Translations under genes and position numbers: made by a program
Shown: positions 1-64,000 of the stretch, in pieces
How positions within the stretch are numbered: the stretch's first letter is position 1
Layout of the letters: each line of letters begins with the position of its first letter
The notes under the pieces: generated by a model
The model's input: the letters and a program-made list of their open reading frames with translations, nothing else
What the model was told of the DNA's origin: nothing
Databases searched by the model: none
NCBI GenBank assembly: GCA_964556685.1
Contig: CAZKWX010000003.1
Coordinates: forward strand, 78-64,077
Direction of reading: 5' to 3'
Length of the DNA: 64,000 nt
Origin: an uncultured Bdellovibrionales bacterium
Lineage (GTDB): Bacteria > Patescibacteriota > Minisyncoccia > Moranbacterales > DUUL01

Positions 1-510
1 TTGCAACCTACGGTAAAAACCGTAGCCGCCACTTTGCCCGGATAATCGATTAAGGTTAATTTTTGCAGTCCTCCAATCTTCATGAAGTTCTTTACTAATT
101 ATCCCGCGAAGCGGGATCTCGGTGTGCGGGACTAATCAAATACAAATATACGAATCAATAAACTCTGCCATAGTGTCATCCCGGACTTGATCCGGGATCC
201 AGTGTCTATTCGTATATTCGTACACAATTCGCCTGTCCTCCGTAGCTCATCAGAGCGTAGGATGAGTAATCCGTAATATGCAAAACAAAAAGCTCCAGGT
301 TCCCCCAAAGCCATGAGCGAATTTTGAAATATAATTCTTCAGCACAAGTTAAGCACGTTCCTATTGAGATTAATGGCAATTTCCCGCAAGTAAGATATTT
401 TTGACACCGCAGAGAAACAAAGTGGATCGTTTAGCAAAAATATTTTACTTGTGGGAAACCAAACATAGAACGTGAAGTCTTTTTTTCAAATTAAAAAATA
501 ATCTAATAAT

Positions 511-2838
511 CTATCCCCATTTGTCTCTCTCCTTCTGATCTTTCTCATCATCTTTATACCCAACTTTCTCTTCTTTTAATTCAGCTCCCACCAAAACTTC
601 CCTTGGCTTAGACCCATCCGGCGGTCCCACCACCCCATTTTCTTCCAGCATGTCAATAATTCGAGCAGCTCGAGAATAGCCAATGCTCAAACGACGCTGC
701 AGCATCGAAGTTGATGCTTTTCGCGCTTGGATCACCAATTCCTTGGCTTGCCCATAGAGCTCATCATCCTTATTTCCCTCGGTTCCAGGACCACTGAAGA
801 TTCCTGTATCACTATCCAGTTGCTGTTCTAATGATTCAGACAAATTCTCATCTTCATCAAATTTGAGATGCTTAGTTTGCTTCCTAATAAACTTAACTAA
901 CTTTTTAACCTCAGTTTCTGAAATGAATATTCCTTGAATTCTTCGAGGCCGAGCCGATTCAGCATTGATATAGAGCATATCACCATTGCCCAAAAGCTTT
1001 TCTGCTCCTGCCATGTCCAGAATGGTTCGTGAGTCAATCTGAGTGGCTACTTGGAAAGCCACTCGGGTGATGATGTTGGCTTTAATCAATCCAGTAATCA
1101 CTTCCACTGATGGTCGCTGAGTGGAAACAATCAAATGAATTCCCACCGCTCGAGCCATTTGAGCCAATCTCACGACCAATCCTTCCACGTCACGACCATG
1201 AGCAGCCATCAAATCTGCTAGTTCGTCAATCACAATCAAAATGTAGGGCATTTTTTCTGGTTTTTCTCCATTCTTTCCATTTCCATTGCCATTTTTCATA
1301 CTGGCCACTTTGTCATTATAGGAATGAATGTCCCTTGAGCTCATATCTTGAAGCACCTTGTATCTTCTCTCCATTTCTCCCACTGTCCACTTCAAGGTTC
1401 GCACTACTTTGTTCATGTCCACAATCACTGGCGTGAGCAAATGAGGAATGTCATTGTAGATTGAAAGCTCCACTCGCTTGGGATCAACCAGAATCAATCG
1501 AAGATCTTCGGGTGAGTTTTCATGAAGCAGAGTGCAAAGAATTGAATTAATATTGACACTCTTTCCAGTGTTAGTCGAGCCAGCAATTAAGAGATGAGGC
1601 ATCTTGTCAATATTAGCCAAAATCGGATGGCCGTTAACATCCTCACCAAGAATAATGCTCAACTTGGAAGGACGATTCTTGTAGACGTCGCTTTCCAGCA
1701 TGGAACGCATCCGAACAATTGATTTGGATTTGTTGGGCACTTCCACGCCTACCAGTGACTTTCCTGGAATGGGAGCTTCGATTCGAATGGCTGAGGCCGC
1801 TAAGGCGAGAGCTAAATCATTTTGAAGAGCCACGATTCGACTGAGTTTTACTCCCACGGCTGGTTTGAAGGTGTATTGGGTAACTGTTGGTCCAATGTGA
1901 TATTCACTGGGAGCTACTTCGATTCCAAAATTTCCCAATGTCTTTTTTATTATTTCAACATTTTCTTCTAAGTTTCCTTGATGAGGACGCTCTTTATTTT
2001 TTTCAAAAATTTCAATCGGCGGTTTCTTCCATCTTGAACCAGAATAGATATTTTTCTTAACTCTAGCTGAGTCGGAAAGACCCGCTCCCACAGCCGGTGC
2101 CACGGCTTTCTTTTTTTCATCGTCCTCTGCTCCTTCTGGTCCTTCAACAAACTGAATTGTATCTAACCTGATATTGTCTTCATCCTCCACTTTTTCTGGC
2201 ACTTCTTTTTCTTCTTCTGTTGAAGGTCCTTCAACAAATTTGTCTTTTTCCTCTGGCATTTCTTTTTTAATTCTTCCTCTCAGTCGATCCCACAAGGCAT
2301 GCAGGGGCGCATTGAAAATCAGCATCATACCAATCAAAAGAAAACCAAAGAGAATAATCACGGCTGCTATTTTTCCCAAGAATTTTGCCAGCGGATAGGC
2401 TACAGCTAGCCCTAAGAAACCACCGTCCTGACCTTGTTTGGCTGAGTCGATCATCAGATCAACGTCTTGAAACACGTGAGCCAATCCCAAAAACATAATT
2501 AGGAAAATAAATCCACCAACTGCTGCAAGAGTGTAGCGAATTGGTTCCATTTTTCGAAAATACATAATTCCCACCAAGATCATAACCAACGGCAAGAGAT
2601 ATCTCCCCCAGCCAGCCAAATAGGCCAGGCCTTGATCCGTTTTTTCGCCCACCATCCCGGCTTTGTGAATGAGACTCAGAAGAAATACACAAGCCAGCAT
2701 CACCAGTATAACCGCAACGATGCTTTTTTTGACATCCCGACTCAGACCATTTTCTTCATTCCCATTCTTTTTACCTCTTTTCCCTTTCTTGCCCTTTTTC
2801 TTCTTGTCTTTTTTAGTTTCTTTTTTCTTTCTTGGCAT
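511..2838 (-). CDS. ftsK: DNA translocase FtsK/SpoIIIE
   Basis: 775 aa; Lys-rich N-terminus, four TM segments, C-terminal motor domain with Walker A GSTNTGKS and FtsK gamma-like tail; stop TAG. Confidence 0.9.
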   Translation of the reverse strand: MPRKKKETKKDKKKKGKKGKRGKKNGNEENGLSRDVKKSIVAVILVMLACVFLLSLIHKAGMVGEKTDQGLAYLAGWGRYLLPLVMILVGIMYFRKMEPIRYTLAAVGGFIFLIMFLGLAHVFQDVDLMIDSAKQGQDGGFLGLAVAYPLAKFLGKIAAVIILFGFLLIGMMLIFNAPLHALWDRLRGRIKKEMPEEKDKFVEGPSTEEEKEVPEKVEDEDNIRLDTIQFVEGPEGAEDDEKKKAVAPAVGAGLSDSARVKKNIYSGSRWKKPPIEIFEKNKERPHQGNLEENVEIIKKTLGNFGIEVAPSEYHIGPTVTQYTFKPAVGVKLSRIVALQNDLALALAASAIRIEAPIPGKSLVGVEVPNKSKSIVRMRSMLESDVYKNRPSKLSIILGEDVNGHPILANIDKMPHLLIAGSTNTGKSVNINSILCTLLHENSPEDLRLILVDPKRVELSIYNDIPHLLTPVIVDMNKVVRTLKWTVGEMERRYKVLQDMSSRDIHSYNDKVASMKNGNGNGKNGEKPEKMPYILIVIDELADLMAAHGRDVEGLVVRLAQMARAVGIHLIVSTQRPSVEVITGLIKANIITRVAFQVATQIDSRTILDMAGAEKLLGNGDMLYINAESARPRRIQGIFISETEVKKLVKFIRKQTKHLKFDEDENLSESLEQQLDSDTGIFSGPGTEGNKDDELYGQAKELVIQARKASTSMLQRRLSIGYSRAARIIDMLEENGVVGPPDGSKPREVLVGAELKEEKVGYKDDEKDQKERDKWG

Positions 2839-2878
2839 AGTGAAATATATTACTGTCTGATTATAACATTATAGCTTA

Positions 2879-5536
2879 TTATTTTCTAATTAAAAATCTT
2901 CTTTTGAAAAATTCAAATATGAAGATTTCAACAAAGGCCAGCGAAATAATTAACACCCAGCTGGCTGAACTAATGGGTACAGTTTTCAAAAATCCCTGAA
3001 GCAGAGGAAGATAGATTGCCAAAACTAAAAGCAGGGCGCTGGCCAGCACAGCAGCATTCAAATACCAGTTGGAGAAAATATTTTTTCGAAAAATTGATTT
3101 TTTGAGTGATCGAACTGAATAGGCAAAAATTAGTGAATCGAACGCCATCAGAGCTAGAATCATGGTTCTGGTTTTTTCAATGTCCCCTGTAGTTTTCCAA
3201 ACAAACCAGAAAAACAAAAAAGTGATGATGCCATTGATGGCGAAAACCGAAATGACCCATTTCTTGATTGGTTTACTCAAAATCGGCTCTTTGTTGCCCC
3301 GTGGTTTTTCCTCCATCACGCCTGTTTTTTCATTTTCAGTCGTCAAAGCAATATCAGGCAATCCGTCTTCAATTAAATTGATCCACAAGATTTGAACAGC
3401 TAAAAGCGGCAAAGGCAACCCCAAAAACATAGCTCCCAAGAAAATAAATATCTCAGTGAAATCATCAGCCACCAAATATATGAATACTTTTCGAATGTTA
3501 TCAAAAGCTACTCTTCCTTGTTCCACTGCCTTGACAATTGTTTGATAGCTATCATCGAGCAAAATCACATCAGCCACTTCCTTAGCCACATCAGTGCCAC
3601 TGCCCAGAGCCACTCCCACATCTGAAGCTTTCAGGGCTGGAGCGTCATTGACTCCATCCCCGATCATGGCCACTGACTCTCCTCCTCTTTGCAGAGCTTT
3701 AACAATCCTAAGTTTGTGTTTGGGAAGCGTGCGAGCATAGAGAGTTGTTTTTTTAGCTGAATTCCTGAGCTCGGCTTCACTCAGTTTTTCTAATTCATCA
3801 CCTTCAAGAATGTGATTTTTTTGAATATTAATTCCCGCTTCTTGAGCGATTGTCTTAGCCGTCAATTGATGATCGCCAGTGATAATTATCGGACGAACTC
3901 CTGCTCGAGTAATTTTTTTAATGGCCTTTTTTGCGTCATGTCGAATTGGATCTTGAAGGGCCAAGAAACCAACGAAATTTAAATCTGTTGCTAACTCAGA
4001 AATGCTATTTAACTTTCCATTGTTGTCTAAATTTTTCTCGGCACAAGCCACCACTCGGAAACCTTCTTTGGCAATCCGTTCAAGTATTCTCTTGCCATCT
4101 TTCTCTTCATGTTCTCTAAAACCTATGCTCCCATCTGAAACAGAATATTTGGATGATCGTTTGAATATTTCTTCGGGAGCTCCAGCGACAAACAATTTTT
4201 TGTTTTCCCCTCTTCGGCAAAGAGTGGCGGCAAACTTTCGATCTGAGTCAAAGTTCCACTTATTGATAATATTACATTCTCTTTTGAGCTTTTCAATCTT
4301 CAAACCTGCTTGAGTAGCCGAAAGCAACAGAGCCTTGTCCGTATATCGACCTCTCACTGTCCATTTCCTTTCTTCTTCATGAAAATTTTCGATGTAGGCA
4401 TCGTTGGTTACCGTAGCTATTTTGATGATCTTCAGTTCCTGAGCTGAATAGGCAGACGGATCATTTGGGTTGAGTATGGTTGTCTTGTCCAGCAAGCTTT
4501 TCTTATGTCCCACTATTTGGGTCACTCTCATTTGTCCTTCGGTGAGGGTTCCTGTTTTGTCAGCACAAATCACTGTCACTCCTCCCAAACTTTCAGCAGC
4601 CGAAAGTTTTTTGACCACTCCTTTGCTCTTGAGAACTCTTCTCATGGCCAACACCAAAACCACAGTTATAGCTGGCAACAACCCCTCTGGAATTGATGAA
4701 ACTGAAAGCGCCAAGGCAGAAAGAAAAATTTGTTCAATGTTCTGATTGGAAAAATAACCGGCAATGATAATCACGATTACCAGCAAGAGTATGAAAATTC
4801 CGATCAGCTTGGAAAGCTTGAGAATTTTTCTTTGCAAGGGGGTAGAAGGCTCTTTGGTTTCCTTCAAAAGCTTCACCGTTTGACCAAATTCAGTCCTTTC
4901 GCCTGTCTCCACCACCACAGCCTCGGCTTGTCCTTGGGTGACAGCAGTACCGGAAAAAACCATGTTAGACTTTTCAACCAATTTCGCCTCCCGAGAAACA
5001 ACTTTTTCATCCTTTTTAACTGGCAGAGATTCGCCCGTTAAAGTCGATTCATCAGTTCGGAGATTTCTTGAAGTAATTATTCGAGCATCAGCCGCGATGC
5101 GGTCTCCTTCTTTGATGATAACAATGTCACCAGGTACCAATTGGCTACTATCAATTTCCTTTTCGTTGTTTCCCCTTCTCACTCTGACTTTAATCCTCAC
5201 CATTTTGTGAAGCTCGTTTAATGATCGGTTGGCCTTCATCTCCTGATAGAAACCAACTGTGGTGTTGATCAGAAGAACTACTAGAATGAAAATCGAGTCA
5301 GCATAGTGTCTGAGCAAGAATGAAATGATGATAATAATTAGCAAAACATAGACCAGAGGGTTTCTAAATTGACGCAAAAAAACAGTCAACTTAGACAGTG
5401 ACTTTTTTTTAGGAATTTCATTGCGGCCATGTTTCTCCAATCTCTCCCTTATTTCAATCTTGCTTAGCCCTTTTTTGTCAGATCCAATTCTTTTTAACAC
5501 TTCAGCCGCATCAATTGCGTGCCAATTTTTCTGCAT
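2879..5536 (-). CDS. Cation-transporting P-type ATPase (P2/P3-type, Ca2+/Mg2+-like)
   Basis: 885 aa; DKTGTLT phosphorylation motif, PEGL TM4 motif, GDGVNDAPALK hinge motif, about 10 TM segments. Confidence 0.85.
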   Translation of the reverse strand: MQKNWHAIDAAEVLKRIGSDKKGLSKIEIRERLEKHGRNEIPKKKSLSKLTVFLRQFRNPLVYVLLIIIIISFLLRHYADSIFILVVLLINTTVGFYQEMKANRSLNELHKMVRIKVRVRRGNNEKEIDSSQLVPGDIVIIKEGDRIAADARIITSRNLRTDESTLTGESLPVKKDEKVVSREAKLVEKSNMVFSGTAVTQGQAEAVVVETGERTEFGQTVKLLKETKEPSTPLQRKILKLSKLIGIFILLLVIVIIIAGYFSNQNIEQIFLSALALSVSSIPEGLLPAITVVLVLAMRRVLKSKGVVKKLSAAESLGGVTVICADKTGTLTEGQMRVTQIVGHKKSLLDKTTILNPNDPSAYSAQELKIIKIATVTNDAYIENFHEEERKWTVRGRYTDKALLLSATQAGLKIEKLKRECNIINKWNFDSDRKFAATLCRRGENKKLFVAGAPEEIFKRSSKYSVSDGSIGFREHEEKDGKRILERIAKEGFRVVACAEKNLDNNGKLNSISELATDLNFVGFLALQDPIRHDAKKAIKKITRAGVRPIIITGDHQLTAKTIAQEAGINIQKNHILEGDELEKLSEAELRNSAKKTTLYARTLPKHKLRIVKALQRGGESVAMIGDGVNDAPALKASDVGVALGSGTDVAKEVADVILLDDSYQTIVKAVEQGRVAFDNIRKVFIYLVADDFTEIFIFLGAMFLGLPLPLLAVQILWINLIEDGLPDIALTTENEKTGVMEEKPRGNKEPILSKPIKKWVISVFAINGIITFLFFWFVWKTTGDIEKTRTMILALMAFDSLIFAYSVRSLKKSIFRKNIFSNWYLNAAVLASALLLVLAIYLPLLQGFLKTVPISSASWVLIISLAFVEIFIFEFFKRRFLIRK

Positions 5537-5684
5537 TTATTTTTATTTTGCTTGTTCAGCGAGCTAAATAAAATGGTGTTAACCCCAGAGCAAGCTCTCG
5601 ACTCTTATTCCGCAGCAAGCTACAAGGAATTAAGCCAACAATTTGTCCTTCGTAGTCCCGACGTAACGTCGGGACGAAGTAGGA

Positions 5685-6239
5685 TCAAACTATCTCCTCA
5701 CCTTTTCTCCAAATCAACCAATATTTATTTTTGTCTTTCGTTTTCTTTTCCTCCTGCTCGTCTTCAATCAGATGTTTTTGAGAAAATTTTTTTTGTTTAT
5801 TATTAAAGCCTTTGGTCAAGATCATAATGTAGCGACCTTTGACTTTTTCGCCCAAAAGATTGAAAGACAGTTTTCCTTCTTCGAATGATCCATTGATCAT
5901 GCCCCATTTTCCTTCGTCCCAAATTTCCACCGTTCCGGCACCATAGTTGCCTTCAGGAATTTCTCCTTCAAAATCAACATAGTCCACTGGATGATCTTCT
6001 GTTTGAATCGCTAGATGTTTGATTTCCTTGGTCAGAGGCAAGTTCTTAGGAACTGCCCACGATTTGAGCACCACTTTGCCATTCTTCTCATCTTTCATTT
6101 CAAGCCGAAAATCATAGTGCAGATGTGATGCATCGTGTTTTTGAATCACAAACCTCTGTTCCGAAGTCTTTCTGGCAGCGGGCTTCGGTTCTTTTGTCTC
6201 CTTAAAATTGCGTTTGAGCCGATATTGAATTAAGCTCAT
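5685..6239 (-). CDS. LigD-type 3'-phosphoesterase (PE) domain protein, stand-alone
   Basis: 184 aa; HLHYDFRLE motif and beta-rich core typical of the LigD PE / DNA polymerase-ligase N-terminal domain. Confidence 0.6.
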   Translation of the reverse strand: MSLIQYRLKRNFKETKEPKPAARKTSEQRFVIQKHDASHLHYDFRLEMKDEKNGKVVLKSWAVPKNLPLTKEIKHLAIQTEDHPVDYVDFEGEIPEGNYGAGTVEIWDEGKWGMINGSFEEGKLSFNLLGEKVKGRYIMILTKGFNNKQKKFSQKHLIEDEQEEKKTKDKNKYWLIWRKGEEIV

Positions 6240-6449
6240 TTGGCTTTAATCTAGCACAAAAAAGGGTTTTTTACAAATTAAAATACACAAAGAATCTTGC
6301 TTTTTATCCCTAAATAGAATACTATTTTTTATGCACAGGAGGGAGTCAGATATTTTCTGACTCTTGTTCATTGATAGGTCAATTAGGATATCAGGAAGGA
6401 CCTGTATCTCTGATTGTAACGCTAACCCTGAGACAAACAGGAGGATGTT

Positions 6450-7172
6450 ATGTCAAAGGAATTAACCGTTAGAAGCATGGTAGAGGGTCTTGTTCGAGAA
6501 GAAGCAATTGATGATTCAGGCAAGACAAGTTTCCTTGTAACATTTGAAACGGGCGCTTACGAAGATGGGCATATTAACTGGCTAAGAAAGAAACTGGGCC
6601 CTTGGATAGAAGAAATGAAACACGTTAAGGGCATTCTTTCTGTTAAAAACATCGCATTTAAAAAGGCTCCAAATAAGAAAGGAAGAGGCAGTATTTCATT
6701 GAGCATGGAAGTTAAGGGAGCGATATCGCCATCGCCAAAAGAAGTCGAGAACACTTTCTTTTTAGGTCAGTTCTTAAGCATGTTGAGAAAGACTTTGGCT
6801 ATGACTGTGTTAAGTCACTTCCGTCCACAGTTCAATTATATAAATCCAAAATTTGATGCTCTTCATGTCCATAGCTACGTTTTTGTGCCGGTTAGTTCTA
6901 ATTGGAAAACGGCTACAAAAAGACTTACGAACTTGGAAACTAATCATCCACTTGATTTCAGTAATCTAATAAGAGAATGTGGTGCTATGTTCACAAGTCC
7001 TGGCTTTACTCTAGAAAGAAATGATGAGGGTGACATTGTAAAGGCCCTTATGACAATAAGATGGAGAGTAGACGCATCAGAGACCCAAAGAGAAATACTG
7101 GAAAGGATACTCGACGCTTATTTCAAGGGAATGGAAATTGATATGCAGTCTCTTGAGGTTAAACCAGGGTAA
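6450..7172 (+). CDS. Hypothetical protein (no recognisable domain)
   Basis: 240 aa ORF with good SD (AGGAGG) 7 nt upstream; followed by strong terminator. Confidence 0.5.
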   Translation: MSKELTVRSMVEGLVREEAIDDSGKTSFLVTFETGAYEDGHINWLRKKLGPWIEEMKHVKGILSVKNIAFKKAPNKKGRGSISLSMEVKGAISPSPKEVENTFFLGQFLSMLRKTLAMTVLSHFRPQFNYINPKFDALHVHSYVFVPVSSNWKTATKRLTNLETNHPLDFSNLIRECGAMFTSPGFTLERNDEGDIVKALMTIRWRVDASETQREILERILDAYFKGMEIDMQSLEVKPG

Positions 7173-7205
7173 AACTTATAAACTATTTCACCAAGAGATG
7201 ATTTT

Positions 7206-7243
7206 TAAAGGCGATAATTTCTAATTTATCGCCTTTGTTTTTT
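7206..7243 (+). terminator. Rho-independent terminator (AAGGCGATAA/TTATCGCCTT stem + T7)
   Basis: 10-bp perfect stem followed by TTTTTTT directly after the 6450..7172 gene. Confidence 0.6.
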
Positions 7244-7589
7244 TAATTGACATTTTACTTCATACGTATTAGTATTACATGTTAGCCATATTCGACATTT
7301 GACATGTAACATTTGACAATTGACTCAATTAGATTACCTTGTTACGGATGATCTTCCCTTGAAGTTAAATGTTAATTGTTAAATGTTAATTGTTAAGCTA
7401 AGTTGGCTATTTACTTTTTAGAAAACAAAAGTTTTGTCTCAAAACCAAAATTTGCTTGCATGATAACAAATTCGAATTTATAATGAATCTAGGTTTAGAC
7501 AAAAATAAAAACGCCCCGCGGAGCGGAAGGATCGCTTAAAAAGCAATCACTCCACTTCGGGTGAAAAATAAATAGCCAAAACAAAATCC

Positions 7590-8396
7590 ATGGGGGAAAA
7601 GAAATCTGCTAATAAGAAGCAGGAAGAAGATCGAGCTGAAAAAATCCGATCACTTCAGGAAATGATTGCCACGGCAGAAAGAACCATCACTTCTGCCAAG
7701 GCCATGCTATCTCAAGTTCAAATCGAGGAGAAAGCATCTGGCAACGGCGCTGACTTTGGTTCAGTTGATGATTCCGATTTTGATGGTGATGGTCAAATCA
7801 TTCACGGAACTTTTGATGGACAAATTATGATCGGTGAAGATGGAAAACAATATCCGGTTCCTGCTAATTATGCTTCAAAATCAAAACTAGTCGAAGGAGA
7901 CATGCTCAAACTCACCATCACGGGTGAAGGAAATTTTGTTTATAAACAAATTGGTCCGGCTGAGCGAAAATATTTGATTGGCATTGCCAATCAAGACGAA
8001 AGAGGAAACTTTTTTGTTAAAACGGAAGATCGAAGTTATAAGGTTCTTTTGGCTGCTGCCACCTATTTCAAGATTGAAGCAGGTGACGAAGTGACGGTTA
8101 TTGTTCCCCGAGAGGGTGAAGTCACCTGGGGAGCAATTGAAAATATTGTCCGCAAAGCGTCCGATGTTCTCAGCTCTCCGGACATCAATTTGCAGTCAGA
8201 GCCAATGCAACCAAAGCTGACTGAAGAGAGCGCCAATGGAAAACCAACCGCTATTGAGAAACTAGAAAAAGAAATTGAGGACGAACGAAAGAGCGCTAAG
8301 AAAAAAGATGACATTCTCGATGAGTGGACTCCTGATATTGATCAAATGAAGAAAGAGGCCAAACAGCCAGCTGGAGCTGAAGAGGATGTTAGTTAA
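7590..8396 (+). CDS. Hypothetical acidic protein with N-terminal coiled coil
   Basis: 268 aa ORF; TTGCAT-17-TATAAT promoter-like sequence at ~7457-7490 upstream. Confidence 0.5.
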   Translation: MGEKKSANKKQEEDRAEKIRSLQEMIATAERTITSAKAMLSQVQIEEKASGNGADFGSVDDSDFDGDGQIIHGTFDGQIMIGEDGKQYPVPANYASKSKLVEGDMLKLTITGEGNFVYKQIGPAERKYLIGIANQDERGNFFVKTEDRSYKVLLAAATYFKIEAGDEVTVIVPREGEVTWGAIENIVRKASDVLSSPDINLQSEPMQPKLTEESANGKPTAIEKLEKEIEDERKSAKKKDDILDEWTPDIDQMKKEAKQPAGAEEDVS

Positions 8397-8472
8397 AAGA
8401 TCATTTATTATTTAAGTAAAATATTACTGAATACTCTGGGTAATATTTTTATTTTCTAAAAAGCAAAACAAA

Positions 8473-8931
8473 ATGCAAGCAATTCTGTCTCGCTATCCTG
8501 CTATTGGACAATTTCTTCGTTTCGGCGTCATTGGCGCAATGAATACCGGGGTTGATCTTGTCATCCTCAACATTCTAATGTTCATATCTGGTTATACTGA
8601 TGGCACGCCCTATTCGATTTTCAAAACCATTTCATTCGCTGCTGCTGCAACCTTTAGCTACTTCATGAACAAGCGCTGGGCTTTCAGAGACAAGTCCAAG
8701 AATCAGGAAGTCAAGAAGTTTTCTCAATTTTTTGTCATTTCCATCATTGGCGCCTTGATCAATGTTACTGTCGCTTCTTTGGTGGTTAATTTTGCTAAAC
8801 CGGCGCTTGATAGCACTTTAATTATTCCTCTTTCTGCTCAAATTTGGGGCAGCGTTGGTGCTCTTTGTGGAACAGCCGTAGGTCTTGCCTGGAACTTCCT
8901 GGGATACAAGTTTATTGTTTTTAAAAAATAG
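8473..8931 (+). CDS. GtrA family membrane protein (polysaccharide/glycolipid synthesis accessory)
   Basis: 152 aa, four TM helices, N-terminal RFGVIGAMNTGVDLVILNIL matches the GtrA-like family. Confidence 0.7.
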   Translation: MQAILSRYPAIGQFLRFGVIGAMNTGVDLVILNILMFISGYTDGTPYSIFKTISFAAAATFSYFMNKRWAFRDKSKNQEVKKFSQFFVISIIGALINVTVASLVVNFAKPALDSTLIIPLSAQIWGSVGALCGTAVGLAWNFLGYKFIVFKK

Positions 8932-9149
8932 AGTCTCTCATGGAGTACTCTATAGAATACTCTCTCGAACATTTGTCTATTCAAATACGATTGCATTTGC
9001 GATCGTATTTCATTATTTAAATGGCTCGAAATTATAGTATATATTTTAGTATATACTATAGTATATACCATTTTTTACTCTAAAAATCTTTACATTTGCC
9101 ATTCTCTATCTATACTAAATACCAGATACCTTTGAATAGTAAAATTTAT

Positions 9150-9310
9150 TTACTCTTCCCCCTCTTTTGGAAAGATGTTGAATTCATTGGTTTTGAATTC
9201 AGGGGGGAATTAAGTGAATTGGCCGGCGTCTACTGCCATTTGAATTAACCCCTCTTGAGAATTACTCATCCGCAATTCTCCGCCTTGCCATAAGGGGAGA
9301 GAATGGGTAT
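9150..9310. repeat. G-tract palindromic dispersed repeat (copy A, MITE/REP-like)
   Basis: Shares blocks AAGAGGGGTTA, CCGGCCAATTCACTTAA, CCCCCTGAATTCA..TGAATTCA and AAGAGGGGGAA with 23245-23375 (opposite orientation). Confidence 0.55.
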
Positions 9311-9345
9311 TTTATAATTCAAGGATTCACTAAAAATTACATACA

Positions 9346-11052
9346 ATGTCTTCATCCCTTTATCAAAAATATCGACCAAAAACTTTTTCCGAGATCAGCG
9401 GACAGAGCTTTACTATTCGCACGCTGACCAACGCCATCAAAAATGATCACGTTGGCCATGCCTATTTGCTAACTGGTCCTCGTGGAACCGGAAAAACTAC
9501 CATTGCTCGAGTTTTTGCCAAATCCATCAATTGCCTGGATCTGCAAAAACCCAAAACCAGCAAACAAGCTAACCAAAACACCAGTATTGAGCCGTGTAAC
9601 CAATGTGATAATTGCAAACTGATCCTTGAGGATAAGGCCTTAGATCTAATCGAAATTGATGCTGCTTCTCACACTGGAGTGGACAACATTCGCCAGCTCA
9701 AAGAAGCGGTTCCTCTTCCTCCGTCGGCTTTGAATTATAAAGTCTATATTATTGATGAAGTTCACATGCTTTCGATTGGCGCTTTCAATGCCTTACTTAA
9801 AACTTTGGAAGAACCTCCTGCTCATGCCGTTTTCATTTTGGCTACCACTGAACTTCACAAAGTTCCCGAGACTATCATTTCTCGCTGTCAACGATTTGAC
9901 ATCACTCCTCTCTCTCAAGATCAAATCACTGGGCGCTTGGCTCAGTTGGCCAAAAAAGAAAGGGTTAAAATTGAAAAAGAAGCGCTTGAAACGATTGCTT
10001 TGGAAGCCGAGGGTGGGATGCGCGATGCTGAATCATTGCTGAGTCAAATTATTGCCCTAGAGGACAAGAATATAACTGCCAAAGAAGTTCAGCAAATCCT
10101 AGGCACTTCTTCGCGACGTTTGGTGACTGAGTTTGTTTCGATGATAGCCAGCGGTCAAACTAAAGAGGCCCTAACTAAAATCGACCAAATTCAAAATGAA
10201 GGACTAAATTTGAAGAATTTCAATAAAAATGTTCTGCAATACTTGCGTCATCTGATTATTATTAAGACCAATCCAGATTCAGCCAAGGAAATTATCGGTA
10301 GTATTTCTCAAGATCAGTTCAAGGAAGCTAAGGAAATTGCAGAAAAATTGGTCTTGGAAGATATTTTGTTTTTGACTGAGCTTTTTCAAAAAAGTCTTGA
10401 AGGTTTCAAGGATACTGCTATTCCTCAATTACCTTTAGAATTAGCGGTAGTGGAATATCATGTCAGCAAAAATCAGACAGTTGGTGATCCGGAAGATATT
10501 TCCAAAAATAATCCGGAAAATAAAGAGCCGACGAAACGAGAAAATATTAAATCGCCTGCTACAAAGAAGGGTACCCCACTTCGTCTTGCTGAGCAGGACT
10601 CCGAGGAGCAGGCAGAAAAAGGTATCTTAAAAGATACAGATAATAAAAAAGAGAATAAAAAGGTCATAGAGAAATCAAATAAAAAAAGCAAAGCCAGCAA
10701 TCGAACAGTTACTCTAGAAGAAATTCTAGAAAAATGGTCGGATATTCTCACGGAAGTTAAGCCTCACAACCATTCGATTCATGCTTTTTTGAAAAACTGC
10801 ACGCCTTGTGGAATTGAAGATGATTCACTTTATATAAAAACAAAATATGCCTTTTATAAGGATAAATTAAGTGAAAATAATAATCGGTTGACAGTCCAGA
10901 AGGTCGTTGCTAAAATTCTCGGAGTGTCTTTGAAGGTGGTTTTTTTGACTGAAGCGGAGTGCAAAGATAGAAAATTTGAAAGTTCTAGTGAAAACAAGAA
11001 TGTATTACATGATGCAATGCAAATGATGGGAGGAAGGATTGTGAAGAATTGA
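9346..11052 (+). CDS. dnaX: DNA polymerase III subunit gamma/tau
   Basis: 568 aa; Walker A GPRGTGKTT, zinc module CNQCDNC, AAA+ clamp-loader architecture; stop TGA. Confidence 0.9.
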   Translation: MSSSLYQKYRPKTFSEISGQSFTIRTLTNAIKNDHVGHAYLLTGPRGTGKTTIARVFAKSINCLDLQKPKTSKQANQNTSIEPCNQCDNCKLILEDKALDLIEIDAASHTGVDNIRQLKEAVPLPPSALNYKVYIIDEVHMLSIGAFNALLKTLEEPPAHAVFILATTELHKVPETIISRCQRFDITPLSQDQITGRLAQLAKKERVKIEKEALETIALEAEGGMRDAESLLSQIIALEDKNITAKEVQQILGTSSRRLVTEFVSMIASGQTKEALTKIDQIQNEGLNLKNFNKNVLQYLRHLIIIKTNPDSAKEIIGSISQDQFKEAKEIAEKLVLEDILFLTELFQKSLEGFKDTAIPQLPLELAVVEYHVSKNQTVGDPEDISKNNPENKEPTKRENIKSPATKKGTPLRLAEQDSEEQAEKGILKDTDNKKENKKVIEKSNKKSKASNRTVTLEEILEKWSDILTEVKPHNHSIHAFLKNCTPCGIEDDSLYIKTKYAFYKDKLSENNNRLTVQKVVAKILGVSLKVVFLTEAECKDRKFESSSENKNVLHDAMQMMGGRIVKN

Positions 11053-11159
11053 CAATTTTATATTTATGATTGACGATTAAAAAAGGATCTAATATTGTAA
11101 GTCCTTTGAAATATCGAACCATTGATGTATAATATAGTTACATTAACTATGGTTCTTAT

Positions 11160-11837
11160 ATGAAAGAGAAAGAAAGAAAACGGGCAATCAAACTCAGAAA
11201 ACTAGGACTTTCCTATAATGAAATCTTGGAAAGAGTTTCCGTCTCCAAATCAACTCTATCTGTCTGGTTGAGAGATGTTGGGCTTGCTAAAAGTCAGAAA
11301 CAAAGATTAACAAAGAAGAGAAAACTTGCCCAGCTAAAAGCACAGCGAGTCTGTAGGGAAAGAAGGATAGAAATTACCAAGGAAATAAGAGAAAAAGCTT
11401 CCAAAGAAATTGGAGAGATATCGCAAAGGAATTTATGGCTAGTTGGAATTTCTCTTTATTGGGCCGAAGGGAACAAACAAAAAGAATCTAACGTATCAGA
11501 AAGAGTGGGATTAGGAAATTCTGATCCGGACATCATAAGGATATTTATTCTTTGGCTAACTAAAATATGTAAAATTAAAAGAAGTGATATTGATGTTCGC
11601 TTAGCAATTCATGAAACAGCTAATGAAAAAAGAGCGAAAAAGTATTGGTCTAAAATATCCAAGGTTCCAATTCCAGAATTTAAAAAAACACTGATAAAAA
11701 GGCATAACCCTAAAACTAATAGAAAATATAATAAGAATTATAATGGCCTTCTGATCGTATCTGTTAAGAAAAGTACGAATTTTAATAGGAAAATTAAAGG
11801 TTGGATTGATGGTATTATTGATAACACTGGGGTGTAG
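11160..11837 (+). CDS. HTH-domain protein with LAGLIDADG-like motif (putative homing-endonuclease-like)
   Basis: 225 aa; N-terminal sigma-70 region-4-like HTH (LGLSYNEILERVSVSKSTLSVWLRD); LWLVGISLYWAEGNK resembles LYLAGFVDGDGS of single-motif LAGLIDADG enzymes; stop codon overlaps tRNA-Gln. Confidence 0.4.
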   Translation: MKEKERKRAIKLRKLGLSYNEILERVSVSKSTLSVWLRDVGLAKSQKQRLTKKRKLAQLKAQRVCRERRIEITKEIREKASKEIGEISQRNLWLVGISLYWAEGNKQKESNVSERVGLGNSDPDIIRIFILWLTKICKIKRSDIDVRLAIHETANEKRAKKYWSKISKVPIPEFKKTLIKRHNPKTNRKYNKNYNGLLIVSVKKSTNFNRKIKGWIDGIIDNTGV

Positions 11838-11899
11838 CCAAGCGGTAAGGCAGTAGCTTTTGGAGCTATGATTCGTAGGTTCGAATCCTACCACCCCAG
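11828..11899 (+). tRNA. tRNA-Gln (anticodon UUG)
   Basis: Cloverleaf UGGGGUG/CACCCCA acceptor with U1-A72, D arm GCCAAGCGGUAAGGC, anticodon loop UUUUGGA, T arm GUAGGUUCGAAUCCUAC, discriminator G; near-identical layout to E. coli tRNA-Gln. Confidence 0.85.
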
Positions 11900-12032
11900 C
11901 ATAGTAGGACAAGAAGAGGCAGAAACGCCTCTTTTTGCTTTATTTAAAGCAAGAAAGATCGGTTCGAGGGCTGGCATTCTGATCTTTAGATCTCCAGCAT
12001 CTTCCATGAGCCAATTAAACGGTTCTCTTAGC

Positions 12033-12518
12033 TTAAACTTGGCTATTTTTCTGTCCTTTAGAATGATGTTCGATGATGATCTCCCTGGCATATCCGGCCA
12101 AGTGCAACCCTGGCGGAAAAAAGTCGTGAGCCGTTGTAGAAATTGGACATAGCCCAATTTCATGAGGTTGCATATCTTCGGGATACTTCACGGAGTATTT
12201 TTTCACCACGCCCCGTCCCTCTTCGGCCAATTCCTCCAATATGAGATGTTCCTCATAATTTTGAGGAACATCCTTTGCAGAAATTCTGAGTAGTTGCACC
12301 CTTTGTTTGATTTCAGGCAATCTCTTTTCAAAATCCTTTCTGCTGAGGCGTGGCGGGCGTTCAATGGAACGCACCAATATTGTATTGCGTCCCAGCTTTT
12401 TGATCGTATCTATCAGAATATCAAAGATGGGGTTGTCACTTCCAACGATTTTAAGAGCCTTCAAAAAATCTTCTTTGCTGTTGTGTTTAATTTTTTCCTC
12501 CAATCGTTTATTTTGCAT
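12033..12518 (-). CDS. Hypothetical protein
   Basis: 161 aa ORF, no recognisable motif. Confidence 0.45.
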   Translation of the reverse strand: MQNKRLEEKIKHNSKEDFLKALKIVGSDNPIFDILIDTIKKLGRNTILVRSIERPPRLSRKDFEKRLPEIKQRVQLLRISAKDVPQNYEEHLILEELAEEGRGVVKKYSVKYPEDMQPHEIGLCPISTTAHDFFPPGLHLAGYAREIIIEHHSKGQKNSQV

Positions 12519-12680
12519 TATCGGTTCTTGTTCTTTTTGCTTCCATTATTTTATTTCCCATGGAAAGTGTTGATTCCAGTATGTTGTTTTAATGAACTTC
12601 CCCTCCTCAACCCACATCCAATATGTGGACTGGGGAAGGTGGAGATCCAAGCGCGATGGCGAGGACCTCCGGACATTATA

Positions 12681-13037
12681 TTATGAGAAAAAACTCGCCG
12701 CATAGACTTCCTGAGGGCGCCCTGCTTTTTCCCATTTTTCTTTCATCAGGGTCTTAATCCTCCCCTTGGCGTTTTTGATCTTCTCCGGATTTTCTGATCT
12801 TAAAAATCTCAATTTTATAAGGAGATCTTTTTCGCCTCTCGAGACAAGACTACTATCGCCTGTCCCCGCACAGTTTGCGCAAATTGCAATCTGCACAGGA
12901 AAATCTTCAGGGCAATAATCAATGTCGATATCCCTGAAATAACCCGGTTGCACTGCCAAGGGCCCAGTAGTGCACCAATCACAAGTTTTTTGATGTCTTC
13001 TCATCTTATTCTCCTTTCTTAAAAATTTTTCAGTCAA
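12681..13037 (-). CDS. Hypothetical Cys-rich protein (possible metal-binding)
   Basis: 118 aa; CDWC...CPEDF...CANCAG cysteine cluster. Confidence 0.45.
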   Translation of the reverse strand: MTEKFLRKENKMRRHQKTCDWCTTGPLAVQPGYFRDIDIDYCPEDFPVQIAICANCAGTGDSSLVSRGEKDLLIKLRFLRSENPEKIKNAKGRIKTLMKEKWEKAGRPQEVYAASFFS

Positions 13038-13563
13038 AATATCCCCTCACTATGAGGAGATATCAGGTTGAAATATATAAACAATATACATGCTGAAAAC
13101 TCCTCGTGTTGCCTGGTTGCAACGAAAGAGATTTTTTTGAGTATCATTTTCACAAAAATGCTCGCTTCTTGGTGGAATCGATGTGAAGAATTGAAACCAA
13201 AATACTCTATTTCAATGTACTTATTGTTAATTTTAGAGATAAATATCTTTTCCCCTCCTCAACATGGTTATTTGGTGATTGTGGAGTCTAACACATTAAG
13301 AAATGCTTGCCAAGAGCTTCGAAGTCGAGTCGTAAATTGTATAAAAATAGCTGAAATAAAGTGTTCTCATGTTTTTTTTAGTTTATTTTCTGCGACCGAA
13401 ACGCTTCAAAAGTGAGCTTTCAAAAATTTCTTTGAAAATCCTTGAATATACACTCTGAAAAAGCTTTGGATCGACGTGGCTAGCCCTATTTTACAATTCC
13501 GACTTAATACCCTAGAATAAAATCACCAGCTGCTCCACGTTTCTAACTAAATAACAATATTTA

Positions 13564-14970
13564 ATGAACGAAAATCAAGCGGGGGGAGCAAGTGCGGAGG
13601 GAGAAGAGAAGAAGAAACCTAATTACATCCTAATTGCAGTCATTGCTTTGGCAATAATTGCAGTAGCGATGTTTTTTTCTTCTTCTAATTCTAATAAGAA
13701 AGAGGTTGTGACCATTTCTGGCACAGTGAATTTCAACGGCCTCAAACCTCAAGGAGAAAATCAAGTGGAAGGAAGGATTGTTTTGATGCAAAGAGAAACT
13801 GGCCGAACAGAATTTTCCCAAGCTAGTATTGAAATTGTTTTTCAGGACAACGCAACTTGGGCTTGGGATCAGGCTGAATCGGGCAAAGTCTATGATTTGA
13901 AAGTTGATCTCTTTCTCGGTGACCAACATATCAAATCTTCCAACACCATCACGGTGACTGCTCCAGCGACAAACCAAGTTCTAACCTTGCAGGTGACCTT
14001 GGAAGATGTGCCTCAAGAGATTCTCGATCAAGCAATCTTCTCTGTTTCTGGTCAACTAGACATTAATGGATTTGTACCAAATGGAAGCATCGTGGTAGTT
14101 TTTCAAAAAGAAAAAGGCACGGACGATGAAGCCTATGACCCAGCTACTGAAGAAATTCCAGCAGTCGATGGTGTAGCTTGGAGTTGGAACGAAGCTAAGC
14201 CCGGAAAAGAATATGATTTCAAAGCTGTTATGTCTTTCGAAGATAAGATCATTGGAGAGTCTGATCCAGCTAGCGCAGTGGCCCCTGCCGAAAATGAAGT
14301 TTTGCGCATTCAATCCATTGCTAAAGATCCAACCAAGGAAGAAAAGGCTTCAATTTCTGGAATAGTCAGAATTTCCGGACCAATTGCCGATGGCAGTGAA
14401 GTAGCGCTCTATCAAAAAAAATACGGAACCTCTTACACAGAGTTTAGCGAGTTCCAAAGAATTCCAGCTGTCGATAATAGCAATTGGAAGTGGACTAAAG
14501 CTATCAAAGGAGAAAAATATGAGGTTCAGGCAGTTTTGCAAGTAGCAGGAGTCGACAGTTCTCATAGCAATCAAGTCTTAGCGACTGCTCCAGCCAAAGA
14601 TGAAGTGTTGGCAATCGATACTAATTTATCGCTTAAAGCTCCAACGGGTAAACCTTCAGTAAAATGTGGCAGCATTGATGATACTGGCCATTATAATGCT
14701 ACGGTGACCTACAAGCGCATTGATAAAGCCGCTCTTTATACCCTTGAAGTTGGTTCTAAACCCAACGAACGAGATGTAGCTCATGAAATCAAAGAGCAGA
14801 CTACTAAAAGTGATCCAGCCATGGAAGCTTATGTAAAAGATGGCAAGAAATATTATGCTCGCTATTCCTATTCTGGCTGCAGTGAGTGTGATTTGGAAGA
14901 CAAGAAAAACTGGTCAGGCTACTCACCCACCTTAGGTTTTGTCTGTGCTGCTGAAGGAGAGCAGTCTTAA
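13564..14970 (+). CDS. Membrane-anchored surface protein with three ~95-aa CarboxypepD_reg-like repeats and a C-terminal Cys-containing domain
   Basis: 468 aa; N-terminal TM; three internal repeats of pattern ISG.V..NG..P.GS.V...IPAVD..W.W..A..GK.Y...AP...EVL. Confidence 0.55.
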   Translation: MNENQAGGASAEGEEKKKPNYILIAVIALAIIAVAMFFSSSNSNKKEVVTISGTVNFNGLKPQGENQVEGRIVLMQRETGRTEFSQASIEIVFQDNATWAWDQAESGKVYDLKVDLFLGDQHIKSSNTITVTAPATNQVLTLQVTLEDVPQEILDQAIFSVSGQLDINGFVPNGSIVVVFQKEKGTDDEAYDPATEEIPAVDGVAWSWNEAKPGKEYDFKAVMSFEDKIIGESDPASAVAPAENEVLRIQSIAKDPTKEEKASISGIVRISGPIADGSEVALYQKKYGTSYTEFSEFQRIPAVDNSNWKWTKAIKGEKYEVQAVLQVAGVDSSHSNQVLATAPAKDEVLAIDTNLSLKAPTGKPSVKCGSIDDTGHYNATVTYKRIDKAALYTLEVGSKPNERDVAHEIKEQTTKSDPAMEAYVKDGKKYYARYSYSGCSECDLEDKKNWSGYSPTLGFVCAAEGEQS

Positions 14971-14993
14971 CTGAATATCTTATATATAATGAT

Positions 14994-15725
14994 TTGCTAT
15001 TTGTTTTGACAGATGGGATAATACAGAGAATAATTAAAAACAAAAATATGGAGGAAAAACAAAATGCTTCAGCTGAAAAACAAGCTGAAAAACAAAAAGA
15101 GGCTGTGTCAAAAGATGCCAAGTGTAATTGTAGCGGTCCTGCGATGATTATTCTGGTCATCATAGCTACTGCTTTGGTGGTTGGTGGCGCAGTCTATTTC
15201 TGGCAACAGTTTGTGATGAAAAGTCAAAAGCAAGTTGCCCTGCAGGAAAACCAAGTTGTAGCTAAGCAACTAGCCGACATGAAAAAAGACATGGCCCAAA
15301 TGAAAAAAGCAGAGAATGGAGTAGCTGCCCCTGCTACCCAGGAGGCTGAGACTGAAGAAGTGGAAACAGTGAATATCCACACTTCATTTCAAAAAGCAGT
15401 TAACTCCAAAGACGAAGCTGCTATGGCCAATCTTATGACCGCCAGTGTAAAAGTGATCATTGAAGCTACTGAATGCTGCGGTCAAATGACCAATCAAAAA
15501 GCCACTGATCAAATTGCCGGCTACACCAAGAATGCTGTGCCTTATAATTTTGATCAAAATCAACAAGTGGTTAGACAGATGAAAGTTAACATGGAAGACT
15601 ATTTCGGAAAATACACCATTGGCATTGCTGCCAACCAAGGAGTCTTCGCCTATCATGTAAACGACGTTGGAAAGGTTGACGATGTCTACATGTCAGTTAC
15701 GCACGGACTGTTGGATTTGGAATAA
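14994..15725 (+). CDS. Hypothetical membrane-anchored protein (start possibly at 15048, MEEKQ)
   Basis: 243 aa ORF; single TM then soluble domain; Lys/Gln-rich linker. Confidence 0.5.
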   Translation: MLFVLTDGIIQRIIKNKNMEEKQNASAEKQAEKQKEAVSKDAKCNCSGPAMIILVIIATALVVGGAVYFWQQFVMKSQKQVALQENQVVAKQLADMKKDMAQMKKAENGVAAPATQEAETEEVETVNIHTSFQKAVNSKDEAAMANLMTASVKVIIEATECCGQMTNQKATDQIAGYTKNAVPYNFDQNQQVVRQMKVNMEDYFGKYTIGIAANQGVFAYHVNDVGKVDDVYMSVTHGLLDLE

Positions 15726-15794
15726 ATTTCTTTGCGATAGAAACAAAAAGCGCCTTTCAAGGGCGCTTTTTGTTTATGAAGATAACTACTTTTT

Positions 15795-16415
15795 CTAATC
15801 AATGGCATAATCTCCGCTACAGACATGATCAAAGCCTGCTTTTTTGTGCTTGTCCATGATGGAAATGTCAAGTAAAACTTGTCGGGAAGCCGGATCAAGA
15901 TAATCAAGCGGACAAATTCTGTCAGGATATTTCTTTCCTTTTTGAGCGGCACCAAATTCCCAATGAGTGTTAAAGCCCTCACCGACATAATTTCCCTTTC
16001 TGATCGACTGGCCCACTTCTAAGTCAGGATTAACCGGTTTGAGATGACCATAAAAAGTCTTGGACTTGCCATCATCGTGCTCAATTATCACCGCCCAGCC
16101 CTCTCGACCTCTCTCGTCATAGATGTGAGTCACTTTTCCATCAGCACAAGCAATGATTCGACCAGTTGTCGGGCCACTTTCGTCATAGAATAAAAAATCA
16201 ATCCCTGCATGACCATGAGGATTTTCACTCAATGGATGCTCCAATGTCTCACCCATGGGAATGAGTTGTCCTGGTGGATTGTCTAATGAAAACGGCAAAG
16301 ATATTGTTACATCTGAGAGCTTTTCCTCAGAGCTCTGGAAAAATATTCTCAAAAAAAAGAAAGTGACTCCCAGGGTAACTATAACAATCGCACTTATCAA
16401 TAAGAGCTTTTTCAT
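15795..16415 (-). CDS. M23 family metallopeptidase (LytM-like)
   Basis: 206 aa; N-terminal TM; HAGIDF (HxxxD) and THWEF (HxH) zinc-ligand motifs. Confidence 0.75.
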   Translation of the reverse strand: MKKLLLISAIVIVTLGVTFFFLRIFFQSSEEKLSDVTISLPFSLDNPPGQLIPMGETLEHPLSENPHGHAGIDFLFYDESGPTTGRIIACADGKVTHIYDERGREGWAVIIEHDDGKSKTFYGHLKPVNPDLEVGQSIRKGNYVGEGFNTHWEFGAAQKGKKYPDRICPLDYLDPASRQVLLDISIMDKHKKAGFDHVCSGDYAID

Positions 16416-16463
16416 TTTTCGTGATTTAACTCTTTTTTATTCTACCACAAGACCACTCTCGGG

Positions 16464-17513
16464 CTATTTTTCTATTTTCTCCCAAGGCAAGCCTTCTTCT
16501 CCAAAATGTCCATAGGTAGCCGTTTGAAGGAAAATTGGCTTTCGCAAGTCAAGCTTCTCAATAATCGCCAAAGGGGTGAAGTCATAATTCTCTCTGACAT
16601 ACTTAGACAGATCCTCTGCTCTTTCATTAATCGCTCTGATCATAACCGGTTGAGCTTTTCCAATAGAATAAGCCACAGCTACCAAGCACTCTTTGGCCAT
16701 TCCTTTGGCTACAATGTTTTTGGCCACAAATCTAGCCATATAGGCCGCTGAGCGGTCCACTTTGGTGGCATCTTTTCCTGAAAAACATCCTCCTCCGTGA
16801 GGAACTAGTCCGCCATAGGTGTCAACCATAATTTTTCTGCCAGTCAGTCCCGTGTCCGCTTCAAAACCTCCCAGAACAAAATTTCCTGTTTTGTTGATAA
16901 TCACTTCAACACCGGAGACATCTCCAATGATTGGCTTGATCAGTTTTTCCATCAGTTCTTTTTTAATTTCTTCCTGAGAAACATCTTCATCATGTTGAGT
17001 GCTGACCACAACAGTTTTCACATTACCATTGCACATAGTCACTTGGGATTTCCCATCTGGCATAAGCCAGGGAAGCGTTCCGTCGGTCCGCAATTTTTCC
17101 AAACCTTGAGTCAGTTTGTGCGCCAGCACTACTCCCTTAGGAAGATATTCTTTGGTCTCATCAGTAGCGTAACCATACATAATTCCTTGATCCCCTGCTC
17201 CACCAGTGTCTACTCCTTGAGAAATGTCGGGTGATTGCTGAACAATATTAGTTTCAATTTTTAGTTCTCCGTTGTGACCGATTTTGTCATAAATTTCTTG
17301 AGCAATTTTTTTCGCATCGATTTTAGCATTGGTGGTAAGTTCTCCTCCAATGACTAAAAGTCCATGGGCTCCCAAAACTTCCATGGCCACTCGACTTTTT
17401 GGATCTTGGCGCAAACATTCATCCAAAATGGCATCGGAAATTTGATCACAAATTTTGTCAGGGTGTCCTGACGTGACACTTTCGGCAGTGTACTCTCGAC
17501 AATCATAATGCAT
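16464..17513 (-). CDS. metK: S-adenosylmethionine synthetase
   Basis: 349 aa; GHPDKICDQISDAILD and GGGCFSGKDATKVDRSAAYMAR signature blocks. Confidence 0.95.
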   Translation of the reverse strand: MHYDCREYTAESVTSGHPDKICDQISDAILDECLRQDPKSRVAMEVLGAHGLLVIGGELTTNAKIDAKKIAQEIYDKIGHNGELKIETNIVQQSPDISQGVDTGGAGDQGIMYGYATDETKEYLPKGVVLAHKLTQGLEKLRTDGTLPWLMPDGKSQVTMCNGNVKTVVVSTQHDEDVSQEEIKKELMEKLIKPIIGDVSGVEVIINKTGNFVLGGFEADTGLTGRKIMVDTYGGLVPHGGGCFSGKDATKVDRSAAYMARFVAKNIVAKGMAKECLVAVAYSIGKAQPVMIRAINERAEDLSKYVRENYDFTPLAIIEKLDLRKPIFLQTATYGHFGEEGLPWEKIEK

Positions 17514-17533
17514 TTTTTCTTTTTTAATAAATT

Positions 17534-17670
17534 AAAAACTTTCCCAAAAGGAAAGCTTCATTCAGCATCTTTCCTCGAAAGGCTAGAGTTGGCACCTACT
17601 GAGATCAAACTCAGGGTTGCCGGCAGGTCATTGGGCTAGATCCCTATCTGCACTCTTGATGATATTTGGT
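17534..17670 (-). promoter_or_regulatory. SAM-I (S-box) riboswitch with intrinsic terminator in the metK leader
   Basis: Minus-strand ATCAAGAGTGCAGATAGGGATCTAGCCCAATGACCTGCCGGCAACC...GGTGCCAACTCTAGCC matches the S-box consensus; followed by GGAAAGATGCTGAATGAAGCTTTCC stem + UUUUGGG U-run just 5' of the metK ATG. Confidence 0.75.
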
Positions 17671-17966
17671 TGTGTGAAAATTATAACACCGTTCTCATTT
17701 CTGCGCAATAGATATTTATTATCCTCCTCTGTGATTAATCCCTTTTTTTCATTTCGGTCAGTTTCTCATTTAGAATTAAGCGACTTTTTCGCCTGTATAT
17801 TTACACTTTTAGCTTAGAACATTATTTTTTGAAAGTCTGGTAATTACAAAATCTGAGTCATTCTTGATTTTGCCTAATTAAAATGGTATAAATTATACCT
17901 TGTCGAGAAATATTGTCTATTCAAATCAAACGCGCCTTAACGTTCAACTCAAAAGGAGGTTACACG

Positions 17967-18299
17967 ATGTCAGATTATGAAATCATAGTCGAAATTTTGG
18001 GAATGACGACCCATTTTGTTAACCGACATCCTAAAAAAGTGGTTAAGTTAGCATCAAAAATCTGCGCTGCTATTGCATCGGATCGAGAACTCGAAATCGA
18101 GCCAGAGAGTGTATTCTGTTTCGTCTTTCCAGTTATTGTCGGTGGTTTCGTCAACGACAATAAAACGGTTTTTGTCAGGTATTCAGCTACTTCTTCTGCT
18201 AACCTTGACATGGACTGGAGAAGCGGCGCTCACATTAAAGTCGGGCGAGTATTTTCTGAAATCTTCGGAGATGCTCTTGTTCCTAAACGAATTTTATAA
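17967..18299 (+). CDS. Hypothetical protein (start moved to ATG with AAGGAGG SD)
   Basis: 110 aa from MSDYEII; SD AAGGAGG 7 nt upstream of 17967; higher-GC islet. Confidence 0.4.
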   Translation: MSDYEIIVEILGMTTHFVNRHPKKVVKLASKICAAIASDRELEIEPESVFCFVFPVIVGGFVNDNKTVFVRYSATSSANLDMDWRSGAHIKVGRVFSEIFGDALVPKRIL

Positions 18300-18498
18300 T
18301 AGCCACCATGGGTACTCTAAGAACCGCTGGTCCACGACTGGCGGTTAAATTTTTTGGGTACCTCAAGAGGTACTTTTCGTACTTGCTAATTTTCATATTC
18401 TCAATTACTATTTATCATCACGATAAATAAGAGTTTTCATTTGGCAAAGTTTCAATTGTGAAGTTCATCAATAACACAAGACTTACGGGAGGGAAAAA

Positions 18499-18981
18499 AT
18501 GACAATCTTAACTATTGATCTGGTTGAACATGCAATTCGCTTGGCAGAACCTACAGCCCTTGCCATTCTCGATGACGATCGTGCAGTCTGGGGACCCAAA
18601 TGGGTCGATGGTTTTGTTGATGGACCAGGACTGCAACAGATAGTTCCTTTCACGTTCGGTAATAAACTACCTGCCGGTACATGGAATACTACGTGGGGAC
18701 CAGAAAAAGACTTCGTTAAAGTCGCCGGCAAAAAGTATGACCTGGTAAGCAGAGAAAAGATGTCAAGCAGCCTGATCATTGCTATTATGCCGTGGCTGTT
18801 GCAAAAAGACGAATTTCTCTATGCTGGCGGCGCCTATCGTCATGGCATAATTGCAGTGGCATCTGGAGCGAAAGGGTGGGCGGACGAAGCAATCGGTAAT
18901 GTAATCATCGACATGACCATTATGCTTTCTTACCTAAAAACAGATGCTCTTATTGCAGAAAAAAAGATGCAAATCGAATAA
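18499..18981 (+). CDS. Putative GlcG/DUF336-family (heme-binding-like) protein
   Basis: 160 aa; C-terminal GGAYRHGIIAVASGAKGWADEAIGNV resembles the GG(L/V)P..GAIGVSGG..QDEA block of DUF336; SD GGGAGGG upstream. Confidence 0.4.
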   Translation: MTILTIDLVEHAIRLAEPTALAILDDDRAVWGPKWVDGFVDGPGLQQIVPFTFGNKLPAGTWNTTWGPEKDFVKVAGKKYDLVSREKMSSSLIIAIMPWLLQKDEFLYAGGAYRHGIIAVASGAKGWADEAIGNVIIDMTIMLSYLKTDALIAEKKMQIE

Positions 18982-19077
18982 TACGAGTCACTACCTCGAA
19001 ATAACAGAAAAAGAGCCTACGATGTTAACGTAATAATATCGTTAATGTGTAGGCTCTTTATTATTTGGTAAGTAATA

Positions 19078-19245
19078 TCACTTCCAGTCTTCGATCATAA
19101 TCTTTTGGCCTTTTCGGGTGATGACAACCTTTTGACCTTCTTTGATTTTCAAGGCCTTGATGATTTCCATTGGAATTGTCACTCCATAGCTTCCTGCTTT
19201 TCGATAGACCTTGCGAATGCTTTTTTCTTTTAGTTTTCTTCTCAT
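19078..19245 (-). CDS. AbrB/MazE/SpoVT-type (swapped-hairpin) DNA-binding protein, antitoxin-like
   Basis: 55 aa from MRRKLK (start revised from 19302 ORF); GVTIPMEIIKALKIKEGQKVVI matches the looped-hinge helix of AbrB/MazE; palindromic operator sits 12 bp upstream. Confidence 0.6.
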   Translation of the reverse strand: MRRKLKEKSIRKVYRKAGSYGVTIPMEIIKALKIKEGQKVVITRKGQKIMIEDWK

Positions 19246-19256
19246 AATTATGCTTG

Positions 19257-19286
19257 GGTACCTTTTAAGGTATCTTAAAAGGTACC
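19257..19286. promoter_or_regulatory. Perfect 13-bp inverted repeat GGTACCTTTTAAG-GTAT-CTTAAAAGGTACC (putative operator of the AbrB-like gene)
   Basis: Perfect palindrome immediately upstream of the revised start 19245; a related GGTACCTC-AA-GAGGTAC palindrome lies at 18349-18368 upstream of the 18499 gene. Confidence 0.5.
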
Positions 19287-19386
19287 TTTTTATTACCTTC
19301 ATTCTATCATATCTACTTAAAAACTTGCATCATTAATTTAATAATATATCATATTACTCAAAAAGAAGCCTAATCTACTAATTGTT

Positions 19387-19929
19387 ATGGCATATCAAGT
19401 TGCCGAGTATTACAAACAGTATTTCCCATTCATTCAAGAGTGGGGAAGAAAAAAAGATATTAGTCACCATCTTCAGTATTTAGATTATCTTTACGATATA
19501 AAAAGGAGTAACAATCCTGATCGCACTTATTTATCGCTAACAAACAAGACGATCATTGTCGAATTCTTTGCTATATCCGAAGCTATAATTGATGCTCTTT
19601 TATGCGAAAAAATAGTTGATATTGGTGACGGAAAATTAGCACAGCTGTATGTGAAAGAATATACAAATGCTTCTACGTTATTAAAAATGGCTGAATATTA
19701 TGAAATAATAGACAAAAATATTTACGGTCAATTACTAAGCCTTTCAAAAACAAGAAACTTTATCCATATAAAAAGACCGAAAAGTGGCAAGCTAGAATGT
19801 AACCATTATACAGACGCTGTGCTTAAAAGGTATGAGAATTATTTTGAAAATTTTCTATCCTTTCTCTTCAATAAATACAAAGTTTATGAGACTTATGGAC
19901 TTGGTATTTTCGCTTGGCCATGGAAATAA
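19387..19929 (+). CDS. Hypothetical protein (divergent from the AbrB-like gene)
   Basis: 180 aa ORF, Tyr/Lys-rich, no assignable family. Confidence 0.45.
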   Translation: MAYQVAEYYKQYFPFIQEWGRKKDISHHLQYLDYLYDIKRSNNPDRTYLSLTNKTIIVEFFAISEAIIDALLCEKIVDIGDGKLAQLYVKEYTNASTLLKMAEYYEIIDKNIYGQLLSLSKTRNFIHIKRPKSGKLECNHYTDAVLKRYENYFENFLSFLFNKYKVYETYGLGIFAWPWK

Positions 19930-20131
19930 TCTTAATCCATAATTTTTTTTAGTAAGAGGATAAAACGAAAATCCCCCTTAGTCCCCCTTTTTCTAAGGGG
20001 GAAATATTAATTGCCACTTAGCTTTATTTTCGCTAAAATATCAACTTTCCAAATAAAAAAGCCGTTGGCCTGCGCTTAGAGCAAGTCTCCGGCTTTTTAA
20101 ATTTCGCTGATTTCTTTTCAAAATGAGGGAT

Positions 20132-20911
20132 TTACTCGAAATCTAGCCTGAATCTTGCCCAAAAATCATCAGTGAGATACAGACCTGACTTTTCTCCAAA
20201 ACTACCATGCTGGCCAATCAGTTGTTCGATACAGAAGAAAGCAGGATTGTCTGACCAGGCAACAATGTAGTGGTCCGTTTCGACAGATGACTGCATGGTC
20301 ATATAAATTCTGCAAACCCGTATCAGATCGATTATAACCGGGCATTCTGGATCATCCCAAGGAACTATTACAGCTTTTTTAAAAATGCCGCGATAGGGAT
20401 TTTTGAAAATCGGTAAACCAAGATTACACCATAAACCGTGTCGGTTATTGAAATATCAATGTTGTGCCAAAGTAAAGGGTGCATCCGAAGAGAACTTATC
20501 TAACCGAGAAAGATGCACTCGAACTTCAAAGGCTTTCTTAAGAAGTTGAAAGTCAATATTGCACTTAATCTCCCAAGGGTAGTCTGGAAAATTTTCTTCA
20601 TCATTTCCAATAATTGACTTACTTGTGATGAGATTCTTGTCGGCTCGCACCTGTTCAGAGTCGACGTCTCGAAGCCATCCATGCTGGGGAATTCCCGGAA
20701 AGTTGTCCGGTGTGCGACCAAAATTCGGGAAACATAGATGGGTTTTTCGCGGTTTAATAACTTCATCGTCACGAACGATTTCCTCAACCGGATTTCCATC
20801 CCTGTAAATGATATCTCGGCCAGGGAAAAGGATGTGAGCTCCATATCGCTGAAATCTTGTTATATTATTGCTTACAACATCAACGCTCATATCATGGCCT
20901 TGGATCAACAT
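20132..20911 (-). pseudogene. Aldose 1-epimerase / D-hexose-6-phosphate mutarotase-family gene interrupted by one in-frame TGA
   Basis: N-terminal 151 aa (..HLCFPNFG..PQHGWLRD..) ends TLAQH-TGA, then the same frame continues stop-free for 107 codons (YFNNRHG...HYIVAWSDNPAFFCIEQL..), restoring the mutarotase H-x-YFN and CIEP motifs. Confidence 0.65.
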
Positions 20912-20939
20912 AAGACACCTCTCCTTCGCCGAAAATTTG

Positions 20940-21371
20940 TTATAACACAGCCGTTGTTTTTCGTGGTCCGATAATAACTTTACACAGATACGAATCTGAC
21001 CAATTCATCGAAGCTCTATCAAAATATGCTCGCGCTTCATCCTTGTCATTAAACGGAACAAATTTTCTTTCTTCGCCATCACCAAATATAATTACAAAAT
21101 ATTTGGTTACGAGATCTGGTTCTTTTTTCTCTAGTTCCAATCCTCTTGCAATAGCATGAAAAGCATCGGCAATGGCTCTAGGCAGACCAGGAAATGCCGT
21201 AGCTGCACCACCCGAGGTGCAAATTCTGACACCTCTTCCAGCAACGCCCCGACCTTCTGGTACTGTAGCAACGTACCAATCGCCGTTACCTCCTATAGTA
21301 ATCACTAGTTCATTTCTCCTTTTCGAATCTTTATCATCAGTGAGAAACCTGACTTCCTTGATTTCACTCAT
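20940..21371 (-). CDS. Hypothetical protein
   Basis: 143 aa ORF in higher-GC islet. Confidence 0.45.
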   Translation of the reverse strand: MSEIKEVRFLTDDKDSKRRNELVITIGGNGDWYVATVPEGRGVAGRGVRICTSGGAATAFPGLPRAIADAFHAIARGLELEKKEPDLVTKYFVIIFGDGEERKFVPFNDKDEARAYFDRASMNWSDSYLCKVIIGPRKTTAVL

Positions 21372-21758
21372 TTTTTTCCTCCTTTTGTAAATAACTTTGA
21401 TTGTTTATTATCAAGGTTACATTAATAGCATTTATTTTCCGAAAATTCAAGCTGCAAAAAAATACCCATTAAAATGGCCATTTAAATGGGTATTTTTTCA
21501 TCCCATCTTAATCTTCCCCTTATTAATGGGAGGAACATCATCAACCACCCCCATCCTTCGCTAAAGCTTCAGAGGGCAGGCCTACGCCCCTCCCTGCCTA
21601 CTGGCAGGCAGGCTTTCTAAGGAGGGGAAAGATGCAAATCCCCCTGAAAAATGTGATCCATTTCGTTCATCTATGTTTTTCTTCTCCCTCTTTCAAAAGG
21701 GGAACAAGAACAACAGGTTGCGTTTGAATGGTTATGTCTTTATGATGAATTTGAAAAT

Positions 21759-22301
21759 ATGAAAAAGCGTTTAGATCAAAAATTTTATGCTCAAGACACT
21801 CAACAAGTGGCTCAAGGCCTTTTGGGTAAAATTTTAGTTCGGAAAATTGGCCATCAAACGATCGAAGGCACAATTATTGAAACTGAAGCCTACTTGGGAC
21901 AATACGACAAGGCCTGCCATACTTCGCGAGGGAAGACAGCTCGAAATGAAATTATGTTCGGTCCGGCAGGTTTTTGGTATGTCTATATGATTTATGGCAT
22001 GTACCATTGCCTCAATATCGTCACCGAAAAGGAAGATCAAGGATCTGCCGTTTTGATTCGAGCAGTTGAACCAGTTTCTAGACTAGCTTCTAACATCAAA
22101 ACTGATGGACCAGGAAAATTGTGTCGAGAATTTCAAATTGATAGGAAATTAAATGATTCAAGTGCGTTCGATAATGATTCAGAATTATATATAGTGGATA
22201 ACTTCATTAAACCTAAAATAAATAAAACAAAAAGAGTCGGCGTTGATTATGCGGGAAAATTTTGGAAAAATAGATTATTGAGGTATCATATAGAAAAGTA
22301 A
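21759..22301 (+). CDS. mpg: DNA-3-methyladenine glycosylase (Mpg/AAG family)
   Basis: 180 aa; LLGKILVRK..GTIIETEAYLG..DKACH..RGKTARNE.MFGP.G..YVYMIYGMYHCLNIV. Confidence 0.85.
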   Translation: MKKRLDQKFYAQDTQQVAQGLLGKILVRKIGHQTIEGTIIETEAYLGQYDKACHTSRGKTARNEIMFGPAGFWYVYMIYGMYHCLNIVTEKEDQGSAVLIRAVEPVSRLASNIKTDGPGKLCREFQIDRKLNDSSAFDNDSELYIVDNFIKPKINKTKRVGVDYAGKFWKNRLLRYHIEK

Positions 22302-22329
22302 ACTTATAATTAAGAATTAAACTAAAAAC

Positions 22330-22875
22330 ATGCTGGAAAAAATTGAGGGGAAAATGGGCACTCCTCCGGATCTTTCAGAGCTTTCAGACAAAGAATTGGA
22401 AAAGCGAGGAATTGATCCAGAACAATTCAGAGCCGGAGAAAAGAAACTGGAAGAAATGCAACGTTTATCAAGAACAAATTTAGAGGATGTTGATAGTCCA
22501 AAAAAGAAGATTGATTCTCAATTGAACAAGGCTAGAAGCAGGTTCTCAAAAATATTCGAGGGGTGGGGAAAAAGAGGCAAAACAATATCAGCAATAACAA
22601 TGGCCGCAGCTACTAGCTTCGCGGCAGCGTCTCCGGCTTTCGCAGATACTTGGGGCGACAGAAGGAGTGGGCAAAGAGGAGGTTCTAGCGGTTCTACTGG
22701 TTCTACTAAAGAACGGGCTGGTAATGTTCTAAATGAAATAGAAGCATGGTCAGATATAATCGATAGAACTTTAGAAATATACAATAAAGAAAAAAAACGC
22801 TTCCCTAAAAAGAAACCCGATAGCCCTCAGCCCAGGACTTCATCTGAAGAATCACCGTCTGATGAAGGACATTAA
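22330..22875 (+). CDS. Hypothetical protein
   Basis: 181 aa; Lys/Glu-rich; Gly/Ser-rich tract. Confidence 0.45.
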   Translation: MLEKIEGKMGTPPDLSELSDKELEKRGIDPEQFRAGEKKLEEMQRLSRTNLEDVDSPKKKIDSQLNKARSRFSKIFEGWGKRGKTISAITMAAATSFAAASPAFADTWGDRRSGQRGGSSGSTGSTKERAGNVLNEIEAWSDIIDRTLEIYNKEKKRFPKKKPDSPQPRTSSEESPSDEGH

Positions 22876-22891
22876 AAGTAATTAATAAAAA

Positions 22892-23152
22892 ATGAACAAT
22901 AAAGAAAAACTTAAGAAACATATCGAGAATTCAAATCTAGAGCTGGAAGAAAAAGCTCTTTGGTATCGTTATCTCGAAATTGGAAAAGATCCTGATATCG
23001 ATGCAATTCTAGGAGCTGTTGAAAAGAATCCCGAAGATCTGAAATTTTTAACCAAGAACTTCAAGAACAAAATAGAGGCTTTTGAATCTGGGAGCGAAGA
23101 GGATTGGAAAAGAATTGCCCAAAATGATATGAAATATGTTAGTGAGGAATAA
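22892..23152 (+). CDS. Hypothetical small protein
   Basis: 86 aa ORF followed by terminator. Confidence 0.4.
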   Translation: MNNKEKLKKHIENSNLELEEKALWYRYLEIGKDPDIDAILGAVEKNPEDLKFLTKNFKNKIEAFESGSEEDWKRIAQNDMKYVSEE

Positions 23153-23170
23153 GAATGAACTAAAAAACAA

Positions 23171-23195
23171 GAGCCGTCTGAGGACGGTTTTTGTT
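23171..23195 (+). terminator. Rho-independent terminator (CCGTC-TGAG-GACGG + T5)
   Basis: GC stem followed by TTTTTGTT after 22892..23152. Confidence 0.55.
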
Positions 23196-23244
23196 CCTTT
23201 ATTGATGTTAAATAAACAAAACGTAAAACATTTTTCTCTCTTCT

Positions 23245-23375
23245 TAGTGTAAGGGGAGATTAAGAGGGGTTAGTTTTGATTGCAGAAGAGACCGGCCAAT
23301 TCACTTAACTCCCCCTGAATTCATTACTAATGAATTCAGCCCCCTCTTACCCTAAGAGGGGGAACAAATAAGATC
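23245..23375. repeat. G-tract palindromic dispersed repeat (copy B)
   Basis: Homologous to 9150-9310; contains perfect palindromes GAATTCATTA-c-TAATGAATTC and CCCCCTCTTA-ccc-TAAGAGGGGG. Confidence 0.55.
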
Positions 23376-23430
23376 TACGGCTCATAGGTATCCAAATTAA
23401 TTTCATGAAACTAAGTGAATAGCTGTACAC

Positions 23431-24189
23431 ATGGATGATATCCACAATAACAAAAAGGATGTGAAAAAAATGAATCAGCCTAGCAAAAAGCCCGGAAACA
23501 AAAAAGCTTTCCTTTGGGTGGTGGTAGCAGTGGGAATTTTTATGCTGCTGCTTTTGCTTTCTGGAGGAGTGTCATTTTGGTTCTGGTTGGGACTGGCTTT
23601 GTGGATCGGATATATCCTATTCGTGAAAATCAAATATGTTGGAGGGGATTACGCTTTCAGCAAAGTTTTGGGAATGGGAATTGGCGTGTTCTTTCTGAGT
23701 TTTATTTTTTTAGCCTTTACACCTTCTGAGCAGAATGGCACACCTTCAAATAACGTGAATAGTTTTAGCAATGAAGAAGAGTCCGAAGATGATTTTCAAG
23801 AAATTGAACTAGCCATTGAGCCAACTAAAGTAGAAATTTTTCTGATGAAATTAAAAAATGACACGAATCTGCAATTTTCCGAAATTGAAGATGCTAGTTT
23901 GCTCTGGAAAGGCTCTAATGTGAATATGATATTGCAAGAAGTTGAGAGTTTTCAATTGAAAGACGCTGGTGAAGAAGACGTGAAAAAGATTAATACTTTT
24001 TTCACCGATTTGGGATGGGATCACGGAACTGTTGGCTTCACTTACACTCCTATTGAAGATGACAAGGAAACCGGTTATGCTTCAACCTCGATGGAACCTG
24101 CGTTCAAAGGAATCATGTGTGTGATTGATCAAAATGATCCAAAAGCTGTGGTGATTAAGTGCGGGCTTAGTCCAGAAGAAAATGAATGA
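23431..24189 (+). CDS. Hypothetical membrane protein (two N-terminal TM helices)
   Basis: 252 aa ORF; acidic C-terminal domain. Confidence 0.5.
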   Translation: MDDIHNNKKDVKKMNQPSKKPGNKKAFLWVVVAVGIFMLLLLLSGGVSFWFWLGLALWIGYILFVKIKYVGGDYAFSKVLGMGIGVFFLSFIFLAFTPSEQNGTPSNNVNSFSNEEESEDDFQEIELAIEPTKVEIFLMKLKNDTNLQFSEIEDASLLWKGSNVNMILQEVESFQLKDAGEEDVKKINTFFTDLGWDHGTVGFTYTPIEDDKETGYASTSMEPAFKGIMCVIDQNDPKAVVIKCGLSPEENE

Positions 24190-24278
24190 ACTATAAATTA
24201 TAGTGAAATATGTCATCTCGAGTTCCACTTTGGTGGAATTCAGTCAAATATCCCTTACATGATTGGAGGAACTAAAAA

Positions 24279-25094
24279 ATGAGTGCTGCACCAGCAAGAA
24301 ATATTATAAACGCCTTTGGTCCCGATAAAAATTCGGAGCTTTTTGAAGGAGGGCAAGGAGAAGCCTATCGAGCAGGTGACATTGTTCTCAAGTCAGTACT
24401 TGATAAAAAGGAAACTATTTGGTGCATAGAAATACTAAATAATTTTCAAAGCGAGAAAGTAAGAGTTACTAAACCTATTAAAGCGAAAAATGGCGACTGG
24501 ATCTTTAATGGTTGGATGGCTTATGAGTATTTGGAGGGAAAAAGTGTTCCTGATGATCTTGAGAATATCTACCAAGTATCAAAAGATTTTCATAAAGTTC
24601 TGAAAAATATTCCGCGTCCAGATTTTTTTGATGATAGAATGGATCCCTGGGCAATCGCCGATAGAATGGCTTGGAACGAATTACCTTTGCCGCTAGAGTT
24701 CGATCAAGCAAGAGAAGCTTTGGAAAGACTAGATCAAGCAAAGGAAAAAATAGACTTAGATAATCAGATAATCCATGGGGACATCGGCGGTAATGTTCTT
24801 TTCCACAAAACATTACCTCCAGCTGTCATTGATTTTAGCCCTTATTGGAGACCAACAAACTTTGCTTTTGCGATAGCAATTGTTGATGCTCTGACCTGGC
24901 AAGGAGCAAGAGAAAAAATAATTAAAATATTCAAGGATATTGAAGAATTGGACCAATTGATTATTAGGGCATTCATACGCCGAATATGTGAGACTATTAA
25001 TTTGTCTGAGTTGCAGAAAAGAGATTGCGCTGAAGATATGAAAAAGCATCTTCAAGCGGCAGATAAAATCTTGGGAAGATTACAAATTAAGTAG
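24279..25094 (+). CDS. Phosphotransferase-family (APH/choline-kinase-like) kinase
   Basis: 271 aa; Brenner motif HGDIGGNVLF and IDFSPYW (DFS/DxD-like Mg site). Confidence 0.6.
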   Translation: MSAAPARNIINAFGPDKNSELFEGGQGEAYRAGDIVLKSVLDKKETIWCIEILNNFQSEKVRVTKPIKAKNGDWIFNGWMAYEYLEGKSVPDDLENIYQVSKDFHKVLKNIPRPDFFDDRMDPWAIADRMAWNELPLPLEFDQAREALERLDQAKEKIDLDNQIIHGDIGGNVLFHKTLPPAVIDFSPYWRPTNFAFAIAIVDALTWQGAREKIIKIFKDIEELDQLIIRAFIRRICETINLSELQKRDCAEDMKKHLQAADKILGRLQIK

Positions 25095-25265
25095 GGTTTT
25101 GAAAAAAGCTAAGTTTCGTGCATCCTGCATGATTGGGAGGGCTAAGCAGTGATTTTTCCTCATGAGATTCCTCATGAGGAAATAAGGAAATGTAATTTGC
25201 TTTAAACGGCTTTTCTGATTATTATTTTGATAAATATAAAGCACGGTAACGTATAAGTATTTTTT

Positions 25266-25739
25266 ATGAAACATTCACTACGCACAGGAATTTGTTTCGG
25301 ATTGACTTCTGCTACCATTACCACTTTGGGATTGATGGTGGGACTTTATTCTGGAACTAGTTCTGAAGCAGTGGTGATCGGAGGAATTATCATCATTGCT
25401 ATTGCCGATGCTCTTTCTGATTCACTGGGGATTCACATTTCAGAGGAGTCAAAGAGCAACCACCGAAAAGATATCTGGGAGGCTACTATTTCTGCTTTTC
25501 TTTCTAAGCTTATTTTTGCCCTCACTTTTCTGCCTGCCCTTTTTCTGCTATCTCTAAAAGTTGCTATTCTGGTAAATGTTTTTTGGGGTTTGTTGGTCTT
25601 GGCAATTTTGAGCTACTTTATTGCCAAAGACCAAAAAGAGTCTGCTTGGAAAGTAATTGGGGAGCATCTTCTAATAGCCGTTATTGTGATTTTAGTTACT
25701 TACTCACTGGGCACATGGATTTCACAATATTTTTCATAA
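25266..25739 (+). CDS. Integral membrane protein, possibly VIT1/CCC1-family
   Basis: 157 aa; 4-5 TM; GLMVGLYSG..GGIIIIAIADALSDSLG resembles the VIT family core. Confidence 0.4.
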   Translation: MKHSLRTGICFGLTSATITTLGLMVGLYSGTSSEAVVIGGIIIIAIADALSDSLGIHISEESKSNHRKDIWEATISAFLSKLIFALTFLPALFLLSLKVAILVNVFWGLLVLAILSYFIAKDQKESAWKVIGEHLLIAVIVILVTYSLGTWISQYFS

Positions 25740-25815
25740 TTCTTTTTTCAAAAATCCGATCTTCTCAGATCGGATTTTTATATTTGAAACTTTCCAATAC
25801 CCATCTATCATTACT

Positions 25816-26205
25816 TTATTTCTTTTTCGCATCCTGCCAAAGACCAATCACATTTCCTTCTGGATCTTTGAAACGGGCATACCAACCCATGTCACTCACC
25901 TGCCAAGGAGCCATCACAGTTTCCCCTCCAGCTTTCTCCACTTCCTTGAGATGATCTTTCAAATGAGGAACATCAATGACAATCACCGGAGTATCATCGT
26001 CTTTCTCTTTTTTCATAATACCACCGTTGATTGCACCAGCTTCTTTGGGCATTTTATTTTCGTCAACTTCTACAGTGTGAACCATGGTATACTTTCCTTC
26101 CGCCATTTCCACATCCTCAGTTTTCCAACCAAAAACTTTTGAATAAAAGCCCTTAGCTCGTTCAACATTATCAGCGGGTATTTCAAAATGCACTACTTTG
26201 TTCAT
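25816..26205 (-). CDS. VOC family (glyoxalase/bleomycin-resistance fold) protein
   Basis: 129 aa; MNKVVHFEIPADNVERAKGFYSKVFGW...DPEGNVIGLWQ. Confidence 0.8.
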   Translation of the reverse strand: MNKVVHFEIPADNVERAKGFYSKVFGWKTEDVEMAEGKYTMVHTVEVDENKMPKEAGAINGGIMKKEKDDDTPVIVIDVPHLKDHLKEVEKAGGETVMAPWQVSDMGWYARFKDPEGNVIGLWQDAKKK

Positions 26206-26343
26206 TTTTTTGTGTTAATTATTAGAGAAAATAATTTTTCTTCTACTAATTAATACAAGAAATAAGGGCTAGTTATTTGGAAACAAAAACCTCCTAAGTG
26301 GAGGTTTAGCACATACACATCACGTACACAGAAAAATATTTGA

Positions 26344-26943
26344 TTAGAGCTTCCCCCTCAATATCTCTCCCTCTCTCTTCTTCTGCTCTTGGATCGCTCT
26401 CTTTTGCAATTTCATGATAACTGATCGAATAAAAACTGGGTTGGGCACCTGTTTGAAGACAAATCTTTCTTTAGTTCCAGCCGTTTGAATGTAGACGTTG
26501 CCATATTTAAATAATGTGGGAATAAATCCTTTAATTTTAGTGGTCACGTCTTGGACTTTGCTGTGACCGAGCTCGCTAACTTCTCGACGAAACAAACCAA
26601 ATTGTTCGATGTTAATCACTCTTTGATTGGTCACAATCCAAACGTCTAAGTAGTAGTCTACCCAAATAACAAAGGCTGTTAGCCAAAAAAACATCCACAA
26701 GAAAGTGATTGCCAGATAAAAGACGTTCATGGCGACGGGAACATCAGCTGCTTTGATCCAGCTGGGACCAAAAGCTTGGACTAAAATAATAAAAAGAAGA
26801 AAAAAGAAAACTGGGATATAATTAAAAACAAAAATCAACCAGTGGTGGCGAAGAAGAAGGACTATTTCCTCATCAGGTCTTTTACCCTTAAAGGTGTAGT
26901 CACGATATCGATGTTGATAATCAGCGTCAGGAACAAGATTCAT
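26344..26943 (-). CDS. Membrane protein with bacterial PH (bPH_2, YdbS/T-like) domain
   Basis: 199 aa; two TM helices then VWIVTNQRVINIEQFGLF..VYIQTAG. Confidence 0.6.
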   Translation of the reverse strand: MNLVPDADYQHRYRDYTFKGKRPDEEIVLLLRHHWLIFVFNYIPVFFFLLFIILVQAFGPSWIKAADVPVAMNVFYLAITFLWMFFWLTAFVIWVDYYLDVWIVTNQRVINIEQFGLFRREVSELGHSKVQDVTTKIKGFIPTLFKYGNVYIQTAGTKERFVFKQVPNPVFIRSVIMKLQKRAIQEQKKREGEILRGKL

Positions 26944-26962
26944 TGTACAATTGTTACGTTTC

Positions 26963-27178
26963 TTAAAAAATAATCTCTACGGCAGACCAATTGATCGTCA
27001 AAGCAATGATGGCATTAATTAAAAATAAAATTCCTGCACCAGTCAGGAAAGTTAATGTGACTAAAACAGAGAATTTTTGATTCATCCTATAAACTAGCAA
27101 GTGAAAAACCACGGCAAAAACACCGAACAAGAAGAAAAGGATTAAGATGAAATATAATATCAAAAATGGGTTAAACAT
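26963..27178 (-). CDS. Small hydrophobic protein (two TM)
   Basis: 71 aa ORF immediately upstream of the PH-domain gene, same strand. Confidence 0.35.
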   Translation of the reverse strand: MFNPFLILYFILILFFLFGVFAVVFHLLVYRMNQKFSVLVTLTFLTGAGILFLINAIIALTINWSAVEIIF

Positions 27179-27220
27179 GTCTCTGGTTACTAGTTTGCAG
27201 TTTGCAGATTCGGATTCTAC

Positions 27221-28276
27221 TTAAATTAGCTTGCTTTGCTCCTCCGGGTACTCGATATCCAAGTGTTTATAGGCTGACTTAGTGGCTTTCCGTCCTCGAG
27301 GAGTTCGTTCCAGAAATCCAATTTGCAAAAGATAAGGCTCATAGACTTCTTCGATGGTTTGAGGTTCTTCAGAGAAAGCCGCTGCCACGGTCTGCACACC
27401 TACCGGCCCACCATCAAATTTTTCAATCATCACTCGGAGCAACTCTCTGTCAGCTGGTTCCAGCCCTATTCCATCAACATCTAGCATATTGAAGGCTCTT
27501 TTAACCGTGCTTTCAGTTATCATATCATGATCATTAATCTGCGCATAGTCACGAACTCTTTTTAGCAAACGATTGGCTACCCGAGGAGTTTTGCGAGAGC
27601 AACGAGCAATCTCGTTGCACCCGGAACCATCCACTCCTACGTTGAGAATTTTTCCCGAGCGACGCACGATGTCACTGATTTCATCGTCGTCATAGAAATT
27701 CAGTTTATAGGTCACTCCAAATCTGTTGCGCAAGGGTGAAGAAAGCATGCCTAATCTAGTTGTCGCGCCTACCAAGGTGAAGCGAGGCAGATCAAGTTTG
27801 ATCGTTCGAGCTGAAGGTCCCTTACCTACAATGATATCCAATGATCCATCTTCCATCGCTGGATAGAGCACCTCTTCGACTAATTTACTCAATCGGTGGA
27901 TTTCATCAATAAATAAGACGTCCCCGTCATTAAGATTGGTCAGAATCGACCCCAAATCGCCCACTCTTTCTATGGCTGGACCAGAGGTGGTTTTGATTCC
28001 AGTGCCCATTTCTTTGGCAATGATGTGGGCTAGAGTCGTTTTTCCCAATCCTGGTGGACCAAAAAGCAGCACATGCTCAATGGGTTCTTTTCTCTTTTGG
28101 GCGGCACCCAAAAGAACACTTAAGTTTTTCTTAATTTTCTTTTGACCAACATACTCGGAAAAGTTTTGTGGCCGAAGAGTGATCTCCAACTGTTCTTCTT
28201 CGACTGTTCGATTTTTGTTCGAAGTAATCATTAAAATTTTTGAAATAATCCACGTCGTGTTTAGTAGTATATACAA
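27221..28276 (-). CDS. ruvB: Holliday junction branch migration DNA helicase RuvB
   Basis: 351 aa; [22 protein letters not shown] Walker A, sensor motifs, C-terminal winged helix. Confidence 0.95.
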
Positions 28277-28334
28277 GATGCTTGGGCTTGCAAGAGGGTC
28301 TTGACAATGTTTTCCGTGTATGCTAATCTGTTAT

Positions 28335-28545
28335 GACACATTCAAAAGACATTTTTGCTAGTAACCTGTAGGCAAAGGGGTGCTCTGACTCCTTGGATCT
28401 CTTCTTATGTAAAAGACTTGCGTGGTTTCGACTGCGTTAGCTCTCGGATCTGATCCAGCCTTACGCTCTTTGCGTAAGATTTTTGTCTACAGATTACTAG
28501 CAAAATACAAATGGCTACCTCTCTGAGAGGTGGTTTTTTGTTTTA
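28335..28545 (+). ncRNA. Candidate small structured RNA of unknown class
   Basis: TTGACA at 28301 with weak -10; nested helices (CTGTAGGCAAA/TTTGTCTACAG, CTTACGC/GCGTAAG, GGATC/GATCC) and a terminator stem + T6GT4 at 28512-28545; no ORF. Confidence 0.25.
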
Positions 28546-28563
28546 AATAAGCCAGATTCAATG

Positions 28564-31500
28564 TTATTTTGAATTATTTTTCCCTTCTTCCAGTCGTTCT
28601 TTTTTTTCTTCTGAGTCAATTTCTTTGACTATTCTGGCCACTTCATCATAAGAAGTCTCGCCTAACAAAACTCTCAAGATGCCATCTTGAGCCATGGTCA
28701 TCATTCCCTCTTCGATGGCCTCTTTTCTAATTTCGCTAGTAGTGGGATTCTTAGCCAAAAATGTTTCCATCTCCGGATTAATTTCAAGCATCTCAGCAAT
28801 AGGAATTCTTCCTTGATAGCCAATGTCGCTGCACTTTTCACAGCCCACTGGATCATATATCTTTTTAATTGGGGGTGTTTTTATTCCTGTTTTGGGAGAA
28901 AGCTCTTCGAGTGCTTCGTTGATCTCTTCTTTTTCTGAATCAGTTGGCCTTCTTCCTTTTCGACAATCAGGACAAAGTTTTCGCACCAACCTTTGAGCGA
29001 TGAAGCAATTGGTTCCAGCAATCATATCAGAAAGACTCAGTCCCATATTAACTAGGCGCTGAATTGATCCAGCCGCACTGTTGGTGTGCAAGGTGCTCAA
29101 AACCAAATGGCCAGTTAGAGCCGCTTGATAGGCCGCTTCGGCTGTGTCACCATCCCGAATTTCACCCACCATCATAATGTCAGGATTTTGTCGGAGCAAG
29201 GCCCTGATAGCTGTTGCAAAAGTGTAGTCTTCTTTTTCTTTAATTTGAGTTTGAATAATCCCATCCAGTTGATATTCGATTGGATCTTCAACGGTAATTA
29301 TTTTTGATTCAGGACTATTAAGATAGGTCAAAGCACTATAGAGAGTAGTTGTTTTTCCGCTGCCGGTTGGCCCAGTGTTGATGATGATTCCATTGGGCTT
29401 CTTGATGTTGCGTTTGAGTTTTTCCAAGTTGAGTGGATGCAAGTTTAATTTTTCAAGTTCAGTCGCCTGAGCTGCTTGGTTGAGCAAGCGCATCACGATA
29501 ATGTCTCCGAAGCCACCCAAAATGATCGAGACTCTCACGTCAATTCTTTTATCTTTGATTTCTTTCATGTCATCGGGAACACTAATTCTGAACCTTCCAT
29601 CAATCACCCCTTGTCTGATTTGAGTTTTGAATCCAGAAAGGTTTTTGATTTCATTCAAAACATTTAAAAATTCGGTCATCGGCAATCTCACAATATCATG
29701 TAAAATTCCGTCGATTCTGAATCGAACTTTAAAGTCATTTTCCCCTGGTTCAATGTGAATATCACCCGCTCTCATGAACAGCGCTGCCGAAAGAACATAC
29801 TTAATGATCTCACTCAGAGAAGCCTTCTGAAGTTTTGTTTCCAATTTTTCATAATCTTTGGATAGTTTTTTAGTTTTATCCATAATTTCTTTTTCAATCA
29901 TGACTCCTCTTGAAAGAGATTGAATGACAATCTTTTCATAGATTTTCATGAGATATTCTCCTGTTCCAACCACTCGTTGCAATTCTTCCAGTGATGTTGT
30001 TCCTTGGATAGATTTTAGAATTCCATCTTGTTCATAGGTGATCATGCCATTCTCCAACGAAGCAATTCTTAAATCATCTTCAGTGGCAATTTTTTCAATC
30101 AGGTTTCTAATGTCATCATTGATAGTCATAACTTCAAAAATTCCTGTTCTCCCTCGATAGCCCAGCCCTTGACACTTGTGACATCCTTTTGGCCGCCAAA
30201 GATATTCTACCTTTTTAGGGATTTCCACCTTTGATTTGGGAGAAATTAACGAGAGCATCTTTTTGAGAGTGGTGATTGTTTCTTCGGCCGGCACATATTT
30301 TTCTTTACAATGAAAACAAAGTTTTCGCACCAATCTCTGGGCAATAAGACAATTTACGGCCGAAGCAATCAGGGCGGGTTTGACTCCCAAGTCAATCATG
30401 CGGCCAACTACTCCCGCTGAGCTGTTTGAGTGGATAGTGGTTAACACTAAATGACCGGTCAAGGCTGCATGGATTGCAATTTCGGCTGTAGCTTCATCCC
30501 GAATTTCACCCACTAAAATAATATCTGGGTCTTGACGAACAATTGAGCGAAGGCCTTTTTCAAAAGTATAACCCTTTTCATCCTCTACTTGAGTTTGACT
30601 AACTCCTGAAACTTGATATTCCACTGGATCTTCAATGCTAATAACTTTTTTGTCGGGAGAATTTATTCGATTGATGATTGAATAGAGAGTAGTAGTTTTA
30701 CCGCTGCCGGTTGGTCCAGAGTTGATGATCATGCCTTGCTTTCTCTCTGATTCAGCTACTAGCCAATCATAACTCAACCCAGTCAATCCTGCTTTTTTGA
30801 GATCAAGTTCTTCGATGTCTTGACCCAACAGTCGAATCACAATATTTTCTCCGTGATTGCCAGGAAGCACTGAAACTCGAACATCAATTTCATCTCCCTT
30901 TTCTTCGTCAAGTTTGATGGAAAACCTTCCATCTTGAGCAACTTCTCTCACATTGACCATCATTTTGCTCAATATTTTTATTCGAGACAAAATTGTGGGA
31001 TAGATGTTGATGGAAAATTCCGCTACCGTCTGAAGCACCCCATCAATTCGGTAACGCAACCTGACTTTCTCGTCTTTTTCTGGTTCAAAGTGAATATCCG
31101 ATGCTCTGAGTTTCATCGCTCCAGCAAAAATCATATTCAGAACCTCAGTCACTGGGAGTTCGTTAATTCTTTTTTCCAAATCAATAACTCCTTCGAGATC
31201 TTTTTCGAACTCTTCCAGATCTCTCCCCTTCAGATTCATCCTCATATAGTCAAAGACCTCAGTTAGTCTAGTCTTTTTGTATTCGCCTAGCGCTGCTTCG
31301 AAAGAAGTTTTTGAAACTACAAATACTTCAACTTTATAGCCCTCTTTTTTCTCCAAATTTTCCAGATAGGTTTTAACTTCCTTAGGCTGCGGATTAACAG
31401 CAGCGACCTTGATGTCTTTTTCCTTCCGGTAGATGGCCATCAGATTTAACTTTTTGGCCTCTGTCTCAGGAACAACCCAAATGCTTTCCTGATCAATGGG

Positions 31501-31668
31501 AAAGATATTCAAATCTAAGTAGGGGTAGTTCAAGGACTTGGCAAATCGAGCCGCTTCTTCCTCCTCTGACTTCTGGCGAAGCGTTTTCAGCACTTTGCGA
31601 ACTTTTGTGGGATCGGCCATTCCTGGATTATGGATTTTTTTTGTTTTTTTATTTTCTTTTTTTGGCAT
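28564..31668 (-). CDS. pilB: Tandemly duplicated type IV pilus / type II secretion ATPase (PilB/GspE-GspE fusion)
   Basis: 1034 aa; two complete GspE N-terminal + ATPase cores, each with Walker A GPTGSGKTTTLYS, Asp/His boxes and a C-terminal tetracysteine zinc module (CFHC..CHKC and CPDC..CEKC). Confidence 0.85.
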   Translation of the reverse strand: MPKKENKKTKKIHNPGMADPTKVRKVLKTLRQKSEEEEAARFAKSLNYPYLDLNIFPIDQESIWVVPETEAKKLNLMAIYRKEKDIKVAAVNPQPKEVKTYLENLEKKEGYKVEVFVVSKTSFEAALGEYKKTRLTEVFDYMRMNLKGRDLEEFEKDLEGVIDLEKRINELPVTEVLNMIFAGAMKLRASDIHFEPEKDEKVRLRYRIDGVLQTVAEFSINIYPTILSRIKILSKMMVNVREVAQDGRFSIKLDEEKGDEIDVRVSVLPGNHGENIVIRLLGQDIEELDLKKAGLTGLSYDWLVAESERKQGMIINSGPTGSGKTTTLYSIINRINSPDKKVISIEDPVEYQVSGVSQTQVEDEKGYTFEKGLRSIVRQDPDIILVGEIRDEATAEIAIHAALTGHLVLTTIHSNSSAGVVGRMIDLGVKPALIASAVNCLIAQRLVRKLCFHCKEKYVPAEETITTLKKMLSLISPKSKVEIPKKVEYLWRPKGCHKCQGLGYRGRTGIFEVMTINDDIRNLIEKIATEDDLRIASLENGMITYEQDGILKSIQGTTSLEELQRVVGTGEYLMKIYEKIVIQSLSRGVMIEKEIMDKTKKLSKDYEKLETKLQKASLSEIIKYVLSAALFMRAGDIHIEPGENDFKVRFRIDGILHDIVRLPMTEFLNVLNEIKNLSGFKTQIRQGVIDGRFRISVPDDMKEIKDKRIDVRVSIILGGFGDIIVMRLLNQAAQATELEKLNLHPLNLEKLKRNIKKPNGIIINTGPTGSGKTTTLYSALTYLNSPESKIITVEDPIEYQLDGIIQTQIKEKEDYTFATAIRALLRQNPDIMMVGEIRDGDTAEAAYQAALTGHLVLSTLHTNSAAGSIQRLVNMGLSLSDMIAGTNCFIAQRLVRKLCPDCRKGRRPTDSEKEEINEALEELSPKTGIKTPPIKKIYDPVGCEKCSDIGYQGRIPIAEMLEINPEMETFLAKNPTTSEIRKEAIEEGMMTMAQDGILRVLLGETSYDEVARIVKEIDSEEKKERLEEGKNNSK

Positions 31669-31761
31669 TTTAGTAATATTTGAAGTAATTCACTTATGAT
31701 GAATCACTTTAATTATATCAATTTAAAAGGGGCTTGGAAACCCCTGTTTTTAGTCTATCTT

Positions 31762-32610
31762 TTAGTCTTCCGTTCTCTCTTTCAGCTCCTGCCATTTTTT
31801 GATCGAAAGATCTTCTGCTCTGACTTTTTCATCTAATTCAATGTCATTGAGTATTTTTTTAATTTCATTTTTTGGCTGGTATAGTCCGGCTGAAAGATTG
31901 TTCACTAGAGTTTTCCTCGGTGAAGCAAAACCAATTTTGACTAAATGGAAAAAGTCTTTATTTTGTTGAGGTTTCTTTTTAAATGGAATGATCTTCAAAA
32001 TTGCACTATCCACTTTTGGCACTGGTTCAAAGCTCTCTTTGGGAACACAATCAATAATTTCTGGCTTTCCAAAATATTGTACCGACACAGCCAAGATGCT
32101 CATATCTCCTGGCTGGGCGCAAATTCGTTCAGCCACTTCTTTTTGAATTAATAATACAATTAATTTTGGCATATACTCTGTCTCAAAAAGCAAACGAATT
32201 ATTTTTCCCGTTATATAGTACGGAATATTGGCTACTACTTTGTAGTCTTGGAAATTGTTTTTTTCTATTAACTCGGGAAGGGTCACCTCTAAGATATCTC
32301 CTATTACAACTTGCGAAATTTTATTATTGAAATTATTGATATTATTAATTTGGTTTTTAGGCTTTGGACTTGATTGATAATTGATAATTGATAATTGATA
32401 ATTGTGCGCAAGACTCCTTGCCAACTCTTCATCTTTCTCAATAGCTATCACTCTTCCTGCATATGCAACTAATTCCTTTGTCAGCGCTCCCTTCCCTGGT
32501 CCAATCTCAAGAACATTGTCCTTCTTTGACAATTCTGCCGCTTTCACTATTTTTCCTAAGGCTTTTTGATCAACCAACCAATTCTGCCCAAGATATTTTT
32601 TCGGTTTCAT
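31762..32610 (-). CDS. rsmA: 16S rRNA (adenine1518/1519-N6)-dimethyltransferase RsmA/KsgA
   Basis: 282 aa; KYLGQNWLVD..VLEIGPGKGALT SAM-binding motif; contains a low-complexity insert encoded by a 7-bp microsatellite. Confidence 0.9.
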   Translation of the reverse strand: MKPKKYLGQNWLVDQKALGKIVKAAELSKKDNVLEIGPGKGALTKELVAYAGRVIAIEKDEELARSLAHNYQLSIINYQSSPKPKNQINNINNFNNKISQVVIGDILEVTLPELIEKNNFQDYKVVANIPYYITGKIIRLLFETEYMPKLIVLLIQKEVAERICAQPGDMSILAVSVQYFGKPEIIDCVPKESFEPVPKVDSAILKIIPFKKKPQQNKDFFHLVKIGFASPRKTLVNNLSAGLYQPKNEIKKILNDIELDEKVRAEDLSIKKWQELKERTED

Positions 32611-32645
32611 TTTTATACATAATACTTAATACGTGATACATAATA

Positions 32646-33587
32646 CTATTCTAAAATCTCTTCCACTTTCACTTCAATCACCCCTTTCCCCAATGGAGCC
32701 AGTTTTTCGAAAGCCACTTTGTCTAAATCTATCATCTTTCCTGTTCCGCGCATAGGTCCAAAGTCATTAACTTGCACAAAAACTCGTTTGCCATTTTCTC
32801 GATTGGTCACTCGCAGCCAAGTTCCTCGCGGGAACATTCGGGAAGCGCAAGCCATGGTGCCGGCGTGGGTATACCAACTGGCCACTCCCACCTTGGTCTT
32901 GCCCACTTCCACTTTGGTGCCGATTCGCACAATTTCTTTCACTGGCTTTTTGAGCACTTTGGAAGAGAGTTCTTCTTTGGAAATTTTTTTGCCATTTTTA
33001 TAGGTAACTCGATAAGTTACTTCCTCTAAGCCTTTTTCACCTTCTTGTTTAACCTTTTTTCTTCTCCAGCGCAAATCATCATCTTCTTTCTCCACTGTTT
33101 TAAAATCGATCTTTTCTTCCGCCGTCACTTCTTCAATGTTAATTCGGGTTACCACAATCTCCATATCTTTTTGCAAAACCGTGTCTTTCCCTGGTTCCAC
33201 TTTGTCCAGATGACTCATCGTCACCCCGGTTCCAGCTAGCGCCCCGGAAACACTGGTGGCAAAAACATTTTTCTCAATTACTCTACGGTCCACTTCGATC
33301 ACGACCGGCATGGCTCGTTCAATTTCCACTGTCAATCCCGGTGTCACTCGAGCTGCCAATCCTGGATAGACTCGATCATCAGCTCCCAAGCTGATTCCCT
33401 GGCTTTCAATCAAGCTTTTTACGTTTTCAACACTTGAATTTATGTTGTAACGAAAGCCATTATCTACTAAAATAACATTTTTTTCTCCCGAAAAATTCAC
33501 CTGTCTCTTCCCAAACCAAAAAGCTCCCGCTCTGGCTCCCAGCAGAATCAAAACTAAAAGAAAAGTTATGAAAATCGCCCTTTTCAT
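32646..33587 (-). CDS. G5-domain and 3D/RlpA-like (DPBB) domain cell-wall protein (YabE/Rpf-like architecture)
   Basis: 313 aa; N-terminal TM; G5-like VTYRVTYKNGK; C-terminal GVASWYTHAGTMACASRMFPRGTWLRVTNRENGKRVFVQVNDFGP DPBB motif. Confidence 0.6.
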   Translation of the reverse strand: MKRAIFITFLLVLILLGARAGAFWFGKRQVNFSGEKNVILVDNGFRYNINSSVENVKSLIESQGISLGADDRVYPGLAARVTPGLTVEIERAMPVVIEVDRRVIEKNVFATSVSGALAGTGVTMSHLDKVEPGKDTVLQKDMEIVVTRINIEEVTAEEKIDFKTVEKEDDDLRWRRKKVKQEGEKGLEEVTYRVTYKNGKKISKEELSSKVLKKPVKEIVRIGTKVEVGKTKVGVASWYTHAGTMACASRMFPRGTWLRVTNRENGKRVFVQVNDFGPMRGTGKMIDLDKVAFEKLAPLGKGVIEVKVEEILE

Positions 33588-33624
33588 CGACGATGATTAT
33601 AGCATAAGTATTTTATCTGGGTAG

Positions 33625-33668
33625 GGCCAAAAAATAGTATATACTATGGTATATACTATTTTTTGGCC
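33625..33668. repeat. Perfect 19-bp inverted repeat GGCCAAAAAATAGTATATA-CTATGG-TATATACTATTTTTTGGCC
   Basis: Perfect palindrome upstream of the 32646..33587 gene; core AGTATATACTAT(A/G)GTATATAC recurs at 9044-9066. Confidence 0.6.
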
Positions 33669-33852
33669 GATAAAACTTGAGTGCTTCTTCATCGCAAATT
33701 TTCTCTTTTGATACTATTTAATTATCTACAAGCTAATGATAGACAATGAGGTATTAAAAAACAAGGTGAACACCTTGTTTTTATCTGAGCCGAGACCAGG
33801 AATTGAACTCGCCCCGCACCAATACTTTCTTATCGCTTAAAAATCAATAGAA

Positions 33853-33906
33853 TGGAGCCGAAGACCGGGCTTGAACCGATAACCTACCGCTTACAAGGCG
33901 GTTGCC
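33853..33906 (-). pseudogene. 3' two-thirds fragment of a second tRNA-Thr(UGU) (anticodon arm, T arm, acceptor 3' strand, encoded CCA)
   Basis: GCAACCGCCTTGTAAGCGGTAGGTTATCGGTTCAAGCCCGGTCTTCGGCTCCA; no matching 5' acceptor strand nearby; lies 17 nt downstream of the intact tRNA-Thr(UGU). Confidence 0.5.
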
Positions 33907-33923
33907 CCGCCTGCCTATGCCTG

Positions 33924-33996
33924 AGCCCACGGTCGGGCTTGAACCGACAACCTACCGCTTACAAGGCGGTTGCTCTACCAATTGAGCTACGTGGGC
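33924..33996 (-). tRNA. tRNA-Thr (anticodon UGU)
   Basis: GCCCACG/CGTGGGC acceptor, D arm GCTCAATTGGTAGAGC, anticodon stem ACCGC/GCGGT with loop CUUGUAA, T arm GTCGGTTCAAGCCCGAC, discriminator U. Confidence 0.8.
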
Positions 33997-34384
33997 TTAG
34001 GCGAAGGCGGGCAGGTCTACCATTGAGTCCCGATGTACCGCAAGGCGGTAATCGGGACCCCGACTTCACGTCAGGGCTATCTCGGCAAGAAGAATCAGCG
34101 TCTGCACTTCGTAAACCCCGCTCTTTAACATAAACATAAAGGACGGGACGAGATAGTGGGCCACCTCGAGACGAAACTCGAAGGATGGGAAAATTGCCAA
34201 AACGGCGAAGTAAGAACCAACTGAGAAAAAAGCGAAAGTAGATGATCAGAAAAATAATTCTTGGATAGAGTAACAGTAATTAATTCAATCCATCAATCTG
34301 TATTTGATCATATGAAATAAAAACTGTAAAGCTGCAATAAATATTGAATTTATTTTATAAAATAAGAATGTCGATATTATATTC

Positions 34385-34789
34385 CTAATCGCGTCCAGAC
34401 ACAACAATTACATATCCAGCTGGGTCTCTAAAAGAAAATTCGTATGACCCATAATCAGTTTCAATCGGACCGGTTTCAACAGAACATTCCTTTTCACGCA
34501 GCTTTTCTAAAAGAGCCTTTGCGTAAGTTACCGGTTTAATCCGCATGACCAAAGCAAAATTTGGCTTGCCAGTCTCATTCGACACTCCGGAAAGCTCTTT
34601 GCTTAGATAGTCCAACCGTTCAAACATGAGCCGCGATGTTCCAGAAGAAATCTCGGCCCAAAACGGAATACCGCGCTCATCCTTCTCAATTTCTAATAGC
34701 TTGCATCCAAGAATATCAACATAAAAGTCTAAGACACTTTGGATGTCTCCAACACCTAATTCAAGAACGAATTGTGTACTTTTTTTCAT
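34385..34789 (-). CDS. VOC/glyoxalase-fold family protein
   Basis: 134 aa; MKKSTQFVLELGVGDIQSVLDFYVDILGCKLLE...FRDPAGYVIVV; SD AGGAGG upstream; bracketed by ~30-bp direct repeats. Confidence 0.7.
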   Translation of the reverse strand: MKKSTQFVLELGVGDIQSVLDFYVDILGCKLLEIEKDERGIPFWAEISSGTSRLMFERLDYLSKELSGVSNETGKPNFALVMRIKPVTYAKALLEKLREKECSVETGPIETDYGSYEFSFRDPAGYVIVVSGRD

Positions 34790-34871
34790 TATTCGGCCTC
34801 CTTCTTAGTTACTAGGACACAAATTGAAAAAGCCAGACCTCAAGGATGGGAAGATTGCTAAAACGGCGATA

Positions 34872-34957
34872 TGGTGGGCCGGGAGAGATTCGAACTCCCG
34901 TAGGCTTGCGCCGCCAGATTTACAGTCTGGTGCATTTGACCGCTCTGCCACCGACCC
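34872..34957 (-). tRNA. tRNA-Tyr (anticodon GUA), long variable arm, CCA encoded
   Basis: GGGTCGGTGGCAGAGCGGTCAAATGCACCAGACTGTAAATCTGGCGGCGCAAGCCTACGGGAGTTCGAATCTCTCCCGGCCCACCA. Confidence 0.85.
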
Positions 34958-35139
34958 ATGATTTGTCGCTTTTAAATTAATTTATAACGATTTGGTAGTG
35001 CCTGCACTTCGTAGCCTTGGTGTTTATAGCACAGATCTTTGAATTCTCAATTATCTGCCCTACTTCGCTACCTACTTCGCTAAAGCTACGAAGGTCAAGA
35101 AAGCTTCGAAGGGCACTACTTCACCAAGGCGAAGTAGTG

Positions 35140-35422
35140 AGCCGTTGCGCGGGGTTGAACCGCGGACCTCATCCTTCATTTACACCTCTATTTTAATTAG
35201 CACGATATTAGAGGATTAGACTGTATCTTAGACTTATCCTGAAAACACTTAGGACTTAGTCTCTCTTGTCAGTCGTTCGGGCCCTACTACGATAGTGCCA
35301 CGGTCTTGACCTCGTACCAGGCTTTTAACCGTTATTCGAGATTCACATTACTGTTTCCAATTATGTGGGCATGGACTCTTCGTCCCACCATGGATGCGCT
35401 CTACCAACTGAGCTACAACGGC
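35140..35422 (-). tRNA. tRNA-Thr (anticodon GGU) interrupted in the anticodon loop by a ~210-nt group-I-like intron
   Basis: Exon1 GCCGTTGTAGCTCAGTTGGTAGAGCGCATCCATGGT and exon2 AAGGATGAGGTCCGCGGTTCAACCCCGCGCAACGGCT form a complete cloverleaf; split after U36 gives U-ending 5' exon and G-ending intron; R/S-like elements AGAGACUAAGUCC and AAGAUACAGUCUAAUC. Confidence 0.6.
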
Positions 35423-35581
35423 ATTGAAGCAAAACATCTCTTATGAACTTGAGTTGCTGCTGATAAACAAAAAATTTTAGGGCGGTTCTGAAGTATATAA
35501 TTCCAAATTCTAACACTTTGTAGTGGTTCCTGAAATTTTTTTGTGAAGCAGTAGCAATTCAAGTGAATATTAATTTTGTAT

Positions 35582-36643
35582 TTATTTCAGTCTCTTGAGA
35601 AGCTTGATTTTTTCCAATTTTCTTCTCGCATCAGCGTCTCGAGCGGCAATTTGCAAAATAAATTTATATGACTCTTCAGCATCTTCATAGTTCCCCATTC
35701 TGATATACAGCTCTCCCAATTCTCGATAATTTTCAGTGTTCCGAGGATTTTTCTCGACTTTTTGAAGAATCTTTTTTTCCAGAATCTCCTTATCAACACC
35801 CAGTTCATCATCACTCAGCCCTTCTGTTTTTTGAATTGTCACCACATCGTTAAGAATATTTTCGTTGTCTTCCTCGCCATGTTTCTCCACTTTTACCACT
35901 CCATCAGAAAAACTTTCTTCGGTCATTGGGACGGTCGCATCACCAGCCACATAATCGACTCCTTTGATCTCTTCTTTTTTCTTTTTCCCAAACAGCCGAC
36001 CAAAAAATCCTTTTTTTGCTCCCGGCTCTCCAATCTCAACCCTTTCTTCTGTTTCATCGGCAATCACTTCTAGATTATTCCCTTCTGCGACTGCTTCCTG
36101 TTGAGCAGTCTCACTGATCATTGGTTTTGGCTGGGGAGATTCAGCTATCTCTGGAGTAGTATCAACTGCTTCGGTTGATTTTTGAGCCAGTCTCATCTTT
36201 TCAGCAATAAATTCTTCTTGAGCTGTGAATTGTTTCTTTGCTGCCTCTTCTTCAACATTGGCTAGGTCTTCATTGATAACTGTGTCAAGATTCTTTTCTT
36301 CTTCTATCAGCAATTCCTCCTTGGCCTCAATTTCATCTTGAACTCCATTGCCATTCTTGCCTTTTTTTGTCTTAATCAGCCAAAAATGAATCAGGTGGAG
36401 AAGTTTTTTGATCTTTTTCACAAACCATTCAGCGATGACAATGAAAAACTGTTTGATCTTGCTAAATATTAGAACGAAAAAACCAGCAATGGGATTTCTT
36501 TTCCTTTCTTCTCCGCCACTTTCCCTCGCTTCTTTTTCAATAGCTTTTAAATTGATTTTCTTTGCGTTCTTACCAAAAATGATGATGATAACAATCAAGC
36601 TAATAAAGATAAGGCCTATAAAAATGAGACTGATCAAATTCAT
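35582..36643 (-). CDS. Membrane-anchored TPR-repeat protein
   Basis: 353 aa; N-terminal TM; acidic linker; C-terminal TPR (NYRELGELYIRMGNYEDAEESYKFIL). Confidence 0.5.
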   Translation of the reverse strand: MNLISLIFIGLIFISLIVIIIIFGKNAKKINLKAIEKEARESGGEERKRNPIAGFFVLIFSKIKQFFIVIAEWFVKKIKKLLHLIHFWLIKTKKGKNGNGVQDEIEAKEELLIEEEKNLDTVINEDLANVEEEAAKKQFTAQEEFIAEKMRLAQKSTEAVDTTPEIAESPQPKPMISETAQQEAVAEGNNLEVIADETEERVEIGEPGAKKGFFGRLFGKKKKEEIKGVDYVAGDATVPMTEESFSDGVVKVEKHGEEDNENILNDVVTIQKTEGLSDDELGVDKEILEKKILQKVEKNPRNTENYRELGELYIRMGNYEDAEESYKFILQIAARDADARRKLEKIKLLKRLK

Positions 36644-36672
36644 TTTTGTAGAGTCGTTTAGTTAGATTAAAT

Positions 36673-37509
36673 TTAGATTGTTTTAGCTTTTTCTTTCTCC
36701 ACAGTTATTTCCGTTCCGTCTTCTAATCTCACTTTTACTTTTTGAGACATGGCTTGAAGATCAATCACCTCACCAATTTTCCCATCAACCTTCACCTTTG
36801 TTCCCTTGGGAGGCAATTTGCCCAGAGATTCTTCATATTGGTCAGCTTCATAGGCCAAACAACACATTAATCTTCCACACAGACCAGAGATTCGATCACT
36901 TCCTCGATGAGAAATGAGTTGGCAACGAGCCATTTCTGTGGAAATACTTTTTAATCCACCAGTTGAATTCATGCAACACAGTTCTTTGCCACAAATTCCA
37001 TATCCGCCGCATCTTCTTGCTTCGTCTCGAGAACCAATTTGTTGGAGACGAACTGATTTTCCAAATTTTGTTGAAAGATTTTTTACCATTGAGCGAAAAT
37101 CAACTCGTCCATCAGCCACAAAAGCAATCACCACACAGCTGCCGTCAATGCTTATCCGGGCATCAATAATTTTCATGGGCAATTCCAGAGCTCTGGCTTG
37201 ATTTTTTGCTTCTCTGAGAATTTCTTTCTCCTTTTTCTGGTTATCTTTAATTTCCCTGACGTCCCCTGGAGAAGCTTTCCTTTTAACTCTTCCAACTGTT
37301 TCATCGCCTTCAATATTTTTGTCGGCTATCAGAATTTCTGCCAAAAATGTGCCCCATTCGTGATCCACGATCACCTCACCTTTCTTTATTGAAAGATCGC
37401 AAGAGACATTTCTTGGTTGATCCCAATCGAAAAATCTAACAATCATTTTTTTTGAATTATGAATTTCGAATTTGGTATTTTGAATAAGAACAGAGCAATC
37501 AGCCAGCAA
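36673..37509 (-). CDS. PSP1 C-terminal domain protein (RicT/YaaT-like)
   Basis: 278 aa; CGGYGICGKELCCMNST...GLCGRLMCCLAYE signature. Confidence 0.7.
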   Translation of the reverse strand: MLADCSVLIQNTKFEIHNSKKMIVRFFDWDQPRNVSCDLSIKKGEVIVDHEWGTFLAEILIADKNIEGDETVGRVKRKASPGDVREIKDNQKKEKEILREAKNQARALELPMKIIDARISIDGSCVVIAFVADGRVDFRSMVKNLSTKFGKSVRLQQIGSRDEARRCGGYGICGKELCCMNSTGGLKSISTEMARCQLISHRGSDRISGLCGRLMCCLAYEADQYEESLGKLPPKGTKVKVDGKIGEVIDLQAMSQKVKVRLEDGTEITVEKEKAKTI

Positions 37510-37570
37510 TGTTAAACTCTCGATTCAACATTCTCATTCTAAATTCTAAATACCTAATTCTAAATTCTGT

Positions 37571-38149
37571 CTAAAGTTCTAGGCGAACAAAATTTTCAAT
37601 GATGATGTTCTCTCCAATAGTAGCGATCTTTTCCTTGAGAACTTCTTCCACTGTTCTGTCTTGATCTTTGATAAAAGCCTGAGAAAGCAATGCATTTTCT
37701 GCTCGAAATTTCTTTTCTTTTCCTTCCATGATTTTTTCAGCCACCTCAGCCGGCTTTCCTTCTTTTTCAACTTCTTCTTTCCAAAATTTCTTCTGATTTT
37801 CAATCATGTCCTCTGGCACATCTTCTGGAGCAACTGCTTTTGGATTCATGGCAGTGACTTGCATGGCCACATCCTTGGCAAATTCTTGAAATTCATCGTT
37901 GCGAGCAACAAAATCGGTTTCACACAGAATTTTTACTAAAGCTGCCACTTTACCATTGCTGTGAACATAAGATGTGACAACACCTTCTCTTGCTTCACGG
38001 TCACCTTTCCTGGCCGCCTTTTCCAAGCCTCTCTTGTGAAGAATTTCCAAAGCTTTTTTTTCATCACCGTCAGCTTCATCTAAGGCCTTCTTAACATCAA
38101 TCACTCCAGCGCCAGTTTGCTGCCTAATTTTTTTTACAAGATCTAGCAT
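37571..38149 (-). CDS. tsf: Elongation factor Ts (short form)
   Basis: 192 aa; N-terminal UBA-like LVKKIRQQTGAGVIDVKKALDEADGD and TSYVHSNGKVAALVKILCETDFVARN core. Confidence 0.9.
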   Translation of the reverse strand: MLDLVKKIRQQTGAGVIDVKKALDEADGDEKKALEILHKRGLEKAARKGDREAREGVVTSYVHSNGKVAALVKILCETDFVARNDEFQEFAKDVAMQVTAMNPKAVAPEDVPEDMIENQKKFWKEEVEKEGKPAEVAEKIMEGKEKKFRAENALLSQAFIKDQDRTVEEVLKEKIATIGENIIIENFVRLEL

Positions 38150-38265
38150 TTTTTTTCTAATCTATAATTTTCAATAAGATCATAACATTCGATTGGAGAT
38201 TGAAAATTGTCCTATTGGAAATTAAATAAAAATTAAAAATTTTAAATTGAAAATTAGTTTCTACA

Positions 38266-39048
38266 TTATTCCTTTGCATTCGGATCAACACTTTTTTCTT
38301 TGGCTTCCAGAACGGTCTTCATGAAAAGACCCAGGATATATTTGAGTGAGGAAAGCGCGTCATCGTTGGCTGGGATGGGATAGTTGATGTTGTCCAAATT
38401 GCTGTTGCTGTCTAGCAAACCAATCACTTTGATGCCAGCAGTGTGAGCTTCTCGAACTGCTGTTTCGTCTTTGCAGACATCCAGCACAAACACAGCATCA
38501 GGCAAGCGTTTCATGTTTTTCAGTCCGCCCATTTTTTGCTCAATTTTGGTCAATTTCTTGTCCAATTTGTTTCTTTCCAACTTAGTCATATTACCCAGCT
38601 TTCCTTTGTCCAATGCCTCTTTATTCTCAACCAAATATTTCACCCGTTTTTTGAGCACATCAAAATTAGTAAAAGTTCCACCCAACCATCGCTCGTTGAC
38701 ATAGGGCATATCCAATTTTTCTCCTACTGTTTGAACCAAATCTTTGGCTTGCTTTTTAGTGCCGACAACAAGGATGATTCCATTTTTCTTGACCACTTCC
38801 TCAACAAACTTGAGCGCTTCTTCAAGCAGGCTCTTGGTTTTTTCCAAATCAATAACGTGCACCCCGTTGCGCACTCCAAAAATATATCGATTCATTCTTG
38901 GATTCCAACGGGATTTTTTGTGACCAAAATGAACTCCAGCTTTCAGCATCGCTTCCAGAGTGAGTTCATACTTATCTTTGGCCCCTACATCAAAAGACAC
39001 CTCGCTTGGAGCTGAGGCCTCTTTGGTGTTCTCCGAATCATTAGACAT
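38266..39048 (-). CDS. rpsB: 30S ribosomal protein S2
   Basis: 260 aa; LKAGVHFGHKKSRWNPRMNRYIFGVRNGVHVIDLEKT. Confidence 0.95.
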   Translation of the reverse strand: MSNDSENTKEASAPSEVSFDVGAKDKYELTLEAMLKAGVHFGHKKSRWNPRMNRYIFGVRNGVHVIDLEKTKSLLEEALKFVEEVVKKNGIILVVGTKKQAKDLVQTVGEKLDMPYVNERWLGGTFTNFDVLKKRVKYLVENKEALDKGKLGNMTKLERNKLDKKLTKIEQKMGGLKNMKRLPDAVFVLDVCKDETAVREAHTAGIKVIGLLDSNSNLDNINYPIPANDDALSSLKYILGLFMKTVLEAKEKSVDPNAKE

Positions 39049-39294
39049 GATTTTTCCTTAATAATTTAGCCTCTACCTGATTTTAAATCTAGCTTTTGAT
39101 CCCGCCTGGGCGGGACTAGGCAAGCCAGCCATCAGATATGTGTGATAAGTTATTGAAATTCTACTCCCAATAACTTAGAACAATCTAGCACAAGAAGAGT
39201 AAAATGTAAAGACGATAAAATGTAAAATAACAAAGAACCCTTAGCGCTTGTGAAAATAATCTTTCACAGCGCTAGGGCCCTTCAGGGAAAATTA

Positions 39295-40665
39295 TTATTC
39301 CCAGATTTTTACAGTTTCAACGAAACATCCGCCGCCACCGCTACCAGTGACTGTTTGTCTTGATGCCGATGTTGGTTCTAATCTGGTCGATCCTGCTTGC
39401 GGACGACTACGATTAAGAGGATCCAATTCCTTGATCTTTGCTGAGATTTTTCTTGCATAACACTTCTGACATTCAGGATCTTCCGGATGAATGCCATCGG
39501 GTGCACACTTCATCCAGTCTTCCCAGCTATCTCCAGCACAAGACCTCACCTCAACAAATCTCTTTCCAACGATTTCACGGAGTGTTTTGTTATACTCTTT
39601 CACAATAGAGTCTTCGCGAGGATTGCGTCCGCCACTCATTCCAACCATAATGATCTTGTCTGACATTCCAATCAGTTTTCGCCAATTGAATTTAGTGGTC
39701 TGAAAACTAATTGCATAATATAGATCATTATATCCCCACCCACACGTCATTAAGTGAGGAGAATATTTTCGTAGAGCTTCAGCAGCCAACTTCAAACCGT
39801 CGACTGTTGTTGATCCTGAAACTCCTAGTTTAACAACGTTATACAAATCAGCTAACATGTCTTCCAACCAATACTTGTATCGATGAGTGATGGAGTTGCC
39901 GTGAGCAACAACAACTAAGTTGTCGTTTAGCAATCTTCTCATTCCCTCATCGTCTTGCACGAAAGGGTGAGTAATACCTCTCTGCACAGAAGTCTTCCCT
40001 TGGTTCCAGGTAGTTTTCGAATAGGGTCCTACAAAAACTTCAGATAGCTCTCTATCCTTTTTATCCGGAGCTTGATCTTCGTTAAGGTGAATAACAATTC
40101 CATCGGGATTCTGCTTGACCCAATAATAAACACCTTCTTCCTCATTAAATTCCTTCCAATAGATTGATCCACTTTCGTCTATTCGAGGAGTAATGTGAGG
40201 AATCAATGGATTATCAGTCACCTCTTTGAGTTTTGTCCAACTATCATCCTCCCAGATCATTTTGTAGATTGAGTCTTCACCTGAACCGCTATTCGCTGAA
40301 AAAACTAGAGTTGGAGTTCCACTCACTACAGCTAACCAAGAGGCACCATTCGATTCAAAATTGGTTTCAACTTTTTCTGGCACGCTCCAGCTTCCATTCA
40401 AATAATAAGAATAATAGAGATATATCTGTCCAATAACCTCTTCTTCCTCCCAAACAAGCAAGCTCCTATTTTCTCCAAAACCAATTCCGACAGGATGTCG
40501 ACTGTTAGTCAGATAGCTGAAAAGGGAAGAGCCGTTTATATATAATTGGGAATGACCATTTTCAAAATAAATAGTTTCGACATTAAACGTCATACCTATT
40601 GCAGTTTCAGTGTTACTAATAACGAAAAAGCCAGCGATAATTAGACCCACCAATATTTTCTTCAT
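39295..40665 (-). CDS. Secreted protein with C-terminal SGNH/GDSL-like hydrolase domain
   Basis: 456 aa; signal/TM N-terminus; VVVAHGNSITHRY (block I Ser) and GWGYNDL (block III); terminator hairpin at 39230-39270. Confidence 0.5.
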   Translation of the reverse strand: MKKILVGLIIAGFFVISNTETAIGMTFNVETIYFENGHSQLYINGSSLFSYLTNSRHPVGIGFGENRSLLVWEEEEVIGQIYLYYSYYLNGSWSVPEKVETNFESNGASWLAVVSGTPTLVFSANSGSGEDSIYKMIWEDDSWTKLKEVTDNPLIPHITPRIDESGSIYWKEFNEEEGVYYWVKQNPDGIVIHLNEDQAPDKKDRELSEVFVGPYSKTTWNQGKTSVQRGITHPFVQDDEGMRRLLNDNLVVVAHGNSITHRYKYWLEDMLADLYNVVKLGVSGSTTVDGLKLAAEALRKYSPHLMTCGWGYNDLYYAISFQTTKFNWRKLIGMSDKIIMVGMSGGRNPREDSIVKEYNKTLREIVGKRFVEVRSCAGDSWEDWMKCAPDGIHPEDPECQKCYARKISAKIKELDPLNRSRPQAGSTRLEPTSASRQTVTGSGGGGCFVETVKIWE

Positions 40666-41186
40666 TTTGAAGAACCTCCTTTTCGATTATTTCAGATTCT
40701 AAAACAGTTATTATCAATATATTTGCAATTCTTTACAAACTGAATATAAAGTTGTTAAAAAACTCTCCATTTTCGCCAAAATATACTATCAAAATGACTA
40801 TTTGTCAATTTTAATATTCACAGCTTTTTTGCTATATTTGCTACTTGTTCATATGCTTGAAACCTTTTCTTATTTTAGAAGCTTCTGCAGAGTACTCTAA
40901 AGATGATTCTATGCTTGAATTGACGATTTACCTTTTTTATGCTATCTTTTCTCTAGTTATTAATAAATTTAACTTTCTGATTTTCAGGCAAATTGATAGG
41001 AAACAGGCTTTGTCATTTCGACCGTATCACATCGTTTTTAACGATGTGAGAAGTGGAGAAATCTCATGATTAACTACGTCTTATAATTCGTGAGATCCCT
41101 CGACTTCTCCCGCCAAGGCGGGATTCGCTCGGGATGACTTTCAGTCGGTTTTTACCTTCATTTGTCCCGAATTTCGGAACAAAAAA

Positions 41187-43310
41187 ATGGAATCAAAAAA
41201 ATTTTCCGTCGAAGTAGGCGGGAGAACGCTTGAAGCTGAAAGCGGAATGCTAGCCGGCCAAGCTGGTGGAGCTGTCACCGTGCGCTATGGCGACACGGTT
41301 GTTTTAGCAACGGCTACCATGAGATCTCAGCGGGCTGAAGGAATGGACTATTTCCCGCTTTTTGTTGACTATGAAGAGCGTTACTATGCGGGAGGAAAAA
41401 TCAAAGGCTCACGTTTCATCAAGCGAGAGGGCCGACCTTCTGATCAGGCCATTCTGAATGACCGAGTGATTGATCGAACCATTCGACCGCTCTTTGATGA
41501 ACGAATGAGGAATGAAGTGCAAGTGATTGTCACTGTGCTTTCTATCGACAATGAAAATGATCCTGTAATTGTTTCAGTTATTGCCGCATCTTTGGCTTTG
41601 GGAATTTCCGACGTGCCTTGGAATGGACCAATTGCCGCTGTGCGAGTGGGCGAAATAGATGGAAAGTTGACCATTAATCCAGTCAATGGACAGCTTGAAG
41701 AGTCTCCCGTTGATCTGCTGGTTGCCGGAACTAAAGATAAAATAAACATGATTGAATGCGGTGCCAAGGAATATAGCAATGAAGCCACTGCTAAGGCTAT
41801 CACTCTCGGATTCAATGAAGTCAAGAAGATTGCTGAGTTTCAAGAAAGCATCATCAAAAAAATTGGCAAGAAAAAGCAGGACGTGGAATTGACCACTCCT
41901 TCAGCTGAGTTTAAAAAAGAAATACGAGCAATTTTGGAAGAAAAGAATCTAGCTGAAGCTTTCTACACCAAGGACAAGGAAGAACAGAGCGAAAAAATGG
42001 ACGGAATTAAAGAGCACATCAAAGAGACGTTGGAAGAAAAGTATAGCGATGAAGAAGAGCTGACCAAAAGAAAGGCTGAAGCTGATCTAATCTTTGAAAA
42101 TTATCTCAATGAGGTCTTGCATGAGCGAATTCTGAAAGAAGACAAGCGCCCAGATGGAAGAAAAATGGACGAAGTCAGACTCATTTCTTGTCAGACAGGA
42201 ATTCTTCCTCGCACTCATGGGTCAGGTCTTTTTCAAAGAGGAGAAACTCAAGCTTTGACTGTGACCACTTTGGGAGCTCCTGGTGATGAACAGATTATTG
42301 ACACCATGGAGACCGATGAAAAAAAGCGCTACATTCATCATTACAATTTCCCGCCCTATTGCGTGGGCGAAGTGGGATTCATGCGCGGACCCGGTCGAAG
42401 AGAGATTGGTCATGGCGCTTTGGCTGAGAAAGCCTTGCTGCCAGTGTTGCCATCTCAAAAAGAATTTCCCTACACCATGCTTTTGGTCAGTGAGATTATG
42501 TCCTCCAATGGATCATCTTCGATGGCTTCCACTTGCGGATCAACCCTAGCTTTGATGGACGCAGGAGTGCCCATCAAAAAGCCGGTTAGCGGAATTGCCA
42601 TGGGAATTGTGACGGGAGAAAAAAGTGAATACAAGATTCTCTCTGACATTCAGGGACCGGAAGATCACTGGGGAGACATGGACTTTAAGGTTGCTGGAAC
42701 CAAGGATGGCATCACTGCCATGCAGATGGATGTGAAAATCGACGGCATCACTCCTGAGATCGTGGAAGAGGTTTTGGATCGAGCTTTCAAGAGTCGAATG
42801 GAAATCATGGATGTTATGCTCAAAACTATTGCTGAACCTCGCGAAGAACTTTCTGAATATGCTCCTCGCATCATCACCATACAAATTGATCCTGAAAAAA
42901 TTCGCACCGTGATTGGTCCAGGTGGAAAAGTGATTAATGAGATTATTGATGAAACTGGAGTTCAAATTGACATCGAAGATGATGGCAGCGTGTTTATCAC
43001 TGCTGAAAATGGTGAAGGAGGAGAGCAAGCCAAGAAATGGATTGAAAATTTGACTCATGAAGTGAAGCCCGGTGAAGTTTTCAAAGGAAAGGTTGTCAAA
43101 ATTATGGATTTTGGTGCTTTTGTTGAAATTCTTCCCGGACAAGACGGCATGATACACATTTCCCAATTGTCAGAAAAACGAGTGGAAAAAGTTGAAGATG
43201 TGGTGAAAGTTGGCCAAATTGTAACGGTGCGAGTGGCCGAAATTGATAAAATGGGACGGATTAATCTAACCATGAAGGGACTTAATCATGATGCTCCAGA
43301 AAAAAAGTAA
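41187..43310 (+). CDS. pnp: Polyribonucleotide nucleotidyltransferase (PNPase)
   Basis: 707 aa; two RNase PH domains, KH and S1 domains; leader 41030-41186 carries hairpins TCACATCGTT/AACGATGTGA and CCCGCCAAGGCGGG. Confidence 0.95.
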   Translation: MESKKFSVEVGGRTLEAESGMLAGQAGGAVTVRYGDTVVLATATMRSQRAEGMDYFPLFVDYEERYYAGGKIKGSRFIKREGRPSDQAILNDRVIDRTIRPLFDERMRNEVQVIVTVLSIDNENDPVIVSVIAASLALGISDVPWNGPIAAVRVGEIDGKLTINPVNGQLEESPVDLLVAGTKDKINMIECGAKEYSNEATAKAITLGFNEVKKIAEFQESIIKKIGKKKQDVELTTPSAEFKKEIRAILEEKNLAEAFYTKDKEEQSEKMDGIKEHIKETLEEKYSDEEELTKRKAEADLIFENYLNEVLHERILKEDKRPDGRKMDEVRLISCQTGILPRTHGSGLFQRGETQALTVTTLGAPGDEQIIDTMETDEKKRYIHHYNFPPYCVGEVGFMRGPGRREIGHGALAEKALLPVLPSQKEFPYTMLLVSEIMSSNGSSSMASTCGSTLALMDAGVPIKKPVSGIAMGIVTGEKSEYKILSDIQGPEDHWGDMDFKVAGTKDGITAMQMDVKIDGITPEIVEEVLDRAFKSRMEIMDVMLKTIAEPREELSEYAPRIITIQIDPEKIRTVIGPGGKVINEIIDETGVQIDIEDDGSVFITAENGEGGEQAKKWIENLTHEVKPGEVFKGKVVKIMDFGAFVEILPGQDGMIHISQLSEKRVEKVEDVVKVGQIVTVRVAEIDKMGRINLTMKGLNHDAPEKK

Positions 43311-43359
43311 TTGATAGCAATTCATCATAAACAAAAGACACCTCCCTCGATGGTGTTTT

Positions 43360-44745
43360 TTGTTTCTCATATTTTTCCATATGTGGTATAATTTTCCTGA
43401 AAAATTAACTTTTCAAAAAAACAAAATGTTTGGCTCAAAAAATAAAAAAAATAAGGGGGAAGAAAAGAAAGAATCTGTGAAGTTTGATTTAGAGACAATG
43501 GAGAGCGACATGAAAGATCCTTTCAAAAAAAAGGATGTGGAGATCACTTCCAATATTCCTATAAAAAATAATGAAAAGCCTCAGAAAGCCTCAGCTAAGA
43601 ATATGCCTCCAAGAAACACGCCGGAAACCCCTTCAAAAAGTCCTTTTTTGACTGATGAAATTGCTTCAGTTACGCCTTCTGATTTTGGCCAGGAGATTCA
43701 GAAAAACAAAGAAAGAGATCATGGGCAAGCTCCCACTCCTAAGGAACAATTTCCAAAAGAGAAAATACCAGCTGTTAAGCCGGAGGTCCCCCAAAACCTG
43801 CCCACTGCAGAAAAAGCTGAAATGCCGAAAACAGACAAGCCTGTTTTTCCTGGAGTTCCAGAGCAAAAAGCTAAGAAAGAAGCCAGTAATGAAGAAATTG
43901 AAAAATATCTTAAACAATCTGTGTCGCGCAAGAAAAAATCAGTTAACATGCCGCTTCTAATCATTGCGGTCGTGGTGCTTGTCGCTACTATTGCGGCTGG
44001 AGCCTATTATTATTTCTTTGTTCTGAATCAGTCATCTGAGACTGTTGAGATTCCTTCGCAAGTCAATGAGGGTGTTAGCACAGACCAGCAAGACACGACT
44101 GACCAAACTGATGTTTCAACAGAGACAACGAATCCCACTGATACGCTTTCCGACACTGGCGTTTTAAATAGTGCTGAAGTTCTTATCATTGAAAACAACG
44201 ACCCCAATGCCAGCTTGATTAATTACATTGCTTTGGCGAAAGAGGACATGGAAAAATCTGCTATGCTGGCTGAAGGCTTCTTCGTGCGAGTGCAAGATGA
44301 AAATGGAATAGTTTCATCGGTTGATCTTTTAGATTATTTCACAATCAACATCCCTAATCTAGATCTATATATCGAGAAGGATGCGTACCTTTTTCTTGCA
44401 TCGTTAAAAGATACCGACACAGTAAAGGTAGCTTTAGTACTTTCTATTGAATCGAATACCAGCGCCGCTATTGTTAAAGAGCATATGAAAGTAGAGGAAA
44501 AAGTTATGCCCAGTCAGATCAAAGTTTTGATGATTGATGAGACAGCTCCTGAAGTGCCAGATCAAGTAGATTTTTCTCCCAGCCTAGTCAACATAGACTT
44601 TCGCTTTTTCAATTATATCGCCGAGAATACCGATCAATCCACTGATTGGGGTGTCATGAAATACAAGGAAGCTAATTATATTGTGTTTACCACTTCGAAA
44701 GACTCAACTGAGAAAATAACTAAAGCTTTGGACCCCTCGCAATAG
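43360..44745 (+). CDS. Hypothetical membrane-anchored protein (likely start 43426, MFGSKNKK)
   Basis: 461 aa ORF; Lys/Pro-rich N-terminal region, one TM, Thr/Asp-rich linker, C-terminal globular domain. Confidence 0.5.
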   Translation: MFLIFFHMWYNFPEKLTFQKNKMFGSKNKKNKGEEKKESVKFDLETMESDMKDPFKKKDVEITSNIPIKNNEKPQKASAKNMPPRNTPETPSKSPFLTDEIASVTPSDFGQEIQKNKERDHGQAPTPKEQFPKEKIPAVKPEVPQNLPTAEKAEMPKTDKPVFPGVPEQKAKKEASNEEIEKYLKQSVSRKKKSVNMPLLIIAVVVLVATIAAGAYYYFFVLNQSSETVEIPSQVNEGVSTDQQDTTDQTDVSTETTNPTDTLSDTGVLNSAEVLIIENNDPNASLINYIALAKEDMEKSAMLAEGFFVRVQDENGIVSSVDLLDYFTINIPNLDLYIEKDAYLFLASLKDTDTVKVALVLSIESNTSAAIVKEHMKVEEKVMPSQIKVLMIDETAPEVPDQVDFSPSLVNIDFRFFNYIAENTDQSTDWGVMKYKEANYIVFTTSKDSTEKITKALDPSQ

Positions 44746-44914
44746 CGGATCTAGTGAATGTGGACAAGTTGTTGACAACTATGGAATCGTTGCAGCTCTG
44801 AAAATTTTGTTAAAAGATTGTTTAAAACGAAAAAAATTTAAATTTTTTCGTTTAGATAAAGCAATAATCGCTTGATTCGTTGACCATTGGGTCAAAAAAT
44901 GCTATAATAGTTAT

Positions 44915-45355
44915 AGATGTAAGTTCCTTCCAATCTTCCGCTTACGCGGCAGAAGAGTTCCAATCGCGATTTCCCCCTATTCGCGATTGGAGTTCTTCTG
45001 CTGCAACTTCCAGGAAACCAGTAAGACTGGATCTAGTAATTCCTGGGTTTTCAAAAACAAAAACAAAATGTTTCTAAAAACAAAAACTAAAAAAATGGGC
45101 CTAGCCCTACAGCGGAAGAAACAAACCTAGTTACTAGAACTAGATCCCGACGAGATTCTAAATAATAACCGAATTGCCGTCTCACCCCCGGCGAGTAGGT
45201 TTCAAGAAATTCGTCGGTATACCCGTGGCACCATGCCACAAAATCTTTTAGAGGGCATTGGTGCCCGGGTTACCCCCCAAGACATTCACGGGTAGAACAA
45301 AGCGGGTGTTCACATAGTTAGGTTTTTTGAGGAAGCGCCAATAGGGCGGTTTTTT
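44915..45355 (+). ncRNA. Candidate structured ncRNA (~440 nt, class unknown)
   Basis: Consensus promoter TTGACC-17-TATAAT (44880-44908, -35 inside palindrome TTGACCATTGGGTCAA); perfect 18-bp stem GAAGAGTTCCAATCGCGA/TCGCGATTGGAGTTCTTC; long-range ACCCGTG/CACGGGT helix; AGAGGGCAUUGGUGCCCGGGUUACC block; terminator-like stem + T6GT4 at 45329-45360; no ORF. Confidence 0.4.
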
Positions 45356-45792
45356 GTTTCCTGAAATATTTTTTGGAAATAAAAAGTGGAAAGCGACAGT
45401 GTTCCTGCTACTTCCCACAAAATTATTTCTGTTGGGTTTATGATTTTAATTGAGGCTATGTTTTAATAGTCACATTCATAAATCCCTAATTCTTTTACAG
45501 CTTTGCACCAGGGCCTGTGTTCAACATGGCCATCGCCACGCAATGGCATGTCGCAACTTCACGTACTTCCAACTTTTTCACAGCCACTTCTGTTTCTGGC
45601 TCTTTCAAGTTCGGCTTTTATATTTATCACTTTATTAGGCTTTCCCATTTGCCCCTTCTCCTTTTAGTATTCCACACGTTAGAGCCTCATGGATTATGTT
45701 TTGATCATCGACTGTTAATCGTTCCAGCTTTTCTCCTATTGGAACTGAAAGGATTATAATAACCACATCTAAAAAGAATTGTATTACCCTTT

Positions 45793-48700
45793 TCATTCTC
45801 CCCCTCCTTGTTTTTTAAGCCATACTGTTAATTGAATGTTATCAATTTTAATATCTTTATTAAAAATGTCTTCACTTGGCTTTTTTAAATAAATCTTTTC
45901 CGCCAGAACTTCCCTGGCAATTTCCTTTTCAAACTTCTGAAAAATATCCGACCCACCTTGATACCATAGTTCAATCCGATCGTCAACTTCAAATCCAGCT
46001 TCTTTGCGAGCACTCTGAATGTGCCGCACCAACTCTCTCATCTGACCTTCCAGTTGCAACTCTTCATCGATGTTGATATCTAGACCAACTTTCAGCTCCT
46101 TTTTATCCTTTTCTTTAGCACCATTAGCACTATATGCTTTCCACTTTAGATTTTTATCTTCCTTTTTAGTCAATTCAACACTTTTCACATTGACTTCATC
46201 TTCTATTAATCCAAGAAGCTCTTTTGTCAATTGACAATTGACAATTGACAATTTATCTAATGGTTGTCTCACTTTGATTCCGTTATCAGCTCTAAGCGAC
46301 AGTCCCAATTCAATAATTTTTCTGGTCATTTCCATGTTCTGGCTTAATTCTTCATCGATTAACTCGTCATTACTCTCTGAAAAATCAACCAGGTGAACTG
46401 ATTCATCCCCTGTCAAATTTCGATATATCTCATCAGCCACAAAAGGACAGAAGGGCGCTAACACTTTTGAAAACTCAGCCAGCACTGTCCAAAGTGTTTG
46501 ATAGGCATCTTCTTTGTCGCTATCATTTTCGCTCTTCCAAAATCTTCGACGTGATCGACGAATATACCAGTTGGAAAGATTGTTGATGAATCTATCGATT
46601 GGTTTAGTGGCAGTAACAATATCATATTTTTGCATATTTTCATCAACTGACTTGATCAGCTTGTGAAGTTCAGATAAAATCCACCGATCAAGTAAGTTTT
46701 CTCGATAGTGCACTTCATGAACATCCAGTTTTTCAGCTGACCACTTGTCCACTGATGCATAGAGAGTGAAAAATGAGTAGCTGTTCCAAAGAGTTCCCAG
46801 CACTCTTCTTTGAATGTCTTTGATGGTTGCTTCAGAAAAGCTCACATCTTGTCCATTGAGCAAGGGAGAAGAAAGCATATAGAATCTCAGCGCATCGGCC
46901 GAGTAGTTTTCCAGGATTTCATCTGGATCAGTGAAATTACCAAATGATTTTGACATTTTTCTTCCGTCTTCCCCGGCAATATTTCCTGTAACAATAACGT
47001 TTTTGAAGCTTTCTTTGTCAAAGACTCCCGTGGCCATCACATGAAGCACATAAAACCAAGCTCGCACTTGACCAACATATTCAGCAATGAAATCGGTGGG
47101 GAAGCTTTTTTCAAATTTTTCTTTATTTTCAAAAGGATAATGAAATTGAGCATAGGGCATGGAACCAGATTCCACCCAGCAATCTAAAACCTGAGGAATT
47201 CGCTTCATTGTTCCACCACATTTTTCGCAAGGAAAAGTCACTTCGTCAATATAGGGTCGATGGTAGTCATCTAGTTCAGCACCTGATAGTTTTTTCAACT
47301 CCTCATACGAGCCCACAACTTTTATATTCCCGCAACCATCACTATTGCTTGCACCATTTTTACCAGATTCCGGTTTCTGATTTACGGATTCCGAATGACA
47401 CTTCCAAACAGGCATAGCTGTTCCCCAATAACGATCTCGCGAAATGTTCCAATCAGGCGCCCCTTCAATTCCTTTTTTGAAACGACCTTCTTTAAAATGA
47501 GTTGGATGCCAGAATATTTTTTCGTTGTTTTTGATAAGTTTTTTTCTGATCTTGTCTATTGCCAAAAACCAAGCCGGTTGAGCTTTGTAGATCAGTTTGG
47601 CATGGCAGCGATGACAGTGGGGATATTTGTGAGTAAATTTTTCTTTTTTAAAAAGTATTCCTTCTTTCTCTAGCCACTCAACAATTTTGTCATTAGCTTC
47701 CCAGACTTTTTCTCCCTGCCACTTCCCTTCAGTCAATCTGCCTTCTTCATCAACAATTAGAGCTAGTGGTAAACCATTCTTTTTTCTAGCTTCAAAATCT
47801 TCTTCACCAAAGGCCGGCGCCGTGGAAACAATTCCTGTTCCATCTTCGCTGGTGACATAATCCTCACTAATCAGGACATAGGCTTTTTGTTCATCATCAG
47901 CAACTTCGCTTTGATGATAGACTGGTTTATAGTGAAGACCAATTAGATCAGTCCCCTTGAATTCCTGAATTATTTCATATTGATCTTCTTGCCCCAAAAC
48001 ATCTAAACGCTCTTTGGCTAAAACATATACTTCTTTTGATTCTAGGTGTTTGACCATTGTATAGGTCATTTTCTCGTTGATGGCCAAAGCAACATTGGCC
48101 AGGATCGTCCAGGGCACAGTTGTCCAAACAAGAAAGTAGGTTTTCTCGTCTTTGGCAAAACTGGCTTGAGATTCTTCGTCAGGGCTGGAGTCTAGTTCCA
48201 TTTTAACAAAAACTGCTGTGTCAGTGTCCTCTTCATAACTATTGTCCATGGCAATTTCAAAATTGGCTAAAGGCGTGGAGCAGCGTGGACAATAGAGCGA
48301 AATACGCACATCTTCATAGATCAGATCTTTTTCATAGAGCTCTTTGAAAGCCCACCAAACTGATTCCATGTAGGTTTTGTCCATGGTTTTATAGGCTCCT
48401 TTGAATTCCACCCAGCGGCCAATCCTATCCACTATTTTCTCCCAGTCGGAAGCGATTTTTGAAGTCATGGCAAAGCAAGTTTGGTTGAATTTCTCGATAC
48501 CCACCACTTTTTCAATTTCTTTTTTTGATTTGATTCCCAATTTTTTTTCCACCATGTTTTCAGCTGGCAGACCATGACAATCCCAACCCCAGCGTCTTTC
48601 CACCCGATAGCCTTTCATTGTCCAATAGCGCGGCATACAGTCTTTCACAATCGAAGAAAGCAAGGTGCCATGATGAGGCACGCCAGTAATAAACGGCGGT

Positions 48701-48837
48701 CCGTCATAGAAGCTATACATTTTGTCTTTGCTCCTTTGTTCGACAGATTTCTCAAAAGTTTGGTTTTCCTTCCAGAATTTAACCAAATCTTTTTCCATCT
48801 CGGAATATTTTCTTTTGGGATCTACTTTTTTGAACAT
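45793..48837 (-). CDS. ileS: Isoleucyl-tRNA synthetase
   Basis: 1014 aa; class I HIGH-like GVPHHGT and KMSKS (KMSKSFGN); zinc-binding Cys cluster; contains coding 7-bp microsatellite at 46226-46254. Confidence 0.95.
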   Translation of the reverse strand: MFKKVDPKRKYSEMEKDLVKFWKENQTFEKSVEQRSKDKMYSFYDGPPFITGVPHHGTLLSSIVKDCMPRYWTMKGYRVERRWGWDCHGLPAENMVEKKLGIKSKKEIEKVVGIEKFNQTCFAMTSKIASDWEKIVDRIGRWVEFKGAYKTMDKTYMESVWWAFKELYEKDLIYEDVRISLYCPRCSTPLANFEIAMDNSYEEDTDTAVFVKMELDSSPDEESQASFAKDEKTYFLVWTTVPWTILANVALAINEKMTYTMVKHLESKEVYVLAKERLDVLGQEDQYEIIQEFKGTDLIGLHYKPVYHQSEVADDEQKAYVLISEDYVTSEDGTGIVSTAPAFGEEDFEARKKNGLPLALIVDEEGRLTEGKWQGEKVWEANDKIVEWLEKEGILFKKEKFTHKYPHCHRCHAKLIYKAQPAWFLAIDKIRKKLIKNNEKIFWHPTHFKEGRFKKGIEGAPDWNISRDRYWGTAMPVWKCHSESVNQKPESGKNGASNSDGCGNIKVVGSYEELKKLSGAELDDYHRPYIDEVTFPCEKCGGTMKRIPQVLDCWVESGSMPYAQFHYPFENKEKFEKSFPTDFIAEYVGQVRAWFYVLHVMATGVFDKESFKNVIVTGNIAGEDGRKMSKSFGNFTDPDEILENYSADALRFYMLSSPLLNGQDVSFSEATIKDIQRRVLGTLWNSYSFFTLYASVDKWSAEKLDVHEVHYRENLLDRWILSELHKLIKSVDENMQKYDIVTATKPIDRFINNLSNWYIRRSRRRFWKSENDSDKEDAYQTLWTVLAEFSKVLAPFCPFVADEIYRNLTGDESVHLVDFSESNDELIDEELSQNMEMTRKIIELGLSLRADNGIKVRQPLDKLSIVNCQLTKELLGLIEDEVNVKSVELTKKEDKNLKWKAYSANGAKEKDKKELKVGLDINIDEELQLEGQMRELVRHIQSARKEAGFEVDDRIELWYQGGSDIFQKFEKEIAREVLAEKIYLKKPSEDIFNKDIKIDNIQLTVWLKKQGGGE

Positions 48838-48959
48838 TGTTTCGCGAGTATTAAGTATTTAGTATTATGTATTAAGTATATATTGTTTTACGTTTCTGTT
48901 CCATAATCTCTGTATAACAGTTTTTGTACATCTGTATATCTGTACTGATCTGTAATCAG

Positions 48960-49260
48960 TATAAAAAATCGCCCCAATATCTAAGGACGACTCATGGCCG
49001 TGGTACCACCTTGGTTTAGCTAGTAGTTAGTAGTTGGTAGTTTGTAGAAAAGGTATCCTAAAAACTATCAACTAAAAACTAAAAACTCTTGCTTACAGCT
49101 ATTACGGGCTTACCCGACGAGTTCTATTCTCCCGAGTACTCGAGATTTCTTCTCGCAGCTCCGAAGTGATTGCTCCATCATTGCTTTTGTAATTGTACTT
49201 CTTAATAATTAAATATTTTTCGTGATTTGTAAAGTCTTCTTGGCGTTGCTAAGAGATAAC
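48960..49260 (-). promoter_or_regulatory. T-box leader (tRNA-sensing riboswitch) with intrinsic terminator ahead of ileS
   Basis: Minus-strand AACCAAGGUGGUACCACGG (T-box consensus AAnnnGGGUGGnACCGCG) at 48998-49016, followed by terminator UCGUCC..GGGGCGA + U6 (48964-48990), upstream of the ileS ATG. Confidence 0.7.
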
Positions 49261-49351
49261 ATAAGTGTTAGAATCAGACTGTACTATTGTACTAAATAGT
49301 GAATCTTAACTCACCTGTCTTTCGGCTAGTTTAAAATTATTAATCAACGAA

Positions 49352-49711
49352 ATGTTAGACCAACAAACACAAGATGAACTGAAACAAAAACTTCTAGCTG
49401 AGAAGAAGAATCTTGAAGAAGAGTTAGCCAAGATAGCTAGAAAAGAAGAAAATGGTGATTATGAAGCCAAGCACACTGATATTGGACGAGATGAAGAGTC
49501 CAATGCTGATGAAGTGGAAGAATACACTTCGAATTTGGGAATTACTGAAACTTTAGAAAATAAATTAAAAGAAGTTGATGATGCTCTCAATCGGATGGAA
49601 AAGGGTAATTATGGAAAATGCGAAAACTGCCCCGGAGAGGAAATCCCCGTGGAACGACTTCGAGCCTATCCAGCCGCTAAGACTTGCATCAAATGTAAAA
49701 GTGGAAATTGA
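49352..49711 (+). CDS. DksA/TraR-family C4 zinc-finger protein
   Basis: 119 aa; coiled-coil N-terminus then CENCPGEEIPVERLRAYPAAKTCIKCK; stop TGA. Confidence 0.7.
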   Translation: MLDQQTQDELKQKLLAEKKNLEEELAKIARKEENGDYEAKHTDIGRDEESNADEVEEYTSNLGITETLENKLKEVDDALNRMEKGNYGKCENCPGEEIPVERLRAYPAAKTCIKCKSGN

Positions 49712-49731
49712 TCTAATCAGAAAACTTTGTT

Positions 49732-50148
49732 GTGAAAAAAATATTATTGTTTGTCTCTATTATATTTATTGATCAATTGACGAAGTACTTCGCAATTCAA
49801 AGCCTCCTGCCTGAGCTTGGAGGTTTTTTGAAACAGACGACTGTTTGCAATCAGTTTCTGGCTTGGGGAATCCCCTTGGGAAAAGTTTGGTTGGTCACTT
49901 TGTGGCTAGCCATCATGGGAATTTTCATTTGGCTAGCTGCCAAGACCAAATGGAACATTTTTTTAGTGATGGTTTTGGCTGGAGCTTTTTCTAATTTCAT
50001 TGATCGAGCTCGCTTTAGCTGCGTGGTTGACTTTATTCAAGTCGGAAATTTTCCCACTTTCAATGTGGCCGATGTTTTTATCACAATCGGAATTGTCTTG
50101 TTTGTCGTTCAAGTCCTAAGAAAAAAAGAGGATAAAATTAAAACCTGA
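49732..50148 (+). CDS. lspA: Lipoprotein signal peptidase (signal peptidase II)
   Basis: 138 aa; four TM; IDQLTKY and NFPTFNVADVFITIG motifs. Confidence 0.8.
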   Translation: MKKILLFVSIIFIDQLTKYFAIQSLLPELGGFLKQTTVCNQFLAWGIPLGKVWLVTLWLAIMGIFIWLAAKTKWNIFLVMVLAGAFSNFIDRARFSCVVDFIQVGNFPTFNVADVFITIGIVLFVVQVLRKKEDKIKT

Positions 50149-50189
50149 ATTATTCTTAATTCGCAATTCATAATTCATAATCCTATTCC

Positions 50190-51719
50190 GTGGCTTCCAA
50201 AGTTTATTCTGCCTGTTTCTACGGCATGGATGGAAAAATTATCGAAGTTGAAGTTGACACTTCTCCTGGTCAACCAGTTTTTAATATTGTTGGGTTGCCC
50301 GACATGGCCGTCAAAGAAGCCAAGGATCGCGTTTCCAGTGCTATCAAGAATTCTGAATTGCGTCCTCCTCAGTTTTTTGGTCGCATTACTGTTAATTTGG
50401 CACCAGCTGATCTTAAAAAAGAGGGTCCTTCATTTGATTTGCCGATTGCTTTGGGAATCTTGCTGGTTTCAAACCAGATCGAAGAATTGCCTGAAAAATC
50501 CGTCTTTTTAGGTGAATTAGCTTTAGATGGGAGGCTTCGAAAAACCAAAGGGGCTCTGCCAGTAGCCATCACTCTCAAGGAAAAAGGCTTTGAAAAAGTT
50601 TTTGTGCCAAGCATAGTAGCCGATGAGGCTAATCTTGTTGAAGAAATTAAGGTCTATCCAGCTGATAACTTATCCGAGTTAGTCGATCATTTATCAGGAG
50701 AGGAAAAAATATCACCACTCGTGAAAAAGAACGATGTTTTTGATGATCTTAAAGCCCTTCAGTACTCTCATGATTTCTGTTTCATCAAAGGACAACATCA
50801 CGTCAAACGAGCTTTGGAAATTGCCGTTGCTGGAGGTCATAATATTTTGCTTTCAGGACCTCCCGGATCGGGGAAGACTATGTTGGCCAAATCTCTACCT
50901 TCCATTATGCCACCGCTCACCATTGATGAAGCTTTTGAAGTGACAAAATTGTATTCGATTTCGGGTCTAACCAACTCTGAAAATCCATTCGTCAAAGAGC
51001 GACCTTTTCGTCATCCTCATCATAGCGCCTCAGCGGTTTCTTTGGTGGGAGGAGGAACTTTCCCCAAGCCAGGAGAGATCTCTTTGGCTGATCGAGGAGT
51101 GTTGTTTCTTGACGAATTCCCTGAATTCACCCGAGAAGTGATTGAAAATCTGCGCCAACCTTTGGAAGACGGCCAGGTTTCAATTTCCCGCGCTCAAGGC
51201 AGCGTCACTTTCCCTGCTAGATTTATCCTTGTGGCTGCCATGAACCCTTGCCCTTGCGGCAATTCCACTGATCCGCAAAAAGCTTGCACTTGCACTCCCA
51301 GTCAAGTGTCCCGCTACAAGCGAAAACTTTCCGGACCGATCATGGATCGAATCGATCTTCACATTGAAGTTCCCCGACTCAAGTTTGAAAAGCTTTCCTC
51401 TGAGGGACTGGGTGAGAAGAGTTTTGACATTCGGAAAAGAGTCGTGGGCACCAGAGATATTCAATCGAAAAGGTTTAAAAACATGAAGATTTTCACCAAT
51501 TCTGAAATGGACAGCAAGCTACTTCGAAAACATTGTGCCATTGGTGAAACTGAAAAAGAGCTCTTGCGCAATGCCATCAAGCAAATGAATCTTTCCCCCC
51601 GAGGTTATTATCGACTTTTGAAAGTGGCCCGCACCATTGCTGATTTGAATGGTGAAGAAAACATAAAATCGTCCCATCTAGCCGAGGCGATCCAATACCG
51701 ATTCAGGGAAGAGATGTAA
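50190..51719 (+). CDS. comM: YifB/ComM-family Mg-chelatase-like AAA+ ATPase
   Basis: 509 aa; Lon-like N domain, Walker A GPPGSGKT, Mg_chelatase core and C-terminal domain. Confidence 0.85.
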   Translation: MASKVYSACFYGMDGKIIEVEVDTSPGQPVFNIVGLPDMAVKEAKDRVSSAIKNSELRPPQFFGRITVNLAPADLKKEGPSFDLPIALGILLVSNQIEELPEKSVFLGELALDGRLRKTKGALPVAITLKEKGFEKVFVPSIVADEANLVEEIKVYPADNLSELVDHLSGEEKISPLVKKNDVFDDLKALQYSHDFCFIKGQHHVKRALEIAVAGGHNILLSGPPGSGKTMLAKSLPSIMPPLTIDEAFEVTKLYSISGLTNSENPFVKERPFRHPHHSASAVSLVGGGTFPKPGEISLADRGVLFLDEFPEFTREVIENLRQPLEDGQVSISRAQGSVTFPARFILVAAMNPCPCGNSTDPQKACTCTPSQVSRYKRKLSGPIMDRIDLHIEVPRLKFEKLSSEGLGEKSFDIRKRVVGTRDIQSKRFKNMKIFTNSEMDSKLLRKHCAIGETEKELLRNAIKQMNLSPRGYYRLLKVARTIADLNGEENIKSSHLAEAIQYRFREEM

Positions 51720-51859
51720 AGATAAATTTTCAATACTTCAATAAAAAATTTACAAAGAAGCGCTTTCGCCTAAGCGAGAGCGCTCCATTCTAAAAGCCTA
51801 ATCGGATTCTCCGTCGGGCTTTTGTATTTATTAAGGGAATTTTTACTCACTCTCCCTCA

Positions 51860-52291
51860 TTAATGAAAAGGAGAAATTTCAAAAAATCTAGCTTCTGGAT
51901 GTTTTTCCCAAAGCTCCTCCAGCGCTTGTTGCATGCCACCATCAGTGGGTTTTTTTTCGATTTTACTGCAACCACAACGAAGAGATTCTCTTCTTCTTCC
52001 AACGTTTGTATCTTCTATGACGAATGCTATCCAGGCAGAATCCATTTCATCAAAGTTTGCTCGAATAGAGCCAGCAAGATTAATAATACGTCTTTTGCCA
52101 TATTTTTCCTCGAGCCACCTATTGAGAAGAATATGGACTTTTTTTTCGTCTGTCGGATCTTCAGCTAATAAAATTTCTTCGCCACTCGGGGTGCAAATTA
52201 TTATCTCCTCTTTTTGATAGTTAAGGCTTGCAGTAATTGTCTCAGAATTAACTTTATATTCCCCCAGTTCGACTACCTTATTTTCAGTCAT
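51860..52291 (-). CDS. Hypothetical protein
   Basis: 143 aa ORF with CGC cysteine pair; no assignable family. Confidence 0.4.
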   Translation of the reverse strand: MTENKVVELGEYKVNSETITASLNYQKEEIIICTPSGEEILLAEDPTDEKKVHILLNRWLEEKYGKRRIINLAGSIRANFDEMDSAWIAFVIEDTNVGRRRESLRCGCSKIEKKPTDGGMQQALEELWEKHPEARFFEISPFH

Positions 52292-52407
52292 TGGAATTCT
52301 CCTTTTCTGTCCAACAATTTATATCCAAAATTACGCATTATATATTCTTTCAATGAACTATGGATAATAATCCTAGCTTATTTACAATATAATTTCAACC
52401 AGAAAAG

Positions 52408-52434
52408 AAGCGCTCCGGTTCTACCGGAGCGCTT
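52408..52434 (-). terminator. Perfect hairpin AAGCGCTCCGG-TTCTA-CCGGAGCGCTT (terminator of the LysM-CHAP gene)
   Basis: 11-bp perfect stem immediately downstream of 52465 on the minus strand, followed by a T-rich run. Confidence 0.55.
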
Positions 52435-52464
52435 TATTGAATATTGATAATTGAGTATTGGTTA

Positions 52465-53502
52465 TTAATAAATATATCCCTTAATTACCCGGCTTTTAGC
52501 TGAAATGGTCCTGCTTGAAACCACTCCCCATCCATTATAGTTCATCTCTTTTATCGAAACATTATTACCTTTAACCCTAGTCACAATTCCTACGTGGCCA
52601 TACCAGCTTTCTGAGGTCACAATAATCGCACCAGTCTTTGGTTTCTTTCCGGTCTTAGCTCCATAGGCCCGGGCATGGTAGAGCCAAGTACCCGCGTTTC
52701 CACCCCATGGTACATATTTTTTTGAAGATACATACCAAGTACAATATCCATAGGGAAACCGGTGTCCACCTTTGGGATTTCGGTCAATAATAGATGGTCC
52801 TCGAGTGGTAGAATCAGCAATGCCACTGCTGTAGTAGTCTCTCTGTTGCAAAACACTGCCTGGAGTTGTTGGTGTTGGTTGTTCGACTCTTCCATCTGGA
52901 ATGATCAGCTCCTCACCTTCTTTCAAAGCTCCGTCAGCCGGAAGCTCATTGAAAGCAATGATCCGGTCCTTTTCCGCTTTATATTTCTTGGCAATTTTAT
53001 CAATCGTGTCACCACTGCGCACGGCGTGCTTCACACCAGTTGTTGGCAAAACGAATATTTTATCGCCAGGCATGATCATGTCTGGATCATCAATATCATT
53101 GGCCCACAAAATTGTGTTGCTAGTGACACCAAAATCCTCTGCAATTGATCCAAGCGTGTCTCCATCTTCAACTTCATAGACAGCTACGTCAGCACCACCT
53201 TCCAATAATTCCTTCGCATCCGGCGTAGTAGCAGTTAGCACCTGATATTGCATTTCATTTTGGCTAAGCAGATCTTCATTGATCATCAAAGCGGCCATGT
53301 CTTCTTCTGGAGTAGTCTCTTCAGTGGACAACTCCAAAGATGCAGAAGCCAAATGTTGCTCTTGAGTTTCGGCTTCTACTCTTTTTTGAATTTTTTCTTC
53401 ATTGCTTTCTGACTCCTTAAAAAAATCATATAAAAAACCGCTCTCATCATCTCCTGAATTAGCGTTCCCAGCAGTCACCAAAATAGTCACAAAAACTACC
53501 AC
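52465..53502 (-). CDS. LysM-LysM-CHAP peptidoglycan hydrolase
   Basis: 345 aa; two LysM repeats (DGDTLGSIAEDFGV, SGDTIDKIAKKYK) and C-terminal CHAP (YGYCTWYV...GHVGIV). Confidence 0.75.
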   Translation of the reverse strand: MVVFVTILVTAGNANSGDDESGFLYDFFKESESNEEKIQKRVEAETQEQHLASASLELSTEETTPEEDMAALMINEDLLSQNEMQYQVLTATTPDAKELLEGGADVAVYEVEDGDTLGSIAEDFGVTSNTILWANDIDDPDMIMPGDKIFVLPTTGVKHAVRSGDTIDKIAKKYKAEKDRIIAFNELPADGALKEGEELIIPDGRVEQPTPTTPGSVLQQRDYYSSGIADSTTRGPSIIDRNPKGGHRFPYGYCTWYVSSKKYVPWGGNAGTWLYHARAYGAKTGKKPKTGAIIVTSESWYGHVGIVTRVKGNNVSIKEMNYNGWGVVSSRTISAKSRVIKGYIY

Positions 53503-54005
53503 TATGATTGCTGAGTGCTTTCTAAAAAAATCCAGAAAAACTCTCGTGCGGTTGTTCTTAATAAAATCAAGAGCCCGACGCTCCTGCTTTTTGAACCAGT
53601 GTAGGAAAGCTATTAACCCTCCTTCATTTCCATCATTGTTAGCACTGGTTATTTTTCCCCCAAAGACTTCTCGATGAAGTTTTGGAAAGTATTTTTTGTA
53701 GCGTTTAATCGCCTTTTTCCTTCTTTAAGATGAATATTTATAGGGAAGTTTTGCCTATAAATAAGCTAAATTCCCATCAATTTTCACCTTTTAAAAAGCA
53801 AACATCACTAGTTTACACAGGGCCTTTTTTTTGTCAATACACCCTTCAAAAATGGCTTATTCTAGTGTAATATGAAGGCAGGAATATCGAATGACAAAGC
53901 TCAAATGACAAACCAAATTCAAATGATAATTAACCTCTTTTAAGTATTTGATAATTTGGATTTGAATTGGTATTTGGATTTTGGTATTTGTAATTTTTTA
54001 TACTT

Positions 54006-54917
54006 ATGTCAAAAATTCAGAATCTCATTACTGACTATCTCGAATATCTTGAAGTTGATCTCGGCCGATCCGAGAAGACTTTGGAAAATTATCATCGCTA
54101 TTTAAATAAATTTATTGAGTGGTCAAAGATCACCAGCTCTTCCCAAATCAATGAAAATTTGGTTCACAAATATCGGGTTCGTCTCAATCGAGTTCAAGAC
54201 AAAAGTGGCAAGAGTCTTTCTCGTCGAACTCAGAATTATCACATCATCGCTCTGCGAGGTTTTTTGAAATATCTTTCCAAAAAAGATATCAAATCTCTAG
54301 CGGCCGAAAAATTGGACTTAGCTAAAACTGAAGAACGGCAAGTTGATTTTCTCACTTTCGATGAAGTGAAAAGTCTCATTGAAGCAGCTGAAGGGACTAC
54401 TCAAATGAAGTTGCGTGATCAAGCTATTTTAAAGCTTTTTTTCTCTTCTGGTCTTCGAATTTCTGAATTAACAAGTCTCAATCGTGATCAAATCAATCTC
54501 AAAAGTGGTGAATTTTCTGTTCGTGGCAAAGGCTCAAAAGTGAGAATCGTCTTTGTTTCTGATGTGGCTCGCGATGCTATTCGCAAATATTTCGATAAGC
54601 GCACTGATGTGGACCAAGCCCTCTTTGTTCGAGTGATGAAAAATCCTGAAAAAGAATCTGACCTGCGCTTAAGTGCTCGGAGTGTCCAAAGAATGATCAA
54701 AAAATATGCTGCCAAGGCTGGCATCGTCAAAAAAGTCACTCCTCACGTTCTGCGCCACAGCTTCGCCACTGACCTGCTTCAGAACGGTGCCGACATTCGT
54801 TCCGTTCAAGCCCTCTTGGGCCACAGCTCAATCAACACCACTCAGATCTATACTCATGTGACCAACAAAGATCTCAAAGAAGTGCACCGAAAGTTTCATG
54901 GAAAGGAGAGGAGGTAA
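54006..54917 (+). CDS. xerC: Tyrosine site-specific recombinase XerC/XerD-like
   Basis: 303 aa; RHSFATDLLQNGADIRSVQALLGHSSINTTQIYTHV C-terminal catalytic block (R..HxxR..Y). Confidence 0.85.
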   Translation: MSKIQNLITDYLEYLEVDLGRSEKTLENYHRYLNKFIEWSKITSSSQINENLVHKYRVRLNRVQDKSGKSLSRRTQNYHIIALRGFLKYLSKKDIKSLAAEKLDLAKTEERQVDFLTFDEVKSLIEAAEGTTQMKLRDQAILKLFFSSGLRISELTSLNRDQINLKSGEFSVRGKGSKVRIVFVSDVARDAIRKYFDKRTDVDQALFVRVMKNPEKESDLRLSARSVQRMIKKYAAKAGIVKKVTPHVLRHSFATDLLQNGADIRSVQALLGHSSINTTQIYTHVTNKDLKEVHRKFHGKERR

Positions 54918-55156
54918 TCTGGAAATGGGAAACTGGAATCTGTACAGAAAAGGCTTCACCACGAGTACTCACAGTGAAACTTCTATAAAATAGTATAGCA
55001 ACTTAGAAAAATCCGATCGTAGTCTCCAATGCTTGCTATAATGATCATTTCAGATTAATATAATACAGTTACATTTCAGGCTCGTAGCTCCTACCTACGC
55101 TCTCGTTACTCGAGCTACGGTGGGCAGGCAGGTGGCAAACAATTTTGATAAATTAG

Positions 55157-55230
55157 GGACGATTAGCTCAGGTGGTTAGAGCGTTCGCTTGACATGCGAG
55201 AGGTCGGAGGTTCAAGTCCTCCATCGTCCA
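55157..55230 (+). tRNA. tRNA-Val (anticodon GAC)
   Basis: GGACGAT/ATCGTCC acceptor, D arm GCTCAGGTGGTTAGAGC, anticodon stem-loop TTCGC-TTGACAT-GCGAG, T arm GGAGGTTCAAGTCCTCC, discriminator A. Confidence 0.85.
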
Positions 55231-55417
55231 CAAGGAAGTCAGAGATTTTAACAATTTGTCTCCGACGTTACGTTGGAGCAACAAATCGAAATCCGCTCTT
55301 GGCGGGCAAGTCCCCTCGAGCCCACAAGATAAAAGGCGTCTCTAGCGCTTTTTTAGTTTTTTCTGTTTTACTTTCCTCTTTTTTGATGTTACATTTGGAA
55401 TACCTAAAGTAAAAAAT

Positions 55418-55930
55418 ATGCCTTTCGACAATCAAAATATTACTATAATTATAGTTGCCGTACCCACAATAATTCTTTTTGTTTGGATAATTTTGCTTCA
55501 AATTAGCCTTTCTAAGGTGAAAAAGAATCAAAAAGCTTTCTTCGAGGGAAAAGACGCTAAAAACTTGGAGCAAGTTTTGCTGGATAGCAAAAATAAAATC
55601 ACTGCTATCGAGGGAGACGTGAAAGATCTTTATGAAATCACCGGAAAAATCAATGGATTGGCCAGCCGAGGTTTGCACAAAACTGGCATGGTTCGTTTCA
55701 ACCCTTTCCGAGACATTGGTGGCGATCAAAGTTTTTCAGTAGCGCTGCTTGATGGTGAGGATAACGGAGTGGTGATCTCATCGCTCTATTCTCGAGACGG
55801 TGTGAGGGTTTATGCCAAGTCGCTACTGAAGGGTCAGTCTCATAAATATCCCCTGACTGAGGAAGAAAAACATGCCATTGGCATTGCCACTGCAGAGAAA
55901 GACAATGCTGGAGCAAAGAAGAAAGTATAA
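55418..55930 (+). CDS. Membrane-anchored protein, DUF4446-like
   Basis: 170 aa; N-terminal TM; RFNPFRDIGGDQSFSVALLDGEDNGVVISSLYSRDGVRVYAK. Confidence 0.5.
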   Translation: MPFDNQNITIIIVAVPTIILFVWIILLQISLSKVKKNQKAFFEGKDAKNLEQVLLDSKNKITAIEGDVKDLYEITGKINGLASRGLHKTGMVRFNPFRDIGGDQSFSVALLDGEDNGVVISSLYSRDGVRVYAKSLLKGQSHKYPLTEEEKHAIGIATAEKDNAGAKKKV

Positions 55931-56079
55931 ATCCAAATTACAAATTAAAAATGACAAATCAATGTCTAAATATCAAATACATTAAATGATTTGAATTGGC
56001 ATTTGATATTTGACATTTGCCATTTCGAAGCTTATCTGATAGACTTAACTGTTTGACGAAAAGTATCTAAAACCTAACT

Positions 56080-57858
56080 ATGACTGAGAAGAAAGACAAA
56101 ATTAAGATTCCGTTTCAACTGACAGTCGGCGAATTGGCCGATCGTTTAAACTTACCTGCTTCTGATGTGATCAAACAATTGATGGAAAATGGCATCATGG
56201 CTAACATCAACGAGACAATAGACTATGAAACTGCTGTAATCATCGCTGAAGAAATGGGATTCGAAACTGAAGCTGACCAAAGCACTGGTGATGATGTCAT
56301 CACGCTGGAAAAACTTGAGGAAATTTTGAAATTAGAACAAGAAGATGGAGGCGATTTGAAACCTCGTCCACCTGTGGTGACCATTTTGGGACACGTTGAT
56401 CATGGAAAAACTACCCTTTTGGACACATTGCGCAAAACCCGCATTGCCGAGAAAGAATCGGGTGGAATTACGCAACACATCAGCACCTATCAAGTTAAGA
56501 AGAAGAATAAACTGATCACTTTTATTGACACTCCTGGTCATGAAGCTTTCCAAGCTATGAGAGAAAGAGGCGCTGGCACAGCTGACATTGCTGTTTTAGT
56601 AGTAGCGGCTGATGACGGAGTCAAACCTCAGACAAAAGAAGTGGCTCAATTTTTGCTTGATAAAAAAATTCCTACCGTAGTGGCGATTAATAAAATTGAC
56701 AAGCCTGAAGCCAATGTGAATAAGGTCAAACAAGAATTGGCCGAGTTGGGAATTCTCCTGGAAGGATTTGGCGGTGATGTGCTTTTTAATGAAATCTCTG
56801 CCAAAAACGATGTAGGGCTGGATGAATTGCTTGACACTATTTTGCTGGTGACAGAGGTACATGAATTTAAAGCAGATCCAGAACGCAACGCCCTGGGCGT
56901 GGTGTTGGAAGCCCACAAAGATCCACAAAAAGGTCCTGTAGCCACCGTTTTGATCAAGTCCGGAACATTGAAAATGGGTCAAGATATGACTATTGGAAAC
57001 ATCCAAGGAAAAGTGCGAAAAATTGAGGACTATAGCGGCCGATCGGTGGACAGTGCTCCTCCTTCAATGCCTGTCACTTTGATTGGATTGGAAAATGTCC
57101 CTCAAAGCAATGACGTGCTGAGCATTCCCAAAGAGACATTAGATCGAAAAAAGAAAAAATTGCTAGAAAAGGTTACTGCTACTTCATCAGCTGGCGCCAT
57201 CAGCTCCAAACAGATGATTGAAAACATTGATGAAGCTTTAATGAAAAAATATTCCATCATTCTCAAAGCTGATGTGCAAGGCTCTTTGGAAGCAATTCAT
57301 CAAATTCTCGACACTATCAAATCAGATGAAGTTAACTTGGATGTTTTCTCTGAGGGAGTTGGCCCCATAACTGAAACTGATGTGCAATCTGCTCAAACAG
57401 CAAAAGCAACAGTCTATGGCTTCAACGTTTTCCCCACCGCTGTGGCCTCTCGTTTGGCCGAAGGAGCCGGTGTGCCAGTCAAGACCTTCAGCATCATTTA
57501 TGAACTAGTTGAGGATGTAAAAAACGAAATGTCTGAACGATTAGATCCAGAAATCAAGCGTACTAATCTTGGTCGATTGAAAGTATTGGCCATTTTCAAG
57601 AACATGAAAAATAGTATGGTGGTAGGCGGGAAAGTCACCAATGGGAAGATAGTCAAGGGACAAAACATCGAAATTTTGCGTAATAAAGAACCTATTAATA
57701 GCGGAAAATTGGTTCAATTGCAGCAGAACAAAGAAGAAGCCACTGAAGTCAAAGAAGGACTCGAATGCGGCATCTCTTTCGAGGGAAAAGAAAAAATAGA
57801 AGTGGGAGATGTGTTGGTTTGTTATAAAGAAGAGAAGATAAAGAAAAAAATTAAATAA
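56080..57858 (+). CDS. infB: Translation initiation factor IF-2 (short form)
   Basis: 592 aa; G domain GHVDHGKTTLLD, DTPGH, NKID; beta-barrel domains II and C2. Confidence 0.95.
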   Translation: MTEKKDKIKIPFQLTVGELADRLNLPASDVIKQLMENGIMANINETIDYETAVIIAEEMGFETEADQSTGDDVITLEKLEEILKLEQEDGGDLKPRPPVVTILGHVDHGKTTLLDTLRKTRIAEKESGGITQHISTYQVKKKNKLITFIDTPGHEAFQAMRERGAGTADIAVLVVAADDGVKPQTKEVAQFLLDKKIPTVVAINKIDKPEANVNKVKQELAELGILLEGFGGDVLFNEISAKNDVGLDELLDTILLVTEVHEFKADPERNALGVVLEAHKDPQKGPVATVLIKSGTLKMGQDMTIGNIQGKVRKIEDYSGRSVDSAPPSMPVTLIGLENVPQSNDVLSIPKETLDRKKKKLLEKVTATSSAGAISSKQMIENIDEALMKKYSIILKADVQGSLEAIHQILDTIKSDEVNLDVFSEGVGPITETDVQSAQTAKATVYGFNVFPTAVASRLAEGAGVPVKTFSIIYELVEDVKNEMSERLDPEIKRTNLGRLKVLAIFKNMKNSMVVGGKVTNGKIVKGQNIEILRNKEPINSGKLVQLQQNKEEATEVKEGLECGISFEGKEKIEVGDVLVCYKEEKIKKKIK

Positions 57859-57950
57859 CAAATTACAAATGTCAAATCAAGTTCAAAATCCAAATTCATT
57901 AAGGCATTCTGGCTTTGTTATTGATTTGTCATTTGATATTTGAAATTTGG
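57859..57950. repeat. AT-rich hairpin repeat element (CAAATCAA/TTGATTTGTCATTTGATATTTGA family), copy after infB
   Basis: Identical 32-mer GCTTTGTTATTGATTTGTCATTTGATATTTGA also at 60604-60635; upstream arms ~75% identical; relatives at 53880-54000, 55935-56030, 7270-7330. Confidence 0.55.
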
Positions 57951-58306
57951 GATTTATCAATATGTCTCAACGAATTCACAAAATAAACGATCTCATTCGA
58001 GATCATTTAGCCAATATTATCAGCAAGAATGTCTCGCTGCCGCGGGATGTTTTTGTCTCCATCACAAAGGTTGACACTTCGAAGGATTTGCGTTATTCTC
58101 GAGTGCTTGTCAGCGTCTTCCCAGAAGACAAAAGAGAGTCGGCCATGAAGATTTTGGAGAAAAATGTTTTTCAAGTTCAAGGCCAACTGAATAAACTGCT
58201 CTCATGCAAGCCGCTTCCTCGGATTGAGTTCATCTCCGACGACACAGAACAAAAAGCTGATGAATTAGAAGAAATCTTCGAGCAAATCCGGAAGGAAAGG
58301 AAATAG
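57947..58306 (+). CDS. rbfA: Ribosome-binding factor A
   Basis: 119 aa; KH-like fold pattern of RbfA, positioned directly after infB as in most bacteria. Confidence 0.7.
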   Translation: MGFINMSQRIHKINDLIRDHLANIISKNVSLPRDVFVSITKVDTSKDLRYSRVLVSVFPEDKRESAMKILEKNVFQVQGQLNKLLSCKPLPRIEFISDDTEQKADELEEIFEQIRKERK

Positions 58307-58349
58307 GGAACATGGGGTGTAGGCAGTAGGTTAAGTCATAGGAAAGAGG

Positions 58350-59408
58350 TTGTTGGTTGGTTATTTCTTAAGTCCTACAGCTTATAACCAATCTTACTGC
58401 CAATGCCATATTTCCCAACAACCAGTCAAAAAGATGGAAATTTTAGCTGAAAAATTTGAGCGACTAGAAAAAAGCCTCAGAAAATCAAGGACTCCCCTTT
58501 TGATCGTCCATCCAAAGCCCGACACTGATGCACTTGGATCAGTTTTTTCGCTCTATGAATATATAAAAGAGAGCCATCCTGAAAATCAGCCTAAGATTTT
58601 TAGCATCGACAAACCAAGACTAGAGTTGGAAGAGCTTTTCCCCACTCAAAAAATAGATTATAAGTATAAAATGTCTGATCACGATCTATTCATCTTTCTT
58701 GATCGGGTTGACCTTTATTATAAGCTTGAGATTGATAGTAAGATTGAGAAATTGAAAAAACCGGTTGATGTTTTGGGAATTGATCATCACGCCAATTCAT
58801 ACATCCCTGATTCTCTGGTGGTGCTCGACACCAAAGCTTCGGCCACCAGTGAAATTCTCTATCGATTTTTTGATCACGTTGAATTTTCCTACGACAAAAA
58901 AGTGGCCCAGTATCTGCTTAACGGCATCTATGATGACACCGGCGGCTTTCGTCATGACAACACCTCGCCACTTAGCCTGGAAATCAGTGGTAATCTGATG
59001 AGAAAAGGGGCATCAGTTACTAAAATTAACCGGATTCTGTATTCCAACAAATCAATCAGCACTTTGAAGCTTTGGGGTATTGCTCTTGATCGAGCTCAAG
59101 TCAATCCCAAGACTGGCATGGCCGTCAGCTTCATCACCAAAGCTGACATTGAACGCTGCGGTGCCACTCCCCATGACCTCGATGGGCTTTCCGAAATTCT
59201 CAACACTATTTCTGGCTCAAAATTTTCTTTGGTTTTGTCCGAAAGAGAACAAAATAAAATTCGAGCTTCGCTCAGATCAGAAAGATATAAGAAAATTGAT
59301 GTTTCAAAAATTGCCCGAGAATTCAAAGGTGGCGGTCACACCTTGGCCAGCGGTTTTGAGATCAAGGGTCGTTTACGTCAGGTGGGAGATAGTTGGATTA
59401 TTGAATAG
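58350..59408 (+). CDS. nrnA: DHH/DHHA1 phosphoesterase NrnA-like (oligoribonuclease/pAp phosphatase); start possibly 58434
   Basis: 352 aa; DHH motif GIDHHANS, DHHA1 GGGH motif near the C-terminus. Confidence 0.75.
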   Translation: MLVGYFLSPTAYNQSYCQCHISQQPVKKMEILAEKFERLEKSLRKSRTPLLIVHPKPDTDALGSVFSLYEYIKESHPENQPKIFSIDKPRLELEELFPTQKIDYKYKMSDHDLFIFLDRVDLYYKLEIDSKIEKLKKPVDVLGIDHHANSYIPDSLVVLDTKASATSEILYRFFDHVEFSYDKKVAQYLLNGIYDDTGGFRHDNTSPLSLEISGNLMRKGASVTKINRILYSNKSISTLKLWGIALDRAQVNPKTGMAVSFITKADIERCGATPHDLDGLSEILNTISGSKFSLVLSEREQNKIRASLRSERYKKIDVSKIAREFKGGGHTLASGFEIKGRLRQVGDSWIIE

Positions 59409-59441
59409 GTCGTGTAACACATAACTTAGAACACATAACAA

Positions 59442-59466
59442 GTCCCGCTAAGCGGGATTTTTTACT
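59442..59466 (+). terminator. Rho-independent terminator (AGTCCCGC-TAA-GCGGGATT + T5)
   Basis: GC stem plus TTTTTTA after nrnA. Confidence 0.6.
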
Positions 59467-59608
59467 CCACCTGAGATATCTCATGAGATAAACTACCATT
59501 TAAATGGTAGTTTTACCTCCTTCGTCCCAAGAGTTAAGGCTATAGAGGACAGGTGGTAGTTTTTCTTGGCACAATTTATATTTCCCTTATACTTAATACA
59601 TACGGTAC

Positions 59609-59644
59609 TGAAATGCGATTACCGGTACCGGTAATCGCATTTCA
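59609..59644. promoter_or_regulatory. 34-36-bp perfect palindrome GAAATGCGATTACCGGT|ACCGGTAATCGCATTTC upstream of nfo
   Basis: Perfect dyad centred on GGTACC, 40 bp upstream of the nfo start; preceded by palindromes GAGATATCTC and CTACCATTTAAATGGTAG. Confidence 0.5.
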
Positions 59645-59684
59645 AAGAACTCAGTCTCTCCCCATCAATCACTAATTACAAGCT

Positions 59685-60554
59685 ATGAAAATCGGCTGTC
59701 ACGTTTCCATCGCCGGAGGATTAGAAAACGCTCCCAAGAACGCTCGGGACTTGGATTGCGAATGTTTTCAAATGTTTTCCCGATCACCTAGAGGCGGAAA
59801 TTACACCCCCCTAGACGAAAAAGGGGCAAAAACATTTCTAGAAGCCTGCAAAAAATATAAATATGAAATTGGCAAGGATTACGTTATCCACTCTCCCTAT
59901 TTTATCAATTTAGCCAGCAGCAATAATCGGATTTATTATGGCTCAATCAATATTTTGCGACAAGAATTAGACACGGCCAGCTTGATTGATTGTCCTTATG
60001 TGATCACACACATTGGTAGCGCTAAGGATATCTCTGGAAAGACGTCGGACGTCTCCAAAGACGTCGGACGTCTCATCCTAAGAGCTATCAAAAAAATCCA
60101 CGAAAAATATTCTGGCAGTGCTCAGTTAGTTTTGGAAATCGCTGCCGGATCAGGCCAGATTATTGGCGATTCGCTTGAAGAAATCGGTTATTTTTTAAAA
60201 CAGGCCAAAAAAGATGATATTGAATTGGGATTTTGTTTTGACACTTGCCACAGCTTTGCAGCTGGTTATGATTTGAGATCAGCAGAAAAAGTGCGAGAAG
60301 TTTTTGCCGAAATTGACAAAGTAATTGGCTTGGATCACCTTAAGTGTATTCACTTCAATGACTCAATGACCGAGTTTGATTCTCACAAGGATCGCCACGA
60401 GCATATTGGCAAGGGTCAAATTGGAAAAGAAAACCTCAAAGAAGTAGTCAAGGTAGCTCAAGAACTTGATCTGAACTTATATTTAGAAACCAAGCATGAT
60501 AAGATAGAAGAAGACCTTAAAGTCACGAAAGGATTTCGTGACAATTCCAGATGA
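59685..60554 (+). CDS. nfo: Endonuclease IV (AP endonuclease family 2)
   Basis: 289 aa; HSPYFINLAS, VITHIGS, CFDTCHSFAAGYD metal-ligand motifs; stop TGA. Confidence 0.85.
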   Translation: MKIGCHVSIAGGLENAPKNARDLDCECFQMFSRSPRGGNYTPLDEKGAKTFLEACKKYKYEIGKDYVIHSPYFINLASSNNRIYYGSINILRQELDTASLIDCPYVITHIGSAKDISGKTSDVSKDVGRLILRAIKKIHEKYSGSAQLVLEIAAGSGQIIGDSLEEIGYFLKQAKKDDIELGFCFDTCHSFAAGYDLRSAEKVREVFAEIDKVIGLDHLKCIHFNDSMTEFDSHKDRHEHIGKGQIGKENLKEVVKVAQELDLNLYLETKHDKIEEDLKVTKGFRDNSR

Positions 60555-60650
60555 CAAAATCCCAATGCCAAACCAAGCTCAAATTCCAAATTAATTCTTT
60601 CATGCTTTGTTATTGATTTGTCATTTGATATTTGATATTTATCATTTTAA
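60555..60650. repeat. AT-rich hairpin repeat element, copy after nfo
   Basis: Same family as 57859-57950 (identical 32-mer at 60604-60635). Confidence 0.55.
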
Positions 60651-60653
60651 GTT

Positions 60654-61316
60654 ATGACTCTCAAAGAACTCGAAGAAAAAACTAGAACTTGCACCAAATG
60701 TGGCCTAGCTGATGGTCGCACTCAAGTGGTTCCTGGTGAAGGCAGCGCTAAAGCCGAGGTTATGTTTATTGGTGAAGGCCCGGGTAAAAACGAGGATGAA
60801 CAAGGCCGTCCTTTTGTTGGTGCAGCTGGAAAGTTTCTGACTGAACTGATTGAATTGATAGGAATGAAACGAGAAGACGTTTACATTGCCAACGTGATCA
60901 AGTGTCGACCGCCCAACAATCGTGATCCGATGCCTCACGAAGTTGATGCTTGTTGGCCTTGGTTAGAGCAGCAAATTCAGTTGATTAAACCTAAAATAAT
61001 TGTTCCTTTGGGACGTCACAGTCTAGCCCGATTTTTGCCAGTGGCTCGCATCAGCGGTGACCACGGAAGAGCTTTGCGGAAAAATCTTGAATTTTCAGAT
61101 AAATCCTCTCGCCGGATTATTTTCTTTCCTTGTTATCATCCGGCAGCTGCTTTGTATAATGGTGGACTTCGCGAGGTGATTAAAAAAGACTTTCAAAAAA
61201 TTCCTAAGATTTTAGAGATTGCTGATAAAGAAAAGAATGAGCCTGCTCCTGGTGCTGATTATACCCCTCCAGAAAAAGAAAAGACTGATGAACCTGTTCA
61301 GGGAAGCTTATTTTAG
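60654..61316 (+). CDS. Uracil-DNA glycosylase, family 4 (Fe-S type)
   Basis: 220 aa; GEGPGKNEDEQGRPFVGAAGKFL motif A, 4Cys Fe-S ligands, HPAA motif B. Confidence 0.85.
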   Translation: MTLKELEEKTRTCTKCGLADGRTQVVPGEGSAKAEVMFIGEGPGKNEDEQGRPFVGAAGKFLTELIELIGMKREDVYIANVIKCRPPNNRDPMPHEVDACWPWLEQQIQLIKPKIIVPLGRHSLARFLPVARISGDHGRALRKNLEFSDKSSRRIIFFPCYHPAAALYNGGLREVIKKDFQKIPKILEIADKEKNEPAPGADYTPPEKEKTDEPVQGSLF

Positions 61317-61375
61317 GTTAAAAAACTCATTATTGACCAAGAATCAGATTATTGATATTGTTAATTGGTATAATT

Positions 61376-61448
61376 GGCCGCGTGGTGAAGTAGCTAACAC
61401 ATCGGTCTGCAAAACCGAGATTCGCGGGTGCAAATCCCGCCGCGGCCT
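61376..61448 (+). tRNA. tRNA-Cys (anticodon GCA)
   Basis: GGCCGCG/CGCGGCC acceptor, anticodon stem-loop TCGGT-CTGCAAA-ACCGA, T arm GCGGGTGCAAATCCCGC, discriminator U (Cys identity element); extended -10 TGGTATAAT upstream. Confidence 0.8.
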
Positions 61449-61461
61449 CAGATATTTTAAT

Positions 61462-61545
61462 GCCCGGGTGGTGAAATTGGTATACACGCGAGACTTAAAA
61501 TTTCGTGGAATTTATTCCGTGCGGGTTCGAGTCCCGCCCCGGGCA
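61462..61545 (+). tRNA. tRNA-Leu (anticodon UAA), long variable arm
   Basis: GCCCGGG/CCCGGGC acceptor, anticodon stem-loop CGAGA-CTTAAAA-TTTCG, variable arm TGGAATTTATTCCGT, T arm GCGGGTTCGAGTCCCGC, discriminator A. Confidence 0.85.
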
Positions 61546-61696
61546 CACCAACGCAAACTTAGGATTTTAATCACGTATTACTACATTCAGCTGGCCAACC
61601 CAGCAAGTTCAAAAGTCATAGGATTCCCATTTTATATGGGGATACTCATAAACAAAAAAGGTCGCTACCACGCGCCTTTTTTGTTTGTTAAGAATT

Positions 61697-62935
61697 CTAT
61701 TTTAATTCCTTCACCGAGTTAACAAATATTTCTATCCCTTTGTCTAATACGCTTTTTTCTATTGTTAATGGGGGCATCAACTGAATATTTCCACCACTTC
61801 CCAACACTAAGTGCAAGCCATTTTTGTATGCTTTAGTTATAACTTTTTGAGCAAAAGCTTCATTCGGTTCTTTGCTACTCTTGCTTTTAACAAAATCAAC
61901 ACCGACTTCCATTCCAATTCCTCGAATGTCTCCTACTCTTGAATCATCATCTAGCTCCTTTTTTAATAAATTTATGAAATACATTCCGTCTTTCTTAGAT
62001 TTTTCCCATATTTTTTCTCTTTGATGAATTTGTAGAGTTTTAAGAGCGGCAGCACAAGAAGGTGGATTCCAACCGAAGGTAGAGATGAGCGTTGTTTTAT
62101 CACATGTTTTATCCGCAATAGTTTTAGTGGTGACCATTGCCCCGATTGGAGCAACTCCATTAGACATACCTTTCGCGAAAGTAGCAATGTCAGGAACTAT
62201 TCTCTCTAATTCCATGCCATATAATTTACCACACCGAGAAAATCCGGTTCCAACTTCATCTAAAATAAGCAAGGTTCCATATTTTTTTGTCAGTCTTCTT
62301 AATAACTTCAAGTATCCCTTCGGAGCAACGTAGGTTGAGCCCCAACCAGTGATTATTCCCGCCTCTGTGATTATTGCTGCAACATTTTCTCTTTTTAGGA
62401 TTTTTTCTATCTTCTTTTCAAATTCTTCGAGAATTACTTTGGAACTTTTGATTGTTCTATAAGTATTTGGGTATTCAAACCGAATAATTCCTCCTACCAA
62501 TGGTGCTATTACATCTGCATATTCTTTGAAACCAATTGAAATAGTAGCGAAAGATTGTCCATGATAGGTATCTTTGAAGCTAAGTATTTTCTTGCGACCT
62601 GTATATGCCCTTGCTGTTTTCAGCGCTTCTTCATTAGCTTCCGTGCCTCCTGTTGCTCTGCCAACTGCAACTAATTCTTTGGGTAGGGAACTTGTTAGTT
62701 CTTTTGCGAGTTCATTCTGAATTGGATCAGCGGTCCACATTGGGGCGTACGTATTAACCTTCAACTGATTAACCATCGCTTTGGTTATTTCCGGATGGTT
62801 CCAGCCCAGATTTGTTACATTCCAGCCAGAAGTAAAATCAATTAATCTATTCCCCTTGCTGTTCCAAATATAGCTACCTTGAGCTTTTTTCAAATCAAAT
62901 TGCCAGTCAGAAAAAAGAATATTCTTTTTAAGCAT
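61697..62935 (-). CDS. Class-III PLP-dependent aminotransferase
   Basis: 412 aa; conserved class-III fold with Lys-containing segment and GWN.P pattern; substrate not assignable. Confidence 0.75.
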   Translation of the reverse strand: MLKKNILFSDWQFDLKKAQGSYIWNSKGNRLIDFTSGWNVTNLGWNHPEITKAMVNQLKVNTYAPMWTADPIQNELAKELTSSLPKELVAVGRATGGTEANEEALKTARAYTGRKKILSFKDTYHGQSFATISIGFKEYADVIAPLVGGIIRFEYPNTYRTIKSSKVILEEFEKKIEKILKRENVAAIITEAGIITGWGSTYVAPKGYLKLLRRLTKKYGTLLILDEVGTGFSRCGKLYGMELERIVPDIATFAKGMSNGVAPIGAMVTTKTIADKTCDKTTLISTFGWNPPSCAAALKTLQIHQREKIWEKSKKDGMYFINLLKKELDDDSRVGDIRGIGMEVGVDFVKSKSSKEPNEAFAQKVITKAYKNGLHLVLGSGGNIQLMPPLTIEKSVLDKGIEIFVNSVKELK

Positions 62936-63035
62936 AGTTATTTGTAACTTTAATTATTATACTTCTGATTTCTTTAATACTGTATTCCAAATTTAACACG
63001 TTCTTATAACATTTCCCAAATTTTTCCGTGCCGTT

Positions 63036-63752
63036 TCATGACATCGCCTTCTTTCTGAGATTCTGAGGCATTTTTTCAATGGCATAGCGCAAGGCTGTGC
63101 GCGGCATTCGATTCTTATTTTTAATTACATAATCAAATACTTCCTTTTGCCAGAAATTAGCTGCCTCTTTAAGCATCCAGCCATAGCCCTTTTGCACTAG
63201 ATCATCTTCATCCAAAAGTAGCTGATCAGCCACCCAAAATATATCTTTGAGATATTTTTTTTCTTTTTGTTTGGCATGATAGATCAAAGTTACCGCTGCG
63301 GCTCGTTTTTCCCAGCGGTTTTCTGATTTGGTCCATTTTTTTAACTTTTTTAATAATTCCGGAAATTGATAAATCAATGTTCCAAAAGTGTGGGTACAGA
63401 AATCATCACAATGAGCCCAATTGTGGACATACTTTTTGAGCCATCTCTCAAATATATTGAAATCATCAATTGTGAAATCTTTTCTGATTTTACAGGCCCA
63501 GGAGAATGCTACCGTCCCATGCTCCATGTAGCCAGTCCTCAATAATCTCTCACAAAGATCAAAAATCTCTTTTTTATCTAGTCCTTTCACTTCTTGAAAG
63601 TATTTCCTTGCAATAGTCCTCGTGTCTTTTGCTCTAACTCCAATGGGATTTATTTTTTCTTTAAAAAAATTCATCGAGCCTTTTTTATATTCTAAGTCTC
63701 GATGCTTTTTTAAATCTCTTGTGATTTGAGTAATAACCTGCTTTTTATCCAT
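63036..63752 (-). CDS. DNA alkylation repair protein, AlkD/AlkC-like HEAT-repeat glycosylase family
   Basis: 238 aa; helical repeats with WEKRAAAVTLIY..VQKGYGWMLKEAA blocks typical of the AlkD-like family. Confidence 0.55.
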   Translation of the reverse strand: MDKKQVITQITRDLKKHRDLEYKKGSMNFFKEKINPIGVRAKDTRTIARKYFQEVKGLDKKEIFDLCERLLRTGYMEHGTVAFSWACKIRKDFTIDDFNIFERWLKKYVHNWAHCDDFCTHTFGTLIYQFPELLKKLKKWTKSENRWEKRAAAVTLIYHAKQKEKKYLKDIFWVADQLLLDEDDLVQKGYGWMLKEAANFWQKEVFDYVIKNKNRMPRTALRYAIEKMPQNLRKKAMS

Positions 63753-63781
63753 AAGCTATACTTAATACCTAATACTATATA

Positions 63782-64000
63782 CTATATATCTTTCAACATT
63801 ATTCCCGCTGCAAACCTTCCAGTGATGTCTTCTTTTCGGTGAGAGAAAAACTCATTAACATGGCAAGCAGTGCAGATCCCCGATATTTCTATATTTTTTC
63901 TTGGGATTCCAGTGTTCTGGAGTTGAATTTGGTTAGCTCTCCAAAGATCAAGATACCTTTTCCCATCTTTTTCTGCCAATACATGATCTTCTTCTTTATA
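63782..64000 (-). CDS. YfiH/PgeF-family (laccase-domain, DUF152) protein, C-terminal part only; N-terminus beyond window end
   Basis: C-terminus ..GIPRKNIEISGICTACHVNEFFSHRKEDITGRFAAGIMLKDI matches the ..CT.C....FFSYRR...TGR end of the family; ORF open to the window edge. Confidence 0.5.
   Translation of the reverse strand, partial: YKEEDHVLAEKDGKRYLDLWRANQIQLQNTGIPRKNIEISGICTACHVNEFFSHRKEDITGRFAAGIMLKDI

Follow-up and report, generated by a model that had tools for sequence, protein, structure and literature searches.

How does a protein gene come to lie inside a bacterial tRNA operon, enclosed by two nearly identical copies of a short sequence? The locus lies in a 64,000-nt stretch of DNA from an ultra-small patescibacterium, called the window below. 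The original prediction, made from the sequence itself, described direct repeats of about 30 bp around a single glyoxalase-fold gene beside tRNA-Tyr and read them as a minimal integrated cassette or a duplicated att site rather than a chance resemblance. We asked what the repeats are, whether the operon exists without the gene, what the gene encodes, and which known class of acquired DNA the arrangement most resembles.

A 28-bp direct repeat within a tRNA operon

All features of the locus lie on the minus strand and form one tRNA operon. In the direction of transcription it reads tRNA-Thr(GGU), tRNA-Tyr, 2 nt, the right repeat copy, a leader, the VOC gene, a tail, the left repeat copy, tRNA debris, tRNA-Thr(UGU) and a terminator. 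The features are as follows.

35140–35422, minus strand: tRNA-Thr(GGU), the first gene of the operon, with an insert of ~210 nt in the anticodon loop (35386–35177)
34872–34957, minus strand: tRNA-Tyr(GUA) with encoded CCA; the insertion point is directly 3′
34842–34869, minus strand: right (operon-proximal) copy of the 28-bp direct repeat, beginning 2 nt past the CCA end of tRNA-Tyr
34790–34841, minus strand: leader of the unit, 52 nt, with the Shine-Dalgarno sequence AAGGAGG 8 nt before the ATG
34385–34789, minus strand: intact VOC gene, 134 aa, the sole cargo (from Pfam PF00903, a subfamily alignment and an AlphaFold model)
34209–34384, minus strand: AT-rich tail of the unit, 176 nt, 24% GC, no ORF
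34181–34208, minus strand: left (operon-distal) repeat copy, 28 bp, with the identical sequence in L002, an independent assembly
34152–34184, minus strand: hairpin and GGCCCAC-TATC directly past the left copy (from folding and alignment to tRNA-Tyr)
33997–34151, minus strand: GC-rich spacer with putative remnants of an older tRNA-Thr(UGU), no Rfam match
33923–33996, minus strand: present tRNA-Thr(UGU), with inverted-repeat flanks, nested between pieces of the older copy
33855–33905, minus strand: 3′ part of the older tRNA-Thr(UGU), 51 nt, anticodon stem through 3′ end, matching the tRNA of relative L035 at 47/51 positions
33755–33780, minus strand: hairpin and T-run that end the operon, missed by a simple terminator scan, with an equivalent terminator in relatives
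54006–54917: Xer-type tyrosine recombinase of the housekeeping type, the only recombinase in the 64-kb window

The unit measures 661 bp, comprising 633 unique bp between the copies and one 28-bp copy. One credible ORF, the minus-strand VOC gene, occupies the 633 bp, so that the prediction of a single glyoxalase-fold gene with its own Shine-Dalgarno site between the repeats holds. It stands alone, with no integration or transfer gene between the copies, and a scan made no promoter or terminator call above background inside the unit. The tail has no similarity to any sequence retrieved for comparison, and its sole palindrome is an AT-only 16-mer. The unit begins with AGGTCTGG... and closes with ...GGTTCTTACT, which are not inverted repeats of each other, and no GTTRRRY was seen at its boundaries.

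Read on the minus strand, the copies at 34181–34208 and 34842–34869 are TCGCCGTTTTGGCAATTTTCCCATCCTT and TCGCCGTTTTAGCAATCTTCCCATCCTT, respectively. They are identical at 26 of 28 positions (26 of 29 if the additional base of the original prediction, whose coordinates were off by 1–4 nt, is included), and the right copy does abut the 3′ end of tRNA-Tyr as claimed, 2 nt after the encoded CCA at 34872. The mismatches fall at repeat positions 11 and 17 and are both transitions (G/A and T/C). They bracket a central GCAAT and would be compatible with the limits of an overlap region of 7 bp, an arrangement that random placement gives about 7% of the time.

The similarity stops abruptly at the repeat. 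When the copies were aligned locally together with 150 nt of flank, the alignment ended there, with at most a gapped GAG beyond, and in the 200 nt on either side similarity does not rise above that of shuffled sequence. These unrelated flanks rule out a segmental duplication with homology extending past the 28-mer. None of 100 dinucleotide-preserving shuffles produced such a pair, and no third copy with up to three mismatches occurs in the 64-kb window, where the 28-mer has only these two. The duplication is real, short and sharply bounded, and it is not a product of chance, as the sharp edges and the shuffles both bear out.

Could the pair nevertheless be fortuitous, or a product of assembly? 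The right junction (tRNA-Tyr, right copy and VOC 5′ end) was seen in the window assembly only. The same strain occurs in five Logan assemblies, the samples being SRR29008690, SRR29008691, SRR24302411, SRR24302423 and SRR24302424, whose contigs break at ~35076 and inside the locus; those with flanking genes stop at ~35076, 34445 or 33983, none spans the site, and the end at ~35076 falls in a 12-nt tandem repeat. The left junction, however, is reproduced independently, in that L002 (a Logan assembly, SRR29008691, from another sample) exactly matches the VOC 3′ end, the tail, the left copy and the sequence downstream. The longest exact run within the repeat is 11 nt, too short for a k-mer misjoin. 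Together with the 0/100 shuffles, this makes chance or artefact an extremely unlikely explanation.

The 28-mer carries few recognizable signatures of its own. Its left 11 nt match the reverse complement of its right 11 nt at 1/11 positions, which is to say that it has no dyad symmetry; it is predicted to be unstructured; and no Rfam family matched it or the GC-rich spacer. A hairpin had been proposed after each copy, of which only the left one survives: the sequence past the left copy folds at −15.6 kcal/mol (z −2.35), but that past the right copy (−4.6 kcal/mol, z +1.06) does no better than shuffles. Two further identities were considered for the repeat and set aside. As a sigma-70 or sigma-54 promoter it has unsuitable spacings, and the promoter scan was at background; as the template/variable pair of a DGR it is ruled out by its mismatches (G/A and T/C) and by the lack of a reverse transcriptase.

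The same operon in relatives

Relatives were found through the TPR protein encoded upstream of the operon. Five of them (L033, L034, L035, L036 and L038; 41–46% identity in TPR) share the order rpsB-tsf-PSP1-TPR, followed directly by tRNA-Thr(GGU)-tRNA-Tyr(GUA)-spacer-tRNA-Thr(UGU)-terminator, with the last tRNA missing in L038. The proteins encoded next to the operon have homologues whose annotations read Patescibacteria or Candidatus Moranbacteria. The shared order ends with the operon: past the terminator the window carries a yabE-like G5 gene and then ksgA, whereas the relatives carry a small ORF and RNase J, and the closest homologues of the G5/yabE anchor (61% identity) have no tRNA operon upstream.

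No protein gene or ORF lies inside the tRNA operon in any of the five. The comparison supports an insertion as the origin of the unit, because the same operon occurs without any ORF in five syntenic relatives. Between tRNA-Tyr and tRNA-Thr(UGU) there are 875 nt in the window, of which 214 remain when the 661-bp unit is subtracted; the corresponding distances in L035, L033 and L034 are 67, 116 and 160 nt, and L036 has 356 nt or more.

An empty site in the broad sense, the operon without the gene, is therefore what the relatives show. As for the narrower expectation, a single repeat copy directly after tRNA-Tyr, the five relatives, the closest to be had at 41–46% identity, have no counterpart of the 28-mer, nor of the leader, the tail or the GC-rich spacer. 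The exact empty site is unobserved because no relative carries the 28-mer. Before insertion, the site would have read tRNA-Tyr, TA, a single 28-mer and then CGAGTTTCG....

The relatives also reveal how changeable this part of the operon is. In L033, L034 and L036 it contains a pseudo-element derived from tRNA-Tyr, with a duplicate of that gene's 3′ end as its terminus; L036 has a tandem array of the pseudo-element in units of ~105 nt. In L034 and L038, the complete genes are preceded by 5′ fragments of tRNA-Thr or tRNA-Tyr, and a CCCGCC-type sequence follows each fragment. In the window, the sequence CGAGTTTCGTCTCGAGGTGGCCCAC-TATC past the left copy resembles the T-arm, the 3′ acceptor strand and the first trailer bases of tRNA-Tyr. 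The local alignment between this hairpin and tRNA-Tyr is of marginal quality (52 of 1000 shuffles were equally good); the relatives, with tRNA-Tyr 3′ fragments at the same place, lend support to the assignment. The hairpin probably derives from the T-arm, 3′ acceptor strand and first trailer bases of a tRNA-Tyr copy that has since decayed, and would represent an older scar.

Further debris fills the ~185 nt of GC-rich sequence between the left copy and tRNA-Thr(UGU) and continues beyond that gene. The spacer contains what appear to be a tRNA-Thr(UGU) 5′ end, GCCGAGATAGCCC, at ~34086–34074 and an anticodon-arm-like hairpin at ~34060–34030, both assigned by eye, and a D-loop piece at 34027–34004. 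On the far side of the gene, the tRNA-Thr copy at 33914–33856 lacks its D-arm, and the window holds a further T-loop/acceptor piece of the older tRNA-Thr(UGU). The older acceptor stem, GCCGAAG/CTTCGGC, matches that of the L035 gene; the present tRNA-Thr(UGU) has GCCCACG instead. In all, the window contains at least three tRNA-Thr fragments and one nested tRNA-Thr. Judged by these comparisons, the spacer between tRNA-Tyr and tRNA-Thr, hypervariable and rich in tRNA fragments, is a hot spot of recombination throughout the lineage, and the VOC unit is one of several insertions or replacements at the locus.

Two features of the locus are unusual besides the unit, namely the ~210-nt insert in the anticodon loop of tRNA-Thr(GGU) and the nested tRNA-Thr with its inverted termini. 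The insert has no Rfam match and is absent from all five relatives, where the gene is uninterrupted. In the window, 181 nt separate tRNA-Thr(GGU) from tRNA-Tyr. A 17-mer common to 34097–34113 and 34997–35013, with an exact core of 12 nt, a length that 2 of 300 shuffles attained, was set aside as a further boundary of the unit; the two sites are probably short, scattered fragments resembling the tRNA-Thr 5′ end (GAAGT...).

The 28-mer might be no insertion scar at all, being instead a functional motif for RNA processing, protection or regulation that was kept twice. Both copies do start a downstream transcript segment, the VOC leader in one case and the spacer before tRNA-Thr in the other, and the first ~10 nt of the right copy pair imperfectly, by eye, with the tRNA-Tyr leader. 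The 28-mer is unstructured, though, its two contexts fold differently, it has no Rfam match, and the operons of the five relatives lack it. A retained motif would also leave unexplained why a protein gene sits in the tRNA operon here alone. We consider this explanation very improbable.

The cargo protein and the search for a recombinase

The product of the gene matches the Pfam Glyoxalase family (PF00903) over residues 10–129 with an E-value of 1.2e-10 and aligns end to end with a rare subfamily. Its AlphaFold model (pLDDT 90) has two βαβββ modules. A Foldseek search with the model gave 339 PDB matches at E ≤ 1e-3, with VOC proteins throughout among the matches listed. The best of them are the Vibrio and sewage integron-cassette proteins 3ey8, 3ey7 and 3ghj and the drug-sequestering self-resistance proteins TnmS1/S3, MRD, BLMA and TioX, with TM-scores of 0.6–0.77. 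The protein is probably a small-molecule-binding or detoxifying one, which we regard as a reasonable inference.

The subfamily is sparsely represented. Among 1.84 billion representative proteins, HMMER found 79 at E ≤ 1e-3, 13 at E ≤ 1e-10 and 1 at E ≤ 1e-30. The only close homologues, at 54–60% identity, come from GC-rich contigs, where their translationally coupled gene closes an operon that also encodes PTPS, a deaminase, a class-III aminotransferase, a cyclase-like protein and a methyltransferase. The 28-mer is absent from these loci, and the protein is absent from IMG/VR and from the phage and plasmid collections. The VOC gene has a GC content of 41.5% against 39.7% for the window, and its codon use is host-like; we found no sign of compositional foreignness. 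The event is therefore old, or at least not recent, or else the donor was of similar composition.

There is no sign that the unit is still mobile. There is no integrase between the 28-mer copies or within 19 kb of them, and integron-integrase models score below their cut-offs on the Xer-type recombinase at 54006–54917. Nor was a cognate integrase or a complete parent element related to the unit found. The full-length 28-mer is absent from IMG/VR. Its half-site patterns there gave 47 and 59 matches, the chance level by a rough k-mer estimate, and the best half-site extension (24/28) lies inside an ORF with no tRNA nearby. On this search, an att site of a phage or plasmid was rejected as the identity of the 28-mer.

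We compared the unit with known systems that leave repeats around inserted DNA. Integron cassettes share with it one small promoterless ORF between repeated sites, an upstream promoter, and VOC-fold proteins as known cargo. The unit differs in having no attC, no integron integrase or attI, a single unit, and a repeat that does not accompany VOC homologues at other loci. An attC site is an imperfect palindrome of 57–141 bp (R′′-L′′/L′-R′) with a GTTRRRY core. The 28-mer is unstructured, lacks GTTRRRY and occurs in two copies, and with the integron-integrase models below cut-offs we discarded an integron cassette. The original proposal of an integrated cassette or att duplication is thereby split: the insertion and the non-chance duplication at its junctions stand, while a cassette-borne recombination site of the integron type falls, with VOC homologues elsewhere lacking the 28-mer.

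Xer-dependent elements (IMEX) and the pdif modules of Acinetobacter plasmids likewise place 28-bp sites around one accessory or resistance-type gene, in genomes with an Xer-type recombinase. Sites of the dif type have an 11-6-11 layout with inverted arms of ~11 bp, the centre ranging from 6 to 8 bp in such modules; such arms are missing from the 28-mer (1/11), and an Xer/dif module was rejected. Transposons and MITEs resemble the unit in the direct repeats at both ends of the inserted segment, and they too were rejected, as the unit lacks both terminal inverted repeats and a transposase, and the duplication is 28 bp. To our knowledge, this is far longer than known target-site duplications.

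Genomic islands and prophages that target tRNA genes come closer, being placed directly 3′ of a tRNA with repeat-flanked cargo and partial tRNA copies nearby. Tyrosine tRNA here keeps its 3′ end to itself, however: the 28-mer contains none of it, and neither end of the unit has an integrase gene. The tRNA-fragment duplications at the locus belong to other, older events. With the duplicated tRNA 3′ end and the integrase both missing, a classical tRNA island was excluded.

A still-active minimal cassette deserves separate treatment, as it was part of what had been suggested. The unit would then be a 661-bp integrase-less element served in trans by a recombinase, either Xer-type or an integrase elsewhere in the genome. 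Its repeat-gene-repeat architecture, the repeat of exactly 28 bp, the Xer-type recombinase 19 kb away and the mismatches around the central GCAAT, which fit the ends of a 7-bp overlap (~7% by chance), are all in keeping with this, as is a VOC-fold cargo of the kind known from integron cassettes and represented by 3ey8, 3ey7 and 3ghj. But without dyad symmetry the repeat is not dif-like, and it has no attC-type structure. No second site or cassette was found in the window, the relatives, the loci of VOC homologues or IMG/VR. The copies have diverged by 7%, and the gene is host-like in composition. We judge current activity improbable. Equally improbable is its extension, in which the unit, as a circle of one gene and a 28-bp site that inserts just behind tRNA-Tyr, would rank among the smallest autonomous-looking mobile cassettes known, possibly moved in trans by the single Xer-type enzyme of Patescibacteria, and would be part of a lineage-specific system that repeatedly rewrites the tRNA operon; the anticodon-loop insert, the tandem tRNA-Tyr-like units and the nested tRNA-Thr (termini CCCGCC/GGCGGG) would belong to that system too.

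Origin of the unit

The explanation we favour, with moderate confidence, is that the unit is the integrase-less remnant of a crossover between a circle and the chromosome at the 28-mer, of the CIME (cis-mobilizable element) or genomic-islet type. A DNA circle bearing the VOC gene plus a single 28-mer would have met the same 28-bp sequence directly past tRNA-Tyr. A single reciprocal crossover would then have left attL- and attR-like copies on the two sides, the recombinase having been supplied in trans or lost since, and what remains would be a fixed remnant without an integrase. We infer a single circle crossover because the direct duplication is clean, the flanks are unrelated and terminal inverted repeats are absent; to call the 28-mers an att site goes a step further, and we use the term in that provisional sense.

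Several observations speak for this origin: a sharp, non-chance repeat, an ORF-free operon in the relatives, a hot-spot spacer, a rare VOC subfamily, and a left junction confirmed in an independent assembly. Against it speak the position of the repeat outside the tRNA, its want of dyad symmetry, the lack of an integrase nearby, the host-like composition of the VOC gene, and the absence of the 28-mer from the relatives, the loci of VOC homologues and IMG/VR. Integrases that target tRNA genes usually duplicate the tRNA 3′ end.

Among known elements, CIMEs are described in terms that a pair of direct repeats this long, enclosing no recombinase, would match (PMC5704250). The unit shares with CIMEs and decayed integrative elements a short foreign segment, direct repeats of att-core length, the lack of integration and transfer genes, and a tRNA-adjacent locus with multiple scars. 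It differs from CIMEs in its size of 661 bp with one gene, in a repeat that lies 2 nt past the tRNA without overlapping its 3′ end, and in its Patescibacteria host. Description as a CIME or genomic islet fits the testable features of the unit.

The same outcome could have been reached with no dedicated site-specific recombinase, through homology-facilitated or illegitimate recombination or break repair in a fragile tRNA spacer. The 28-bp duplication would then be a by-product, for example of a RecA-type single crossover on 28 bp of chance or shared homology. Consistent with such a capture, no integrase is near, the 28-mer has neither dyad symmetry nor recombinase-type architecture, the irregular tRNA fragments in both orientations suggest repeated messy recombination, and a LigD phosphoesterase-domain gene lies at 5685–6239. 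Yet the duplication is clean and sharp, and the junctions are otherwise unrearranged, which is more typical of a reciprocal crossover than of end-joining. A length of 28 bp is moreover the lower limit for efficient homologous recombination, and this counts against the proposal as well. We hold capture of this kind to be unlikely.

Since the VOC gene has no convincing promoter, it would probably be expressed by read-through from the promoter of the tRNA operon and translated from its own Shine-Dalgarno site.

As the evidence stands, the unit is a real and fairly ordinary gene-acquisition scar at a tRNA recombination hot spot, and integrase-less insertions beside tRNA genes are already known. 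Its host gives it a wider bearing. Patescibacteria have tiny genomes, and gene gain among them is little documented. Here one accessory gene, with a probable function in resistance or detoxification, can be followed into a tRNA operon at base-pair resolution. Should the 28-mer prove functional in recombination, the unit would stand for a very small kind of gene cassette in Patescibacteria.

Recombinase and accessory genes

Outside the tRNA operon, the window carries the following genes and elements (coordinates are window positions):

511-2838, FtsK
17562-17665, minus strand, SAM riboswitch (S-box)
24279-25094, aminoglycoside-phosphotransferase-family gene
25816-26205, second VOC/Ble-like gene, unrelated to the first
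54006-54917, plus strand, single Xer-type tyrosine recombinase

The recombinase adjoins tRNA-Val (55157-55231) and scores above the NCBIfam cut-off for XerA but under those for XerC and XerD. The riboswitch, at 58.4 bits, exceeds the Rfam gathering score. The second VOC/Ble-like gene, which matches the KbpA model weakly, is a near neighbour of the phosphotransferase-family gene; together (24279-26205) they may form a small group of accessory genes of the resistance type.

The closest homologues of the VOC (glyoxalase-fold) gene inside the tRNA operon are each the last gene of a conserved operon on GC-rich contigs (L003, 2256-6405; L005, 513-5190). The products of this uncharacterised biosynthetic cluster are PTPS/QueD-like, cytidine-deaminase-like, class-III aminotransferase, squalene-cyclase-like, SAM methyltransferase and VOC proteins. 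Each of the four contigs ends 100-270 nt past the VOC gene.

An interrupted tRNA-Thr(GGU)

Within the operon, tRNA-Thr(GGU) is split in its anticodon loop:

35140-35422, minus strand, split tRNA-Thr(GGU)
35177-35386, minus strand, structured insert of ~210 nt in the anticodon loop

ATGGT is the end of the 5' exon, G the final base of the insert and AAGGATG the start of the 3' exon. ARAGORN did not detect the split gene, and a search for a group I intron in it returned no Rfam match, even at E<=10. The entire gene nevertheless retains a cloverleaf fold with the structured insert (z -3.3), and the insert sequence is identical across five Logan samples. The same tRNA is uninterrupted in all five relatives that share the operon neighbourhood (L033, L034, L035, L036 and L038). 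These relatives also lack the encoded CCA of tRNA-Tyr that is present in the window (34872-34874), reading ...GGCCCACA instead.

Contig ends and synteny around the operon

All Logan contigs of the window's own strain (five samples, L028-L032) share an end point at ~35076, inside a 12-nt tandem, AGCGAAGTAGGT/AGCGAAGTAGGG (35057-35082), that resembles the tRNA-Thr 5' end. Copy-number variation in the population may account for this common end. At the other side, synteny with L033-L036 breaks immediately past the operon (33587-33790), where the window has yabE-ksgA and the relatives have a small ORF and RNase J. In L027, a relative anchored on the G5 (yabE-like) gene, yabE-ksgA is instead preceded by a 681-aa gene.

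Nested and fragmentary tRNAs

Partial tRNA copies recur in the window and its relatives:

Window 33787-34086, minus strand, nested tRNA-Thr(UGU) locus (functional gene plus pieces of an older copy)
L034 2316-2364; L038 3843-3893 and 4031-4066, 5' fragments of tRNA-Thr or tRNA-Tyr immediately upstream of complete genes
L036 3914-4269; L033 5379-5494; L034 2205-2320, conserved tRNA-Tyr-derived pseudo-element between tRNA-Tyr and tRNA-Thr(UGU)

The pseudo-element (...GGGTGGTCAAATG..TGTAAGACAGGACCGGACGAGGTC(T/A)TGTCCG..) finishes with the tRNA-Tyr 3' end. L036 has it as a tandem array of ~105-nt units, and its record contains a run of N at that place. In the window, pieces of the older tRNA-Thr(UGU) lie on both sides of the functional gene (33996-33923, minus strand), with two 3' fragments (51 nt and ~22 nt) downstream. 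The inverted repeat CTGCCCGCCTTCGCCTAA / TCAGGCATAGGCAGGCGGG forms the ends of the nested insert and lengthens the acceptor stem. Each 5' fragment in L034 and L038 is followed by CCCGCC, CCGCCCGAGGCGG or CGCCCAAGGCGG, a recurring junction motif similar to the termini of the window's nested tRNA. A mini-element that carries a tRNA, or the serial replacement of tRNAs, may explain the nested arrangement.

Follow-up and report, generated by a model that had tools for sequence, protein, structure and literature searches.

A tRNA-Thr(GGU) gene split after U36 by a probable group I intron of the divergent Patescibacteria tRNA-Thr family

Reinhold-Hurek and Shub are said to have described, in 1992, an intron in the tRNA-Ile of Azoarcus that lies at 36/37, after the third anticodon base, and whose P1 reportedly consists of three base pairs between the anticodon and a guide, with a U.G wobble. 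Introns termed "divergent group I introns" are known at the same 36/37 site of tRNA-Thr(GGU) in Patescibacteria (Williams 2020, bioRxiv 10.1101/2020.01.27.920355; Nakagawa et al. 2026, PMC13011429, with a bioRxiv version, 10.1101/2025.07.03.662931, dated 2025), and the tool used for their detection, tFind, dates from 2020. According to Table 1 of PMC13011429, three complete genomes of Patescibacteria (GCA_001029635.1, GCA_016700375.1, and GCA_030583745.1) have introns at 36/37 of Thr(GGU); the paper places these introns in the IA clade and also gives 36/37 as a well-characterized tRNA-Arg intron site. The in vitro splicing assays of Patescibacteria tRNA introns that it reports concern only the Asn and Asp introns at 35/36, which self-splice. 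Self-splicing of the Anabaena pre-tRNA intron is represented there by the title of Zaug et al. 1993 in the reference list (PMC13011429). The kind of intron, the host gene, the site, and the phylum considered here are already published, and the copy in our window (the whole stretch of DNA analyzed, 64 kb) is a new orthologue. A preliminary description of this DNA had called the host and position unusual, a judgment that these publications have overtaken.

The probability that the locus is a tRNA-Thr(GGU) gene whose positions U36 and A37 are separated by a group I intron of 210 nt without an ORF, a member of the "divergent" Patescibacteria tRNA-Thr family and predicted to be self-splicing, is in our estimate about 0.93. 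Exon 1 (35422-35387, minus strand) reads GCCGUUG UA GCUC AGUUGGUA GAGC G CAUCC AUGGU, and exon 2 (35176-35140, minus strand) reads AA GGAUG AGGUC CGCGG UUCAACC CCGCG CAACGGC U, where AGGUC is the variable loop; CCA is not encoded at the end of exon 2 (Table 1). Once joined, the 73 nt are called by ARAGORN as tRNA-Thr(ggt) with a perfect cloverleaf and the anticodon loop AUGGUAA. The preliminary description had recovered this cloverleaf by removing the insert, and its coordinates are correct; it had also argued that no break point in the loop other than the one after U36 leaves U as the last base of the 5′ exon together with G as the last base of the insert, which we confirmed. The gene (35422-35140, minus strand) is missed by default ARAGORN and by the Rfam tRNA model, whereas the intron-aware ARAGORN run proposed earlier returns the exact gene and insert, tRNA-Thr(ggt) c[35139,35422] i(37,210). 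The insert (35177..35386, minus strand) overlaps no ORF of at least 60 amino acids and is without a homing-endonuclease ORF. In the unconstrained minimum free energy (MFE) fold of the 283-nt precursor, which is more stable than shuffled sequences (z = -2.9), all four tRNA stems are kept.

Table 1. Window coordinates of the tRNA-Thr(GGU) exons and of the predicted intron elements
Feature	Coordinates	Strand	Description	Evidence
tRNA-Thr(GGU) exon 1	35387..35422	(-)	tRNA positions 1-36, ends in anticodon G34 G35 U36	Sequence, ARAGORN -i, intronless-orthologue alignment
Intron insert	35177..35386	(-)	210 nt, GGGACG at start, UAAAUG at end	ARAGORN -i i(37,210), family model R1 189.9 bits, covariation
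tRNA-Thr(GGU) exon 2	35140..35176	(-)	Positions 37-73, A37 A38 to discriminator U	Sequence, ARAGORN on joined exons, orthologue alignment
P1 hairpin	35368..35389	(-)	G34 G35 U36 (35389-35387) x 5′-GCC-3′ (35370-35368); U36.G35370 at 5′ splice site	
P1 extension	35385-35382 / 35376-35373	(-)	GGAC/GUCC, loop GAAGA	
P2 hairpin	35344..35367	(-)	CACAU..AUGUG, inner stem, GAAA tetraloop (L2 = GNRA)	9/9 pairs changed on both sides
P3 5′ strand	35338..35340	(-)	CUC x GAG at 35265-35263; pseudoknot with P7	99.4% of cells paired
P4-P5	35300..35332	(-)	P4 ACGGUU/GACCGU, A-rich J4/5 AAAA, P5 GCCU/AGGU, J5/4 CAA	
P6 hairpin	35280..35299	(-)	GGC(A)...(G)GCC	Pairs in 97% of cells; GG/CC replaced by CC/GG in L004 and L059
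J6/7-P7-J7/3-P3′	35263..35279	(-)	J6/7 CGAAC, P7 5′ strand GACUG 35274-35270, J7/3 ACAA, P3 3′ strand GAG 35265-35263	
P8 hairpin	35230..35262	(-)	AGACU AA GUCCU ... AGGAU A AGUCU	5/5 basal pairs changed on both sides
J8/7 and P7 3′ strand	35219..35229	(-)	J8/7 AAGAUA 35229-35224; CAGUC 35223-35219	
P9.0 and P9	35178..35216	(-)	P9.0 A35216-U35178 and U35215-A35179, enclosing P9 CCUCUA..UAGAGG 35214-35185	
omegaG	35177	(-)	Last intron nucleotide, 3′ splice site	G in 108/108 homologues

Directly 3′ of the tRNA, the segment 35060-35139 (minus strand) holds a 12-bp hairpin, CACUACUUCGCC-UU-GGUGAAGUAGUG, followed by repeated GAAGUAG motifs. This hairpin may be a processing or termination signal; the segment contains no T-run terminator, and a promoter and terminator scan gave counts at the level of shuffled sequences and no terminator. 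Three SRA assemblies contain near-identical strains whose pre-tRNA does not differ from that of the window, and these are uninformative on variation. Elsewhere in the window, a SAM riboswitch (RF00162, 58.4 bits) at 17562-17665 (minus strand) is unrelated to the tRNA-Thr intron.

The window belongs to a Patescibacteria genome, and its genomic context allows the gene to be compared with uninterrupted counterparts. Proteins named Patescibacteria group or Candidatus Moranbacteria are the closest matches of the window RpsB (60-67% identity), and the relatives L125, L126 (GCA_034522495.1), and L127, located via RpsB, have in common the order rpsB-tsf-PSP1-X-tRNA-Thr(GGU)-tRNA-Tyr-tRNA-Thr(UGU), with an uninterrupted tRNA-Thr(GGU) in 3/3. 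The window tRNA, spliced in silico, aligns without gaps to these three tRNA-Thr(GGU) sequences, the anticodon arm UCCAUGGUAAGGA being identical. From the synteny and the gapless alignment, we conclude that the window gene corresponds by orthology to a normal tRNA-Thr(GGU) into which 210 nt have been inserted precisely after position 36 and before position 37. The intronless orthologues fix the site and, together with covariation over 108 homologues, uphold the core of the preliminary description, namely, a tRNA-Thr(GGU) gene in which U36 is followed by a group I intron of ~210 nt without an ORF.

A decayed tRNA pseudogene with a non-functional insertion, the working tRNA-Thr(GGU) being encoded elsewhere, would agree with the failure of standard tRNA finders to call the gene, and the part of the genome inspected is the 64-kb window. 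However, both exons are intact and pair perfectly with each other, the locus stands at the syntenic position of a functional orthologue, and the insert is kept in 108 species with compensatory changes and almost unchanged core blocks, a pattern of strong purifying selection with compensation that is not expected of decay. The preliminary description had named an intact copy elsewhere in the genome as a sign of decay; for the window, which is the scope of this check, ARAGORN in default and intron modes found no second tRNA-Thr(GGU). In addition, according to PMC13011429, a genome with an intron-containing tRNA gene rarely has an intronless one for the same anticodon as well. We regard a pseudogene as extremely improbable and treat the locus as a tRNA gene interrupted by a group I intron.

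The size of the family was estimated by a pattern scan in which each GTDB species was represented by a single genome. The pattern ran from the D arm of tRNA-Thr(GGU) to U36 and required a nucleotide other than A at position 37; at least 120 loci matched. At least 108 distinct species-level homologues have a perfect exon 2 lying 170-230 nt downstream and the same insertion site. All of these inserts end in G (108/108), and they start with G in 90 cases, U in 17, and C in 1. Judged by record title, the hosts among the matches listed are overwhelmingly Patescibacteria (Saccharibacteria, Kaiser-, Nomura-, Wolfe-, Moran-, Vogel-, and Liptonbacteria, and others), with few hosts outside this group: a Niastella populi isolate (L026) and several metagenome-assembled genomes (MAGs) labeled Gammaproteobacteria or Bdellovibrionales. 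Identity between the window intron and those of the 107 species representatives retrieved does not exceed 74%, and the nearest of these comes from a Moranbacteria MAG (L035). Several pattern hits were set aside as non-members: L013, with a 104-nt "insert"; L077 and L091, with more than 1 kb; and L031, L060, and L099. The L013 hit (146-330, plus strand; a Halioglobus MAG) is not an intron, as position 37 is G instead of A (loop UUGGUGA) and another tRNA 3′ half follows; its 104-nt "insert" is probably a G37 tRNA followed by another tRNA.

Three members drew attention for their setting. In Niastella populi CCTCC AB 208238, a cultured Bacteroidota (NZ_LWBP01000002.1), L026:5224-5424(-) is a 181-nt family member scoring 186.8 bits with R1, the family covariance model built here for the tRNA-Thr introns, which suggests that the family has spread beyond Patescibacteria. 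An Azotimanducaceae MAG (L067, JBLHGD010000003.1) carries three intron-bearing tRNA genes within 8 kb, at 1892-2231(-), 5485-5800(+), and 7653-7954(+); these are a Leu(CAG) gene, whose intron is matched by RF00028, an Asp(GUC) gene, and a Thr(GGU) family member. At a contig end, L004:5193-5510(+) contains two copies of the interrupted tRNA-Thr(GGU) 5′ exon with the start of the intron, 259 nt apart; either a tandem duplication or a repeat arising in assembly may account for them.

The secondary structure was examined in a MAFFT alignment of the 108 sequences (A1), onto which the group I structure was projected from the window sequence and the pairs counted. Standard pairs occupy 93.1% of 5352 cells, against 30-45% when the partners are slid by 1-3 columns; the covariation score is 0.435 against 0.07-0.10, and 954 cells are changed on both sides against 148-293. 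The observed pairing values were matched by 0/500 shuffles. Compensatory changes occur in P2, P3, P5, P6, P8, P9, and P9.0, and blocks conserved in at least 90% of the sequences and mostly invariant (the guide GCC(C), GAAUCCCGAAUAACGGUUAA, AAGACCGUGG, CGAACGACUGACAAGGG, AAGAUACAGUCUA, and GGU...G at the 3′ end) alternate with variable hairpins. The elements follow the order P1-P2-P3-P4-P5-P6-P7-P3′-P8-P7′-P9.0-P9-omegaG, in which P3 and P7 cross, as in the group I topology. The analysis establishes the boundaries of the intron, its membership in the family, and a secondary structure supported by covariation, with the group I hallmarks present: U.G in P1, omegaG, P2-P9 with P9.0, the P3/P7 pseudoknot, an A-rich J4/5, and an S-box-like block at J8/7-P7.

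Two elements differ from what had been read by eye. No canonical P1 with a U.G wobble had been found in the preliminary description, and P1 is in fact present, the guide 5′-GCC-3′ reading the anticodon GGU itself over 3 bp. Its pairs (GC, GC, and UG) are invariant in 108/108, and the hairpin also appears in the MFE fold. The same description had proposed GACUA/UAGUC as P7. We rejected this candidate: GACUA (35261-35257) is the 5′ strand of P8, whose pairs covary, and the essentially invariant GACUG upstream pairs perfectly with CAGUC. With these strands, P7 is 99.8% paired, with a single mismatch in one sequence, and the block CGAACGACUGACAA in the J6/7-P3′ segment is invariant or nearly so in all 108.

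The remaining helices vary to different degrees. P3, with only 3 bp, is short for a group I intron; its consensus is CCC/GGG, with CUC/GAG in the window and in L025 and CCU/AGG in L001. P4 is invariant except for one pair (U.G or C-G), P5 covaries at 4/4 pairs, and J4/5 and J5/4 are A-rich. The J8/7-P7′ block is mostly invariant: conservation is at least 90% at position 168 and below 90% at the G of AAGAUA, and the U of CAGUC is replaced only once. This block, AAGAUA-CAGUC, matches the classical group I S box, AAGAUAUAGUC, at 10/11 positions. G35274-C35219 is presumed to be the guanosine-binding pair, and a possible A35276-U35218 pair with a bulged C35275 would presumably mirror C262-G312/A263 of Tetrahymena. 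P9 covaries at 4/5 pairs, and the two P9.0 pairs are of the types GC (75) or AU (29) and CG (65) or UA (29), the window having A-U and U-A. Pairing of AAGG in the 3′ exon with the CCCU beside the guide, as a classical P10, was considered and found no support: CCCU is unchanged in tRNAs whose 3′ exon starts with AAUGAC, and it pairs instead with the intron GGG as the P1 extension.

Other intervening sequences may be considered at this point, such as a bulge-helix-bulge intron of the archaeal type, an intron of group II, or an insertion element. The location in the anticodon loop would suit such a reading, with nothing more specific in its favor. However, group II introns and insertion sequences are far larger than this 210-nt insert without an ORF, Rfam has no match to the locus except a weak tRNA, and the fold supported by covariation has the group I topology. 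The canonical bulge-helix-bulge site is 37/38, not 36/37, and, to our knowledge, bacteria are without the bulge-helix-bulge splicing endonuclease. We give these explanations next to no credence and retain a group I intron as the identity of the insert.

The general Rfam model for group I introns, RF00028 (Intron_gpI), is silent on this family. It has no match at the gathering threshold in the window and none at E <= 10 on a 471-nt slice, where the weak tRNA match is the sole Rfam match; in 18 relatives, it matches no Thr-family intron, and its sole match, L067:1937-2207, is a different intron. The preliminary description had proposed that a missing covariance hit would count against a group I intron. 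We set this argument aside, as the structure, the covariation, and the literature point to a problem of model sensitivity: RF00028 is documented to miss the Patescibacteria tRNA-Thr(GGU) 36/37 introns, which the gpI_bact_tRNA model of tFind detects (PMC13011429), and none of its 12 seed sequences is bacterial (Williams 2020). The family model R1 matched the intron locus alone in the window, where no second copy of the intron core was found apart from one 2-mismatch match at chance level. In two relatives, the adjacent tRNA-Tyr(GUA) genes carry group I introns, 192-212 nt long and having R and S boxes of canonical form (L037:7162-7436(-) and L059:6997-7291(-)), to which R1 gives weak full-length matches (23.5 bits, E = 7e-5, in L037; 17.4 bits in L059). 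Through these matches, the divergent Thr family is connected with ordinary group I introns found in its phylum, in agreement with its published placement in the IA clade (PMC13011429). The tRNA-Tyr of the window (34872-34957) is uninterrupted.

By analogy with the characterized group I introns of Azoarcus pre-tRNA-Ile (PMC13168695) and Anabaena pre-tRNA, we infer catalysis and an order of events. The pre-tRNA would be transcribed from the minus strand, possibly together with the downstream tRNA-Tyr, and its exons would keep the acceptor, D, T, and anticodon stems. The intron would fold into P2-P9, and P1 would arise by pairing of its guide GCC with the anticodon GGU, which places U36.G at the splice site. 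The phosphodiester after U36 would be attacked by a free guanosine or GTP lodged in the P7 G-C pair; omegaG (35177), positioned by P9.0, would then take the same pocket, and the 3′-OH of U36 would attack after omegaG, which would give the 73-nt tRNA-Thr with the loop AUGGUAA and release the intron. At ligation, the exons would be held together by the anticodon stem.

The fold could also be group I-like and not autocatalytic, with a protein factor needed, with removal by an endonuclease and a ligase, or with a mainly regulatory role as a gate on tRNA-Thr maturation. The sequence is too divergent for RF00028, P3 is very short, a further layer of conformational control is suggested by an alternative pairing between the 3′ tail and L1, and the splicing assays of PMC13011429 concern Asn and Asp 35/36 introns, not the Thr family. 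Against this, the U.G, omegaG, P7 with the J8/7 AAGAUA, P9.0, and the A-rich J4/5 are all kept, with essentially no change from member to member; self-splicing in vitro is documented for related tRNA introns of Patescibacteria (PMC13011429); and no candidate splicing protein is known in the reduced genomes of Patescibacteria. We consider this reading very unlikely, and self-splicing remains our prediction for the window intron.

The alternative pairing just mentioned involves the P1 loop (usually C-N-N-A-A: CGC, CGU, or CAC, then AA), which is complementary to the last three intron nucleotides, omegaG included. It was scored in A1 between positions 15-17 and 218-220 of the window sequence, that is, window positions 35382-35380 and 35179-35177 (minus strand). 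These cells are paired in 93.6% of cases against 10-37% when slid, with 31 double-change cells overall, 28 of them GC-to-AU or CG-to-UA, and the tail state changes ~32 times on a neighbor-joining tree. By tail dinucleotide class, the loop is complementary in 50/50 sequences with GC, 15/15 with AC, 6/10 with GU, and 2/6 with AU; the pairing is perfect in, for example, L094 and L033, and in the window itself it is only partial (C-G, G.U, and an A/A mismatch). The loop-tail pairing and P9.0 must be mutually exclusive, since both use the same tail nucleotides, and each covaries separately. We found no description of this pairing in the literature searched. It is a lead, not a result, and we would only tentatively entertain, as rather unlikely, that it acts as a conformational switch holding omegaG off the guanosine pocket until step 1 or as a P10 substitute aligning the 3′ splice site. 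If true, the pairing would set the order of the two splicing steps and might tie the maturation of tRNA-Thr to the supply of GTP in these reduced genomes.

From a practical perspective, default tRNA finders and Rfam miss the gene, so that the genome would seem to be without a tRNA-Thr(GGU) and tRNA-based completeness scores would come out too low. The locus is not a discovery in itself; it is a further instance of the published group I introns that persist in single-copy tRNA genes of the extremely reduced Patescibacteria genomes. What we added is scale, with at least 108 species-level genomes carrying a Thr(GGU) 36/37 intron compared with 3 reported, as well as a secondary structure tested by covariation, including P9.0 and the correct P7, and a candidate alternative pairing between the 3′ tail and the P1 loop. 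The host range of the Thr(GGU) 36/37 intron appears wider than Patescibacteria and includes Niastella populi, which provides a culturable system for splicing tests.

Compared with the published Thr introns, the window intron has the same host gene, site, and phylum and a similar size, and RF00028 misses both. ARAGORN in intron mode miscalls the family members of L037, L059, and L067 as tRNA-Arg(gcg) with an intron at 34/35, which reproduces the miscall as Arg(GCG) 34/35 given in Table 1 of PMC13011429, whereas the window copy is called correctly. The published survey covered complete genomes only, with 3 cases, whereas our scan yielded at least 108 at the species level; one sequence in A1, L024, comes from a complete genome of Wolfebacteria (CP011209.1) and is possibly among the three already published. 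The Azoarcus pre-tRNA-Ile intron, like that of the window, is small and ORF-less, lies in the anticodon loop, and has P1 with its extension, P2-P9, P9.0, and a guanosine pocket at a P7 G-C pair (PMC13168695). It differs in its host tRNA and in its subgroup, IC, whereas the Patescibacteria Thr introns cluster with IA (PMC13011429), and the two have no detectable sequence similarity outside the universal core; self-splicing is proven for Azoarcus and predicted for the window intron. The 35/36 tRNA introns of Patescibacteria, including those in tRNA-Tyr, differ from the Thr family in that their P3 is longer and their R and S boxes, GUAGAGACUAGA and AAGAUAUAGUCC, are canonical, and they are found with RF00028, unlike the Thr family (PMC13011429). 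Nevertheless, the two groups share the phylum and the general architecture, and their P4 regions are nearly identical, GAUAACGGUGAAAG versus GAAUAACGGUUAAAG, with ACCGUGG on the 3′ side.

Follow-up and report, generated by a model that had tools for sequence, protein, structure and literature searches.

Within the 64-kb stretch of DNA analysed here (the window), a gap of 1,047 bp raises the question of whether it holds an RNA gene and, if so, of which class and with what function. A first-pass annotation had described the gap as convergent, and had read a promoter-to-terminator unit within it, free of open reading frames (ORFs), as either a divergent RNase P RNA or a new RNA class. All of the sequence elements that it listed were found where it had placed them. 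The ORF-free description holds for the RNA unit; at the right end of the gap, the minus strand carries an ORF of 53 codons (orf53, 45635-45796), preceded by a very strong Shine-Dalgarno sequence. From sequence comparisons, we infer that positions 44880-45355 of the plus strand are a real, independently transcribed non-coding RNA gene with a transcript of ~440 nt, and we are highly confident that this ~441-nt unit is a genuine gene for a new structured RNA, distinct from RNase P RNA. The coordinates of its features are collected in the table below.

The unit has its own transcription signals. The TTGACC-17-TATAAT promoter reported earlier is indeed near-consensus, matching 11 of 12 consensus positions with a TG upstream of the -10 box, and is kept across homologues: TTGAC[CT]-N17-TGCTATAAT is retained in 18 of 20, the exceptions being locus L101 (with TTGTTATAAT) and locus L105 (with CTGCTATAAT). 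A palindrome over the -35 box (TTGACCATTGGGTCAA, 44880-44895) had been suggested to be an operator; it was rejected as a conserved operator, since outside the window it recurs in L094 alone, and there only in rough form. The gene upstream, an uncharacterised membrane-protein gene here called X, has a terminator-like hairpin of its own before the RNA promoter. At the other end, the terminator-like stem and T-run also stood up, as a GC hairpin followed by six or seven U residues occurs at the same relative position in all full-length homologues. Between these signals, the plus strand folds with a minimum free energy (MFE) of -159.9 kcal/mol, against -109.2 ± 5.6 kcal/mol for shuffled sequences (z = -9.1). 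Structure beyond chance is borne out both by this value and by the retention of the unit, with covariation, in 20 distinct sequences. The plus strand is taken to be the functional one because the G-U pairs of helix P2 and of domain 3 work there alone; on the opposite strand they would read as C-A mismatches.

These 20 distinct homologues measure 388-553 nt and belong to a clade of ultra-small Patescibacteria, represented by genomes and metagenomes labelled Moranbacteria or Moraniibacteriota, following the depositors' naming. Using nhmmer, homologues were found at E = 1e-24 to 1e-151, with weaker values for the divergent L105 (1.6e-16) and L101 (2e-9). Three homologues were obtained through synteny with ileS, and 14 metagenome loci were retrieved with a pattern of the P2 loop, which inflates the apparent invariance of that loop. 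When retrieval was guided by PNPase alone, the RNA was present in 7 of 8 distinct loci. Complete genomes carrying it are JBSHXF010000001.1, JAXHLG010000002.1 and Ga0675942_0000013. At every family locus where these flanks are available, pnp and X are found upstream of the RNA (20/20), and the block pnp-X-RNA-ileS-lspA is syntenic as a whole. The gene that follows is convergent in most loci; in L084 and L093, lspA follows on the same strand. One locus (L104) has pnp and X, with the RNA absent within the 5 kb available. Among 77 ileS loci of other Patescibacteria, a covariance model of domain 3 found no match, and the synteny is missing there too. Most loci carry paired putative DnaA boxes (TGTGGATAA) upstream of the RNA; a replication origin at this locus was considered and rejected, as there is no turning point in GC skew and no dnaA among the scanned ORFs. 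A mobile or phage origin was likewise rejected, since viral contigs and the records of phages and plasmids gave no match. Our literature searches found no paper describing this RNA and no study on non-coding RNAs specific to Patescibacteria.

Folding of 13 members gives three consecutive domains between a free 5' leader and the 3' terminator. Domain 1 is closed by P1 and holds, in its multiloop, the 24-bp hairpin P2 together with one or two (A5Y)n tracts that lack G and are left unpaired. The P1 duplex forms in 13 of 13 tested sequences at -9 to -18 kcal/mol (shuffles, approximately -4 to -9 kcal/mol), despite differences in sequence. For P2, covariation analysis of 16 distinct sequences showed 91.9% of cells paired and both partners altered in 12 of 24 pairs, which none of 500 shuffles equalled. 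The "perfect 18-bp helix" of the first-pass annotation is a real helix, which contains two G-U wobbles and extends to 23-24 bp. Its C-rich apical loop (UCCCCCUAUU) is almost invariant, as is the apical stem, and 19 of 20 members retain CCCCCUAUU at the core of the loop, among them 6 that were retrieved without the loop as a search key. In L101, the C-rich loop is replaced while the remainder of the RNA is kept, so that the loop is not universal. In the upper stem and loop of P2, sequence conservation far exceeds what pairing needs, and such an excess is the typical pattern of a protein-binding site. The next hairpin, P3, is the CCAGGAA/TTCCTGG pairing listed at first; it varies in sequence and length among homologues and is absent from L083, L094 and L093. 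At least one (A3-7Y)n tract of 14-24 nt occurs in 20/20 members. The predicted unpaired probability of these tracts is 0.70-1.00 (around 0.9), compared with 0.38-0.51 for the whole RNA, and Tandem Repeats Finder reports a 23-nt period across both. The stem of P4 changes between members, from GGGC/GCCC to GGGA/UCCC, GGAUUU/AAAUCC or GGGUUU/AAACCC.

Features of the RNA gene and its surroundings, in window coordinates
Feature	Position	Strand	Description
Sigma-70-type promoter	44880-44908	+	-35 TTGACC at 44880-44885; 17-bp spacer with A-tract; extended -10 TGCTATAAT at 44900-44908
Inferred transcript	44915-45355	+	~441 nt; start inferred 7 nt past the -10 box; end at terminator U-run
5' leader motif AGUUCYUU	44922-44929	+	Conserved in alignments; complementary to the purine run after P1
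P1, 5' strand UCUUCCGCU	44934-44942	+	MFE fold; closes domain 1
P2 hairpin, 23-24 bp	44946-45004	+	44946-44968 with 44982-45004; 13-nt apical loop AUUUCCCCCUAUU at 44969-44981
P3, variable hairpin CCAGGAA...UUCCUGG	45010-45046	+	Strands 45010-45016 and 45040-45046; MFE fold
Single-stranded tract 1 CAAAAACAAAAACAAAAU	45052-45069	+	(A5Y)n, 6-nt period, without G
Single-stranded tract 2 UAAAAACAAAAACUAAAAAAAU	45075-45096	+	Second tract in most members
P4, small hairpin GGGC-CUA-GCCC	45097-45107	+	Position kept, stem changing
P1, 3' strand AGCGGAAGA	45111-45119	+	Followed by conserved purine run; MFE folds and duplex test
P5, variable hairpin	45127-45143	+	Same position in all members, differing stems
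P6, long irregular stem	45147-45217	+	Outer helix CCGACGAG / UUCGUCGG; CACCC at apex; MFE folds
Domain 3, strand S1a ACCCGUG	45221-45227	+	Partner is S4 or the tail after helix B; both pairings covary
Domain 3, helix B	45228-45264	+	GCACCA-UGCC with GGCA-U-UGGUGC across AU-rich loop
Domain 3, tail CGGGUUACC	45266-45274	+	Alternative partner of S1a; contains conserved NGGUWAYC motif
Domain 3, strand S4 CACGGGU	45287-45293	+	Long-range partner of S1a; closes three-way junction
Intrinsic terminator	45335-45355	+	GCGCC-AAUA-GGGCG, then U6; read directly from sequence

Domain 2 consists of a small hairpin (P5) and a long irregular stem (P6). The stem of P5 occurs as CUAGUU/AACUAG, UAUGCU/AGCAUA or GAGCU/AGCUC, and the outer strands of P6 change together between subfamilies (CCGACGA/UCGUCGG, CGGCUU/AAGUCG, CCGAUCU/AGGUCGG).

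In domain 3, GTGGCA..TGCCAC and GGGCA..TGCCC had been read as two separate local hairpins; covariation instead pairs them together, as helix B. In 17 sequences, 97% of the cells of this helix are paired and both strands have changed at 5 of 6 core pairs, with the inner pair being A-U, U-A or C-G in a hand alignment. A model of two local hairpins with kissing loops was considered because the loop nucleotides covary, but helix B was preferred since it explains one more covarying pair, which would be unpaired in most members under the two-hairpin model. The long-range helix between ACCCGTG and CACGGGT was found as described, and its pairing covaries (89.9% of cells paired, 4 pairs changed on both sides). 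The same S1a strand, CCNG(UG), can also join the other of two downstream CNGG copies, in the tail after helix B. In other words, one copy gives a continuous long hairpin and the other a three-way junction. Folding as the extended hairpin leaves 92.9% of cells paired, with both partners altered in 11 of 16 pairs, and every cell but one of the S1a-tail pairing is Watson-Crick. For domain 3 overall, both partners are altered in 12 of 19 pairs, and none of 500 shuffles did as well. Judged by covariation, domain 3 is bistable, one strand having two mutually exclusive partners that both covary and are equally supported. One of the two folds may perhaps be a folding intermediate rather than a state of a regulated switch.

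What would such an RNA do? For the explanation as a whole, gene and role together, belief and doubt are evenly balanced; the role that we consider most likely, that of an abundant RNA acting in trans as a ribonucleoprotein scaffold or as a protein-sequestering RNA, is put forward tentatively. The A-rich single strands, which would fit the ARN-type repeats of CrcZ-like sponges, could bind a single-strand RNA-binding protein. Candidates are a protein resembling Hfq and proteins with S1/KH domains, among them PNPase, whose gene is the second one upstream. The sequence-invariant apex of P2 would then be a second, specific contact with a protein or RNA, and the bistable domain 3 might set the available conformation and hence the exposed surface. 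As the genome is AT-rich, the A-rich linkers could also be tolerated spacers, which would count against a scaffold or sponge; we disfavour this view because their 6-nt period is conserved. A more ambitious version, which we find rather doubtful, makes this RNA the founding member of a new large structured class, near-universal in Moranbacteria, whose 3' domain would be a two-state switch, as suggested by the one strand with two covarying, mutually exclusive partners. Under this view, a ligand or protein would trigger the switch, which would in turn gate a ribonucleoprotein assembled on the P2 apex and the (A5Y)n tracts, with expression maybe tied to the replication cycle through the DnaA boxes.

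The strongest rival to a trans-acting scaffold or sponge is a base-pairing regulator, whose C-rich P2 loop (UCCCCCU) and P6 CACCC loops would pair with the G-rich Shine-Dalgarno regions of mRNAs while the long helix would recruit RNase III. This analogy is a possible reading to which we give limited weight. S. aureus RNAIII, RsaE and RoxS act via C-rich loops on Shine-Dalgarno regions, and the RNA has an unpaired UCCCCCUAUU loop in 19/20 members, several domains and a size like that of RNAIII. A complementary Shine-Dalgarno sequence (AAGGAGGGGGAG) even lies upstream of the adjoining orf53. However, orf53 has no homologue in related loci, and its Shine-Dalgarno sequence is the only one of 66 G-runs in the 64 kb that precedes an ORF in a context like that of a ribosome-binding site; no other site complementary to the loop was found ahead of a start codon there. 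Moreover, the stem below the loop is also invariant in sequence, which antisense pairing does not require, and L101 retains the rest of the RNA without the loop.

By analogy with OLE RNA and OapA, the RNA might instead be a subunit of a membrane-associated ribonucleoprotein with X, which we consider unlikely. X is a predicted single-pass membrane protein with a long, charged cytoplasmic N-terminal region and a transmembrane helix, and lies directly upstream on the same strand at every locus with an upstream flank, despite identities of 22-31% between most members (56% between L096 and L098). Yet the entire block from pnp to lspA is syntenic, so that adjacency is not specific to X, and X occurs without an adjoining RNA in L104. 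The protein has no recognisable RNA-binding domain or other known domain and no Pfam or NCBIfam family; a word-indexed search found no homologues of X, and a single-sequence AlphaFold model was unusable (pLDDT 38). In addition, the RNA has no match to OLE in Rfam.

Still less probable, in our view, is a cis-acting role, in which the domain 3 switch would control termination and hence read-through, which would run antisense to a convergent ileS or, at loci lacking ileS, into lspA. The two exclusive, covarying folds do lie just upstream of the terminator, and the same-strand lspA of L084 and L093 would suit such a role. On the other hand, there is no overlap between S4 and the terminator hairpin, the distance to the terminator varies by ~10-60 nt, the convergent arrangement prevails in most loci, ileS has a T-box-like leader of its own, and such a role would leave unexplained ~300 nt of conserved upstream structure.

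Known housekeeping classes fare worse. A scan with the covariance models of Rfam 15 (4,227 families), proposed as a check by the first-pass annotation, covered window positions 44700-45850 and positions 9050-9560 of locus L002 at E <= 10, with unrelated matches listed down to ~8-12 bits; there was no match to RNase P, 6S, tmRNA or SRP RNA, for RNase P at the gathering score as well, and the RNA could be assigned to none of the families. Across the 64-kb window, there was no RNase P, 6S, tmRNA or SRP match at E <= 5. A strong promoter and clade-wide occurrence would suit a highly divergent 6S-like RNA polymerase-binding RNA, tmRNA or SRP RNA, and sequence searches are notoriously poor at finding 6S RNAs. 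We nevertheless judge this very unlikely. Beyond the missing covariance-model matches (for 6S, RF00013; for SRP RNA, RF00169 and RF01854), ARAGORN finds no tmRNA in the window, the T-arm motif GGUUCGAnUCC and the SRP helix-8 motif are absent, and the ends are unpaired without a rod around a central bubble, whereas 6S RNA, of ~180-200 nt, forms such a rod and pairs its ends.

That the RNA is a divergent RNase P RNA is highly improbable. It resembles type A RNase P RNA (RF00010) in size and in its housekeeping-like conservation within a clade, and AGGGCAUUGGUGCCCGGGUUACC has a superficial likeness to a segment of E. coli M1 RNA. RNase P RNAs of CPR bacteria are divergent and can fall below Rfam thresholds (PMC8172020); in a published CPR set, RF00010 at lowered thresholds still found every RNase P RNA (PMC8172020). 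Against this reading, neither RF00010 nor RF00011 matches at E <= 10 in two family members, and CR-I (GGAAAGUCC) and CR-V (ACAGAANCCGGCUUA) are absent, their best approximate matches in 13 sequences having at least 3/9 and at least 4/15 mismatches at non-homologous, differing places. The remark that the P4 core is absent agrees with our failure to find a P4/CR-I/CR-V core. The 5' and 3' ends are unpaired, with no fold closed by a terminal P1, and the RNase P-like block AGAGGGCAUUGGUGCCCGGGUUACC is accounted for as the 3' strand of helix B and its tail. The idea of a small protein-coding gene can be all but dismissed: although ORFs of 25-50 codons occur on both strands of the window, none on either strand is conserved among the homologues checked (13 of 20 members), where frame, start and sequence all differ, indels are not multiples of three and translations are of low complexity, in line with the original description of a unit without an ORF. 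The other reading first offered, a new RNA class, is the one that gains from these comparisons, with a conserved promoter and terminator, compensatory changes across the 20 homologues and no match in Rfam, phage, plasmid or literature searches.

Large non-coding RNAs supported by covariation are rare in bacteria, and earlier ones (RNase P, tmRNA, 6S, OLE, ROOL, GOLLD) each led to new biochemistry. Patescibacteria have tiny genomes of ~1 Mb with little dispensable DNA. As a 400-550-nt gene with a near-perfect promoter is retained in such small genomes, even though the PNPase of the host clade has diverged to ~60% identity, the RNA likely matters to the cell. The family supplies testable hypotheses in its A-rich display tracts, invariant hairpin apex and bistable 3' domain. 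Gene callers place spurious ORFs over this RNA, for example in L105 and L097, of which annotators should be warned.

Among known systems, the 37-nt apex of P2 (GUUYCAAUCG...CGAUUGRAAC) recalls a CRISPR direct repeat in its repeat-like palindromic ends, and L002 gave a match to CRISPR-DR2 (RF01315) of 18.2 bits (E = 1.5), far below the gathering score of 37. A CRISPR-like solo repeat was rejected: the motif occurs in a single copy per locus, with no array in the window, and unlike a CRISPR repeat it lies within a 24-bp helix of a larger RNA. With S. aureus RNAIII and RsaE/RoxS the RNA shares multiple hairpins and a long stem whose apical loop is unpaired and contains UCCC, but the stem under its loop is invariant in sequence, no target set was found for it, and it has no sequence homology to them. 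OLE, ROOL, GOLLD, raiA, HEARO and other large Rfam RNAs went unmatched in the window and 13 homologous loci. Compared with OLE, ROOL, GOLLD and raiA, the architecture is different and the host belongs to the Patescibacteria, and at 390-550 nt the RNA is smaller than OLE, ROOL or GOLLD. It is nonetheless like these four in being several hundred nucleotides long, multi-domain, covariation-supported, lineage-restricted and non-coding, and like OLE in adjoining a membrane-protein gene. The only recurrent weak signal in Rfam was CrcZ, on the A-tracts, scoring 12-13 bits where the gathering score is 95. CrcZ/CrcY (RF01675) of Pseudomonas belong to another phylum and are not homologous, and P2 and domain 3 are missing from CrcZ. 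As a functional analogy only, both are stand-alone RNAs of ~400 nt that carry several unpaired A-rich, ARN-type motifs between hairpins.

The flagged gap, which lies between gene X and ileS in a low-GC Patescibacteria genome, had been described by the first-pass annotation as a promoter-to-terminator unit for an RNA without an ORF, either a divergent RNase P RNA or a new RNA class. Both the promoter (the only 11/12 match within 2.5 kb, with an upstream TG) and the terminator-like stem with its T-run are indeed present, and the homologues keep both a terminator and a promoter of the form TTGAC[CT]-N17-TGCTATAAT. The nearest PNPase and IleRS relatives carry the depositor labels Patescibacteria group, Candidatus Moranbacteria or Moraniibacteriota.

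Features of the window, in order of position
Feature	Position	Strand	Description
~110-nt element, first copy	~9183-9290	+	directly upstream of dnaX
dnaX	9346-11052		
SAM-I riboswitch	17562-17665	-	upstream of 349-codon ORF 16464-17513
~110-nt element, second copy	~23290-23400	-	
tRNA-like match	33856-33914	-	directly downstream of tRNA-Thr
pnp	41187-43310	+	upstream of gene X
gene X	43360-44745	+	461-codon ORF; left border of gap
DnaA-box-like 9-mers	44759-44778	+	between gene X stop and RNA promoter
promoter	44880-44908	+	TTGACC-17-TATAAT
leader motif	44922-44929	+	AGUUCYUU
domain 1	44934-45119	+	P1, P2, P3, A-rich tracts, P4
P2	44946-44968 with 44982-45004	+	23-24 bp
purine run	45114-45122	+	(A)GAAGAA, after P1
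domain 2	45127-45217	+	variable hairpin P5, then long stem P6
domain 3	45221-45293	+	helix B, 5' strand CCNG-UG, tail, distal copy
terminator	45335-45355	+	GC hairpin, then U6
53-codon ORF	45635-45796	-	overlaps ileS stop codon
ileS	45793-48837	-	stop codon is right border of gap
TTGACAA repeat	46224-46253	+	4.3 tandem copies inside ileS coding region
T-box-like leader	48980-49190	-	upstream of ileS

IleRS-guided retrieval gave 80 Patescibacteria loci, among which only the three closest (L002, L003 and L004) carry a homologue, at the same position and in the same convergent orientation as in the window; the remaining 77 ileS loci show neither synteny nor a match to the domain 3 covariance model. 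Scanning metagenomes for a P2-loop pattern yielded 14 loci, all with full-length homologues. Because this search selects on the loop itself, we also retrieved contigs of PNPase relatives (65-77% identity) independently of it, and found the RNA directly after X in seven of eight distinct loci. At locus L104, X is present and local synteny is lost, and the RNA was not found in the stretch examined. The total set comprises 20 distinct sequences of 388-553 nt. The order pnp-X-RNA is constant, with lspA replacing ileS downstream in two loci (L084, L093). Phage records, plasmid records and viral contigs gave no match to the RNA.

In line with the proposed absence of an ORF, the RNA does not code for protein: among 13 members examined, ORFs differ in frame, start and sequence, and indel lengths are not divisible by three. 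In related contigs, public gene predictions put short ORFs (13-122 codons) over the RNA gene; those in L105 (8487-8855, -) and L097 (8658-9746) are very probably spurious.

Upstream of the RNA lie two tandem DnaA-box-like 9-mers that point the same way and begin 11 bp from each other (TGTGGACAA and TGTTGACAA in the window; perfect, TGTGGATAA twice, in L003 and L098). Such boxes occur ~110-150 bp upstream of the -35 box in ~13/20 family loci (besides the window, L003, L004, L085, L086, L090, L093, L096, L098, L100, L101, L103 and L105), singly in L093 and L105; L104 has one, and the L002 subfamily none. An oriC here is not obvious, with no GC-skew turn, no dnaA among scanned ORFs and no clear enrichment window-wide (24 vs 15.9 ± 4.4). 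The T-box-like leader of ileS reaches 51 bits (E = 3e-8), short of the gathering score of 93; it is probably a diverged Ile T-box, which routine annotation would overlook.

The + strand folds at -159.9 kcal/mol, versus -109.2 ± 5.6 for shuffles (z = -9.1), into three consecutive domains, with 5' and 3' ends unpaired with each other. P1 and P4-P6 were assessed by per-sequence folds and hand alignment. The 18-bp helix first noted, P2, is real and longer than thought, but not perfect: it contains two G-U pairs, which become C-A mismatches if read on the opposite strand. Among 16 distinct sequences, 91.9% of P2 cells are paired and 12 of 24 pairs changed on both sides, a level reached by 0/500 shuffles, although such controls overstate significance since the 20 aligned sequences are related, in about five subfamilies. 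One internal position is mismatched in most sequences. The 8-bp apex and loop core CCCCCUAUU are near invariant, the core being kept in six members retrieved without the loop as key; in L101 the apex is replaced by GUUUC-UGUAU-GAAAC. P1 forms in all sequences tested despite differing strands. The domain 1 multiloop displays one or two (A5Y)n tracts, A-rich and without G, of 14-24 nt in 20/20 members, predicted unpaired at 0.70-1.00 versus 0.38-0.51 for the whole RNA, and flanked by the variable hairpin P3 (5') and the small covarying hairpin P4 (3'). In the window RNA, P3 is the hairpin CCAGGAA/UUCCUGG, as described. In domain 2, the outer strands of P6 co-vary between subfamilies.

Compensatory changes extend to domain 3, where two supposedly separate hairpins (GTGGCA-CCAT-GCCAC and GGGCA-TTG-GTGCCC) prove to be halves of one helix, B, with compensation at each of the four variable core pairs and at an inner pair. 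The long-range ACCCGUG/CACGGGU helix also stands: CCNG-UG, just 5' of helix B, can pair with the distal copy CA[CU]NGG to close a three-way junction (90.5% of cells paired, 12/19 pairs changed on both sides). Alternatively, CCNG-UG can pair with the CNGG tail directly after helix B, giving an uninterrupted hairpin with one bulged U (92.9%, 11/16); the tail pairs Watson-Crick in every cell but one. Tail and distal copy both follow the same variable nucleotide of the 5' strand (C-G, A-U, G-C). L100 shows U-A compensation in the tail and mere wobble in the distal copy. L105 has the reverse arrangement: its distal segment is a copy of the 5' strand and pairs with the tail. We read domain 3 as a bistable element; alternatively, it could represent a selected co-transcriptional folding intermediate. 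Separately, the purine run is complementary to the leader motif as well as to the P1 5' strand, also in homologues, and these may be a further set of alternative partners; since both elements are near invariant, covariation is uninformative.

At gathering thresholds, Rfam 15 finds only tRNAs and the SAM riboswitch (58 bits) in the window. Below threshold, one ~110-nt copy of the conserved element scores 33.6 bits against whalefall-1 (gathering score 37), and the tRNA-like element, perhaps a degenerate tRNA or an unusual one, 26.6 bits (29). The suggested Rfam check placed the RNA in no family: the gap gives only noise at E<=10, and RNase P, tmRNA, 6S and SRP are unmatched in all 64 kb at E<=5, in 13 homologous loci and in the L002 homologue at E<=10. 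ARAGORN finds no tmRNA in the window. CR-I and CR-V, the core strands of RNase P RNA, are missing from 13/13 members examined. According to a survey of circularised CPR genomes, their RNase P RNAs have diverged, yet keep many conserved features and could be recovered by lowering the RF00010 thresholds (PMC8172020). The present RNA shows no RF00010 match of this kind, and its two ends stay unpaired; we therefore reject an RNase P RNA. The RNA did not pass any of the membership tests run for RNase P, tmRNA, 6S, SRP, large ornate RNAs and CRISPR repeats. Literature searches, which took in the 224-motif survey, yielded nothing on the RNA. With no Rfam family, 20 homologues and a covarying fold, the alternative first proposed is supported: the RNA is new at the RNA-family level.

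The strong promoter, clade-wide retention in ~1 Mb genomes and mostly no co-oriented downstream gene point to action in trans. One main rival reading places the RNA in an OLE-like membrane RNP together with protein X, which has one transmembrane helix and matches no Pfam or NCBIfam family. The other is an RNAIII-like antisense role; the invariant P2 stem and loop, however, suggest a specific contact with a protein or an RNA rather than plain antisense pairing, and the only P2-loop-complementary mRNA site in 64 kb is the unusually strong Shine-Dalgarno (AAGGAGGGGGAG) of the non-conserved 53-codon ORF, for which tblastn of related loci gave no homologue. Given the A-rich tracts, the CrcZ signal, the invariant P2 and the near absence of complementary mRNA sites in 64 kb, we favour a putative RNP scaffold or protein-sequestering role. 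The most universal feature of the RNA is its displayed A-rich single strands without G, whose 6-nt period would match ARN-type repeats; the sole recurrent Rfam signal on these tracts, a sub-threshold one, likens them to CrcZ, a protein sponge.
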